Below the pieces are notes generated by a model. That model saw nothing but the letters and a program-made list of their open reading frames with translations. It had not been told where the DNA came from and searched no databases. Position numbers and translations under genes: made by a program. 64,000 nt of DNA from Pseudomonadota bacterium (GTDB taxonomy: Bacteria > Pseudomonadota > Alphaproteobacteria > G022571365), in contig JACZXZ010000007.1 of the NCBI GenBank assembly GCA_022571365.1, positions 3,366 to 67,365 of the forward strand, written 5' to 3'. Positions 1-64,000 of this stretch are shown here, piece after piece; positions within the stretch are counted from its first letter, which is position 1, and every line of letters starts with the position of its first letter.

Positions 1-1143
1 TCGCTCGAGGACATCCACATGAACATAGAGGCCCGGCTCGAGGAACTCATCGGCGAGGCCGCCGGCCGGTTGCACACGGCGCGCTCGCGCAACGACCAGG
101 TGGCGACCGACCTCCGCATGTGGGTGCGCGACGCCCTCGACGGCCTCGACCACGCGGTCCGCGAGCTGCAGGCCGCGCTCATCACCCAGGCCGAGCACCA
201 CGCCGCCACCGTGATGCCCGGCCTCACGCACCTGCAGGGGGCCCAGCCGGTGACCTTCGGCCACCACCTCCTGGCCTATGTCGAGATGTTCGGCCGCGAC
301 CGCGGGCGGCTGGCCGATTGCCGGCGGCGTTTGAACGAGTGCCCGCTGGGCGCGGGCGCGCTCGCCGGCACCGCGTTTCAAATCGACCGGGAGGCGACGG
401 CCCGTGCGCTGGGCTTCGACCGGCCCGCGGCCAATTCGCTGGACGCCGTTTCGGACCGCGACTTCGCGCTCGAGTTCCTGGCTGCTGGGGCGATCGCGGT
501 GGTCCATCTCTCGCGGCTCGCCGAGGAGATCGTGCTGTGGACGAGCGAGCGCTTCGGCTTCGTCAGGCTTTCCGACGCCTTCACCACCGGCAGCTCGATC
601 ATGCCCCAGAAGCGCAACCCCGACGCGGCCGAGCTGGTGCGCGCCAAGGCGGGCCGCATCCTCGGCGCGTTGGCCGGATTGCTTGCCGTGATGAAGGGCC
701 TGCCTCTGGCCTATGCCAAGGACATGCAAGAGGACAAGGCGCCGGTGTTCGACACCGCCGACACCCTGACGCTCTGCCTCGCGGCCATGACCGGCATGGT
801 TCGCGACATGACGGTCGATGCCGACGCCATGCGGGCCGCCGCGGCGGAGGGTTTCACCACCGCCACCGATCTTGCCGACTGGCTGGTGCGCGCGCTCGGC
901 CTGCCGTTCCGCAAAGCCCACCAGATCACCGGTCGGCTGGTGAGGATGGCCGAGGAGAAGGGCTGCGGCTTGGCCGATCTGGACCTCGCCCAGATGCAGT
1001 CGGTGGAGCCGGCGATCACCGCCGAGCTGTTCGGCGTGCTCGGCGTGGAGGAGTCGGTTGCGAGCCGCACCAGCTTCGGCGGCACCGCCCCGGACAACGT
1101 GCGCCGGGCCGCCGCCGCCGCCCGGGAGAGGTACCTCAGATGA
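1..1143 (+). CDS. argH: argininosuccinate lyase, 5'-truncated at window edge
   Basis: ORF 19..1143 is open in frame back to nt 1. Translation carries the fumarate-lyase signature [12 protein letters not shown] and ArgH-like blocks ([13 protein letters not shown]). Confidence 0.9.
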
Positions 1144-1286
1144 AAGCGTTTCACCTAGGCCGTCTGATCGCCCTCGTCCTCCTCGCGATCGCGCTCGCCG
1201 CGCCGCTTGGCGCCTGCGGCAAGAAGGGGCCGCTTGAGCCCCCGGACAAGGAAAGCGAGTATCCGAGGACGTATCCCAGTGAGTGA
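1140..1286 (+). CDS. small putative lipoprotein (49 aa)
   Basis: ATG overlaps the argH stop (ATGA). Product [26 protein letters not shown]... has a signal peptide and a lipobox-like LGAC. It is the tail of frame-shadow ORF 120..1286. A small lipoprotein between argH and lysA is conserved in alphaproteobacteria. Confidence 0.5.
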
Positions 1287-2574
1287 TTTCGCCTACCGCG
1301 ACGGTCAGCTTCACGCCGAGGAAGTGCCGATCCCGCGGATTGCCGAGGATGTCGGCACGCCGTTCTATTGTTACGCCAGCGCCGGCCTGAAGCGCCGCTA
1401 CCGCGCCTTCGCCGACGCCTTCGCCGGACTGCCGGCGACCATCTGCTACGCGCTCAAGGCCAATTCCAATCTCGCTGTCGTGCGCACCCTGGCGACGCTT
1501 GGCGCCGGCGCCGACGTGGTCTCGGAGGGCGAGCTCAGGCGTGCGCTCGCCGTGGGCGTGCCGGCCGCGAAGATCGTCTTTTCCGGAGTCGGCAAGACCG
1601 AGGGCGAGCTGGCCCTGGCGCTCGAGACCGGCATCCTGCAGGTCAACGTCGAGTCGGAGTCTGAGCTCGAGGCGCTCAGTAACCTCGCCCGGGCGCGGGG
1701 GGTGAAAGCGCGGGTGGCGCTTCGGGTCAATCCCGATGTCGAGGCCGGCACCCACGAGAAGATCACCACCGGCCGGAAGGGCAGCAAGTTCGGTATCGAG
1801 GTGGAGCGGGTGCCCGGGCTCTATGCCCGCGCCGCCACGCTCTCCGGCATCGAGCCGGTGGGCCTCGCCGTCCATATCGGCTCGCAGATCACCGACCTCG
1901 CCCCGTTCAGGGCCGCCTTCGCGCGCATCGCGGGCCTGGTGGCCGAGCTCAGGGCCGCCGGTCATGCCGTCCGCCGGCTCGACCTCGGCGGCGGTCTCGG
2001 CATCGCTTACGGGCGCGAGACGCCGCCCAGCCCGGCCGAATACGCCAGCCTGGTCGAAGCGGTCATCGGCCCGCTCGAGGCGGAGCTGGTACTCGAGCCG
2101 GGCCGTGCGCTGGTCGGCGACGCCGGCGTGCTGGTCACCCGCGTGCTTCATGTCAAGGACGGGTCGACACGCCGCTACGTCATCGTCGACGCGGCGATGA
2201 ACGACCTCTTGCGCCCCGCGCTCTACGATGCCTATCACGCCATCAGGCTGGTTCAGGAGGCTCCGGCCGAAGCCGCAACGGCGCCGGTCGACGTGGTCGG
2301 GCCGGTGTGCGAGAGCGGGGACAGCTTTGCCGTCGGGCGCAGGCTGCCGCCGGTCGGGTCCGGCGACCTTCTCGTCATTGACTCGGCCGGCGCCTATGGA
2401 GCGGTCATGGCATCGAGCTACAATAGCCGACCCCCTGCGCCCGAGGTCCTGGTCAAAGGCACCGAGTACGCCGTGGTGCGGCCGCGCCCGGACATCGACG
2501 ATCTCCTGGGCCAGGACCTCATGCCCGACTGGCTTGCGGCACCGGGCGAGACCCGGTCGCGGGGGGCGGCGTGA
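1279..2574 (+). CDS. lysA: diaminopimelate decarboxylase
   Basis: ORF 1207..2574. GTG at 1279 ([16 protein letters not shown]...) gives 431 aa, typical for LysA. Shows the PLP-dependent Orn/DAP/Arg decarboxylase fold-III pattern (CYALKAN, GLGIAY, CESGD). Start is approximate. Confidence 0.88.
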   Translation: MSDFAYRDGQLHAEEVPIPRIAEDVGTPFYCYASAGLKRRYRAFADAFAGLPATICYALKANSNLAVVRTLATLGAGADVVSEGELRRALAVGVPAAKIVFSGVGKTEGELALALETGILQVNVESESELEALSNLARARGVKARVALRVNPDVEAGTHEKITTGRKGSKFGIEVERVPGLYARAATLSGIEPVGLAVHIGSQITDLAPFRAAFARIAGLVAELRAAGHAVRRLDLGGGLGIAYGRETPPSPAEYASLVEAVIGPLEAELVLEPGRALVGDAGVLVTRVLHVKDGSTRRYVIVDAAMNDLLRPALYDAYHAIRLVQEAPAEAATAPVDVVGPVCESGDSFAVGRRLPPVGSGDLLVIDSAGAYGAVMASSYNSRPPAPEVLVKGTEYAVVRPRPDIDDLLGQDLMPDWLAAPGETRSRGAA

Positions 2575-2602
2575 TGAAGGCCGGACCCGGCAGGGCCGAG
2601 CC

Positions 2603-2861
2603 ATGATCCAGGAGCGGGCGGCGCTGCCCCGGTTTCGCCTGCTCCTCGCCTGGGCGGCGCTCCTGTGGGAGCGGCTGTGGCCCGCTGGGCCGACCGCTGC
2701 CGGGCTATGGCGTGCTTGATACCAGCGACATCGATATCCCAGAGGAAAGGGATGTACAGAGGGCGCGCATCATTTTCGAGGAGCTTCGCCGCCGCGCCGG
2801 CCAGCGGTACCGCCCGGAGCCGGAGCGCGCATATATCAACCGTCTGCTGCGCCGCTTCTGA
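2603..2861 (+). pseudogene. remnant of a conserved inner-membrane gene (DUF4175/TIGR02302-like): N-terminal 39 codons fused out of frame to ~46 C-terminal codons
   Basis: N-fragment MIQERAALPRFRLLLAWAALLWERLWPA... stops at 2717-2719. A different frame continues ...DIDIPEERDVQRARIIFEELRRRAGQRYRPEPERAYINRLLRRF* to the stop at 2859-2861. The WERLWPA motif is typical of the gene that follows lysA in alphaproteobacteria. Confidence 0.35.
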
Positions 2862-3138
2862 TCACCGGTCCCGGCCGACCGCCTGAAGAGCAGCGCTCCC
2901 TCCGTAGTGTCTTAAGATCCCCTTGAGCGCGATCGGCGTCCAGGTGCCCCGGTCGACCAGCGCTTCGAGAACGCCGGCGCGCCGATTGAGCAGGGCTCCG
3001 CCTGACCGGACCCCGGCGGTGGCGCGTCCGCGTTGGGCCGGTAACAGCCAATTGCGTATGGCGCATTTGTTGCAACAAAAAACCGCTTGCTATCGCGTGA
3101 ATATATATCCAAAAAAACACACCCTTAGGAGGCAGACG

Positions 3139-4005
3139 ATGTCCGACCACCTATCACGATTTCGCGCAGTGCGGCGGTGGGTTTTGGCGGGCGTCGCGGG
3201 CGCAATCGTGGCCGCGGCGCTGGCCCTCGGGCTGGGCCTCGCCCCGGCGGTTGCGGAAGAGCCCCCGGCCGGCGAGGCGTCGGAACCCTTCCCGCCCTAT
3301 CCTGAGGTGTGGGGCCGGGAGCTGCCCTATCCCGGGGACGGCAGCTATTCCATCCACCAGGAAGTGTTCGAGGCCCCGGACGGCAGGGTGATTGTCAGTA
3401 TCTACGCCAGTCCTCTGCGCTCGGATGAGTTTGAATATCGCGTGTTGGACTTCTTCTCCGGCGAGATGCGGACCATCGACAAAAAGATCTCCTACGACAT
3501 CCGGTCTGGCGGGAAGCACAAGCGCTTGTACGCACTGGATATCGAGCTGGCCGACGGTGGCAGGCTCACATACAAGAGCCACCGGGTTAGTAACTGCACG
3601 GTCACCTACAACATCCATTACGTCAAGCGCGACAGAGATGGAGAGATCGTCGCCGACAAGATGCTGCTCTATCTCTACGACCGGCCCGTGCGCGTCGATG
3701 TCAACCCCTACTGCGAGATCAGTAGCGATCGGGCCCATTTCCACCAGAACTGGCGCCAGGTTGGGCTCGCGTTCGCACCGCTCAAGGACGGGACCTTTCT
3801 TGCTTACGACGGACCTTTCATCATTCGCTTCGATCCGGACCTGAACTCGCCCTTCATCGACAACAAGCGGCTGTTCCTGCTCGACCGGGTGGTGGTGATG
3901 GACCTGGTCGATGAGGCCTTCGCCCGCGATGGACCCAGCCTTCAGAACATCGACGACGTGATTTACGACTATCTCATCAAGCTTAGGGAGGAAGCACACA
4001 AATGA
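3139..4005 (+). CDS. hypothetical secreted/periplasmic protein (288 aa), no recognisable domain
   Basis: Strong SD (AGGAGG at 3127-3132) 6 nt before ATG 3139. N-terminus MSDHLSRFRAVRRWVLAGVAGAIVAAALALGLGLAPAVAEE looks like a signal peptide (possibly Tat, RRW motif). GC ~55% versus ~68% background. Confidence 0.6.
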   Translation: MSDHLSRFRAVRRWVLAGVAGAIVAAALALGLGLAPAVAEEPPAGEASEPFPPYPEVWGRELPYPGDGSYSIHQEVFEAPDGRVIVSIYASPLRSDEFEYRVLDFFSGEMRTIDKKISYDIRSGGKHKRLYALDIELADGGRLTYKSHRVSNCTVTYNIHYVKRDRDGEIVADKMLLYLYDRPVRVDVNPYCEISSDRAHFHQNWRQVGLAFAPLKDGTFLAYDGPFIIRFDPDLNSPFIDNKRLFLLDRVVVMDLVDEAFARDGPSLQNIDDVIYDYLIKLREEAHK

Positions 4006-5471
4006 CCCAGGCCATTAGACCGAAGACGCGGTTTCAAGACTTATTGTTCAAGCATTTCTCGCAAGGCGGCGAGGTCGCGAGCCCGGAGGAGGGCTGGCGG
4101 TTGACCTCTCCGCCCACGCCGAATAGCGGCTATAGCGTCGGCTGGATCCAGCTCGACCTTTCCAGTGCGGATAAGAAAAGTGAATTCGACGCCATCATGG
4201 CCGTTCTCGCCCGCGATCCCGTGCTAAATGAGAATATCGAGGCTATTCGCACAGCGCTGGAGAAGAAGGATGCCGACCTCACGGCGAGCGACAAATCTGT
4301 GATCAAGCAGTATGGCGACCTCATCAACCAGGCGCTGGCGAGCCCGGAAGGGAAGAGGACCCTCGACCAGATCGGGTTTGAGCGGCTGGAGGAGATAGAA
4401 GACGACATAGAGCACTTGAAGAGCATCGCCGGCCCCGAGGCCAAGCCCTTCCTCGAATCCCAGGAGGGCCAACTGCTCATCGCCGATTACATCAACCAGT
4501 TCGGCCCGCCGTCTCCGGACAAGCTCCAAAGATTCGTCCAGGGCGGGGAGGTCGAGCTCAACGACGGCAAGAACAAGATCAAGCTCGACGGCCCGCTGAC
4601 GTTCGAGAAATGGCGGGAGTATGTAGACAAGACACGCTTCGGCGAGAGCCACCCGACCATCATCGACAGCCGTTTCGACAACGTGAAGGACACGCTCGGA
4701 CGACACCGCCTTCTCCCGGACGCGCCGCGCGTCCGTCCGCAAGGCCAGCAGCCGGCCACGCCGTCCGGCGCACCCGGCCAGCGCTCGGGCCTCGAGGAGG
4801 ACAAGGCCGCCGCGCGCGCAGGCTCCGGGGCGGACCTCGCCGCCTCGCCCGAAGGGCGCCGGTTCCTCGCCGCGCTCAAGCCCAAGGCCGGCGAGGAAGT
4901 GGAGGAGGTTCTCTTGAAGCCCGTGAACCAGTGGACCAAAGGAGAGATGGGCGCCCTCATGGACGATCCCGACTACTGGCGGACCGCCGGGCCCCGGGGC
5001 CGGCTCCTGCAGGACAAGGCGCGGGCCTGGCACGACCACTTCTTCGGGACCGGCCCGGCGCCGGAGGACGAGACCGGCCGGATGCTGCCCTCGCGCCCGT
5101 CCCATCCCATCCCCACGGCCCCGGCCCCGGTTCGGGCGGCCGACGGCGGCGACCTTGCCGGTAGCGTGCTCGGCATCGGCAAGCGGGTGCTCGCCGCCGC
5201 GGCCGAGTCGGGCCTGAGTGAAGCGATCAGGGGCCTGCAGGGGGGCCTCAACGGCCTGCAGACCGGCGACCTCAACGGCCTCGCGGGGGTGAGGAGCGGG
5301 GCCATCGGGATGGACCGGCCGGCGCTCGCCGTCGATGGGATCTTCGGACCCAAGACCCGGTGGCGGCTCCGCCAAACCGTGGCCCGCTTCGGCCGGGCTC
5401 CGGTGGAGAAGAGCTTCGCCCGCAGCTTCGCGCGATTCCGCCCCAGCCACCGCCCGGGATCACGGGTCTAA
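4002..5471 (+). CDS. hypothetical protein (489 aa) with Pro/Ala/Gly-rich linker and C-terminal peptidoglycan-binding-like motif
   Basis: ATG overlaps the upstream stop (ATGA), suggesting translational coupling. N-terminal ~230 aa is low-GC and acidic with no known motif. C-terminus has ...LAVDGIFGPKTRWRLRQ..., resembling the DGxFGxxT core of PG_binding_1 domains. No signal peptide seen. Confidence 0.6.
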   Translation: MTQAIRPKTRFQDLLFKHFSQGGEVASPEEGWRLTSPPTPNSGYSVGWIQLDLSSADKKSEFDAIMAVLARDPVLNENIEAIRTALEKKDADLTASDKSVIKQYGDLINQALASPEGKRTLDQIGFERLEEIEDDIEHLKSIAGPEAKPFLESQEGQLLIADYINQFGPPSPDKLQRFVQGGEVELNDGKNKIKLDGPLTFEKWREYVDKTRFGESHPTIIDSRFDNVKDTLGRHRLLPDAPRVRPQGQQPATPSGAPGQRSGLEEDKAAARAGSGADLAASPEGRRFLAALKPKAGEEVEEVLLKPVNQWTKGEMGALMDDPDYWRTAGPRGRLLQDKARAWHDHFFGTGPAPEDETGRMLPSRPSHPIPTAPAPVRAADGGDLAGSVLGIGKRVLAAAAESGLSEAIRGLQGGLNGLQTGDLNGLAGVRSGAIGMDRPALAVDGIFGPKTRWRLRQTVARFGRAPVEKSFARSFARFRPSHRPGSRV

Positions 5472-5889
5472 GGACTCGGCACGGGAGCCGCTTCGCCGCC
5501 CCCTTCCCGCTCCGCACCCTGAGAGGCCGAACTCCGCCTCCGCGCCCGGACGGACGGCCCGGGCATTCGCCGCGCGCCCGGGGTTACCCCAAAGCGTGGT
5601 TGCTTTCCCGGAACGGTTTCCCTTTGGTCCAAGGCATTGACCGCCCCGGCCGATCCCGTCGCTGTCGTCCGGTCATCGCGGCGGTCGCGCCTTTGCCCAG
5701 ACCTTATCTACCAGACTTTGATCTATGAGGTGATTTCCGGCCGCCGCCGGGGTATTAAGGAGGCGCGGGCAGCCGTTGGCGGCCGGTCTCCGGTGACCGG
5801 TCGTTCGCCGGCAATGATCGTTGGCTGTCACCGGTGGCCGATCTTCGACGGCCGGTCCTTGGCGGCCAGTCCTTGGTGATGGGTGGGCG

Positions 5890-6870
5890 ATGACCGTTCT
5901 GGTAACCGGCGCGGCCGGGTTCATCGGCTTTCATGTCGCGACGGCGCTCTTGAAGCGCGGCGAGCGGGTGATCGGGGTCGACAACCTGAACGACTACTAT
6001 GATGTGGCGCTCAAGCAAGCCCGTCTGGACGGGCTCGCCCGCCACGACAGCTTTGCCTTCCACCGTATCGACATCGCCGACCAGGCGGCGATGGAAGGCC
6101 TCGCCGGGACCTACCCCGACATCACCCGGGTGGTGCACTTGGCCGCCCAGGCGGGGGTGCGGTACTCGCTGACCCATCCCCAGGCCTACATCCACGCCAA
6201 TCTCGAAGGGCATTTCGCGGTGCTCGAGACCTGCCGCCGGCTCGACCGGCTCGAGCATCTGGTCTACGCCAGCTCGTCCACGGTCTATAGCGGCATCACC
6301 AGGCTGCCGTTCTCGATCGAGGAGCGCGTCGACCGGCCGATCTCCCTCTACGCCGCGACCAAGATCTCCGGCGAGCTGATGAGCTATTGCTACAGCCACC
6401 TCTACGGGCTGCCCATGACCGGCTTGAGGTTCTTCACCGCCTACGGGCCCTGGGGCCGGCCCGACCTGTCGGCCTATATCTTCACCCGCCAGATCCTGGC
6501 CGGGGAGCCGATCCAGGTGTTCAACCACGGCGACATGAAGCGGGACTTCACCTATATCGACGACGCGGTGGCCGGTGCGGTGGCTGCCCTCGACCGCCCG
6601 CCGGCGGCCCGGGACGGGGCGGCGCCGCACCGCCTCTACAACCTGGGCAATCACCGGAGCGAGCCGTTGATGCGCTTCATCCAGGTGATCGAGAAGGCGG
6701 TCGGCCGCAAGGCCAAGATCAAGCTGGAGCCCATGCAGCCCGGCGACGCCAAGGAGACCTTCGCCGATATCACCGCCAGCCGGCGCGACCTCGGCTTCAA
6801 CCCGACCACCAACATCGACGAGGGCATCCCCAAGTTCGTGGCCTGGTTCCGCGACTACCACGGGGTCTAG
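5890..6870 (+). CDS. NAD-dependent epimerase/dehydratase (UDP-glucuronate/UDP-sugar 4-epimerase-like)
   Basis: ORF 5821..6870. ATG at 5890 gives MTVLVTGAAGFIGFHVA... (Rossmann GxxGxxG). YxxxK catalytic motif present (YAATKISGE). Confidence 0.85.
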   Translation: MTVLVTGAAGFIGFHVATALLKRGERVIGVDNLNDYYDVALKQARLDGLARHDSFAFHRIDIADQAAMEGLAGTYPDITRVVHLAAQAGVRYSLTHPQAYIHANLEGHFAVLETCRRLDRLEHLVYASSSTVYSGITRLPFSIEERVDRPISLYAATKISGELMSYCYSHLYGLPMTGLRFFTAYGPWGRPDLSAYIFTRQILAGEPIQVFNHGDMKRDFTYIDDAVAGAVAALDRPPAARDGAAPHRLYNLGNHRSEPLMRFIQVIEKAVGRKAKIKLEPMQPGDAKETFADITASRRDLGFNPTTNIDEGIPKFVAWFRDYHGV

Positions 6871-6874
6871 CTGG

Positions 6875-6958
6875 TAGCTGTCAGCCATTAGCCGCTAGCT
6901 ATTAGCCGTTAGCCATTAGCCGTTAGCCGTTAGCTATCAGCGTTCAGCCCTCAGCCTC
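6875..6958. repeat. 12 tandem copies of heptamer (T/C)AGCC(G/A)T
   Basis: Read directly: tagctgt cagccat tagccgc tagctat tagccgt tagccat tagccgt tagccgt tagctat cagcgtt cagccct cagcctc. Confidence 0.85.
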
Positions 6959-7020
6959 ATAAGCCGCCTGCGGAGGCGGCGCTAGCCGCCGCAACCTCAA
7001 AGCTAATAGCTAGCGGCTAA
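6888..7020. repeat. 18-bp perfect inverted repeats (ttagccgctagctattag / ctaatagctagcggctaa) flanking the heptamer array and a GC hairpin (6963-6980)
   Basis: Left arm 6888-6905 is the reverse complement of right arm 7003-7020. Internal hairpin is gccgcc-tgcgga-ggcggc. Lies between convergent epimerase and acyl-CoA ligase genes. Confidence 0.75.
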
Positions 7021-7035
7021 AACGGCCAGGGTTCC

Positions 7036-8829
7036 TCAATCGCCGTAAAGCGCCTCCAGGGCCGCGCCGTAAATCTCTTTGATCTTGTGCCGGCGGATCT
7101 TCAGGGTCGGGGTCAAAAGGCCGTTTTCCATGCCGAACGCCTCCCTTGCCAGCATGAAGCGGCGGACCCGTTCGATTGCGGAGAGGCCGCGGTTGACCCG
7201 CTCGACCGCCGGGGCGATCGCCCGGTGGAACCCGGAATCGCCGGCCAGGGCCGCGAGGCCGGCCGGCCTGCCGTGGGCTTCGGCCCAGCGTCCCATGACC
7301 TCTTCGTCGGGCACGATCAGGGCGACCAGATAGGGCCGGCGGTCGCCGTAGACCATGGCCTGGCTGATCTCCGGCTCGAGCGTGAGCTTGCCTTCGATGC
7401 GCTGGGGCGCGACGTTGTCGCCGCCGGAGTTTACGATGATGTCCTTCTTGCGGTCGGTGATCTGGAGGTAGCCGTCCTCGTCGATGAGCCCGATGTCGCC
7501 GGTATGGAGCCAGCCATCCCGGATCGCCTCCGCGGTCGCGGCATCGTCGCCCCAATAGCCCTGCATGACCAGCTCGCCTCTGACCAGGATCTCGCCGTCC
7601 CCGGCGATCCTGACCTCGACCCCGGTAAACGGCGGGCCGACGGTGTGGAGCTTGACCCGGCCCGGCGGGTTGCAGCTCACCACCGGCGCCGTCTCGGTCT
7701 GGCCGTAGCCCTGCAGGATATTGACGCCGAGCGCGGTGAAGAACAGGCCGATGTCGTAGCTGAGCGGGGCGCCGCCCGAGAGGAAGAATTTGAGCCGGCC
7801 GCCGAAGCGCGCCCTTAAGCGCCGCCGCACCAGGCGGTCGAGGACCGCGTCGACCAAGCGTTCATGCAGGCCAAGGCTCTCCGGCTTCTGGTATTTCCGC
7901 TTGCCCAGCTCGAGGGTCTTGAGAAACAGCTTTTCCTTCACCCCGGCGGCCCGCTCCACGCCGAGCGTGATGCGCTGGTACAGGGTCTCATAGAGGCGCG
8001 GCACCGCCGTCATGATGGTCGGCCGGACCTCGACCATGTTGGCGGCGAGATGCTCCGCCCCCTCGGCGTAGTAAATCTGGGCGCCGATGGTGATCGGGAA
8101 AAACTGCCCCGCGGTATGCTCGTAGGAGTGGCTCAAGGGCAGGAACGAGAGGAAAACCTCTTCGTCCTCGACGATGCCATCGGCGAACGCCTCAAGGGCG
8201 CCCTTGCAGTTGCTCAAAATAGCCCCGTGGCTCAGCATCACCCCCTTGGGCGTGCCGCCGGTGCCGGAGGTGTGGATGATGCAGGCGCTGTCGGTGCGCT
8301 TGAGGCGGGCGACCATGTCGGCGGCGTCGTCGGGCGCATCGCCGCCGCGCGCCAGCACCTCCGCCCAGGGGTGAATCTCGACACCGATATCCTGGCGGAG
8401 CCCGAGCGGCTCCATGGCGACCATGAACTCGAGCCGCGGCGCCCGGCGGGCGGCGTCGAGGAACGGCGGGGCCAGACGCGGGCCCGAGACGATGGCCGCC
8501 TTGGCGCCGCTGTTGGTGAGGACATGCAGGTGGTCGTCCGGCGCGTTGGTGGTGTAGGCCGGCACGGTGATGGCGCCGGCCGCCATGACGGCGACGTCGG
8601 AAATCAGCCATTCGGGGCGATTCTCGGCGATGAGCGCGACCCGGTCCCCGGGGCCGATGCCGAGGGCCCTCAGGCCCCGAGACAGGCGGCTGGCTTCGGC
8701 CGCGGCCTGGCGCCAGGACAGCGGCCGGTACCGGCCGTCGCGCTTGGCCCACAGGAACGGGCGGTCGCCGAGCCGGGCCGCCTGATCGAACAGCATCCGA
8801 GGGAGATTGGCGCAGGAGTCCGGGTTCAT
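7036..8829 (-). CDS. long-chain-fatty-acid--CoA ligase (AMP-dependent synthetase/ligase family)
   Basis: 597-aa ORF with AMP-binding motifs (IIHTSGTGGTPKGVMLSH, YGQTE, GWLHTGDIG). Confidence 0.85.
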   Translation of the reverse strand: MNPDSCANLPRMLFDQAARLGDRPFLWAKRDGRYRPLSWRQAAAEASRLSRGLRALGIGPGDRVALIAENRPEWLISDVAVMAAGAITVPAYTTNAPDDHLHVLTNSGAKAAIVSGPRLAPPFLDAARRAPRLEFMVAMEPLGLRQDIGVEIHPWAEVLARGGDAPDDAADMVARLKRTDSACIIHTSGTGGTPKGVMLSHGAILSNCKGALEAFADGIVEDEEVFLSFLPLSHSYEHTAGQFFPITIGAQIYYAEGAEHLAANMVEVRPTIMTAVPRLYETLYQRITLGVERAAGVKEKLFLKTLELGKRKYQKPESLGLHERLVDAVLDRLVRRRLRARFGGRLKFFLSGGAPLSYDIGLFFTALGVNILQGYGQTETAPVVSCNPPGRVKLHTVGPPFTGVEVRIAGDGEILVRGELVMQGYWGDDAATAEAIRDGWLHTGDIGLIDEDGYLQITDRKKDIIVNSGGDNVAPQRIEGKLTLEPEISQAMVYGDRRPYLVALIVPDEEVMGRWAEAHGRPAGLAALAGDSGFHRAIAPAVERVNRGLSAIERVRRFMLAREAFGMENGLLTPTLKIRRHKIKEIYGAALEALYGD

Positions 8830-8989
8830 CGCATCGAGCGGGCGGGCTTCACATCACGACATGCGGTCGGGATGGAAGTTAGCGGACCCCTCTGCTACAA
8901 AGCAACGTATTCGCGCGGGCATTCCCCCGTGAGGCTTGGCGCGCTTGCGATCAGGGCCTATATGGCTCGGGGCCTTCGAGGAGTAACGG

Positions 8990-10792
8990 ATGATGAGCAC
9001 CGCGACCGCCGTGCCGGTCGAAAGCGAGGCCCTGGGGGCGCTGCCCGAGTGGGATCTGGGCGATCTCTACCCGGGCCCGGAGGCCCCGGCCCTGGGTCGG
9101 GATCTCGAGGCGGCGGAGGCTGCCGCCAAGGCCTTCGGTGAGCGCTATCAGGGCCGGCTCGCCGGGCTTGGGGGCGGCGCGCTGGGCGCGGCGGTGGCCG
9201 AGTACGAGCGCATCGACGAGACGCTCTCCCGGATCATGAGCTACGCCCAGCTCCTCTATGCGGGCGATATGGCCACGCCCGAGATCGGCCGCTTCTTCCA
9301 GACCATGCAGGAGCGGACCAACGCCATCGCCACCGAAACCCTGTTCTTCACCCTTGAGCTCAACCGCCTCGACGACGCCGCGCTGGCCCGGAAGCTCAAG
9401 GCGGCCAGGCTCGCCCGCTACGGCCCCTGGATCCGGGACGTCCGCGCCTTCAGGCCGCATCAACTCTCGGACGAGGTCGAACGGCTTTTGCACGAGAAAC
9501 ACGTCGTCGGCCGCGCCGCGTGGATCCGCCTGTTCGACGAGACCGTGGCGGACCTGCGCTTTCCGGTCGGGGACAAGCGGCTCACCAGCGCCGAGGTGCT
9601 GCACCTGTTGTCCGACAAGGACCCGGCGGTCCGGCGCGAGGCGGCTTCCTCCCTGGGCCGGGTGCTGGGCGAGCAGGTGCGCACCTTCGCGCTCATCACC
9701 AACACGCTCGCCAAGGACAAGGAGATCGAGGACCGATTGCGCGGCTATAAGCGGCCGGTGTCTCCCCGCAATCTCGCAAACCACGTCGAGGACGAGGTGG
9801 TCGATGCGCTGGTGGAAGCCGTGAGGGGTGCCTATCCGGCGCTGTCACACCGCTACTACAAGATCAAGGCGCGCTGGTTCGGGGTCAAGCAGCTCGACTA
9901 CTGGGACCGCAACGCGCCGCTCGAGGAGGACGACGACCGGACGATCCCATGGGAGGAGGCGCGCGCCCGGGTGCTCGACGCCTATGCCGGCTTCTCGTCC
10001 AGGATGGCCGAGGTCGGCCGGCGCTTTTTCGACCATTCGTGGATCGATGCCGGCCCGCGCCCGGGCAAGGCGCCGGGGGCGTTCGCCCACCCCGCCGTGG
10101 CGGACGTCCACCCCTATCTGTTGCTCAACTATCAGGGCAAGACCCGGGATGTGATGACGCTCGCCCATGAGCTCGGCCACGGCGTTCATCAGCTGCTCGC
10201 CGCGCCCCGGGGGCAGCTCATGGCGGACACGCCCTTGACCCTGGCCGAGACCGCGTCGGTGTTCGGCGAGATGCTGACCTTCCGCGCGCTCCTCGATGCC
10301 GAGACCGACCGGGGAAGGCGCCGGGTCATACTCGCCGCCAAGGTCGAGGACATGCTCAACACGGTGGTGCGCCAGACGGCGTTCTACGAGTTCGAGAGCC
10401 GGGTGCACGACGAGCGCCGCAGGGCCGAGCTGACGCCCAGGCAAATCGGCGAGCTGTGGCTCGAGACCCAACGCGCGAGCCTGGGGCCGGCCATCCGCTT
10501 CGCGGACGACTACCAGTACTACTGGGCCTATATCCCGCACTTCATCCATACCCCGTTCTACGTCTACGCCTACGCCTTCGGCGAGTGCCTGGTGAACGCG
10601 CTCTACGCCGCCTACCAGGAGGCGCCGGCGGGGTTCGAGGAGAAGTATCTCGAGCTGTTGAAGGCCGGCGGCACCCTTCGCCATAAGGAGCTCTTGGAGC
10701 CGTTCGGCCTCGACGCGGGCGACCCGGCGTTTTGGGCCAAGGGGCTCGGCGTCATCGAGGGCTTCATCGACGAGCTGGAGGACTCGGCGTGA
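8990..10792 (+). CDS. pepF: oligoendopeptidase F (M3B metallopeptidase)
   Basis: 600-aa ORF with HELGH zinc motif (TLAHELGHGVHQ) and a downstream glutamate, as in the PepF family. Confidence 0.85.
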   Translation: MMSTATAVPVESEALGALPEWDLGDLYPGPEAPALGRDLEAAEAAAKAFGERYQGRLAGLGGGALGAAVAEYERIDETLSRIMSYAQLLYAGDMATPEIGRFFQTMQERTNAIATETLFFTLELNRLDDAALARKLKAARLARYGPWIRDVRAFRPHQLSDEVERLLHEKHVVGRAAWIRLFDETVADLRFPVGDKRLTSAEVLHLLSDKDPAVRREAASSLGRVLGEQVRTFALITNTLAKDKEIEDRLRGYKRPVSPRNLANHVEDEVVDALVEAVRGAYPALSHRYYKIKARWFGVKQLDYWDRNAPLEEDDDRTIPWEEARARVLDAYAGFSSRMAEVGRRFFDHSWIDAGPRPGKAPGAFAHPAVADVHPYLLLNYQGKTRDVMTLAHELGHGVHQLLAAPRGQLMADTPLTLAETASVFGEMLTFRALLDAETDRGRRRVILAAKVEDMLNTVVRQTAFYEFESRVHDERRRAELTPRQIGELWLETQRASLGPAIRFADDYQYYWAYIPHFIHTPFYVYAYAFGECLVNALYAAYQEAPAGFEEKYLELLKAGGTLRHKELLEPFGLDAGDPAFWAKGLGVIEGFIDELEDSA

Positions 10793-12138
10793 CCAAATCC
10801 TCGGAAGGCAGCACGCTCTCCGGCCGGGTCCGGCGCTATGCCCGGGTCTCGGCGACGGTCGGCGGGCTGGCCGCGCGCGTCGCGGGCGCGCACTATCTCG
10901 GCTTCGACCTCGACCGGGGCAAGCACGCGGCGGAGTTGGGGGCGGCGCTCGGCGGGCTCAAGGGCCCGCTGATGAAGGTCGCCCAGTTGATATCCACCGT
11001 TCCCGACGCGCTGCCCGAGGAGTACGTCCAGCAACTGACCCAGCTCCAGGCCAACGCGCCCTCCATGGGCTGGCGCTTCGTCCGGCGCCGCATGGCGGCG
11101 GAGCTGGGCCCGGACTGGCAGGGCCGCTTCAAGTCGTTCGAGCGCCAGGCGGCCAGGGCCGCTTCCCTGGGCCAGGTTCACCGGGCCGTCGGCCTCGACG
11201 GGAGCGCGCTCGCCTGCAAGCTCCAGTACCCCGACATGCAGTCGGCGGTCGAGGCCGATCTCAACCAGCTGAAGCTGGTGATGGCGATCTACGAGCGCTA
11301 CGACCGGGCGGTGGCGACCGGCGAGATCCACGCCGAGATCTCCACCCGCCTGGGCGAGGAGCTGGACTACGAGCGCGAGGCCCGTCACATGGCCCTCTAC
11401 GGCGCCATGCTCCGGCGCGAGCGCGGGGTAAAGGTGCCCGAGCTCGTGCCCGAGCTCTCGACCCGGCGGTTGTTGACCATGACCTGGCTCGACGGCCGGC
11501 CGCTCCTGGACATCGCGCAGGAGCCCCTCGAGCGGCGGAACCGGGTGGCCCACAATCTGTTCCGCGCCTGGTACCTGCCGTTTTACACCTACGGCGTCAT
11601 CCACGGCGATCCCCATCTGGGCAACTACACGGTCAGGCCCGACGGCACCTTGAACCTCATGGACTTCGGCTGCATCCGGGTGTTCCGGGCGTCCTTCGTC
11701 CAGGCTGTGATCGACCTTTATCATGCGCTCCAGAGGGGCGACCGGGCGCTCGCCGTCCACGCCTACGAGACCTGGGGCTTCGAGGGCCTGTCGCGCGAGC
11801 TCATCGAGGCGCTGAACCTGTGGGCGGAGTTCGTCTACGCGCCGCTCATGGAGGACCGCCCGCGGCGCATCCAGGAGAACGAGAGCGGCCTCTACGGCGC
11901 CGAGGTCGCGGCCAGGGTCCACCAGGAGCTGAGACGCTTGGGCGGGGTGACGCCGCCCCGGGAGTTCGTGCTCATGGACCGCGCCGCGATCGGACTGGGC
12001 TCGGTGTTCCTGCGCCTCAAGGCGGAGATCAACTGGTACGAGCTGTTCCACGGGCTCATCGACGGCTTCGATCAGGCCGCCCTCCACCGCCGCCAGGCCC
12101 GCGCCCTCAAGGCCGCCGGCCTGCCCCCGCCGGGGTGA
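10789..12138 (+). CDS. ABC1/UbiB-family atypical protein kinase
   Basis: GTG 10789 overlaps the pepF stop (GTGA). Translation carries ABC1/AarF kinase motifs (KVAQLISTVPDALPEEY, HGDPHLGN, IDFG). Confidence 0.78.
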   Translation: MTKSSEGSTLSGRVRRYARVSATVGGLAARVAGAHYLGFDLDRGKHAAELGAALGGLKGPLMKVAQLISTVPDALPEEYVQQLTQLQANAPSMGWRFVRRRMAAELGPDWQGRFKSFERQAARAASLGQVHRAVGLDGSALACKLQYPDMQSAVEADLNQLKLVMAIYERYDRAVATGEIHAEISTRLGEELDYEREARHMALYGAMLRRERGVKVPELVPELSTRRLLTMTWLDGRPLLDIAQEPLERRNRVAHNLFRAWYLPFYTYGVIHGDPHLGNYTVRPDGTLNLMDFGCIRVFRASFVQAVIDLYHALQRGDRALAVHAYETWGFEGLSRELIEALNLWAEFVYAPLMEDRPRRIQENESGLYGAEVAARVHQELRRLGGVTPPREFVLMDRAAIGLGSVFLRLKAEINWYELFHGLIDGFDQAALHRRQARALKAAGLPPPG

Positions 12139-12319
12139 GAAGGGGCCGCCGGCCTGCGCGCCTCCTCCTCCTTGGCGGCCTTCCCCGCGGGCGCGACCGC
12201 TTTGATTGTGCCTGTCCCGCCTCCCACACCCGTGGTCAACCGCCCCCTTGGCAAACCGGGCCGGAGGCGGCATTGTGTGCGCCCGCGAGATTGAGGATGC
12301 GCGCGTTGCCCGGGGGGCA

Positions 12320-12333
12320 TTGATTGAGATCAA
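12320..12333. promoter_or_regulatory. FNR/FixK-type box TTGATTGAGATCAA (perfect TTGAT-N4-ATCAA), inside extended palindrome GCATTGAT-TGAG-ATCAATGC
   Basis: Read directly, 73 nt upstream of the pntAA start codon. Confidence 0.5.
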
Positions 12334-12405
12334 TGCGCGCAAATCCAATTCAGGGGCAAACCGGATCGAAGGCCGGATCGGGTCCCGGATCGGGGTGGGA
12401 TCGCC

Positions 12406-13596
12406 ATGAAGATCGCCATAGTGAGGGAACGGCGCCGGGGCGAGCTGCGCGTCGCGGCCTCGCCCGACACCGTGAAAAAGCTCACCCGTTTGGGCGCCGA
12501 GGTGATCGTCGAGACGGGCGCCGGCGAGGGTGCCGCCTTTCCCGACGAGGCCTTTGTTGAGGCCGGCGCGACCATCGCCGAAGAGGAGAAGGCGGCGCTA
12601 GAGGAAGCCGACATCGTGCTCAAGGTGCAGCGGCCGCTGGCCGCGGCCGAGGGCGGCCCGGACGAGCTCGCGCTGATGAAGCCGGGCGCCATCCTGATCG
12701 GCTTGCTCGCGCCCTACGCCGACCACGGCGCCGCAGAGGCCTATGCCGAGCGCAGGCTCACGGCCTTTGCGCTCGAGCTCATGCCGCGCATTTCCCGGGC
12801 CCAGTCCATGGACGCGCTCTCGTCCCAGTCGAACCTGACCGGCTACCAGGCGGTGATCGACGCGGCGGCGGTCTTCGGCAGCGTCATGCCGATGATGATG
12901 ACGGCGGCGGGCACGGTCCCGCCGGCCCGGGTGTTGGTGCTCGGCGCCGGGGTCGCCGGGCTTCAGGCGATCGCCACGGCCCGGCGGCTGGGGGCGGTGG
13001 TCTCGGCCTTCGACGTCCGCCCGGCCGTCAAGGAGGAGGTGGAGAGCCTGGGCGCGGTGTTCATCGAGGTGGAATCGGCGGAGGCGGCCGAGACCAAGGG
13101 CGGCTACGCCCGGGAGATGAGCGCGGACTACCGGCGGCGCCAGACCGAGCGGGTCCACGAGATGCTCAAGACCCAGGACATCGCCATCTGCACGGCGCTC
13201 ATTCCGGGCCGACCGGCGCCGGTTTTGATCACCGGGGCGATGGTCAGGGACATGAAGCCGGGCTCGGTCATCGTCGACCTCGCCGTCAATGAGGGCGGCA
13301 ACTGCGAGCTCTCGGAGCCCGGCAAGGTGGTCCGCAAACACGGGGTCACGATCCTGGGCCATGAAAATGTGCCGAGCCGCGTCGCCACCGACGCCAGCGC
13401 GCTTTACGCGCGCAACCTGCTCAACTTCCTGACCCCGTTCTTCGACGCGGAAACGGGAGAGTTCAAGATTGATTGGGAGGACGAGATCGTCAAGCAAACC
13501 CTGCTCACGCGGGACGGTGCGATCGTTCGCCCGGCACCGGCCGGTAAAGGGGCGCCGACCGGTAAAGGGGCGCCGACCGGTAAAGGAGAGTCGTGA
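12406..13596 (+). CDS. pntAA: NAD(P) transhydrogenase alpha subunit, part 1 (dI domain)
   Basis: 396-aa ORF with alanine-dehydrogenase/PNT fold and Rossmann [23 protein letters not shown]-terminal GKGAPT repeats. Confidence 0.9.
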
Positions 13597-13979
13597 TGGA
13601 CCCGGCCGACCTCGCGGCAGGCGCCTCGGAGTCCGCAACCGGCGCCGCCCGGCTGGCCGCCGAGACGGCCGGCGGCCTCGACCCGTTCATGATCGGGCTC
13701 ACCGTTTTCGCCCTCGCCGTCATCGTCGGCTACTACGTGGTCTGGCGGGTTACGCCGGCCCTGCACTCGCCGCTGCTGTCGGTGACCAACGCGATCTCCA
13801 GCGTCATCATCGTCGGCGCCCTGGTCGCCGCCGGTCCGGTCGAGCTCAACTTCTCGAAGATCATGGGCTTCATCGCCGTGACCCTGGCCTCGGTGAACAT
13901 CTTCGGTGGCTTCATCGTCACCCAGCGCATGCTGCAGATGTTCAAGAAGAAACCTGCCGGGCGAGAGCCGGCGCCGTGA
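13596..13979 (+). CDS. pntAB: NAD(P) transhydrogenase alpha subunit, part 2 (membrane, dII)
   Basis: SD AAAGGAGAG at 13582-13590. ATG 13596 overlaps the pntAA stop. Product has ~4 TM helices, as in PntAB. Confidence 0.85.
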
Positions 13980-15370
13980 GCGAGAATCTCGCCGCGCTCG
14001 CCTACCTGGCGGCGTCCCTTTGCTTCATCATGGCCTTGAGGGGCCTGTCCTCGCCGGAGACGGCGCGCGCCGGCAACGTCTTCGGCATCGCCGGCATGGT
14101 CATCGCCATCACCACCACGCTCCTGTTGCCCGAGGTGGTGAGCTACGTTCAGATTCTGGCCGGCATCGTCGTCGGCGGCGCCATCGGCACCTTCATCGCG
14201 GTCAGGATCCAGATGACCGCCCTGCCCCAGCTGATCGCCGTCTTCCACAGTCTGGTGGGCCTCGCCGCCGTGCTGGTCGCCGCGGCCGCGCTCAATGCGC
14301 CCGAGGCCTACGGCATCGCCGCCGGCGCGGGGATCAAGGTCTCGAGCCTGATCGAGATGTCCTTGGGAACCGCGATCGGCGCCGTCACCTTCACCGGCTC
14401 CGTCGTGGCGTTCGCCAAGCTGCAGGGGCTGGTCTCCGGCAAGCCGCTGACCTTCCCGGGCCAGCACCTGTTGAACGCGCTTCTCGGCGTCGCTCTCGTC
14501 GCGGCTGCGGTGTGGTTCGTCCTCACCGGGTCGCACATGGGGTTCTGGGCATTGGCGGCCCTCGCCTTCACCCTCGGCTTGTTGCTGATCATGCCGATCG
14601 GCGGCGCCGACATGCCGGTCGTCATCTCCATGCTCAACTCCTATTCGGGCTGGGCGGCCTGCGGCATCGGCTTCACGCTCGAGAACAACCTGCTGATCAT
14701 CACCGGCGCGCTGGTGGGATCGTCCGGCGCGATCCTGAGCTACATCATGTGCAAGGGGATGAACCGGTCGATCATCAACGTCATCCTGGGCGGCTTCGGC
14801 GGGGAGGCGGCCCCGGCTCCGGCCGGGGCGGGCGATGAGGACAAGACGGTCAAGCCGGGCAGCGCCGAGGACGCCGCCTTCATCCTTAAAAACGCGCGTT
14901 CGGTCATCGTCGTGCCCGGCTACGGCATGGCGGTGGCCCAGGCCCAGCACGCCCTCAGGGAGCTGGCCGACCTGCTCAAGAAGGCGGGCGTCGGGGTGCG
15001 CTACGCCATCCATCCGGTGGCCGGGCGCATGCCGGGACACATGAACGTGCTCCTGGCCGAGGCCAACGTGCCCTATGACGAGGTCTTCGAGCTCGAAGCG
15101 ATCAACCGGGATTTCGCCTCCACGGACGTGGCCGTGGTCATCGGCGCGAACGACGTGACCAACCCGGCGGCCAAGAATGACCCCAAGAGCCCGATCTACG
15201 GCATGCCGGTGTTCGACGTGGAGAACGCCGGCACCGTGCTGTTCGTCAAGCGCTCGCTGGCCTCGGGTTACGCCGGCGTCGACAACGAGCTGTTCTACCG
15301 CGCCAACACCATGATGCTGTTCGGCGACGCCAAGAAGATGTGCGAGGGCATCATCAAGGCCCTGGGCTGA
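13976..15370 (+). CDS. pntB: NAD(P) transhydrogenase beta subunit
   Basis: GTG 13976 overlaps the pntAB stop (GTGA). 464 aa with multi-TM N-terminus and NADP(H)-binding dIII domain ([16 protein letters not shown]...[10 protein letters not shown]). Confidence 0.9.
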
Positions 15371-15574
15371 AGCGCCGATTCGGGCGGCCCTGCGCCCCAC
15401 ATGCCCTGGTGGCAGGGGATCGACGGCGGCTGCCCCGCCGCCGCGGGAAGGCCGAGGGGGCTCATGGGCGCCATCCGCCGTCTCGTGGGTCGTGGTCCGA
15501 CCGCTGAGGCTTGCGGCCGGCCGGGCCTATGCATAGGCTGTCGCGGTGTTCGCACAGAGAAGAGGGTGGGCTGA

Positions 15575-16780
<1,206 letters not shown>

Positions 16781-17080
16781 GGACAGGTCGTAACCTCCAC
16801 CGGGTTCGTGTCCTTCCGCTCCAATGGGGGGAGAGCCACCGGGGGCGGGGTTCGAGCCCCCGAGGCGTCCCGCGACCACGCTCCCCAGGGCCGATCCTGA
16901 GATCTTTCGACCTTCCCCGTGCCGGCATGGAGGCCGACGCGACGAGGTCTGTCACTGGAACCACCGACGCGCAGGAAGCAGAGCCGTTTGGCTCTCGGCG
17001 GCACGAAGGGTTCCGCTCCGCCAAGGGTGCCATGGGCATAAGCGGAGCGCGCTTGCCCTTGCGGACGGCCCCCCGCCTTG

Positions 17081-17986
17081 CTATTCCGCCTCGGCCAGCT
17101 TCCCGACCGGCGCCCAGCCCGCAACGCCGTGGAAGAAGCCGTTGGAGAAGGCGGCGCCGTTCACCAGCTCGGCCAGGCGCTCCTCCGCTTGCGGCGGATC
17201 ACGACCGTCGAGCCCATCGCGGAACAGCCGCGCCACCTGGACCATGTCGGTGTTGTGGGGCGACAGGCGGAAACGCCTGATTCCCATCTCTTTGAGCGCT
17301 TTGAGCTCCCCCCACAGGTTGCCGTAGGTGGAGGACAGGATCTGGGGACCGTTGATGGCGAGGAAGGGCACCCCGTCCAGGGTCTCGACGTCCATGCCGT
17401 CCGGATCCTGGTCGCAGACGAACTGGCAGTTGTCCTTCAGCAGGCCGCACGACCGGGCGTGATAGCAGCGCGCCGAGATCGCCAGAGGCAGTCGGCCGAA
17501 CACCTGAACCTCCAGTTCCACGTCGCTCGAGGCGGCGAGAACCGCCAGGGACTCGGCCGGCAGCTCCACCGGCAGGCACACGCGCGTCGCCCCGCGCTCG
17601 ACGAGGTAGGCGAGCGTAGCCTCGTTGTAGACGTTGATGAAAGGGCCGATGGCATGGGGCCGGCCCGCCAGCAGGGCCGCGGCCGAGATGTCGTTGGCCT
17701 CCACGTACAGCCCCTCGGTGGCGGCGATGGCGCGGACGTGGGCCGTCTCGCGCTCGTCCATGATTAAGGCCAGGGTCGAAAACACCACCTCCTTCCCGGT
17801 CCTCTCCAGGCGCTCCACCACGGCCGCGAGATAGGGCTCGAAAAGCGGTCGGCGTTTGGAGCACACCACCTCGCCGAGGCAGACGCTGTCCACCGGCGCC
17901 TCGTCCGCGATGCCGAAGTAGAAGTCCCGCCATGCCTCGGGGGCCCAGTTGAAAAGGACCGGGCCCAGCGTCAGCTTCGCTTCCAC
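17081..17986 (-). CDS. ubiV: U32-family protein UbiV (O2-independent ubiquinone biosynthesis)
   Basis: 301 aa. Similarity blocks to E. coli YhbV/UbiV (LGPVLFNWAPE, CSKRR, LSTLAL, conserved Cys ARCYHARSC). Directly downstream of ubiU. Confidence 0.75.
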   Translation of the reverse strand: MEAKLTLGPVLFNWAPEAWRDFYFGIADEAPVDSVCLGEVVCSKRRPLFEPYLAAVVERLERTGKEVVFSTLALIMDERETAHVRAIAATEGLYVEANDISAAALLAGRPHAIGPFINVYNEATLAYLVERGATRVCLPVELPAESLAVLAASSDVELEVQVFGRLPLAISARCYHARSCGLLKDNCQFVCDQDPDGMDVETLDGVPFLAINGPQILSSTYGNLWGELKALKEMGIRRFRLSPHNTDMVQVARLFRDGLDGRDPPQAEERLAELVNGAAFSNGFFHGVAGWAPVGKLAEAE

Positions 17987-18024
17987 CTACTTGTCCTCGT
18001 CCATTCCCCGGCGAGCGCGGCGCG

Positions 18025-19014
18025 TCAGCGCCACGTCTTCTCGTAGGCCCCGGCGGTCTCGCGCTGACCTTCCATGACCGCGTGGAGCGCCGGGGCGGGC
18101 ACCGGATCGCCTCTCGCCGCCGCATCCACGGCCCGGCGCAAGGCGGCGACCACCTGAGCGACATAGGCGCGGCCGCGCTGGCGGCCCTCGATCTTCAGCG
18201 CCGTCACGCCGGCCGCTATCAGTTCCGGCAACACGGAAATGGCGCTCAAGGAGGTGGGTTCCTCAAACAGGTAGGCCGCGCGCCCCCGGGTCACGAAGCG
18301 CCCCTTGCACAGGGTCGGGTAGCTCGCCGCCTCGCCGTCGGCGAAGGCGTTGATCGTGAAGTCGCCCAGCCTGCAGACCAACCTGCCACCTTGCTCGATG
18401 TACCGTACATGGCTCGCGGGCGAGCACACCCCGTTCATATTAGGCGACTGGCCGGTGACGTACGACGACAGGGCACAGCGCCCCTCGGCCATGCAGCCCA
18501 CGCTGCCGAAGATGAACACCTCGGTCTCCACCGGAATCTGTTTATTGAGCGCCGCAATCTCGGCGACGGTGAAGATCCGCGGCAGCACAACCCGCTTGAT
18601 GTTGAACTCCCGATGGTAGAAGCAGATGGCCTCGGCGTTGGAGGCCGAAGCCTGCACCGACAGGTGGCGGCGCAGCTCCGGGTGTTTGCGGGCTACATAG
18701 TCGATGAGGCCGATGTCGGCCAGGATAACGGCATCGGCCCCCAAACGGGCGGCGTCATCCACGGCACGGTGCCAGGGGCCAAGGTCGCCGGCGCGGGGAA
18801 AAGTGTTGATGGCGACCAGGATCTTGACCCCGCGGTCGTGGGCGTAGGAGAGCCCTTCTTTGAGCTCGTCCCGGGTGAAATTGAGCCCCGGAAAGTTGCG
18901 GGCATTGGTCTCGTCGCGGAAACCCAAGTAGACCGAGTCGCCGCCGGCGTCCACGGCGGCCTTGAGCGCGGCCGGCGTTCCTGCCGGGCACACCAGCTCC
19001 AGGGCTCTGTTCAT
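18025..19014 (-). CDS. ubiU: U32-family protein UbiU (O2-independent ubiquinone biosynthesis)
   Basis: 329 aa, aligns along its length with E. coli YhbU/UbiU (ELVCPAG, NARNFPGLNF, SVQASASN, EGRCALSSY, YPTLCKGR, KIEGRQR). Confidence 0.8.
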   Translation of the reverse strand: MNRALELVCPAGTPAALKAAVDAGGDSVYLGFRDETNARNFPGLNFTRDELKEGLSYAHDRGVKILVAINTFPRAGDLGPWHRAVDDAARLGADAVILADIGLIDYVARKHPELRRHLSVQASASNAEAICFYHREFNIKRVVLPRIFTVAEIAALNKQIPVETEVFIFGSVGCMAEGRCALSSYVTGQSPNMNGVCSPASHVRYIEQGGRLVCRLGDFTINAFADGEAASYPTLCKGRFVTRGRAAYLFEEPTSLSAISVLPELIAAGVTALKIEGRQRGRAYVAQVVAALRRAVDAAARGDPVPAPALHAVMEGQRETAGAYEKTWR

Positions 19015-19679
19015 GGCCGCTTCGCCCGGGCCCGACGGCTTCGCCGGCGCGGGGGGCTCAAGCGCTCTTCCAGACCGTCCAGCTCGGCGGCCAGCGCGTC
19101 GCTGCGCATGATCGCCGGGGCGATCGTCGCCGCGCGCAGGGTTTCCAGGTCCTCGGCCGCGCGGGCGAACACCGCGCCGGCGCCCCGGACCAGAAAGCGG
19201 GCCGGCCTCGCCAACGGACCGAGGAAGGAGAGCAGGTCGGCCACGATGTCGATCTCCGCGCCGTCCACGGCGTTGCGGAGCGCCACCACGGCCTCGGTCT
19301 CGCCCTCGATCACCAGATCGCGGGAAAAGAACAGGGCGTCCCCGTCTATACGCCCTTCCAGGAGATCAATGAGGCTCAGGAGGGGAGCGCGGATCGTGGC
19401 CGTCGCCTCGACCGCTCCCGCGCCGCCGAGGGCGACGAGGCTGGGCGCCTCCGCGTCGGGGTGCAACAGGAAGACGAAGGGCAGGTCCACCGGATCGATG
19501 AGGAACAAGGTATCGCCCAGCTCCGCCAGCCGCTCGAACATGGCGGGGTGGCGGCGGTGTATGATCGTCATCGCGACGGTCAGCGCCGGCTGCAACAAGA
19601 CCGGCGGCATCGGCCGTAGCGCCAAGCCGACCAGCAACACCGGGGACAAAGGCGGCGTCTGGCGTCGTGGCTCGCTCAT
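19011..19679 (-). CDS. ubiT: SCP2-domain protein UbiT
   Basis: Start taken at MSEPRRQ... (ATG 19679-19677 on - strand). The 19011..19841 ORF extends further upstream. Contains the LFFSRDLVIEGETEAVVALRNAVD block matching E. coli YhbT/UbiT. Stop overlaps ubiU start (ATGA). Confidence 0.65.
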   Translation of the reverse strand: MSEPRRQTPPLSPVLLVGLALRPMPPVLLQPALTVAMTIIHRRHPAMFERLAELGDTLFLIDPVDLPFVFLLHPDAEAPSLVALGGAGAVEATATIRAPLLSLIDLLEGRIDGDALFFSRDLVIEGETEAVVALRNAVDGAEIDIVADLLSFLGPLARPARFLVRGAGAVFARAAEDLETLRAATIAPAIMRSDALAAELDGLEERLSPPRRRSRRARAKRP

Positions 19680-19762
19680 CGCGAAGTATGGGCGCGGTAT
19701 GGGCCTTTTGGCGGCGTCGTCCTGGCGTGCCAGACGCTCCGTCCGCCGTCTTTCAGGGGCAT

Positions 19763-19776
19763 TGGCCAAGATCAAA
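19763..19776. promoter_or_regulatory. FNR/FixK-like box TTGGCCAAGATCAA (TTGg-N6-TCAA core, one mismatch)
   Basis: 84 nt upstream of ubiT start. Shares the flanking context GGGGCATTG...AGATCAA with the pntAA box. Confidence 0.4.
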
Positions 19777-19888
19777 TAACCTCCGACCACCGGCCGGTGC
19801 CGCTGGGGCTGCGCCCCCGACGCGGGTGCCGTGGCCCGCATCTCGCGGCGCCGGGCGGGGAAGCGGCGAGGCGTGAAGCACGGCCAGC

Positions 19889-20545
19889 TCAGCCGACGGC
19901 TTGATCAGGGTAAGCTAGCTCATGCCGGGCTCTCCATTCGTCCTTGACGTAGTTGACGATTATCAATTTCCGCACGCCGTCGATGGGGCGCTTGTGGAAT
20001 CCGTGCCAAGTGTTCGTTCCCGGAATAAAGATGAGCCCGCAGTTGAACTCGTAGGGCACGGTGGCGACGAGGTTCAACTTTTCGTCCAGTATATCGGTGC
20101 CCCATTTTTCCGACCCCGGGTCCGTCGACAGGTATACCAGCATGGTAAACAGCTTCGCGCTTATGTCGGTATGGGGCTCCAGCCAGAAACCATCCGTGTC
20201 CTGGCAGTACTCGATGCGGAGAAAACTCCCCTTCAGCGCCACCCCGCAGGTGCTTTCTAATTTCCTGATCGTTGTTCCGTTTTGCAGCGCCTTCGCTACC
20301 TCGCGGCAGACATCGAAACGGCGGCGGTTCTCCACCGAGAAAAAAGTCCTCGTGTCGTTGTTTGTCTCCCGTTTTCCCTTGGTGTCCTTGATGCGAGGCG
20401 GATCAAGAGGAAGTGCCTTTACTGCATTGCAGACATCCTCCGGGAACACGTCTCCGAGAAACCAATGCCGGTACGGCTTGGTCCCGGCCCGGCCGTGATC
20501 TAAACAAGCAAAGAACTTGTCCATTATCGCGGCGGTATCGATCAC
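19889..20545 (-). CDS. putative Fe(II)/2-oxoglutarate-dependent oxygenase (218 aa)
   Basis: HxD...H candidate iron ligands (WLEPHTD ... WHGFH). GC ~55%. Domain family not firmly assigned. Confidence 0.5.
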   Translation of the reverse strand: MIDTAAIMDKFFACLDHGRAGTKPYRHWFLGDVFPEDVCNAVKALPLDPPRIKDTKGKRETNNDTRTFFSVENRRRFDVCREVAKALQNGTTIRKLESTCGVALKGSFLRIEYCQDTDGFWLEPHTDISAKLFTMLVYLSTDPGSEKWGTDILDEKLNLVATVPYEFNCGLIFIPGTNTWHGFHKRPIDGVRKLIIVNYVKDEWRARHELAYPDQAVG

Positions 20546-20710
20546 TGGTGTGCCCTCTCTTCAAAGTTCGATATTCGCGCATTTCGACCGCCCCTTCCTG
20601 CTCCGAAGCCTCACGGCTTTCGACGCCTTATCGGAACAGGCTGGCCTCGCTCGGTTCATCGGCGTCCTTTTTCGCGATCGCGTTTGGGCCCTGGCAGCGC
20701 GCGCGAAATC

Positions 20711-21469
20711 CTAGACGCGGTAGACGTACTCCTTGCCCGGTTCGCGTTCGATGTCTGGTGGAAAGCTCTTGCGCTTGTCGGCGTGGTACCGGGCCGAGTG
20801 GTCGCCCTCCGACAGACGGTTGTAAGTGACGAAATAGAGGCGCCGGATCTTGTCGCTCATGTTGGGCTCCGAAGCGTGCGGCGCGTAGGAATCGAAGAAC
20901 GCCACGTCGCCCGGCTTGGTCGGGCAGGAAACGAACTCCATTCCTTCCATGTCCTCCTCGGTCAGCGGCTCCCACTCGCGGAACAGCCCCCGCTTGTGGT
21001 GCCCGGCCACCATCTTGAGGCACCCGTTTTCGACGGTCGCCTCGTCGATGCAGACCAAGACGCTGATGTAGTAACTGCCGTAATTCCACCAGCCGGCCTG
21101 GGAATCCTGATGCGGCTTGAAGCCGTCACCCCCGGGCATCTTGAAATTGATCTTCTCCTTGAACAGCACGGTCTCCTCGCCCAGAAGCTGACCCACCGGG
21201 GCTTTCAGCACCGTGCTCAGCTCGGCGAAACCCGAATGGAACGGCGAGATATTTTCAATGCGGTTAATCAGCTCCTTGCTGGGATCGAGCAGGCTTTGCT
21301 CGTGATAGACCCAATGCCTGCCGGGTTCCTCCGGGAGCGCGGCCAGTTCCCGTGTCCAGGCTTCGATCTTCTGCATTTCCGCCGCGTCAAACACAGCCCG
21401 AACGACGACGTATCCATCCCTGTGAAAATTGCTGATCTGCTGATCCGTAAGCACCAGCGTTGTTAGCAT
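20711..21469 (-). CDS. phytanoyl-CoA dioxygenase (PhyH) family Fe(II)/2OG oxygenase
   Basis: 252 aa with PhyH-like motifs (KPHQDSQ HxD, distal YAPHAS). Confidence 0.75.
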   Translation of the reverse strand: MLTTLVLTDQQISNFHRDGYVVVRAVFDAAEMQKIEAWTRELAALPEEPGRHWVYHEQSLLDPSKELINRIENISPFHSGFAELSTVLKAPVGQLLGEETVLFKEKINFKMPGGDGFKPHQDSQAGWWNYGSYYISVLVCIDEATVENGCLKMVAGHHKRGLFREWEPLTEEDMEGMEFVSCPTKPGDVAFFDSYAPHASEPNMSDKIRRLYFVTYNRLSEGDHSARYHADKRKSFPPDIEREPGKEYVYRV

Positions 21470-21598
21470 CGGAGGCCTCCCTTCGTGGCACTCGACGGTT
21501 GGAAGAAACGGCTCTCGCGGGGGCGGTCGGCCATGATCGTGACCCCGCGCGAGTCAGACTGGCCCGAGCGATGCTAACAGGCATTTCCCGTATGTCGT

Positions 21599-21612
21599 TT
21601 GATCTAGATCAA
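21599..21612. promoter_or_regulatory. perfect FNR/FixK box TTGATCTAGATCAA (fully palindromic)
   Basis: Read directly. 130 nt upstream of the PhyH-family gene start (- strand) and 545 nt upstream of the cytochrome gene. Confidence 0.5.
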
Positions 21613-22156
21613 TTTCCCGCTACCACGCCGGGGGATCGGCAACCGCGTGACGTGCTTTGTGTTACGCACCACCTCCGCCCATCGCCCCGCAGACGTGGTG
21701 GCGACTGGCTTCGAACGTTTTCCGCAGGGTCCCGGTGGTCTATCCGGCTCGCGGCCGGCTATTGCCGGTGACCGGTCGCCGGCCCAATACCAGCACCGAC
21801 CGGGAAGGGACGCTTCAGGGATTTCCTCGCTTCCTCCCTTTATGGGGGTTCTTTGATGATTGGGGCTCTTTGATGCCAAGATTATCGGCGTGCAACACGG
21901 CTATGAAGTATAATATTCATTCAATTAATTATGCACTTAGTAAGAGTTATACACTTAGTAATAATGTATCTAGAATTTAGATGCTAATGATTATAATTAT
22001 CACTTCCAATCAAAGAATCACTCCGTAACTTTTTCGTGAAACCGACTCGTATCTGTTGCTGGCAACCTTGAGCCAACGTACTTTAGCTTTGTGTGGTTCT
22101 TTGGCATCTCTTTCCTCCGAGCCACGTCTATTTACTTATTTACTGCGGAGGTAAAC

Positions 22157-23371
22157 ATGAGGGGTCGCGCAGGCAAATGGGCGGCATTGACCGTAACCGG
22201 GCTGGCTGCCGTTGCCTTGGCCGTCCTCCTTGCCATCGGGTTTTCCCGGTTCTCCTCAGGGGGGGTGAGCGGGGCTTCCATGCCGAGCGACTACTGGCGT
22301 CTGCCGCTTGCGCCCCAGGGCGAGGCACCGGACCATTGGAGCGCGCCCGAGCGGTCTCTGGCGCCGGAGTCCTGCGCCGAGTGTCACGCAGACCAGTACG
22401 AGCAGTGGCGGACCTCGCTCCATGCCGGCGCCTTTTCACCAGGGTTGGTGGGACAGTTGCTCACCTACGACGCCGGCCAGATTTCAGGCTGTATGCAATG
22501 CCACGCGCCCCTCGCCGAACAACCGCGGGATTTTAAGGCCGCGCGCGAGAAGGGAGTCGCTCACCTCGCCACGGGTCAAGGGCTGGCCGCCGCAGGTGTG
22601 GCCTGCGGGGCCTGCCACTTGCGCGGCCACCGCCGCTTTGGCCCGCCCCAGCGAGACACCGGCGCGACCGGCCAGAGTGATACCGACGCCCCGCATGGGG
22701 GAGTGTACCGGGCGGCGTGGTTCGAGGAATCCGAATTCTGCGCCGCCTGTCACCAATTTCCGCAGGACTACGCGGTCAACGGCAAGCCACTGGAGAACAC
22801 TGTCGTCGAGTGGCAAGAGAGTCCTTTCGCCGCCGAGGGGGTCACCTGCCAGACCTGTCACATGCCTGATCGCAGGCATCTGTGGCGCGGCATCCACGAT
22901 CCCGATATGGTCGCCAAGGGGCTCACGGCCCGGTTTTCCGCCACCGCCGAAGGCGCCCGCTTCACCCTGACCAACAGCGGTGTTGGGCACGCCTTTCCCA
23001 CCTACGTCACGCCCCGGGTGGAGATGCGCGCGGTGGCGTTGGATGACGCGGGACGGCCGGTGCCGGCCACTGCCGCCCGCCACGTTATCCAGCGCATCGT
23101 CTCCTCCACGGCCCGAGGATGGATCGAGCTCGCCGACAGCCGCCTTCTGCCTGGTGAGGAGGCGAGCCTCTTCCTGCCTTGGCAAGGCTACGCCAAGGCG
23201 CGGCTGTGGTTGGAAGTCAAGCCCGACGACTACTATGACAATCAGGTCTACGATGTTTTGTTGGCCGGGTTGGCGCCGGATTCCCCCTCGGCTATCCTGA
23301 TTGCCCGCGCCGATCGCATCGCGCGGGCCAGCAGCTACCGTCTGTTCGTCACCGAGATCGAGAGACCCTAG
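22157..23371 (+). CDS. pentaheme c-type cytochrome with N-terminal signal anchor
   Basis: SD GGAGGT 5 nt before ATG 22157. Five CxxCH motifs (CAECH, CMQCH, CGACH, CAACH, CQTCH). Hydrophobic N-terminus. Confidence 0.8.
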   Translation: MRGRAGKWAALTVTGLAAVALAVLLAIGFSRFSSGGVSGASMPSDYWRLPLAPQGEAPDHWSAPERSLAPESCAECHADQYEQWRTSLHAGAFSPGLVGQLLTYDAGQISGCMQCHAPLAEQPRDFKAAREKGVAHLATGQGLAAAGVACGACHLRGHRRFGPPQRDTGATGQSDTDAPHGGVYRAAWFEESEFCAACHQFPQDYAVNGKPLENTVVEWQESPFAAEGVTCQTCHMPDRRHLWRGIHDPDMVAKGLTARFSATAEGARFTLTNSGVGHAFPTYVTPRVEMRAVALDDAGRPVPATAARHVIQRIVSSTARGWIELADSRLLPGEEASLFLPWQGYAKARLWLEVKPDDYYDNQVYDVLLAGLAPDSPSAILIARADRIARASSYRLFVTEIERP

Positions 23372-23553
23372 ACCGCCGCGCACGGCCGAAGTGGTGAACG
23401 CGCCGGAGCAATCTCAGCCGCCACAACGCTGGCAGAGCGCAGGGCTGCGCTCCTCGGCCGCTCCGCCAGGCGCGGAAGGGCAGCGGGAAACCCGACTTGG
23501 CCGGGCACGGTCCGGGCGTGATACGGACCGCTGAGCCGGCCAAGGGCCATTCT

Positions 23554-24612
23554 TTATGGCCTCAGATGTAGCAGTCCCCGTCGATCGGCCCGGACAAGGA
23601 TGACCAGCGCGTAGCCGCACTGAAACAGGAGAAATGGCGCGAAGGCGAGCGCCCGGCGGTCGGGTGGAAGGTGGATGAGCCACAGCGCGCCAAGCCCCTG
23701 GAGGATCGCGATCAGGTAGTGATAGAGGCTGACCTGCACGTGGCTCAATCCCAGTCGGTTGGCGAGCTGATAGAGGTGGGAGCGGTGGGCCGCCGCGATC
23801 TTTTCGCGATGGATCAGACGACGGAGAAAGGTGAGGGTGGTGTCATAGATAAAGTGAAAAAACAGCAATGGCATCACCAGGAAGGACGTATGAGCGCTCT
23901 CGTATTGTGACGCGATAACCGCGAGGACTGCGAAAACAAACCCCAGAAACTGGCTTCCAACATCGCTCATAAAGACTCTTGCCTGGGGAAAATTAAAAAT
24001 CAGGAAACCTAGAGTGCTGAACAATATTATGAAGCACAGTGCGGCGACGAATGCGTTTCCATCCAGGAATGTAACAATGCCAAAAAACAACGCGACGATG
24101 ACCGCCGTGCCACCCGCGAGCCCGTTCAGCCCGTCCATGAAATTGAAGGCGTTGGTCAGCCCGATGATCCAGAGCGCGGTCAAGGGGTAGCCGAACCACC
24201 CCAGGGCCAGAGTGCCGAAATACGGGAACGAGAGAGTCTCGAGGACAAGGCCTGAGGCAAGAATCACGGCCGTGGCCAGAATCTGAGAGGCCAGTTTGAC
24301 GGCAAAGCTGAATTTGCGGATGTCGTCGACCAGGGACACCGCGGCGATCGCCAGGGCCGCCAAGGCGAACCCAGCCATGTAGGGTTCCGGGATGCGGGCC
24401 GCGCCGCCAAACCCGTACAGGGCGGCGTAGCCCAAGAAGAAGCTCACAACAATCGCCACCCCGCCACCCTTGGCCACCGGCTGGTCGTGCGACGACCGGT
24501 GGGTTGGCAGATCCATGATCTTCCAGTGCGTCATGATCCAAGTCGCAAAGGCGGAGATCGCAAACAAAGCTAAGGAAAACGGTATGTATATAAATAGGTT
24601 ATAAGTATTCAT
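23554..24612 (-). CDS. glycosyltransferase family 4 polyprenyl-phosphate sugar-1-phosphate transferase (WecA/MraY-like)
   Basis: Start chosen at MNTYNLFIY (ATG 24612-24610). Multi-TM protein with conserved VDDIRKF and NAFNFMDGLNGLA motifs. Confidence 0.8.
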   Translation of the reverse strand: MNTYNLFIYIPFSLALFAISAFATWIMTHWKIMDLPTHRSSHDQPVAKGGGVAIVVSFFLGYAALYGFGGAARIPEPYMAGFALAALAIAAVSLVDDIRKFSFAVKLASQILATAVILASGLVLETLSFPYFGTLALGWFGYPLTALWIIGLTNAFNFMDGLNGLAGGTAVIVALFFGIVTFLDGNAFVAALCFIILFSTLGFLIFNFPQARVFMSDVGSQFLGFVFAVLAVIASQYESAHTSFLVMPLLFFHFIYDTTLTFLRRLIHREKIAAAHRSHLYQLANRLGLSHVQVSLYHYLIAILQGLGALWLIHLPPDRRALAFAPFLLFQCGYALVILVRADRRGLLHLRP

Positions 24613-24772
24613 ATTAAGTTCTCGTACGCGAACTTGGATGGTCTGGCCGCGCTCGATATTAGCCCTTTGATGGTGCCGATCCAACACCCGCTCGGCTTCG
24701 AGGCTGCGGGGCGCGGCCGCGTCGTCCCTCTCTCCGGCGGATCGGGCGCGGGGGCAGGGGCCGCCGTCACCC

Positions 24773-24853
24773 GCCGTCACCCGCCGCGCGCAAGTTCATG
24801 CCGTCACCCGCCGCGCGCGAGTTCATGCCGTCACCCGCCGCGCGCAAGCTCAT
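24773..24853. repeat. 27-bp tandem repeat x3 (gccgtcacccgccgcgcgcaagttcat) plus 10-bp partial copies upstream
   Basis: Copies at 24773-24799, 24800-24826 and 24827-24853, 1-2 mismatches each. Third copy contains the rlmB stop and last six codons. Confidence 0.85.
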
Positions 24854-25631
24854 AGAGAGCCACGGCCGCGGTGTTGGCGACGTTGAGACTGGCGAAGGCG
24901 TCGGCGGTGGGCACCCGCACCAGGAGATCACAGGATTCGCGCGTGAGCCGCCTCAAGCCTTTGCCCTCCGCGCCCAGGACCAGCGCGATCTTGCCCGAGA
25001 GCCGCGCCCCGGCCAGGGTTTCCGCGGCTTGGGCGTCGAGGCCCACGCACCAGAACCCGGCCCCCTTAAGCGTGTGGAGCGCCCGGGCCAGGTTCGTGGC
25101 GCGTACCAGCGGCACGGTTTCAAGCGCGCCCGAGGCGGCCTTGGCCAGCGCCCCCGTGGGCTTGGGCGAACGACGGTCGGGAACGATCACCGCGCAGGCG
25201 CCGAAGGCCGCGGCCGAGCGCAGCACCGCCCCGACATTCCGCGGGTCGGTTACCTGGTCGAGGACGATCATCACCGCCCCGGCCAGATCGGCTGCGGCGC
25301 GGCAGACGGCCTCGAGCCCCGTGCCGGGCAGGGGCTCGACCTCGAGGGCGATGCCCTGATGCACTGCGCCCGGCGGGAGGACCCGATCGATGCGGTCGCG
25401 CGGGACCACTTCGGTCGCGGGCAAAACGCTGTCGCCTCGGGCCGTTCCGGCAAGCGAGCGTCGAATTTCGCGCCCGGCCTCGGCCGTGACCAGCAAGCGA
25501 TGCCAGCGCCGCTCGGGATTGGCGAGCGCGGCGGTCACGGCATGAACGCCATAGAGCCAGAGCCGGCCGAACCCCGGGCCGCGGCCGTGGCGATCCGCCC
25601 GGTCGGTGAGCGAGGGCTTGCGCTTTCCCAT
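24831..25631 (-). CDS. rlmB: 23S rRNA (guanosine-2'-O)-methyltransferase, SpoU/TrmH family
   Basis: Start at MGKRKPSL (ATG 25631-25629). SPOUT motifs (LDQVTDPRNVGAVLRSA, LVLGAEGKG, LNVANTAAVALYE). Confidence 0.8.
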   Translation of the reverse strand: MGKRKPSLTDRADRHGRGPGFGRLWLYGVHAVTAALANPERRWHRLLVTAEAGREIRRSLAGTARGDSVLPATEVVPRDRIDRVLPPGAVHQGIALEVEPLPGTGLEAVCRAAADLAGAVMIVLDQVTDPRNVGAVLRSAAAFGACAVIVPDRRSPKPTGALAKAASGALETVPLVRATNLARALHTLKGAGFWCVGLDAQAAETLAGARLSGKIALVLGAEGKGLRRLTRESCDLLVRVPTADAFASLNVANTAAVALYELARGG

Positions 25632-25797
25632 GATCGAGCTTATTATTTTGCGCGGATGAGAGCTGAAAGTCACTATCCCGGTGTCGTTGAGCGACGGGGC
25701 GGACACTAGGGGGGTGGTTTTTTTGCCTTCCAGATTGACAACCAACGGTAAAACTTCATAGTGCCGACGCCTGCTGCTGCGGCTTGCCTGAAATCGC

Positions 25798-25883
25798 GGA
25801 GGGGTGCCCGAGCGGCCAAAGGGAGCAGACTGTAAATCTGCCGGCGTACGCCTACGTAGGTTCGAATCCTACCCCCTCCACCA
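25798..25883 (+). tRNA. tRNA-Tyr (anticodon GTA), class II with long variable arm, CCA encoded
   Basis: ggaggggtgcccgagcggcc...gactGTAaatc...ggttcgaatcctaccccctccacca. Acceptor ggagggg/cccctcc. Confidence 0.9.
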
Positions 25884-25919
25884 CGGCTCGAGGGGGCAGC
25901 GTAGAAGGGTCTGAGAGGT

Positions 25920-25993
<74 letters not shown>

Positions 25994-26068
25994 GCGTTGA
26001 TGCGAGCGAACAACAAGATACCGTCATTGGCCACAGAGCTGTCATTGGCTCCAGACGGGGAAAGCTAA

Positions 26069-27307
26069 AGCGATGGCGAAGAAAGCGAAATTTGAGCGGA
26101 CGAAGCCGCACTGCAATGTTGGGACGATAGGCCATGTAGATCATGGCAAGACGACGTTGACGTCGGCGATTACGAAGCTGTTGGCGGCGACGGGTGGGGC
26201 TGAGTTCATCCCGTTTGGGGAGATTGACAAGGCGCCGGAGGAGAAGGCTCGGGGGATCACGATTGCCACGGCGCATGTGGAATACGAGACCGAGCGGCGG
26301 CATTACGCCCATGTGGACTGTCCGGGTCACGCCGATTATGTGAAGAACATGATCACGGGGGCGGCGCAGATGGACGGGGCGGTTTTGGTGGTTTCGGCGG
26401 CGGACGGTCCGATGCCGCAGACCCGGGAGCACATTCTGTTGGCGCGCCAGGTGGGGGTTCCGGCGATTGTTGTTTATCTGAACAAGGTGGACACGGTTGA
26501 CGACCCGGAGCTGTTGGAATTGGTTGAGCTTGAGATCCGGGAGCTGCTCACCTCCTATGATTTTCCGGGGGACGATATACCGGTTGTGAAGGGCTCGGCG
26601 CTGGCGGCGTTGGAAGGTGGGGACAAGACTCTGGGCGAGGACTCGGTGGTGGCGTTGTTGGCGGCGATTGACGACTACATTCCCCAGCCGGACCGTGCGA
26701 AGGACCGGCCGTTTTTGATGCCGATTGAGGATGTGTTCTCGATCTCGGGCCGGGGCACGGTTGTGACCGGCCGGATCGAGCGCGGGGTTGTGAAGGTTGG
26801 CGACGAGGTTGAGATTATCGGCATCCGGGAGACCCAGAAGACGATCTGTACCGGGGTGGAGATGTTCCGCAAGCTTCTCGACCGGGGGGAGGCGGGGGAC
26901 AATGTTGGCTGTCTTCTCCGGGGCGTGGGCCGGGACGAGGTGGAGCGGGGCCAGGTGTTGGCGGCGCCGGGGTCGATCACGCCGCACACCAAGTTCACGT
27001 GCGAGGCCTATATTCTGACCAAGGAGGAGGGCGGGCGGCACACGCCGTTTTTCACCAACTACCGGCCCCAGTTCTACTTCCGCACCACGGACGTGACCGG
27101 GCGGGTTGCCCTGCCGGAGGGGACGGAGATGGTGATGCCGGGGGACAACGTGTCGATGGAGGTTGAGCTGATCGCCCCGATTGCGATGGACGAAGGGCTC
27201 CGCTTCGCGATCCGCGAGGGCGGGCGCACGGTCGGGGCCGGCGTCGTCGCCTCCATCATCGAGTAGAACCTCGAATAGCGGGAAAAGGTTAAAAGGTTAA
27301 AGGGCGA
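26069..27307 (+). repeat. 1239-bp near-identical duplicate of 42763..44001 (tuf plus 41 bp of 3' flank)
   Basis: Single mismatch (26090 vs 42784). Identity extends 4 bp upstream of ATG and 41 bp past the stop (aacctcgaatagcgggaaaaggttaaaaggttaaagggcga). Confidence 0.9.
26073..27266 (+). CDS. tuf: elongation factor Tu (copy 1)
   Basis: 397-aa EF-Tu ([18 protein letters not shown]). Confidence 0.97.
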
Positions 27308-27425
27308 GATTTCCCCCGAGGTGCGTGGCGGCTGAACAAATGGAATCGGGTCGGATGCCCGGGCATGAAGCGTCGGGGTCAAGCGCTCTGGCACGACCGC
27401 CGGAGCCGGTTTGGGTTGACGCGCT

Positions 27426-27501
27426 AGGAGTGTAGCTCAACGGGTAGAGCACCGGTCTCCAAAACCGGGGGTTGTAGGTTCGAGTCCTGCCACTCCTGCC
27501 A
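27426..27501 (+). tRNA. tRNA-Trp (anticodon CCA), CCA end encoded
   Basis: aggagtgtagctcaacgggtagagc accggtctCCAaaaccgg ... ggttcgagtcctgc cactcct g cca. Confidence 0.9.
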
Positions 27502-27554
27502 GCTTGAGACCCGGTCGGGGACAGCAAAGATTGAAGGTGATCGGAACGGACGCT

Positions 27555-27752
27555 ATGGCGAAGACCAGTCCTGGTGAGTTCATCCAGCAGGTGCGACAGG
27601 AGGTTGCCAAGGTGACTTGGCCGAGTCGCAAGGAGACTATGATCACGACGGGAATGGTGTTCCTGATGGTCGTGCTCATCGCCCTGTTCTTCTTCTTCGT
27701 CGACCAAATCCTGTCTTTCGGCGTGCGCGTCATTCTGGGATTTGGAGGCTGA
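27555..27752 (+). CDS. secE: preprotein translocase subunit SecE
   Basis: [28 protein letters not shown]... followed by a single TM segment. Position between tRNA-Trp and nusG. Confidence 0.85.
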
Positions 27753-27757
27753 GATCC

Positions 27758-28288
27758 ATGGGCTTCCGGTGGTACGTGATTCACGTTTATTCGGGATTTG
27801 AGAAGAGGGTGGCCCAGTCGATTGGCGAGCAGGCGAGCCAGAAGGGCATGGGCCATATGTTCGAGGAGATCCTGGTGCCGGTCGAGGAAGTCGTTCAAAT
27901 GCGCCGCGGCACCAAGGTGAGCGCCGAGCGCAAGTTTTTCCCCGGCTATGTCTTGATTAAAATGGAGCTGGCCGACGACACCTGGCATCTGGTCAAGAAC
28001 ACGCCGAAGGTGACGGGTTTCCTCGGCGGCCGCGGCCGGCCGTCGCCGATCAGTGCGGCTGAAGCCGACCGCATCATGCATCAGATTCAGGAGGGGATCG
28101 AACGGCCGAAGCCCTCGGTCACCTTCGAGATAGGCGAGCAGGTCAGGGTCTGCGACGGGCCCTTCAACTCGTTCAACGGCTTGGTCGAGGATGTCGACGA
28201 GGAAAAGGCGCGGCTCAAGGTCGCGGTATCCATCTTTGGCCGCTCGACGCCGGTGGATCTGGAGTACTCCCAGGTTGAGAAGCTCTAG
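27758..28288 (+). CDS. nusG: transcription termination/antitermination factor NusG
   Basis: [18 protein letters not shown]... with NGN and KOW domains. Confidence 0.9.
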
Positions 28289-28370
28289 GCGTCGGCGCCC
28301 TTGCGCCCGCCGCGCGGGCCGGCCGGCGACGCGCCAGGCCCGGCTTCCCCGGATTAAATGACGAAGGCAA

Positions 28371-28799
28371 ATGGCGAAGAAGATCGAGGGCTACATCAAG
28401 TTGGAGATCCCGGCGGGTCAGGCGAACCCGGCGCCGCCGATCGGTCCCGCTCTGGGCCAACGCGGGATCAACATCATGGAATTCTGCAAGGCATTCAACG
28501 CCGCCAGCCAGAACATGGAACCGGGCGTGCCGATCCCGACCCTGGTCACGGTCTATGTCGACCGCAGCTTCAGCTTCGTCACCAAGTCGCCGCTGGCGAG
28601 CTATTTTCTCAAGCGCGCCGCTGGCGTCGAAAAGGGCGCCCAGACGCCCGGCAAGGACCCCGTGGGCCAGGTCACTATGGCGCAGATTCGCGAGATTGCC
28701 GGGCACAAGATGAAGGACCTCAACGCCAATGACATCGACGCCGCGTGCCGCATTCTGGTGGGATCGGCCCGCTCGATCGGTCTCGAGGTGGTGGGGTAG
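28371..28799 (+). CDS. rplK: 50S ribosomal protein L11
   Basis: [44 protein letters not shown]. Confidence 0.95.
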
Positions 28800-28803
28800 G
28801 GCG

Positions 28804-29517
28804 ATGGCGGGCAGAGGAAAGCGCCTGACCGACGCCTATGACGGTCTCGATCGCAGCGCTTCGTACGATGTCTCCGAGGCCGTCAAGCTACTCAAGGCCC
28901 GGGCGACCGCGAAGTTCGACGAGACCGTCGAAATCTCCATAAACCTGGGCCTCGACACGCGCCACTCCGACCAGCAGCTGCGCGGCATGGTGATGCTGCC
29001 GAATGGCACCGGCAAGACCGTGCGCGTCGCTGTGTTCGCCAAGGGCGACAAGGCGAAGGAGGCGCGGGATGCGGGCGCCGATGTGGTTGGCGCCGAGGAC
29101 CTGGCCGAGAAGGTGCAAAAAAACGAGATCGATTTCGACCGCTGCATCGCCACGCCCGACATGATGGCGATCGTCGGCCGCCTCGGGAGGATTCTGGGGC
29201 CCCGCGGCCTGATGCCGAATCCCAAGCTCGGCACGGTGACCGCGGACGTGGCCGAAGCGGTGGCGTTGGCCAAGCGCGGCCAGGTCCAGTTCCGCGCCGA
29301 GAAGGCGGGCCTCGTTCATGCCGGAATCGGCAAGGCGAGCTTCAGCCACGAGGCCCTGGTCGAGAACGTGAGGGCGTTCGTCGCCGAGATCCTCCGGGCC
29401 AAGCCGAGCGGCGTCAAGGGAACCTACGTCAAGAAGATCTCTTTAAGCTCGACCATAGGCCCGGGGTTGAAACTGGATGTTGCCGGCCTGACGGGTGCGC
29501 AGTCCCAGGCTGGCTGA
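28804..29517 (+). CDS. rplA: 50S ribosomal protein L1
   Basis: [17 protein letters not shown]... L1 family. In-frame start inside ORF 28729..29517. Confidence 0.9.
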
Positions 29518-29839
29518 TAGGAAATCCGCCGTCGGGAACGCCGATCCGGTGGCGGCTTGTGGGGGTGGGGCCGAAGGCCCAAGCCCTCACCTGTCCAGGA
29601 CTGCAGGTGCCCCCGCCGCAATGCCGCGGGGGCTTAAAGGGTGTTCCGCCTGCATGAGACGGGAGTTTGAACTGCTTCCGCGGCTTGGTGTTGAAGGCGC
29701 GGGAGCCGGCTTGAGCTTCTGGAATAAGCGAGGTGGGCCCTTGAGGCGTGAGCGAATGGAAGACCGTCGCTTGAGGGTCCTTGTGCGCCGGGGCCGGAGG
29801 GTCCTTGAACAATCCGGCCCCGCGGATCGGAGATCATAA
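29518..29839 (+). promoter_or_regulatory. rplJ leader (probable L10/L12 autoregulatory leader)
   Basis: 322-nt structured GC-rich untranslated region between rplA and rplJ. In other bacteria this position holds the L10 leader. Not modelled here. Confidence 0.35.
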
Positions 29840-30358
29840 GTGGATCGATCGCAAAAGGAAAAGCTAGTCGTCGCTATGCGTCGGATCTTTGAGGACACCG
29901 TCCTGGTGGTTGTCACCCACCAGGTGGGGCTCACGGTTGCTGAGATCACCGATCTCAGGCGACGGATGGACACGGCGGGAGCTGGCTTCAGGGTCACCAA
30001 GAATCGGCTCGCGCGTCTCGCCTTGAAGGATACCCGGTTCCAGGCGCTTTCCCCCTTGTTCTCGGGGCCGACGGCTATTGCCTATTCCGAGGATCCAGTG
30101 GCGGCGGCGAAAGTGGCCGTCGAGTTCGCCCGCGACAACGATAAGCTGACCATCATCGGCGGCGGCCTCGGCGAACGGGTGCTCGACGTCGTGGGCGTCA
30201 GGGCCCTCGCCGAGCTGCTGTCGCTCGACGAGTTAAGGGCAAAGCTGATCGGGCTCATTCAGTCACCGGCGACGGGCCTCGCCGGTGTCCTTCAAGCCCC
30301 GGCAGGCGAACTCACCCGGGTGACCAGCGCCTACGCGTCCAAAGATAAGGCGGCGTAG
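29840..30358 (+). CDS. rplJ: 50S ribosomal protein L10
   Basis: [20 protein letters not shown]... Confidence 0.92.
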
Positions 30359-30401
30359 GGCCGTTTGCGATCCCAAAAGCTCAGGCCGAGGAGTAGAAAA
30401 T

Positions 30402-30791
30402 ATGGCGAATTTGGAAAAAATTGTTGACCAGCTTTCGGACCTGACCGTCCTCGAGGCGGCCGAGCTCAGCAAGATGCTTGAGGAGAAGTGGGGTGTTTCC
30501 GCCGCCGCACCGGCCGCGGTGGCCGCCGCGGCCCCTGGCGCGGCCGGGGCGGAAGCCGCCGCCGAAGCCGCCGAGGAGAAAACCGAATTCACGGTCGTCC
30601 TCACGGCTTTCGGTGACAAGAAGATCAACGTGATCAAGGAGGTTCGCGCCATCACCGCCCTCGGCCTCAAGGAGGCCAAGGATCTGGTCGAAGCGGCACC
30701 CAAGCCGGTGAAGGAAGGGGTCAGCAAGGAGGAATCCGACAAGATCAAGCAGCAGCTTGAAGAAGCCGGTGCGACGGTCGAGATCACCTGA
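30402..30791 (+). CDS. rplL: 50S ribosomal protein L7/L12
   Basis: [32 protein letters not shown]... Ala-rich hinge, C-terminal KEAKDLVE. Confidence 0.95.
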
Positions 30792-31009
30792 GGTCGCAAT
30801 GGGTCCCGACGGACGGCCGGGAAAGCGTGCCCGATGAAGCGTGGCGCTCCCCGGCCTTCCTGCCTTCGCAGACCATGCCGGGCCGCGGAATTGCCGCGGC
30901 GTCCGGGCGTGACCTCACGGCGGGCTGGCGCGGCCAGCCGCCTTCGCCGGGCCCCAGGGCGGGTGTCGGCTGAAGGGCGCATATCATGACGAGTCCAAGA
31001 GGAGTGGTA

Positions 31010-39449
<8,440 letters not shown>

Positions 39450-39549
39450 TCTTCCGCATCCGCACCTCCCGCCTCCGGGCCGTGTCCTCCCGACCGCGCC
39501 GGGACGCGGAGACGGTGCTCAAAGCCCTTGGAAATCCGCCTTTTTTTGC

Positions 39550-39578
39550 TTGACTGAGGTTGGGCGTCTCACTAGTAT
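39550..39578 (+). promoter_or_regulatory. consensus sigma70-type promoter TTGACT-N17-TAGTAT upstream of rpsL
   Basis: -35 at 39550-39555, -10 at 39573-39578, preceded by a T-run (39541-39547). Confidence 0.5.
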
Positions 39579-39757
39579 GCGCCCACCTTTTTAGGGAGTT
39601 GGTGGTAGGACAAAGTCCTAGACGCAACTCCCGGCGATTGTTAAGGGAAACTCGTCCCACGCCACGCGAGTGTCGAGACTGACCCGCCGGGAGCAAGGTG
39701 GGTTTATTTTTTGCGTTTTGTCCTCGGACCGGAGCATGCGTGTAGGAAGCGACGTTC

Positions 39758-40129
39758 ATGCCGACGATCAACCAGTTGATCCGTATGCCACGGCGCGCGC
39801 CCAAGGCGCGCAACAAGGTACCTGCCTTGGAACGCTGTTCGCAGAAGCGCGGGGTATGCACGCGCGTCTATACGACGACGCCGAAAAAGCCGAACTCGGC
39901 CTTACGGAAAGTCGCCCGTGTGCGGCTCACCAACGGCTTCGAGGTCACCAGCTACATCCCCGGCGAAGGCCATAATCTGCAGGAACACTCGGTCGTCCTA
40001 ATCCGCGGCGGCCGGGTCAAGGATCTGCCGGGGGTACGCTACCACATCATCCGCGGCACCCTCGACACGCAGGGGGTCGGAGATCGCCGCCAGCGCCGCT
40101 CGAAATACGGCGCCAAGCGCCCGAAATAG
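39758..40129 (+). CDS. rpsL: 30S ribosomal protein S12
   Basis: MPTINQLIR...[11 protein letters not shown]... Confidence 0.95.
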
Positions 40130-40140
40130 GACAAATAGAG

Positions 40141-40611
40141 ATGCCCCGCCGCCGGGCCGCGGAGAAACGCGAGATCCTGCCCGATGCCAAGTACCGTGAT
40201 GTGGTGCTGGCCAAGTTCATCAACTGCCTGATGCACGGGGGCAAGAAATCGGGCGCCGAGAAGATCGTTTACAGCGCCTTGGACGATGTCGGAAAGCGCA
40301 CCGGACAGGAACCGCTCAAGGTCTTTCGCGAGGCGCTGGAAAACGTCAAGCCTTCCCTTGAGGTGCGCTCGCGCCGGGTCGGCGGCGCCACCTACCAGGT
40401 GCCGATCGAGGTCCGCGAGGAGCGCTCCCGGGCGTTGGCGATCCGGTGGATCATCGACGGTGCCCGCGGCCGTTCGGAGCACACCATGGTCGAGCGGCTC
40501 TCCCGCGAATTGATGGAAGCCGCAGAGAAGCGCGGCACCTCGGTGAAGAAGCGGGAAGATACCCATCGTATGGCCGAGGCCAACCGGGCCTTCTCCCATT
40601 ACCGCTGGTAG
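40141..40611 (+). CDS. rpsG: 30S ribosomal protein S7
   Basis: [20 protein letters not shown]... Confidence 0.95.
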
Positions 40612-40640
40612 ATCGCTGGCCAGAGCAGAGTGGACCGGCC

Positions 40641-42716
<2,076 letters not shown>

Positions 42717-42766
42717 CGGCCTTTTCAGATTCTTAACTGGAGCATCCGAGGACGGAGAACACAGCG

Positions 42767-43960
42767 ATGGCGAAGAAAGCGAAGTTTGAGCGGACGAAGC
42801 CGCACTGCAATGTTGGGACGATAGGCCATGTAGATCATGGCAAGACGACGTTGACGTCGGCGATTACGAAGCTGTTGGCGGCGACGGGTGGGGCTGAGTT
42901 CATCCCGTTTGGGGAGATTGACAAGGCGCCGGAGGAGAAGGCTCGGGGGATCACGATTGCCACGGCGCATGTGGAATACGAGACCGAGCGGCGGCATTAC
43001 GCCCATGTGGACTGTCCGGGTCACGCCGATTATGTGAAGAACATGATCACGGGGGCGGCGCAGATGGACGGGGCGGTTTTGGTGGTTTCGGCGGCGGACG
43101 GTCCGATGCCGCAGACCCGGGAGCACATTCTGTTGGCGCGCCAGGTGGGGGTTCCGGCGATTGTTGTTTATCTGAACAAGGTGGACACGGTTGACGACCC
43201 GGAGCTGTTGGAATTGGTTGAGCTTGAGATCCGGGAGCTGCTCACCTCCTATGATTTTCCGGGGGACGATATACCGGTTGTGAAGGGCTCGGCGCTGGCG
43301 GCGTTGGAAGGTGGGGACAAGACTCTGGGCGAGGACTCGGTGGTGGCGTTGTTGGCGGCGATTGACGACTACATTCCCCAGCCGGACCGTGCGAAGGACC
43401 GGCCGTTTTTGATGCCGATTGAGGATGTGTTCTCGATCTCGGGCCGGGGCACGGTTGTGACCGGCCGGATCGAGCGCGGGGTTGTGAAGGTTGGCGACGA
43501 GGTTGAGATTATCGGCATCCGGGAGACCCAGAAGACGATCTGTACCGGGGTGGAGATGTTCCGCAAGCTTCTCGACCGGGGGGAGGCGGGGGACAATGTT
43601 GGCTGTCTTCTCCGGGGCGTGGGCCGGGACGAGGTGGAGCGGGGCCAGGTGTTGGCGGCGCCGGGGTCGATCACGCCGCACACCAAGTTCACGTGCGAGG
43701 CCTATATTCTGACCAAGGAGGAGGGCGGGCGGCACACGCCGTTTTTCACCAACTACCGGCCCCAGTTCTACTTCCGCACCACGGACGTGACCGGGCGGGT
43801 TGCCCTGCCGGAGGGGACGGAGATGGTGATGCCGGGGGACAACGTGTCGATGGAGGTTGAGCTGATCGCCCCGATTGCGATGGACGAAGGGCTCCGCTTC
43901 GCGATCCGCGAGGGCGGGCGCACGGTCGGGGCCGGCGTCGTCGCCTCCATCATCGAGTAG
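42767..43960 (+). CDS. tuf: elongation factor Tu (copy 2)
   Basis: Protein identical to copy 1. Nucleotide differs at one synonymous site (42784 g vs 26090 a). Confidence 0.97.
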
Positions 43961-44017
43961 AACCTCGAATAGCGGGAAAAGGTTAAAAGGTTAAAGGGCG
44001 AATCAAGGGTCTCGATC

Positions 44018-44326
44018 ATGGCCGGTCAAAACATCCGCATCCGTCTCAAGGCTTTCGATCATCGCGTGCTCGACCAGTCGGCCAGCGAGATCGTCAGCAC
44101 CGCCAAGCGCACCGGCGCGGGGGTCCGCGGGCCGATCCCCCTTCCCACCAAGATCGAAAAGTACACGGTGAACCGTTCGCCGCATATCGACAAGAAGTCG
44201 CGAGAGCAGTTCGAGATCCGTATCCACAAGCGGCTTCTCGACATCATCAATCCAACGCCCCAGACGGTGGACGCGCTGATGAAGCTGGATCTCGCGGCCG
44301 GCGTCGACGTGGAGATCAAGCTCTAA
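44018..44326 (+). CDS. rpsJ: 30S ribosomal protein S10
   Basis: [21 protein letters not shown]... Confidence 0.95.
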
Positions 44327-44339
44327 AGGGGCCGCGCTC

Positions 44340-45173
44340 ATGCGATCCGGACTCATCGCACAGAAGGTCGGGATGACCCGCGTCTTCACCGAAGACGGCA
44401 CGCACGTGCCCGTGACCGTGTTGAAGATCGACGGTTGCCAGGTGGTGGCGACCCGCACCTCGGAGCGCCACGGCTATACGGCCGTCCAGCTCGGGTTCGG
44501 TGGAGCCAAGGTCAAGAACGTGACCAAGCCCATGCGCGGCCATTTCGCCAAGGCCAAGGTTGAGCCCAAGCGGAAGCTGGCCGAGTTCCGGGTCAGCCCC
44601 GACGCGCTGATCGAGGTCGGCGCGGAGCTCACGGCCGACCATTTCGTCTGCGGCCAGTATGTCGATGTCGCCGGGACGGCCATCGGCAAGGGGTTTGCCG
44701 GGGTCATAAAACGCCATGGGTTCCGGGGCTTGGGGGCCTCCCACGGCGTCTCGGTGAGCCACCGCAAACAAGGCTCGACCGGCCACAGCCAGGATCCGGG
44801 CAAGGTCTTCAAGGGCAAGAAAATGGCCGGCCATATGGGCGACATCCGGGTCACTACCCAGAACCTCCAGGTCGTTTCCACCGACGCCGAAAACGGCCTC
44901 ATCCTGATCCGGGGCGCGGTGCCGGGCGCCAAAGGCAGCTACGTGCTGGTCACCGATGCCCGGAAGAGACGGCTGCCCGAGGGCGTGCCGTTCCCAGCCG
45001 GCCTGCGCCAGACCGGCCAGCCGGCGGCGGCGGACAAGAGCGCGGCTTCCGCGCCGGCCGCTCAGGCGTCCGATGAGCCGGCAGCGGAGGCCGAAGAGAC
45101 GGCGGCGGAGGCCGAAGAGACGGCGGACGACTCCACCTCGGATGCGGCCGGGGTTCCGGAGGCCAAGGATTGA
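44340..45173 (+). CDS. rplC: 50S ribosomal protein L3 (with acidic Ala/Glu-rich C-terminal extension)
   Basis: [16 protein letters not shown]... 277 aa. C-terminal ~60 aa low-complexity with a 21-bp x2 repeat. Confidence 0.92.
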
Positions 45174-45795
45174 TGGCCATGAAGTGCAAGGTTATCAGCC
45201 TGGACAACAGGTCGGCCGGGAGCATCGAGCTGGACGACGAGGTATTCGGCCTGCCCGTTCGCAAGGATATCCTTCAGCGCATGGTCAACTGGCAGCTCGC
45301 GAAACGCCGTGCCGGCACCCATAAAACCAAGGGTTTGAGTGAGGTCCGAGGCTCGACCCGCAAGCCGCACCGGCAGAAGGGCACCGGCCGGGCCCGGGCC
45401 GGCACCCGTCGCGCCCCCCAGCACCGGGGCGGCGCCGTGGTCTTCGGCCCCGTGGTGCGCAGCCATGGCTTCAAGCTGCCCAGGAAGGTGCGCAGGCTTG
45501 CGCTGAAGACCGCGCTGTCGAGTAAGCAGGCCGACGGCAAGCTGGTGGTGCTTGAGGCGGCCGAGTTGGATGAGGCCAAGACCCGGGAGCTGGCGAAGCG
45601 CCTCGATGCGCTCGGCTGGTCGTCGGCGCTGATCATCGACGGTCCGGAGCTGAACCAGAACTTCGTCCGCGCCGCGGCCAACCTTCCCCAAGTCGACCTG
45701 CTGCCCCAGCAAGGCGCCAACGTCTACGACATCTTGCGCCGCGACACCCTGGTGCTGACCCGGGATGCGGTCCAGCATCTGGAGGCCCGGCTGAA

Positions 45796-45799
<4 letters not shown>
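45173..45799 (+). CDS. rplD: 50S ribosomal protein L4
   Basis: ATG overlaps rplC stop. [26 protein letters not shown]... Confidence 0.92.
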
Positions 45800-46119
<320 letters not shown>

Positions 46120-46122
46120 GCC

Positions 46123-46953
46123 ATGGCTTTGAGGACCTTCAATCCCACCACCCCGTCGCGCCGCGGCCTCGTCCTGGTCGACCGCTCGGAGTTGTGGAAG
46201 GGCAAGCCGGTCAAGGCGTTGACCGAGGGCCTCTCGGGCAAGGGCGGGCGCAACAACACCGGCCGCATCACCGCCCGGCGCATTGGCGGCGGCCACAAGC
46301 GGCGCTACCGCATCATCGATTTCAAACGGCGCAAGTTCGACGTGCCGGCGACGGTGGAAAGGCTCGAATACGATCCCAATCGGACCGCGTTCATCGCCCT
46401 CATTCGCTATGCTGACGGCGAGCCGTCCTACATCCTGGCGCCGCAGCGGCTTAAGGCGGGCGATCGGGTGACTTCGGGCGAGCGGGCCGACATCAAACCG
46501 GGCAACGCCATGCTGCTGAAGAACATCCCGACCGGCACCATCATTCACAACGTGGAGATGAAACCGGGTAAAGGCGGGCAGCTGGCGCGGGCCGCCGGCA
46601 CCTATGCCCAGCTGGTGGGGCGGGATGCCGGCTACGCGCTGCTCAAGTTGTCGTCGGGCGAGGTGCGGATGGTGCTGGCCGAATGCATGGCGAGCATCGG
46701 CGCGGTGTCCAACCCGGACCAACAGAACATCAAGCTCGGCAAGGCCGGCCGCAAGCGCTGGTTGGGCAAACGGCCTTCGGTGCGGGGCGTCGCCATGAAC
46801 CCGGTCGATCACCCCCATGGCGGCGGCGAAGGCCGGAGCTCGGGCGGCCGCCATCCGGTCACACCGTGGGGAAAACCGACCAAGGGCAAGAGGACGCGCA
46901 AGAAGAACAAGCCCACGGACGCGCTGATCGTCCGGTCTCGGCATCGCAAGTAA
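46123..46953 (+). CDS. rplB: 50S ribosomal protein L2
   Basis: [29 protein letters not shown]... Confidence 0.95.
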
Positions 46954-46967
46954 AAGGGGGACTGGAG

Positions 46968-47246
46968 GTGCCTCGTTCAGTCTGGAAAGGACCGTTTGTG
47001 GACGGCTATCTGCTCAAGAAGGCGGACGCACTCCGCGTCTCCGGCCGTAATGAGGTCATCAAGACGTGGTCGCGCAGGTCCACCATCCTGCCCCAGTTCG
47101 TGGGGCTCACCTTCGGCGTCCACAATGGCCACAAGTTCGTGCCGGTGCTGGTGACAGAAGACATGATCGGCCACAAATTCGGCGAGTTTTCGCCGACCCG
47201 CACGTTCTACGGCCACGCCGCCGACAAGAGGGCGAGGAGGGGCTGA
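46968..47246 (+). CDS. rpsS: 30S ribosomal protein S19
   Basis: GTG start after SD AAAGGGGGA. (M)[17 protein letters not shown]... In-frame part of ORF 46683..47246. Confidence 0.88.
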
Positions 47247-47249
47247 GCC

Positions 47250-47639
47250 GTGGGCAAACAATCCGCCGAACGCCGTCTGGCCGACAACGAGGCGCGGGCC
47301 TACGCCCGCCTCCTGCGCGTGAGCCCGCGCAAGCTCAACCTGGTGGCCCAGTTGATCCGCGGCAAGGACGCGAGCGCTGCGCTCACGGATCTCACCTTCT
47401 CGAAGCGGCGCATCGCGCGTGAGGTCAAAAAGGTTCTGGAATCAGCCGTCGCCAATGCCGAGAACAACCACCAGCTCGACGTCGACCGGCTGTTCGTCGC
47501 CGAGGCCACGGTGGGCCGGAGCCTGGTCATGAAACGCTTCCGCGCCCGCGCCCGCGGACGCCCCGGCGGCATCCAGAAACCGATTTCCAATCTGACCGTG
47601 ATTGTGCGCGAGCGCGAGGAGGCGGAGGAGGAAGCCTGA
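47250..47639 (+). CDS. rplV: 50S ribosomal protein L22
   Basis: GTG start. [30 protein letters not shown]... Confidence 0.92.
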
Positions 47640-48328
47640 TGGGCCAGAAGGTTAATCCGATCGGATTTAGGCTGGGCATCAACCGCACCTGGGATTCGCG
47701 GTGGTTCGCCGGCCGCGATTACGCCGACTTGCTCCACAAAGACCTGCGCTTGCGCGACTACCTGTTCAAGCGTCTGGACCAGGCCGGCGTGAGCAGGATC
47801 GTCATCGAGCGGCCGGCCAAGAAGGCGCGGATCACCATTCACACCGCCCGGCCCGGCGTGGTGATCGGCAAGAAAGGCACCGATATCGATAAGCTGCGCG
47901 CCGATCTGGTAAAGATGACGGGCGGCGAGGTGCACCTCAACATCGTGGAGATCCGTAAACCCGAAATCGAGGCCAAGCTGGTTGCCGAGAACATCGCCCA
48001 GCAGCTCGTGCGCCGGATCGCCTTCCGCCGCGCCATGAAGCGGGCGGTGCAGTCGGCCATGCGGCTCGGTGCCCTTGGCATCCGAATCAACTGCGGCGGC
48101 CGACTGGGCGGCTCGGAGTTCTCGCGCATGGAGTGGTACCGCGAGGGCCGGGTGCCGCTCCACACCCTGCGCGCCGAGGTGGACTACGGCGTGGCGACGG
48201 CCCGAACCACTTACGGCACCTGCGGCGTCAAGGTATGGATCTTCAAGGGCGAGGTCATGGCCCACGACCCGATGGCCCAGGACAAACGCATTGCCGAGCA
48301 GCAACAGTTTGGCCGCCCGCGCGCGTGA
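47639..48328 (+). CDS. rpsC: 30S ribosomal protein S3
   Basis: [24 protein letters not shown]... Confidence 0.95.
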
Positions 48329-48348
48329 GCTGAAGAGGACCAAGAGCT

Positions 48349-48768
48349 GTGTTGAGCCCCAAGCGCACCAAGTACAGAAAGCAGCATAAGGGTCGTATCC
48401 ACGGCATGGCCAGGAGCGCGACCAGCCTCCATTTCGGCTCATACGGCCTCAAGGCGGCCTCGCCGGGCCGGGTCACGGCGCGCCAGATCGAGGCGGCGCG
48501 GCAGGCACTCACCCGTCACATGAAACGCGCCGGCCGCGTGTGGATTCGCATCTTCCCGGACGTGCCGGTCTCCGCCAAGCCGGCCGAGGTGCGCATGGGC
48601 AGCGGCAAGGGCTCGCCCGAATACTGGGCGTGCCGGGTCAAGCCGGGACGGATCATGTTTGAAATCGACGGCGTGCCCCCGGACCTGGCGCGACGCGCGC
48701 TCGAACTCGCCGCCTCCAAGCTTTCGGTCGACACCCGCTTCATCACGCGCGTCGGCCTGGAGGACTGA
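48349..48768 (+). CDS. rplP: 50S ribosomal protein L16
   Basis: GTG start. [16 protein letters not shown]... Confidence 0.93.
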
Positions 48769-48771
48769 GCC

Positions 48772-48969
48772 GTGAAAGCCGAGGACCTGCGTGCCAAGAC
48801 CGATGACGAGCTCACGGACCAGTTCAAGGACCTCAAGAAGGAGGCGTTCAACCTGCGCTTCCAGCGGGCCAGCGGTCAGCTCGAGAACACCGCGCGGGTG
48901 CGCCAGGTGCGCCGCGACATCGCCCGCATCAAGACGACCCTCATCGAGAGGCGTCGGGCGGCGAGCTGA
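48772..48969 (+). CDS. rpmC: 50S ribosomal protein L29
   Basis: GTG start. [31 protein letters not shown]... Confidence 0.9.
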
Positions 48970-48979
48970 GGGGACGAAG

Positions 48980-49225
48980 ATGCCAAGGCGAATCCTGCAA
49001 GGAACGGTGGTCGCCGATGCCTGTGACAAGACGGTCACCGTGCGCGTGCACCGCCGGTTCAAGCATCCGTTCTATAAGAAATTCATCGTGCGCTCGAACA
49101 AATTTGCCGCCCATGACGAGGAAAACCGGTTCAAGGTGGGCGATGCCGTGCGCATCCGCGAATGCCGCCCGCGCTCGAAACGCAAGTGCTGGGAAGTGAT
49201 CGCCGAGGACGGCGAGGCGGGGTAG
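48980..49225 (+). CDS. rpsQ: 30S ribosomal protein S17
   Basis: [35 protein letters not shown]... In-frame start inside ORF 48791..49225. Confidence 0.9.
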
Positions 49226-49231
49226 GAAAGC

Positions 49232-49600
49232 ATGATTCAGATGCAGACCATTCTGGGAGTCGCGGACAACTCCGGTGCCCGCAAGGTGCAGTGCATCAAG
49301 GTGCTGGGCGGCTCCAATCGCAAGACCGCCTCGATCGGCGACGTCATCGTCGTCTCGGTCAAGGAGGCGATCCCGCGCGGCCGCGTGAAAAAGGGCGAAA
49401 TCCACCGCGCCCTGGTGGTTCGCACGGCTAAGGAGATTCGCCGACCCGACGGCAGCGCCATTCGCTTCGATCGCAACGCCGCGGTGCTCATCACCACCCA
49501 AGGCGAGCCCATTGGCACGCGCATTTTCGGCCCCGTCACCCGCGAGCTCAGGGCCAAGCGCTACCTGAAAATCATCTCGCTCGCGCCGGAGGTGTTGTGA
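49232..49600 (+). CDS. rplN: 50S ribosomal protein L14
   Basis: [28 protein letters not shown]... Confidence 0.95.
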
Positions 49601-49923
49601 CCGCCGTCAAGATGAAAATTAAGAAAGGCGATAGCGTGATCGTCATCACCGGCAGGGACAAGGGCAAGATGGGCGACGTGCTGAAAGTCCTGCGCCGCGA
49701 GAACCGGGTCATCGTGCAGGGCGTGAACGTGGTTAAGCGGCATACGCGGCCGGGCCCCAAGCAAGCCGGTGGCATTGTCGAGAAGGAGCTGCCGATCCAG
49801 GTCTCCAACATCGCTCTTGTCGACCCGGACTCCGACGCGCCGACCCGGGTCGGCTACAAGTTCCTCGAGGGGGGCCGCAAGGTCCGCTTCGCCCGGCGGT
49901 CCGGCGAGATCATCGACCGTTAG
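49597..49923 (+). CDS. rplX: 50S ribosomal protein L24
   Basis: GTG 49597 overlaps rplN stop, with GGAGG 4 nt upstream. Alternative ATG 49612 ([14 protein letters not shown]...). KOW motif present. Confidence 0.85.
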
Positions 49924-49934
49924 GCGGACGCGCC

Positions 49935-50474
49935 ATGCCGAGACTCAAGGACCACTACGACACGACGGTAAAGCCGGCCCTCGTGCAGCAGTTCGGTTAC
50001 AAGAATCCCATGCAGGTGCCACGGCTCGAGAAAATCGTTGTCAATATGGGGATCGGCGAGGCCGTCCAGGACGCCAAGAAGATGGAAGCCGCGGTCGGCG
50101 ACATGGCACTGATCACCGGCCAGAAGCCCATCGTGATCAAGGCCAAAAAGTCGGTCGCCACGTTCAAGTTGCGCAAGGGCATGGCGATCGGCTGCAAGGT
50201 GACCTTGCGGGGGACGCGAATGTATGAGTTCCTCGATCGCCTGATCACCGTCGCCTTGCCGCGGGTGCGCGACTTCCGCGGTCTGTCGAACGGGAGCTTT
50301 GACGGGCGTGGCAACTTAGCCCTCGGTCTCAAGGAACAGATCGTGTTTCCCGAGATCGATTACGACAAGGTCGATGAGATCCGTGGCATGGACGTCATCA
50401 TCGTCACCACGGCCAAGACCGATGCTGAAGGCTTGGCGTTGCTCAAGGGTTTCGACATGCCGTTCGGAAGCTGA
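49935..50474 (+). CDS. rplE: 50S ribosomal protein L5
   Basis: [33 protein letters not shown]... Confidence 0.95.
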
Positions 50475-50492
50475 TTTGAGGAGGTCTCAGAC

Positions 50493-50798
50493 ATGGCAAA
50501 GGTGAGTGCTGTCGAGAAAAATAGGAAACGCAAGCGCCTGGTTGAGAAATACACGGCCAAGCGTGCCCGGCTGAAGGCGATCGCGTGCGACCTGTCGCTG
50601 CCGTCCGAGGAGCGTTTTCTCGCGCGGCTGAAGCTGGCCAAGCTGCCGCGCAATTCCTCGCCGGTCAGGGTGCGCAACCGGTGTGATCTCACCGGCCGTC
50701 CGCGCGGCTTCTACCGCAAGTTCAGGTTATCGCGCATTGCGCTCAGGGAGCTTGCCAGCTCCGGACAGATCCCCGGCATGGTCAAGTCGAGCTGGTAG
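50493..50798 (+). CDS. rpsN: 30S ribosomal protein S14
   Basis: [20 protein letters not shown]... Confidence 0.93.
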
Positions 50799-50925
50799 GC
50801 GAGGTCTCAAGCCATGACTATGAGCGATACCGTGGGGGACATGCTGACGCGTCTCAGAAGTAGGCGAGGTTTCAAGCCATGACTATGAGCGATACCGTGG
50901 GGGACATGCTGACGCGTATCAGAAA
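50796..50925 (+). repeat. 65-bp tandem duplication (2 copies, 3 mismatches) spanning the rpsN stop, SD and first 14 codons of rpsH
   Basis: Copy 1 50796-50860, copy 2 50861-50925. Both begin with 'taggcgaggtNtcaagccatgactatgagcgataccgtgggggacatgctgacgcgt'. Confidence 0.85.
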
Positions 50926-51277
50926 TGGTCAGCGCGCGCACAAGCCGGCCGTGAGCTCTCCGGCCTCGAATCTGCGTGCCAACGTGCTCGAAGTGCTGAA
51001 GCGGGAAGGCTATATTCGCGGCTATTCCCGCCATGAAATCCGGACGGGGATCTCCGAGCTGCGAATCGAGCTCAAATACTACGAGGGCGAGCCCGTGATT
51101 AAGGAGATCACCCGGGTCTCCAAGCCCGGCCGCCGCGTCTATTCCAAGATCAAGGACTTGCCGTCGGTCTATGGCGGGCTCGGCATCGCCATCCTGTCGA
51201 CGCCGCGCGGGGTAATGTCGGACAGCGAGGCGCGTACCGCCCATGTCGGCGGCGAGGTCTTGTGCCGGGTATTTTAA
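50879..51277 (+). CDS. rpsH: 30S ribosomal protein S8
   Basis: [22 protein letters not shown]... Confidence 0.93.
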
Positions 51278-51286
51278 GGAAAGGCC

Positions 51287-51820
51287 ATGTCGCGCATCGG
51301 TAGTAATCCGGTCGAAGTGCCGGGCGGGGTCGAAATCCAAGTCTCCGGCCAGACGGTGACCGCCAAGGGCAGGCTGGGTGAGCGCAGCGTGACCCTGGTC
51401 GACGGAATCACGGTCAGGCTAGAGGACAACAAGCTGTGGCTCAAGCCGCGCGACGAGTCGAAGCGGGCGCGGGCCATGTGGGGCACCTCCCACAGCATGG
51501 TCGACAATCTGGTGACCGGCATCGGCGAAGGGTTCACGGCCACCTTGGAGATCAGCGGCGTGGGTTATCGCGCCGCCGTACGGGATAAGACGCTCCACCT
51601 GCAGATCGGATACAGCCACGATGTCGCGTATCCGGTCCCCGAGGACATCGCCATCACCTGCGAACGCCCGACCTTGATCTCGATTACCGGCGCGGACAAG
51701 CAGCGGGTGGGACAGGTGGCCGCCGAAATCCGTGCGCTGCGTAAGCCGGAGCCGTACAAGGGCAAGGGCATCAAGTATGAGAACGAGATCGTCCGCCGCA
51801 AGGAAGGCAAGAAGAAGTAG
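51287..51820 (+). CDS. rplF: 50S ribosomal protein L6
   Basis: [28 protein letters not shown]... Confidence 0.95.
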
Positions 51821-51830
51821 AGCCTGCGCC

Positions 51831-52193
51831 ATGCCTACCACAAAGCAGTTGTCCGAGCGCCGCAAGGCGCGGACCCGCACCCGAATCCGAAAAAGGAGCG
51901 GGGGCCGGCCGCGTCTTTCGGTATTCCGTTCGAGCCGGCATATCTACGCTCAGGTGATCGACGATAGTCGCGGCGTCACGCTTGCGGCGGCCTCCACCTT
52001 GGACAAGGCTCTCAAGGGCAAGCTCAAGACGGGGGCCGGTGTCGAGGCCGCCCGGGAAGTCGGCCGCCTGATCGCCGACCGGGCTCAGGCCGCCGGGGTC
52101 AGGGAAGTGGTCCTCGACCGCGGCGCCTATATTTACCATGGGCGGGTCAAGGCCTTCGCGGAGGCTGTTCGCGAGGGGGGTCTGTCGTTCTAG
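51831..52193 (+). CDS. rplR: 50S ribosomal protein L18
   Basis: [44 protein letters not shown]... In-frame start inside ORF 51732..52193. Confidence 0.9.
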
Positions 52194-52209
52194 CTGGAAG
52201 GATCGGTAT

Positions 52210-52755
52210 ATGCCAGATACGAGAGCCAGCCACGGAATGCGCGAGGAAAGCGAGTTTCTCGAGAAGCTGGTCAGCATCAACCGGGTGGCGAAGGTGGTCA
52301 AGGGCGGCCGGCGCTTCGGCTTCGCCGCCGTGGTCGTGGTCGGTGATACCAAGGGTCGGGTCGGCCACGGCCATGGCAAGGCGCGCGAGGTGCCGGAGGC
52401 GATCCGCAAGGCGACCGAGCAAGCCAAGCGCAGCCTGGTCCGGGTGCCGCTCAGGGAAGGCCGGACGCTCCACCACGATGTCCAGGGCCGGTTCGGCGCC
52501 GGCCGGGTGGTGCTGCGAACCGCGCCCCCGGGCACCGGCATCATCGCCGGCGGGCCGCTACGAGCGGTTTTCGAGTGCCTGGGCGTCCAGGACGTGGTTG
52601 GCAAATCCATCGGCAGCTCCAACCCGCACAACACGATTAAGGCGACCTTCGACGGGTTCCGCAAGCTCGTTTCACCGCGCGCCGTCGCCGCCAAGCGGGG
52701 CAAGAAGATCGGCGAGATCGTCAGCCGGCGCGGGAGCGCGGGGGCCAGGGAGTAA
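52210..52755 (+). CDS. rpsE: 30S ribosomal protein S5
   Basis: [38 protein letters not shown]... In-frame start inside ORF 52138..52755. Confidence 0.9.
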
Positions 52756-52759
52756 GACC

Positions 52760-52954
52760 ATGGTGGAGAAAAAGCGCACCATCAAGGTGACCCAGATCGC
52801 AAGTTCTATCGGGCGCGAGGCCGACCAGCGGCAAACCCTGATCGGCCTGGGGCTCAATAAGCTGCACCGCACGCGCGAGCTTGAGGATACGCCGGCGGTA
52901 CGCGGCATGGTCGACAAGGTCCGGCATCTGGTGCGCGTGAAAGAGGTGGGTTGA
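52760..52954 (+). CDS. rpmD: 50S ribosomal protein L30
   Basis: [36 protein letters not shown]... In frame within ORF 52343..52954. Confidence 0.9.
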
Positions 52955-52972
52955 GGCCTGGTGGAGGAACCC

Positions 52973-53629
52973 GTGAAGCTGAACGAACTATCGGACAAAC
53001 CGGGGGCCCGCAAGGCGCGCACGCGCGTCGGGCGCGGCATCGGCTCGGGCAAGGGCAAGACCTCGGGGCGCGGCCACAAGGGCCAGAAGTCGCGCAGCGG
53101 TGTTGCCATCAGGGGCTTCGAAGGCGGGCAGATGCCGATCTATCGCCGGCTGCCGGGGCGCGGCTTCAAAAATCCCTTCGCCAAACGCTTCCAGGTGGTC
53201 AACCTCGACCGGCTTCAACGGGCGATCGAGGCCGGCAAGCTGGATGCCAACAATCCGGTGACGGTCGAGGCCATGCGCGCGGCCGGTCTGGTGCGCAGGG
53301 TGCGCGACGGCGTGCGGCTACTTGCAAAGGGCGAGCTCAGGTCCAAAGTAACGATTGAAGTCACCGGCGCTTCCAAGGCCGCGGTGGCCGCCGTGGAGAA
53401 GGCCGGGGGCAAGGTCGTGCTGCCCGAACCCGCGCCTTCCCCCGACAAGCCCAAGGCCGGCAGGGGCGCCGAAGTCGAGCCCAAGGACGATAAGGGCGCC
53501 GAAGTCGAGCCCAAGGACGGCAAGGGCGCCGAAGTCAAGCCCAAGGCCGGCAAGGACGCCGAAGTCAAGCCCAAGGCCGGCAAGGACGCCGAAGTCAAGC
53601 CCAAGGACGATAAGGGCGCCGAAGCTTAA
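52973..53629 (+). CDS. rplO: 50S ribosomal protein L15 with ~70-aa repetitive Lys/Glu-rich C-terminal extension
   Basis: GTG 52973 with GGAGG 5 nt upstream. [28 protein letters not shown]... Core ~150 aa followed by (AEVxPKxGKG) x5 encoded by 30-bp tandem repeats. Confidence 0.88.
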
Positions 53630-53651
53630 AGTCTGAAGACAGGAGATCCGG

Positions 53652-54994
<1,343 letters not shown>

Positions 54995-54995
<1 letters not shown>

Positions 54996-55648
54996 TGAAT
55001 GTGATCCTGTTCGGCCCCCCCGGCTGCGGCAAGGGAACGCAGGCCAGGCGGCTGGAGGATCGATTCAACACGATCCAGCTTTCGACCGGCGACATGCTGC
55101 GCGCCGAGGTCGCCTCCGGAAGCGAAATCGGCCGGAAGGCGAAAGCGGTCATGGATGCCGGCCACCTCGTGCCCGACGGAGTCATGATCGCGATGATCGC
55201 CAACCGCATCGATCAGCCCGACTGCAAGAATGGCTTTCTCCTCGACGGCTTCCCACGCACGACGGCCCAGGCCAGGGCGCTGGATGAGATGCTGGCTGAG
55301 CAGGGACTCAGGCTGGACCACGTGATCGAGATCACGATCGACGCGGCGGTGTTGGCCGAACGCCTCGCCGGACGCTTCAACTGCGCCAGATGCGGCGCGG
55401 TCTATCACGACAAGTTCCAGCGGCCCAAGGTCGACGGTGTGTGCGATGTCTGCGGCAGCTCGACCGGGTTCACGCGGCGCGTCGACGACAAAGCCGATAC
55501 CGTCAAGGCGCGGCTCAAGGCCTATGACGAGCAGACGGCGCCGCTCCTACCCTACTACCAGGCCAGGGAGGTGCTGAGGAGGGTCGACGGGATGGGCTCC
55601 ATAGACGAGGTGACGCGGCAGCTCGAAGCGATATTGGAACAGGCGTAG
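54995..55648 (+). CDS. adk: adenylate kinase (with 4-Cys zinc lid)
   Basis: ATG overlaps secY stop. MNVILFGPPGCGKGTQ... Lid CARCGAVYH...CDVCGSS. Confidence 0.93.
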
Positions 55649-55756
55649 CTTGTTGACTTAGGCCGGGATCGCCATATAATCCGCGCACCCCAGGTGCCGC
55701 CCTGGGTGCGGTTTGGCCTGTCTTCGAGAAAACCTGAAGGATTAGAGGAACCATAG

Positions 55757-56125
55757 GTGGCGCGTATTGCTGGCGTTAACATTCCGACCCAGAAGCGGGT
55801 CGAGATCGCGCTGACCTACATCCACGGCATCGGCCGGACCAAAGCCCGGAAGATTTGCGGGACAGTCGGCATTCCCGACGAGCGGCGGGTGAATCAGCTC
55901 ACCGAAGATGAGGTGATGCGCATCCGCGAGGTTATCGACCGCGACCATCGGGTCGAGGGCGACCTGCGCCGGGAGGTGGGAATGAACGTCAAGCGCCTGA
56001 TGGATCTGGGCTGCTATCGTGGCTTAAGGCACCGGAAGGGTCTGCCGGTGCGCGGCCAGCGTACCCACACCAACGCGCGCTCGCGCAAAGGTCGGGCCCG
56101 GCCCATCGCCGCCAAGAAGAAATGA
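55757..56125 (+). CDS. rpsM: 30S ribosomal protein S13
   Basis: GTG start. [26 protein letters not shown]... Confidence 0.93.
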
Positions 56126-56180
56126 GGCCGCGGCCTGAGCATTGACGCCGGCGCGAAACGTCAAACGTTAAGGAAAGAGA

Positions 56181-56573
56181 ATGGCCACAACGACATCACC
56201 GCGTCTCAGACGCCGGGAACGGAAGAACATTACCTCCGGCGTCGCCCATGTGAGCGCGACATTCAACAACACGAAGATCACCATTACCGACGCCCAGGGC
56301 AACACCATTGCCTGGTCGTCGGCTGGCAGCCAGGGCTTCAAGGGCTCGCGCAAGTCAACGCCCTATGCCGCCCAGATGGCCGCCGAGGACGCCGGCCGGA
56401 AGGCCATGGAGCACGGCATGCGCACTCTTGAGATCGAGATCAAGGGGCCGGGCTCGGGCCGCGAGTCGGCCTTGAGGGCGCTTCAGGCTGTCGGCTTTAC
56501 CATCACCGCGATCCGCGACGTCTCGCCGATCGCCCATAACGGCTGTCGTCCGCCCAAGCGACGCCGGGTTTAG
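56181..56573 (+). CDS. rpsK: 30S ribosomal protein S11
   Basis: ...[31 protein letters not shown]... Confidence 0.95.
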
Positions 56574-56684
56574 GCTGCCCTAAGGGCGAATTAGGATCAG
56601 GGAGGCCGGCGCGGCCTGCCGGCCGGTACGTAGCGCGGACAGCCGTTGCGGATCGAGATCCGCGAAGGACAAGAGGTCACACCC

Positions 56685-57701
56685 GTGATTCAGAGGAATT
56701 GGACGGACCTGATCAAACCCAACAGGCTCATTGTCGAGCCGGGCGATGACCCGGCGCGCGAGGCCGTCGTGGTCGCCGAGCCGTTCGAACGCGGTTTGGG
56801 ACTCACTCTCGGCAACGCGCTGAGGCGAATTCTGTTGTCGTCGCTGCATGGCGCGGCGGTCACATCGGTGCAGATCGACGGGGTGCTGCACGAGTTCTCG
56901 TCGATCCCAGGCGTGCGCGAAGACCTCACCGATATTATCCTCAACATCAAATCCATCGCGCTTCGCATGCATGGCGAGGGGTCGAAGCGCATGACGCTCA
57001 AGGGCACCGGTCCCGGGGAGATCACGGCCGGGATGATCGAGACCGGACACGAGATCGAGATCATGAATCCCGAGCTCCTCATCTGTACCCTGGACAAGGG
57101 GACAAAGATCAACATGGAGATGACGGTGGAGGGCGGTAAAGGCTACGTTCCAGCCTCGCAGAGCCGCGCCCCCGATGCGCCCATCGGTTTGATTCCCGTC
57201 GACGCGGTGTTCAGCCCGGTGAAAAAGGTCGCCTACAAGGTCGAAAACACCCGCGTCGGCCAGGTTACCGACTACGACAAGCTTTCGATGCGGGTCGAGA
57301 CCAACACCACGGTCAGTCCGGAAGACGCGGTGGCCCTGGCGGCCCGCATCCTGCAGGATCAACTGCAGCTGTTCATCAACTTCGAGGAGCCCCAGGTCGC
57401 TATCGAGGCCGAGGAGCATGCCGAGCTGCCGTTCAACAAGAACCTGCTGCGCAAGGTGGACGAGCTGGAGCTCTCCGTGCGCTCGGCCAACTGCCTCAAG
57501 AACGACAACATCATCTACATCGGCGATCTGGTTCAAAAGACCGAGCAGGAAATGTTGCGGACGCCGAATTTCGGCCGCAAGTCGCTGAACGAGATCAGGG
57601 AAGTGCTCGACACCATGGGCCTCCATCTCGGCATGGAAATCCTCGATTGGCCGCCGGAAAACATCGAGGAGCTGGCGAAGAAGCTGGAAGAGCCGTACTG
57701 A
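56685..57701 (+). CDS. rpoA: DNA-directed RNA polymerase alpha subunit
   Basis: GTG 56685 gives [15 protein letters not shown]..., matching alphaproteobacterial RpoA N-termini. AAGAGG 10 nt upstream. ORF 56646..57701 in the supplied track opens with an upstream TTG. Confidence 0.9.
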
Positions 57702-57767
57702 TCCGGCCGGCTCGCCGGGGGGCGCGGCCGGGTTCCGGCGAGTCCAGGCCCGGGAGGAGGTACCGAC

Positions 57768-58196
57768 ATGCGTCACCGTGTCCGCGGCCGCAAGCTGAAC
57801 CGCACCTCGAGCCACCGCAAGGCGATGTTCGCCAACATGGCGGTCGCGCTGATCAAGCACGAGCAGATCAAGACCACCCTGCCCAAGGCGAAGGATCTCA
57901 GGCGGGTGGTCGAAAGGTTGATTACGCTCGGTAAGCGCGGCGGCCTGCACGCGCGGCGCCAGGCGCTTTCGATCCTCCAGGACACGGGACTCACGGAAAA
58001 GCTGTTCACCACGCTGGCGACCCGCTATGCCGACCGGAACGGGGGTTACACCCGCGTGGTAAAGGCCGGGTTGCGTTACGGCGACGCCGCGCCCATGGCG
58101 ATCATCGAGCTGGTTGACCGCGACCCGGAGGCCAAGGGCAAGGACTCCGGCCCCGTTCCGGGCGGGGAAGAGGAGGCCGCGGCGGCCGAGGCTTAG
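57768..58196 (+). CDS. rplQ: 50S ribosomal protein L17
   Basis: [42 protein letters not shown]... Confidence 0.95.
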
Positions 58197-58242
58197 ACTC
58201 CGTCACGGTTTGCCACGGATGACCAAGCGAGGCAGCCTGTTG

Positions 58243-58325
58243 GGCTGCCTCGTGTTTTGTCAGGTGGTACATTATGTTCGGCACGCTGCGGGAGCGGGTC
58301 CAGGCCTCCCTCGGCTCGGGCGTCA
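58243..58325 (+). repeat. chimeric partial copy of degP 5' region: ~36 bp promoter/UTR-like segment plus 38-bp perfect internal degP fragment
   Basis: 58243-58278 matches 60465-60500 (31/36). 58288-58325 is identical to 60863-60900 (inside degP coding for RERVQASLGSGV). Confidence 0.8.
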
Positions 58326-58333
58326 GAAGCGCG

Positions 58334-59620
58334 TCAAGCTGTCCCGTGGCGTTTTTCCTGAGTGGTGACGCCGAGTGATTCGGCCACCGCCCTGGCCGTC
58401 GCGCAGCCGGTGAGGTAGGCGCCATGGCAGGTGGCGATGAACTCGTGCGAGGCCGCCTCGCCGGCGAAGAATAGCTTATCGTCGATGGCCGCCGCCATGT
58501 CGCGCCGGGCGCCGCCGCGGCCCGGCAGCGCGCACGAGTATGCCCCGCGGACCAAGGGATCGCCGTCCCACGCCGAGCAGGTCGTCCTGACGATGTGCTT
58601 CTCGATGTCGTTGCCGTAGACGCCTTTAAGCTTTTCGATCGCGTAGTCGGCCATCGTCTGCGGCCCCGAGCGCTCGAGCCACGCGCTGAAGCGGCCGCCG
58701 ACCAAGCCCACGGCGTGGTCGCGGTCGAACGGGCGGATCTGGAAGGCGATCGACTCGGGCGTCTCGTTGTAGACCGTGAAGCCGTCCCCCTGGTCGGGTC
58801 CGAAGACGTCGCGGTCGAATTCGATGCCGATGCGGTTGTGGCTTCCCAGCGGCAGGCTCTCGATCGCCGCGAGCTTCCAGTCGGGAAGCCGCGGTTCGAA
58901 GTGGATGTCGCCAGCGCCGAGCACGCCGGTCGAGACGGTGACGATCGCCTTCGCCGCGGTCACCGTGCCCTTCGGCGTCGTCACCCTGATCTCGGGCCCG
59001 CCCCAGTCGATGCGCTCGGCGCGCGCATTCAGCGCGACCGGCACGCCCGAGAAGTAGGCGGCGACCAGCGACCCGTAGCCGTCGACCAGCGGCCAGTTCT
59101 CGCCCGTGTCGTTGTAGCTCGACGAATCGACCGTCGAAACCTGGTCCGAATCGACCGAGGCGAACATCGAGGTCCACAGGTCGAACATCGGCGTCCAGCG
59201 GTCCTCGCGCGCGGTGACCTCGGTGACGGCGACGTCGCGCCCGGCGTCGGCCGCGGCCTTGATCGCCCCGTGGCAGCGCTCGTCGAACGCCTCGCGCTCG
59301 CGGCATTCCGCCTCGGTCGCCCAGCGGTCGCCGAGGTGGATGCGCCGCGGAAAGTCGTCCTTGGTGTAGGCGTGACCCAGAGATTCGGCGATTTCCACAT
59401 AGGGGTTGAGACTCGCCGAATGCATCCAGTGGCAGCCCAGGTCGAAGGGGAAGGCGAAGGCCTCGGTGTCGGTGAAGGCGCGCCCGCCGATGCGGTGCGA
59501 GGCTTCGAGCAGAGTCACGCTGAGGCCCGCCTCGCGCGCCGTCCTGGCCGCCGCCAAGCCGGCCGAGCCCGCGCCGATGACGACCAGATCGACCGGCGAC
59601 GCCGGTTTTCCCATGACCAT
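58334..59620 (-). CDS. FAD-dependent amine oxidase family oxidoreductase
   Basis: Start at MVMGKPASPVDLVVIGAGSAGLAAA (dinucleotide-binding GxGxxG). Flavin amine-oxidase-like C-terminus (FFAGEAAS). ORF 58334..59782 has 54 extra upstream codons, unlikely to be translated. Confidence 0.78.
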   Translation of the reverse strand: MVMGKPASPVDLVVIGAGSAGLAAARTAREAGLSVTLLEASHRIGGRAFTDTEAFAFPFDLGCHWMHSASLNPYVEIAESLGHAYTKDDFPRRIHLGDRWATEAECREREAFDERCHGAIKAAADAGRDVAVTEVTAREDRWTPMFDLWTSMFASVDSDQVSTVDSSSYNDTGENWPLVDGYGSLVAAYFSGVPVALNARAERIDWGGPEIRVTTPKGTVTAAKAIVTVSTGVLGAGDIHFEPRLPDWKLAAIESLPLGSHNRIGIEFDRDVFGPDQGDGFTVYNETPESIAFQIRPFDRDHAVGLVGGRFSAWLERSGPQTMADYAIEKLKGVYGNDIEKHIVRTTCSAWDGDPLVRGAYSCALPGRGGARRDMAAAIDDKLFFAGEAASHEFIATCHGAYLTGCATARAVAESLGVTTQEKRHGTA

Positions 59621-59831
59621 TCCCTCCCTCGTTCCTACTCTAGCACACCGCCCCGCCCATCGCGCAGCCCCCGGTATTGGGCAAAGACGCGGGTGGCGCG
59701 TCCGGCTAAGCTTGGGTCGGGTTCCGGATTGATTGGGAGCCAAACCGCTGAGGGCCGTTCCTGACCCTTTGCGGACATTCAACGTGGCGCGGTTCTATGT
59801 CCCCAAATGACCCGAAGGCGACTTTGGCCAG

Positions 59832-60326
59832 CTAGAGAAGTCTCTTTGTAAGAATCACTTCGTAGTCTTCAAAGCCATAATTCTTGTATGCTTGGCGCGC
59901 TGTCTTGTTCTTGCTTTTGATGCAGACGGTCATCCAGTGTAGCCCTTTTGCCAGCATGGTACGTTCGAACTCTCGCATTAGGGCTGTCCCGATGCCTTGT
60001 CGGCGCCGTTCGCTCTGGACAAAAAGGTCAGAGATATAGGCACTTCGATCGAACTCTGAAGCGACTAGACAGTCCCCCGCTTTGTGGGCGTAACCTGCCA
60101 GCACTCCGACGATTTCTCTGTTTGCCTCAGCGACGAGAAAGACACCCTTGTCGGCGGTCAGCCGGTGGCGGAGATCGGACAGGTAGTCTTCCCAGACATC
60201 GCGTCCAGGCCTGAGGGGATATCCGACAATTTCGTGCTCAAAGTCTTGAATGTTCGCCACGGCCTGGCCCAAAGCGGTCCAATCCGCATCTTCTCCAGTT
60301 CGAATGGTAAATGTCGCGTGCTTCAT
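59832..60326 (-). CDS. GNAT family N-acetyltransferase
   Basis: 164 aa with acetyl-CoA binding motif A (VQSERRRQGIGTALM). GC ~52%, well below surroundings. Confidence 0.8.
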   Translation of the reverse strand: MKHATFTIRTGEDADWTALGQAVANIQDFEHEIVGYPLRPGRDVWEDYLSDLRHRLTADKGVFLVAEANREIVGVLAGYAHKAGDCLVASEFDRSAYISDLFVQSERRRQGIGTALMREFERTMLAKGLHWMTVCIKSKNKTARQAYKNYGFEDYEVILTKRLL

Positions 60327-60506
60327 GATGTGGAATATATATGGCGTGCGTCACGTAGAACAGGTTACGACCGTTCATGGCTATGAGCTGACATTGCGCC
60401 GCGACCCGGCCAGCGTCCGCTGATGGCTATGAGCGGACCTTCGACAAACTGAGACACTACCGTCGGCTGCCTCTTGTTTTATCGGGTGGTACACTATGTT
60501 AAGGCC

Positions 60507-62015
60507 ATGTTGAAGGATCCGGGGCGGCAACGGTGGCGGAAGATGGCCGGTTTCGGCGAAAAGCTGAGGACGGGTGGCACGGGCTGGGGGTCCCGCCTGT
60601 CGCTCGCGATGCTCGTTGGATCGCTGGTTCTGCTGGTGGCCGGCCCTTGGGCCGAGCCTAGGGCCCAGACCGCCCAGACCAAGGCGGTGCCGGAGACGAC
60701 GGGCGAGATCGAGCTGTCCTTCGCGGCCGTGGTCAGGCAAGCGGCGCCCGCCGTCGTCAACATCTATACCCGCAGGGTGGTGCGATCGGGGATCGCCTCG
60801 CCGCTGTTGAAGGATCCGCTTCTGCGCCACTTCTTCGGCGAGGGCTTCGGCTTCGGCATGCCGCGGGAGCGGGTCCAGGCCTCCCTCGGCTCGGGCGTCA
60901 TCGTGCGACCGGACGGTTTCCTCGTCACCAACTATCACGTCATCCAGGATAGTGACGAGATCACCGTGGTGCTGGCCGACCGCCGCGAGTTCGGCGCCAC
61001 CATCCTGCGCACCGACGAGCGTACCGACCTGGCGGTGCTCAAGATCGACACCGGCGGCGAGGAGCTGCCCTTCCTCGAGCTCAGGGATTCGGACGAGCTC
61101 GAGGTCGGGGACCTGGTGCTTGCCATCGGCAACCCCTTCGGGATCGGCCAGGCGGTGACCAGCGGCATCGTCTCGGCGCTGGCCCGCACCCAGGTCGGTA
61201 TCACCGATTTCCGCTTCTTCATCCAGACCGACGCGGCGATCAACCCCGGCAACTCGGGCGGGGCCCTCGTCTCCATGGACGGCCGGCTGGCCGGCATCAA
61301 CACGGCGATTTTCTCGAGAACCGGCGGTTCGCTCGGCATCGGCTTCGCGATTCCGTCCAATATGGTGGCGACGGTGATCGCCGGCGTGACCAGCGGCGGC
61401 CGCCTGGTGCGGCCGTGGCTCGGCGCCAGCGGTCAAAGCGTGACCGCGGACATCGCCGAGTCGCTCGGCTTGGCCAGGCCGGGCGGGGTCATCATCGCCC
61501 GGGTCTACCCGGGCGGCCCGGCGGATGGCGCGGGCCTGGAGGTTGGCGACGTGGTCACCGCGGTCAACGGCCGGGAGGTGGAAGACAGCGAGGCTCTTCG
61601 GTTTCGCATCGCCACCCTGCCCATCGGCGGCGGCGCGACCCTGGCCTTGCACCGCCGCGGCAGCGATCGGACCGTTACGGTCTTGCTCGAGGCGCCGCCG
61701 GAGGATCCGCCGCGCCAGGAGACGATGCTCCGGGGGGCGCACCCGCTGTCCGGCGCGACGGTGGCCAATCTCTCGCCAGCCCTGGCCGATGAGCTTGCCC
61801 TCGACCTCTTCGCGCGGGGCGTCGTCATCCTCGACACCGCCCGTGGCAGTCCGGCGCAACGGTTCTTCGCCACGGGCGACATCCTTCTCCGCATCGCCGG
61901 CCTCGAGACCGAGACAGTCGATGCGCTCGAGCGCGCCCTGATGCAACCGGCGCGCGTCTGGAACATCGCCCTGCGCCGGGGCGGCAAGGTGGTGAACCTG
62001 GCGGTCTCCGGATGA
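60507..62015 (+). CDS. degP: periplasmic serine endoprotease DegP/HtrA family (trypsin domain + PDZ)
   Basis: Catalytic triad context (TNYHV, DLAVLK, GNSGGAL), C-terminal PDZ. Start uncertain: ATG 60507 or 60543, with TTG 60474 opening the ORF. Confidence 0.85.
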   Translation: MLKDPGRQRWRKMAGFGEKLRTGGTGWGSRLSLAMLVGSLVLLVAGPWAEPRAQTAQTKAVPETTGEIELSFAAVVRQAAPAVVNIYTRRVVRSGIASPLLKDPLLRHFFGEGFGFGMPRERVQASLGSGVIVRPDGFLVTNYHVIQDSDEITVVLADRREFGATILRTDERTDLAVLKIDTGGEELPFLELRDSDELEVGDLVLAIGNPFGIGQAVTSGIVSALARTQVGITDFRFFIQTDAAINPGNSGGALVSMDGRLAGINTAIFSRTGGSLGIGFAIPSNMVATVIAGVTSGGRLVRPWLGASGQSVTADIAESLGLARPGGVIIARVYPGGPADGAGLEVGDVVTAVNGREVEDSEALRFRIATLPIGGGATLALHRRGSDRTVTVLLEAPPEDPPRQETMLRGAHPLSGATVANLSPALADELALDLFARGVVILDTARGSPAQRFFATGDILLRIAGLETETVDALERALMQPARVWNIALRRGGKVVNLAVSG

Positions 62016-63328
62016 GCAGCCTGTTCGAGGCCCAGGCTCCGCGTCCGCTGGCCGACCGCCTGCGTCCGCGGAGGCTGGATGAAGTCGTGGGGCAGGACCA
62101 CCTCTTGGCCCCGGACGGCCCGATCGGCCGCATGGCGGCGCAGCGCCGGATCGTTTCCATGATCCTGTGGGGCCCGCCGGGCTCGGGCAAGACCACGATT
62201 GCGCGGCTGCTGGCCGATGTCACCGACTTTCATTTCGAGCCCCTGTCGGCCGTGTTTACCGGGGTCGCGGATCTCAGGCGGGTGTTCGATGAGGCTAAGA
62301 AGCGCCGCGAGGCCGGCCGCGGCACCCTGTTGTTCATCGACGAGGTTCACCGCTTCAACCGGATCCAGCAGGACGGCTTCCTGCCCTACGTGGAGGACGG
62401 CACGGTCACGCTCGTGGGCGCGACCACGGAAAACCCGTCCTTCGAGCTCACCCCGCCGCTCTTGTCCCGCTGTCAGGTATTGGTCTTGAAGCGCCTCGAC
62501 GACGCCGCGCTCGAGCGCCTGCTCGTCCGCGCCGAGGCCGAAGTGGACCGCCGGCTGCCGCTCGACGGCGACGCCCGGTCCGCGCTCAAGGCCATGGCCG
62601 ACGGCGACGGGCGGTTTGTGTTGAACCTGGCCGAGGAGCTGTTCGCCCTGCCGCCCGCGGCCGACGACGGAACGGCGGTGCTGGATACGGCCCGGCTCGC
62701 CGCCATGGTCCAGCGCCGCGCGCCACTCTACGACAAGGCCCAAGAGGGCCACTACAACCTGATCAGCGCGCTCCACAAGTCTTTGCGGGGCTCGGACGCC
62801 GATGCCGCGCTTTACTGGATGGCGCGCATGCTGGCGGGCGGCGAGGACCCGCTTTACATCGCCCGGCGACTGGTGCGATTCGCGGTGGAGGATGTCGGGC
62901 TCGCCGACCCCGACGCGCTCGTGCAGGCGCTCGCCGCCTGGGACACCTACGAGCGTCTGGGCTCGCCCGAGGGCGAGCTGGCGCTCGCCCAGTGCGTGAT
63001 CTATCTGGCGACGGCGCCCAAGTCCAACGCCGCCTACCGCGCCCTTGGCACGGCCCAGGCGGCGGCCAAGAAGACCGGCTCGCTCATGCCGCCCCTGCAT
63101 ATCCTGAATGCGCCGACGCGGCTCATGCGCGATCTCGGCTACGGCAAGGACTACGTCTACGACCACGACACGGAGGCGGCGTTCTCGGGCCAGGACTACT
63201 TCCCCGAGGGCATGGAACGGCGCCAATTTTACCGGCCCGCCGACCGCGGCTTCGAGCGCGAGATCAAGAAGCGCCTGGAGTACTGGCGGAAGCTGCGGGA
63301 ACGAAAGGGTTCCGGCCGGGATCAATAA
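62012..63328 (+). CDS. rarA: replication-associated recombination protein A (AAA+ ATPase)
   Basis: ATG overlaps degP stop. Walker A GPPGSGKTT, Walker B LFIDEVHRFN, MgsA C-terminal domain. Confidence 0.9.
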   Translation: MSSLFEAQAPRPLADRLRPRRLDEVVGQDHLLAPDGPIGRMAAQRRIVSMILWGPPGSGKTTIARLLADVTDFHFEPLSAVFTGVADLRRVFDEAKKRREAGRGTLLFIDEVHRFNRIQQDGFLPYVEDGTVTLVGATTENPSFELTPPLLSRCQVLVLKRLDDAALERLLVRAEAEVDRRLPLDGDARSALKAMADGDGRFVLNLAEELFALPPAADDGTAVLDTARLAAMVQRRAPLYDKAQEGHYNLISALHKSLRGSDADAALYWMARMLAGGEDPLYIARRLVRFAVEDVGLADPDALVQALAAWDTYERLGSPEGELALAQCVIYLATAPKSNAAYRALGTAQAAAKKTGSLMPPLHILNAPTRLMRDLGYGKDYVYDHDTEAAFSGQDYFPEGMERRQFYRPADRGFEREIKKRLEYWRKLRERKGSGRDQ

Positions 63329-63332
63329 CGTA

Positions 63333-64000
63333 ATGGAGCGATTTTCGCCGCACGCCCGGGGCCTCCTGATCGCAGGAGCCGGGGCCCTCTGTTTCACCCC
63401 CGACACCCTCTTGATCCGCCTGGTCGGAACCGGGACCTGGGAGCTGGTGTTCTGGCGCTCGGTCTTCGTGTTATTGGCCATTTCCCTGTTCCTGGGGACC
63501 CGGTACGGCCGGACCCTGCCGTCGGTCGTCCGTGCCGGCGGGGCGGCCCTGGTCCTCTCCGCCGCCCTGTCCGTCCTGACCACGGTCCTCTTCATTTTCG
63601 CCGTGGCCAACACCCGGGTGGCCAACGTCCTGATCATCCTGAGCACGGCACCCTTCTTCGCCGCCGTCTTCTCCAGGCTCTTCCTGGGCGAGACGGTGCC
63701 CCGGCGCACCTGGGCGGCGATCCTGGCGGCGGCCGCGGGAATGGCCATCGTCTTCTACGATTCCCTGGGCGGCGGCCGGTTGACGGGCGATCTCCTGGCC
63801 TTCGGCGCCACTTGCGCGGTCGGCGGAAACCTCGTCGTGCTGCGGGGGGCGAAGCGGGTCGACATGATCCCCGCCTATGGCATCGGCGCCGTGGCGGCGG
63901 CGGTCTGCTCGGCGCCCCTGGTGACTACTTTCGCCCTTTCGGCCGCCGATCTCGGATGGTTCATCCTCATGGGCATTGTCGTCGCCACCGCCTTCGCCCT
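63333..64000 (+). CDS. DMT-superfamily (EamA-like) transporter, 3'-truncated at window edge
   Basis: ATG 63333 gives MERFSPHARGLLIAGAGALCFTPDTLLIRL..., a multi-TM hydrophobic protein open to the window end. Not in the ORF track because no stop is reached. Confidence 0.55.
   Translation, partial: MERFSPHARGLLIAGAGALCFTPDTLLIRLVGTGTWELVFWRSVFVLLAISLFLGTRYGRTLPSVVRAGGAALVLSAALSVLTTVLFIFAVANTRVANVLIILSTAPFFAAVFSRLFLGETVPRRTWAAILAAAAGMAIVFYDSLGGGRLTGDLLAFGATCAVGGNLVVLRGAKRVDMIPAYGIGAVAAAVCSAPLVTTFALSAADLGWFILMGIVVATAFA

Follow-up and report, generated by a model that had tools for sequence, protein, structure and literature searches.

A probable pseudogene scar of the displaced degP 5' end in the variable rplQ-degP spacer of an alphaproteobacterium

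The 83-nt element that lies directly behind the ribosomal protein gene rplQ, in the 64-kb stretch of DNA from an uncultured alphaproteobacterium analysed here (the window), is most probably (roughly 0.85 in our estimation) a non-functional pseudogene scar of a displaced copy of the degP 5' end, formed by way of an islet insertion, a recombination joint and subsequent decay. It represents an ordinary, already known sort of genome-rearrangement scar. The features of the locus are listed in Table 1.

Table 1. Features of the rplQ-degP-rarA interval, in window coordinates
Feature	Position	Strand	Remarks
rplQ (ribosomal protein L17)	57768..58196	+	last gene of the alpha operon; Pfam Ribosomal_L17, E 1.4e-39
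rplQ intrinsic terminator (predicted)	58227..58260	+	12-bp stem, 3-nt loop, T-rich tail GTTTTGT
13-nt repeat, left copy	58243..58255	+	GGCTGCCTC[G/T]TGT; 3' arm of terminator; partner 60465-60477
Remnant part 1	58256..58278	+	TTTGTCAGGTGGTACATTATGTT; native terminator tail and degP leader; matches 60478-60500
34-codon ATG ORF	58274..58378	+	MFGTLRERVQASLGSGVRS...; spans the remnant; judged spurious
Proposed deletion joint	58277..58291	+	TTCGGCACGCTGCGG; sole surviving copy of the R1/R2 pair
Remnant part 2	58292..58325	+	degP codons ~109-120 (ERVQASLGSGV); identical to 60867-60900
Illegitimate joint	58318..58325	+	8-bp microhomology GGGCGTCA, common to degP 60893-60900 and the OYE gene start of type-D strains
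OYE (Oxidored_FMN) remnant	58318..58341	-	first ~8 codons; the OYE gene follows the amine oxidase gene in type-D strains
Flavin amine oxidase-family gene	58334..59617	-	islet cargo; Pfam Amino_oxidase, E 1.1e-48
hp2	59752..59779	+	degenerate copy of islet hairpin GTCCGC-N12-GCGGAC-ATT; left border of GNAT module
GNAT acetyltransferase gene	59832..60326	-	Pfam Acetyltransf_1, E 6.6e-15; module ~59743-60342
Right islet frame	60368..60457	+	hp' degenerate (60368-60395), hpR (60415-60438), inverted end CGACAAACTGAGACAC (60442-60457)
13-nt repeat, right copy, and degP leader	60465..60500	+	source sequence of remnant part 1
Intact degP/htrA (Do-family serine endopeptidase)	60543..62015	+	TIGR02037 442 bits (cut-off 416); Trypsin_2 and PDZ
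Source of remnant part 2	60852..60900	+	R2 (60852-60866) and GGGCGTCA (60893-60900)
rarA/mgsA	62012..63328	+	conserved right neighbour of degP; Pfam MgsA_C, E 2e-68

The element consists of two abutting pieces, with TT common to both, each of which matches sequence in or before degP. The segment 58243-58278 is identical to the 5' flank of degP (60465-60500) at 32 of 36 positions; the resemblance had been noticed in the sequence-only reading, where it was counted as 31/36. The segment 58277-58325 is identical at 47 of 49 positions to degP codons ~104-120 (60852-60900). An exact internal match of 38 bp, claimed earlier, holds as the core of this longer match (58288-58325, equal to 60863-60900 and encoding RERVQASLGSGV). 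Within 57500-62500, this 38-nt core is the longest exact direct repeat, as compared with a mean of 12.8 and a maximum of 17 nt in 200 first-order Markov simulations of the same interval; the repeats are far beyond chance. Only codons ~104-120 of degP are left in the remnant, which lacks the catalytic His, Asp and Ser and the PDZ domains. The Trypsin_2 domain of DegP begins at residue 116, and part 2 of the remnant holds no catalytic residue, the catalytic His lying beyond the fragment. The start of the intact gene is uncertain, as there is a second in-frame ATG at 60507 (gene callers give a protein of 490 aa).

The left piece had been taken for a duplicated degP promoter, a claim that did not survive: a scan for sigma-70-like sites only (-35/-10 hexamers, 16-18 nt spacing) found none on either strand of 57600-61000, and the piece corresponds to a native terminator tail followed by the degP leader. 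Judged from its sequence, with a GC-rich stem-loop and a T-rich tail, the left 18 nt of the remnant form part of a predicted intrinsic terminator of rplQ, in which a stem at 58227-58253, located 31 nt past the rplQ stop codon, is followed by GTTTTGTCAG. This was the sole terminator-like site in 57600-61000, with a DNA fold of -15.7 kcal/mol (z -5.2). The sequence common to all related contigs stops at 58255.

We reached the close relatives of the window via identical RplQ, which is present on 11 related contigs, and via cluster members. Exact look-ups of the window's DegP, GNAT and P0001 proteins returned nothing on record, and DegP scans of genome and metagenome contigs yielded no relative above ~67% identity; the latter were used for synteny and not for junctions. 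Among 68 alphaproteobacterial loci from GTDB that have the two genes in order, rplQ and degP were directly adjacent in 46 and separated by unrelated inserts in 22, and rarA/mgsA came next after degP in most relatives. The order rplQ-degP-rarA is a conserved one in the Alphaproteobacteria. The ancestral rplQ-degP arrangement that had been proposed from the window, with the synteny of relatives set beforehand as its refutation test, is thus upheld.

Within the species-level population, the rplQ-degP spacer occurs in at least five gene arrangements (types A-E, plus a long form described below), and the flanks of differing types are 98.5-100% identical. The window is of type B, contig L002 of type C, and contigs L009 and L183 of type D. 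The spacer is a hypervariable islet between core genes, and has the marks of a horizontal-transfer hotspot, namely conserved syntenic core flanks around a gene content that differs among close strains. The cargos found in the same slot are a 0.6-kb GNAT module, a 2.5-kb OYE'-amine oxidase-GNAT block, and a 9.3-kb block (type E) of ABC-transporter/molybdoenzyme genes on both strands. No islet-free allele, with rplQ directly beside degP, was seen among ~20 close contigs. Pfam supported the earlier assignment of the two reverse-oriented genes of the window to an Amino_oxidase-family flavoprotein and a GNAT acetyltransferase, and the low GC content remarked in the latter was borne out (0.50-0.575 versus 0.65-0.72 in its surroundings). 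The two do not form one block as had been supposed. The GNAT gene stands alone in the spacer of type A, the amine oxidase gene is found in types B, C and D, and L002 carries a fragment of an NmrA-like gene in place of 59743-60342; these are separate modules, each with a history of its own. The GNAT module had no blastn match in PLSDB that would point to a plasmid origin.

The fragment was found at the same place in four further contigs from independent assemblies (L002, L177, L178 and L182). In all five contigs, it has the rplQ terminator on one side and the amine oxidase 3' end on the other; the related contigs contained it in no other genomic context, which disposes of the objection that it might occur in an unrelated one, and it is absent from islet types A, D and E. 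Since the source contig is metagenome-derived, a mis-joining of reads at a short repeat was considered as the origin of the element. Assembly at this locus has its difficulties, in that three contigs (L005, L008 and L176) break exactly at the variable borders and a fourth, L179, has an N-gap at a duplicated hairpin. However, the same junctions recur in five contigs that come from separate studies and were built with different assemblers, each contig having substitutions of its own, and the sequences shared at the junctions, of 2 nt and 8 nt, fall far below assembly k-mer length. We therefore consider an artefact to be extremely improbable.

The evidence that best explains the structure of the element came from the long form, present in L184, a metagenomic contig of 1,023 bp. 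In this contig, the terminator is followed by ~385 nt of degP 5' sequence and then by the amine oxidase 3' end, and a 138-codon degP-derived ORF is found after the terminator and leader. The long form is headed by the same sequence as part 1 of the remnant and has the leader variant ACATTATGTTCGGCACGCTGCGG, as in the short form. The earlier suggestion that the degP 5' end had been duplicated and truncated is borne out by this displaced copy. The copy contains two 15-nt repeats, R1 (TTCGGCACGCTGCGG, at 253-267 of L184) and R2 (TTCGGCATGCCGCGG, at 586-600 of L184), which are identical at 13 of 15 positions, lie 333 nt apart, and make up one of just two direct-repeat families in the L184 stretch. 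The short form of the window equals the long form minus the 333 nt between these imperfect repeats (TTCGGCAYGCYGCGG). Accordingly, the fusion of two pieces described earlier is real in the sense that two pieces are joined, and it is better read as a secondary internal deletion than as a primary chimera. Since L184 is a lone contig of this length, the long form rests on one assembly; its degP part, with substitutions of its own, and the presence of both junctions argue against a graph chimera.

At the joint, the R1 variant is seen in the window and an R1/R2 hybrid in L002; moreover, GCGTTGGG and an 11-nt-shorter joint are common to L184 and L002, and are not found in the window. The deletion between R1 and R2 probably occurred twice, once in the lineage of the window (type B) and once in that of L002 (type C). 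L184 also has a hairpin-forming, clustered patch of 11 nt. A point against the reading as a whole is R1, a clustered patch of 11 nt that no functional degP leader has; its similarity to R2 (13/15) is either due to chance or itself templated.

An alternative is a rearrangement in one step, by serial template switching. This would start from a type-D chromosome, with a replication fork stalled at the rplQ terminator and three template switches of the MMBIR/FoSTeS kind, without a long intermediate: the fork would copy 23 nt of the degP leader, next 49 nt from inside degP, and return at GGGCGTCA in the OYE gene, so that ~450 nt (the left islet frame and the OYE fragment) would be replaced by a templated patch of 72 nt. 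Microhomology is indeed present at all three junctions (12/13 nt of GGCTGCCTCKTGT, TT and GGGCGTCA), both patches have their sources within 2.6 kb, and signatures of template switching occur nearby, in the terminator of L002, which has an inverted loop and has been converted to a perfect 16-bp palindrome, and in the hairpin patch of L184. Nevertheless, the long form of L184 occupies the exact position, with the same leader variant and a like joint to the amine oxidase gene, and the two mismatches of the window against degP (ACG and CTG) coincide exactly with R1 as it stands in the long form; a repeat-mediated deletion thus explains both without extra mutations. In the light of these data, a one-step event appears quite unlikely.

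The right joint was placed by a three-way alignment of the window, the window's degP and L009/L183. Past GGGCGTCA, the two type-D contigs continue into ~115-150 codons of OYE, as judged by Pfam PF00724, NCBIfam N-terminal matches and translation; the type-B joint sequence is GGGCGTCAGAAG. The comparison of these arrangements shows the following course as far as the long form. The ancestral order was rplQ-terminator-degP-rarA, and in this population the spacer is occupied by foreign DNA, with OYE, amine oxidase and NmrA-like genes and, later, the GNAT module. In one lineage, degP codon ~120 was fused to OYE codon ~8 by an illegitimate joint at GGGCGTCA, with the outcome rplQ-terminator-degP' (leader and ~120 codons)-amine oxidase...intact degP, a long form that survives in L184. 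The displaced copy would then have decayed, and the loss of 333 nt by recombination or slippage between R1 and R2, most likely independently in the type B and type C lineages, would have given the short form. Two routes could have placed the degP copy behind the terminator. One possibility is that islet DNA of a type-D donor entered an islet-free recipient, with one homologous and one illegitimate end; alternatively, a microhomology-mediated duplication may have come first, with the first islet copy later lost between the flanking 13-nt repeats.

The substitution pattern is in line with decay. The 49-nt piece has three variable sites among five remnant copies, a small count, whereas the same 49 nt of functional degP are invariant in nine copies in register and in 38 nt of an offset tenth (L172), and GFGFGMPRERVQASLGSGV is kept in all DegP variants. 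In the degP copy of L184, we found 11 substitutions unique to this contig in 368 nt, six of them at codon positions 1 or 2. From these small substitution counts, the remnant appears to be under relaxed constraint relative to its parent. Taken together, the element shows the traits of a pseudogene remnant, namely identity to an intact parent, truncation, apparently relaxed constraint and, in L184, a less-decayed intermediate.

A functional remnant would act either through a peptide, as a DegP-derived decoy or a leader, or through an antisense RNA directed at the degP leader and at codons 104-120. The fusion does create an ATG-initiated ORF of 34 aa, as the sequence-only reading had stated, and an SD-like AGGTGG stands 7 nt ahead of its ATG at 58274. 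The sequence of this ORF is not conserved: an 11-nt deletion in L002 puts its tail out of frame (MFGTP...GSGVILSHGVFPEW), gene calling gave no gene there in L002, L177 or L178, and it has no Pfam hit. We rejected a small protein or leader peptide because the ORF tail is not conserved. The mRNA of the amine oxidase gene would cross the remnant in antisense, and its 3' UTR could thus act as an antisense RNA, the minus-strand transcript being potentially complementary to degP mRNA over 47/49 and 30/34 nt; this would couple amine oxidase expression to degP repression. The remnant is also retained in five contigs. Against these points, substitutions accumulate in the remnant and its supposed target is invariant, L002 has part 1 partly overwritten, the remnant is entirely missing from types A, D and E, and neither an Rfam family nor an unusual structure was found. 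A structured RNA was rejected, as there was no Rfam match at E <= 1 in 57600-61000 and none in the type-A spacer, and folding beyond the terminator hairpin was no better than that of shuffles (z -0.43). A function of this kind is very unlikely. At present, the remnant has just one plausible effect, the preservation of the native T-rich tail of the rplQ terminator; this tail is replaced in islet types A, D and E, where no terminator is called. At most, the remnant may have a weak regulatory role, through this tail or as antisense in the amine oxidase 3' UTR.

The islet is bounded by a locus-specific frame of hairpins and inverted repeats. The hairpins have the form GTCCGC-N12-GCGGAC, with 6-bp stems and 12-nt loops, and are followed by ATT, ATC or CTT; hp2 is intact in L009 (3543-3566), and the right islet frame is constant upstream of degP in all arrangement types. 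A search of the 64-kb window and of 160 loci from other taxa gave no further copies of the hairpin, and the family therefore appears local. A genome-wide REP element was rejected as its source for want of further copies, in the ~100 kb available of the species. An extra hairpin unit in L179 was discounted as a scaffolding ambiguity, since it flanks the N-gap.

This frame raises the question of whether a dedicated site-specific or hairpin-directed cassette system operates at the spacer, with the degP copy as part of an attachment site or as collateral, in the manner of integrative elements that leave a second copy of their target gene's end. In favour of such a system, one and the same slot between the hairpins contains cargos that are unrelated to one another, inverted GTGTCTCAGTTT ends and the 13-nt direct repeat of the terminator 3' arm frame this slot, and the hairpin family is confined to the locus in the sequences searched. 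If such a cassette-exchange site existed, it would call for a recombinase, so far undescribed and either hairpin-directed or site-specific, that acts in trans, and the degP remnant would be collateral damage of cassette traffic. However, all islet versions, the 9.3-kb type E among them, are free of integrases, transposases and recombinases, and no gene within 6-10 kb on any related contig belongs to a recombinase Pfam family. The joints of degP' lie at ordinary microhomologies and not at hairpins, and a simple deletion between two 24-nt hairpin copies explains the difference between types A and D. Because the phylogeny of the flanks does not agree with islet type, it is enough to suppose that whole islets are exchanged through homologous recombination in the flanks. 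We regard a dedicated system as unlikely.

Since the scar bears no sign of function, its value is that of a worked example. Successive states of the rearrangement are preserved, from the rplQ-degP adjacency of relatives through type D, in which the joint partner is intact, and the long form of L184 to two short forms, giving a base-pair view of accessory DNA wedged beside an essential operon and of the decay of the duplicate. It also carries a warning for annotation, in that the ORFs of 34 and 138 codons are pieces of a pseudogene rather than new genes. Of all parts of the locus, only the islet's frame of hairpins and inverted repeats might point to something novel.

Several known systems resemble parts of this locus. 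As in integron cassette arrays, modules are parted by short hairpin repeats in the same orientation, with a constant first site beside a fixed chromosomal position. Unlike integrons, the locus has no intI, inspection of the hairpins showed no R''/L''/L'/R' GTTRRRY cores (RYYYAAC ... GTTRRRY), and one cargo, of 9.3 kb, comprises multiple genes that lie on both strands. To our knowledge, integrons have not been reported in the Alphaproteobacteria. In the E. coli icd gene, integration of e14 or phage 21 displaces the end of the target gene, by site-specific recombination with an integrase and an att core in the gene. Here too, an intact degP stands on one side of the insert and a displaced, drifting partial copy on the other, although there is no integrase and the degP' joint is an 8-bp microhomology with the OYE gene rather than an att core. 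Homology-facilitated illegitimate recombination, reportedly described by de Vries and Wackernagel and by Prudhomme et al. in 2002, is said to occur on uptake of foreign DNA. The arrangement at this locus is similar in that one end would be anchored by homology in degP/rarA and the other joined at the GC-rich 8-bp GGGCGTCA. The classical products replace or delete recipient DNA, whereas here the joint lies inside the anchoring gene degP, and the product is therefore a duplicated degP 5' end; an uptake route and an islet-free recipient would be presupposed. The conversion of the L002 terminator from an imperfect to a perfect palindrome with an inverted loop resembles quasipalindrome template-switch mutation, reportedly described by Ripley and by Lovett.

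Microhomology-mediated template switching (MMBIR/FoSTeS; Hastings et al. 2009, PMC2621351) likewise has counterparts in the junction microhomologies of 2-13 nt and in the clustered patch that makes a hairpin in L184. In contrast to one multi-switch event of this kind, duplication followed by repeat-mediated deletion fits the main structure better. Lastly, horizontal-transfer hotspots that lie between core genes and contain gene remnants have been described (Oliveira et al. 2017, PMC5635113). Like these, the rplQ-degP interval is short and turns over quickly, with accessory genes that differ by strain; mobility genes are mostly absent, exchange proceeds via homologous recombination in the flanks, and the spacer is littered with truncated genes (OYE', NmrA' and degP'). 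It differs from these hotspots in that the scar is a partial copy of a flanking core gene, and in that the population keeps both the long and the short forms.

Directly behind rplQ, the window carries a short element at 58243-58325 (the remnant) that derives from the 5' end of degP. Its left piece, 58243-58278, is identical to 60465-60500 at 32 of 36 positions by direct reading and a repeat scan; the repeat described by the sequence-only reading is therefore real, with a count of 32 rather than 31. The right piece (58277-58325) matches 60852-60900 at 47/49 positions, and the 38-nt internal degP match claimed before is its exact core (58288-58325 = 60863-60900). In a gapped local alignment the two pieces are joined by a shared TT, and the left copy resembles the degP 5' region minus about 352 nt. 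The 38-nt core is the longest exact direct repeat in 57500-62500, as compared with a mean of 12.8 nt and a maximum of 17 nt in 200 first-order Markov simulations. The small ATG-initiated ORF proposed at the fusion is present and comprises 34 codons (58274-58378). The upstream piece had been labelled as the degP promoter, a label we abandon, since no sigma-70-like promoter was found in 57600-61000; the first 18 nt of the remnant belong to the rplQ intrinsic terminator, as its 3' arm and T-rich tail. GC content is 0.50-0.575 across the GNAT segment and 0.65-0.72 around it, as the earlier remark on a low-GC GNAT gene had it.

Positions of the features of the rplQ-degP locus, and contents of the arrangement types (window positions unless a contig is named)
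Feature	Position	Strand	Remarks
rplQ	57768-58196
rplQ intrinsic terminator	58227-58253		followed by GTTTTGT; sole terminator-like site in 57600-61000
Amino_oxidase-family flavoprotein	58334-59617	minus
Islet hairpin between amine oxidase and GNAT	59752-59779		frame element; degenerate copy
GNAT	59832-60326	minus
Islet hairpin behind GNAT	60368-60395		frame element
Other islet frame elements	60415-60438; 60442-60457; L174 7166-7237, 7873-7915
degP	60543-62015		Do-family serine endopeptidase; Trypsin_2 and PDZ domains; TIGR02037 442 bits (cut-off 416)
degP, first ~370 nt	60543-60900		signal peptide and N-terminal linker
rarA/mgsA	62012-63328
L184			1,023 bp; NCBI GCA_044345325.1; carries P0138
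R1	L184 253-267		TTCGGCACGCTGCGG
R2	L184 586-600		TTCGGCATGCCGCGG
Type A			GNAT alone; L004, L174, L175
Type B			degP remnant, amine oxidase, GNAT; window, L177, L178, L182
Type C			degP remnant, amine oxidase, 99-codon NmrA-like fragment; L002
Type D			truncated OYE (old-yellow-enzyme, Oxidored_FMN), amine oxidase, GNAT; L183, L009; L003, L010 partial
Type E			9.3-kb block with ABC transporter and molybdopterin oxidoreductase; L172 = L001, L173, L007, L180

In a DegP-based scan that covered each GTDB species by one genome, 80 alphaproteobacterial loci were obtained (best identity 64%), of which 68 had rplQ upstream of and co-oriented with degP. The two genes were directly adjacent, with <500 nt between their matches, in 46/68 loci, and were separated by 0.8-5 kb of unrelated genes in the other 22, the inserts including an aldolase, SDR/NmrA-like epimerases, an ornithine-decarboxylase-like gene, an alkaline phosphatase and a PIN toxin. 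In most of these loci rarA followed degP. These data show that rplQ-degP adjacency is the ancestral state, as the sequence-only reading had supposed, that the ancestral order continued with rarA, and that the spacer was invaded repeatedly in different lineages.

Close relatives (contigs numbered with L) were found by exact look-up of identical RplQ and of DegP cluster members. Their flanks (rpoA-rplQ, degP and rarA) are mostly 97-100% identical, and flank similarity does not track the content of the spacer, the left flank of the window being 100% identical to that of the type-A contig L004 across 1,610 nt. The contigs therefore represent one recombining species-level population, in which the variable spacer (the islet) occurs in at least five arrangements. 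All contigs have a common sequence up to 58255, where the terminator stem ends, and differ beyond it; on the right side, they share the sequence from the hairpin at 60415 onward. Among them the remnant is restricted to types B and C and always holds the same position, so that the fragment was not met in any unrelated context.

Some cargo genes of the islet are themselves fragmentary. The NmrA-like gene of L002 (3013-3323) keeps an SD (GGGAGG), the ATG and 99 codons (MILVTGATGTVGG...), and the amine oxidase originally stood in a divergent pair with an NmrA/SDR-like gene. Since the GNAT module of the window starts right behind the SD of the NmrA-like gene (59733-59745), GNAT replaced the NmrA-like fragment. 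The OYE gene is the N-terminal third only, ending at the left islet hairpin (L009 1688-2131; L183 3121-3468), with an additional internal deletion in L183. The islet is decaying from both ends. The metagenomic contigs L005 and L008 have an end exactly at an islet border (window-equivalent 58255), L176 starts at the islet hairpin hpR, and L179 has an N-gap (1640-1650) between duplicated hairpin units of one scaffold. Assemblers break at these strain-variable borders, and contigs over this region should be used with caution.

Types A, D and E read GTGTCTCAGTTTCAGCTTGTCGGTGATGGCTGGGTCTCAAGAAC-GTCCGCTTATGACCCTTTGCGGAC-ATT behind the terminator, and the sequence before degP is GTCCGCTGATGGCTATGAGCGGAC-CTTCGACAAACTGAGACAC-TACCGTC-GGCTGCCTCTTGT. 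The frame around the cargo, which is specific to this locus, thus consists of inverted GTGTCTCAGTTT ends, hairpin copies in direct orientation and a direct repeat of 13 nt from the terminator arm. The islet hairpins have the form GTCCGC-N12-GCGGAC, followed by ATT, ATC or CTT. Unrelated cargos have the same hairpin edges, and types A and D appear to differ by a deletion from one hairpin copy to another. No exact copy of the hairpin was found in the remaining 64-kb window or in 160 loci of other taxa, nor a recombinase gene in or near any islet version. The frame could be a decayed MITE-like landing pad or an attachment site.

The right-hand joint of the remnant was resolved by a three-way alignment of the window, its own degP and type D. 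The remnant follows degP through GGGCGTCA (58318-58325 = 60893-60900), and from GGGCGTCA on it tracks the sequence that L009 and L183 have downstream of the amine oxidase. Beyond GGGCGTCA, the minus strand of type D runs into genuine OYE coding sequence (LLTPFTIKGVTFRNRVMSGGH...), which matches N-terminal positions only of OYE-family NCBIfam profiles. This alignment shows that illegitimate recombination at 8 bp of microhomology joined degP codon ~120 to OYE codon ~8, and gives the polarity of the joint: on the OYE side, the B/C state derives from that of type D. At the joint, 11 nt are missing from L002, consistent with slippage between two GCGTCA repeats.

When a protein collection was searched with a hypothetical product of DegP residues 1-120 and the small-ORF tail, we found P0138, a protein of 138 aa that starts with MFGTLR, passes through the DegP N-terminus to GFGFGMPRERVQASLGAGV and ends with ILSHGVFPEW, which is the L002 tail. 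Its contig, L184, carries a long form of the displaced copy, in the order rplQ 3' end, terminator, GGTGGTACATTATGTT leader, ~385 nt of degP 5' sequence, GGGCGTCA and amine oxidase 3' end. The duplication and truncation of the degP 5' end that had been suggested is thus seen directly, and can now be read at base-pair resolution. The repeats R1 and R2 agree at 13/15 positions with a spacing of 333 nt, and that stretch of L184 has just one other direct-repeat family. Removing the R1-to-R2 interval from the long form yields exactly the window element, whose two apparent mismatches to degP (ACG, CTG) are the R1 variant; L002 carries ACG CCG, an R1/R2 hybrid. L184 and L002 also share GCGTTGGG in the terminator tail and the 11-nt-shorter joint, both absent from the window. 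The short forms would accordingly have arisen from the long form by deletion between the repeats R1 and R2, in the simplest reading once in the B lineage and independently in the C lineage. Because the long form exists, the element is unlikely to have originated in a one-step, multi-switch (MMBIR-like) event.

Among degP alleles, that of the type-D contig L183 (487 residues) is nearest to the L184 copy, with 94.3% identity and no gaps. The L184 copy has 11 substitutions absent from all functional copies, of which 6 affect codon positions 1 or 2. At 255-265, a clustered 11-nt patch, CGGCACGCTGC, stands in place of the native degP leader; it created R1, the probable mediator of the later deletion, and pairs with the downstream GCAGCGGTG as a small hairpin (-12.1 kcal/mol, z -2.55). 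R2, the complementary strand or chance may have been its source.

Two routes may have brought the displaced copy directly behind the terminator. In the first, an islet-free recipient would have received islet DNA from a type-D donor by integration, with degP/rarA homology as the anchor and the illegitimate joint as the closure; this would be a case of homology-facilitated illegitimate recombination. An islet-free allele was not seen among about 20 contigs. In the second, a microhomology-mediated tandem duplication would have arisen, and the first islet copy would then have been lost between the repeats of 13 nt, GGCTGCCTC[G/T]TGT; this requires a rare deletion to outcompete simple reversion.

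In functional degP itself, polymorphism in the first ~370 nt, and in their equivalents in L172, L183 and L002, far exceeds that of the flanks. Two classes of alleles, of 490 and 487 residues and differing in the presence of RAQ, show up to 25-29 differences in 368 nt, as compared with ~1-2% in the flanks, and mosaic alleles also occur. The degP start is ambiguous (60474-60545): gene callers take the ATG at 60543, and there is another in-frame ATG at 60507; a third ATG, out of frame at 60496, starts a mini-ORF of 5 codons (MLRPC) after an SD-like GGGTGG. In P0129, from one strain, an indel puts the upstream ATG in frame. The 4-nt overlap (ATGA) of degP and rarA at 62012-62015 suggests translational coupling.

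The remnant is drifting and gives no sign of function. Its 49-nt piece has 3 variable sites among 5 remnant copies and is identical in 9 functional copies in register; a tenth, in L172 (11 nt off register), is identical over the 38 nt in common, and GFGFGMPRERVQASLGSGV is kept in all DegP variants. The small-ORF tail is frameshifted in L002, no gene was called at the small ORF in L002, L177 or L178, and the ORF had no Pfam match. No Rfam family was found with E <= 1, and, the terminator excepted, the fold was not better than shuffles. As a plausible side effect, types B and C retain the native T-rich tail of the terminator; type A has other sequence in place of this tail, and no terminator was called there. 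In L002 (1509-1545, = window 58222-58258) the terminator loop is inverted (CAACA versus TGTTG) and the 3' arm converted to give a perfect 16-bp palindrome (-23.9 versus -15.7 kcal/mol), with the T-rich tail overwritten, a change that resembles a quasipalindrome template-switch mutation.

Neither the remnant nor the islet showed the integron-defining features tested. The remnant resembles the displaced gene ends that result when elements integrate into icd, here without integrase and att core. Comparable gene remnants build up in hotspots of horizontal transfer between core genes (PMC5635113), and the joint of the remnant is of the kind made by illegitimate or microhomology-mediated recombination (replication-based models: PMC2621351). 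The remnant is a further example of an already known kind, for which this population provides an unusually complete series of rearrangement states.
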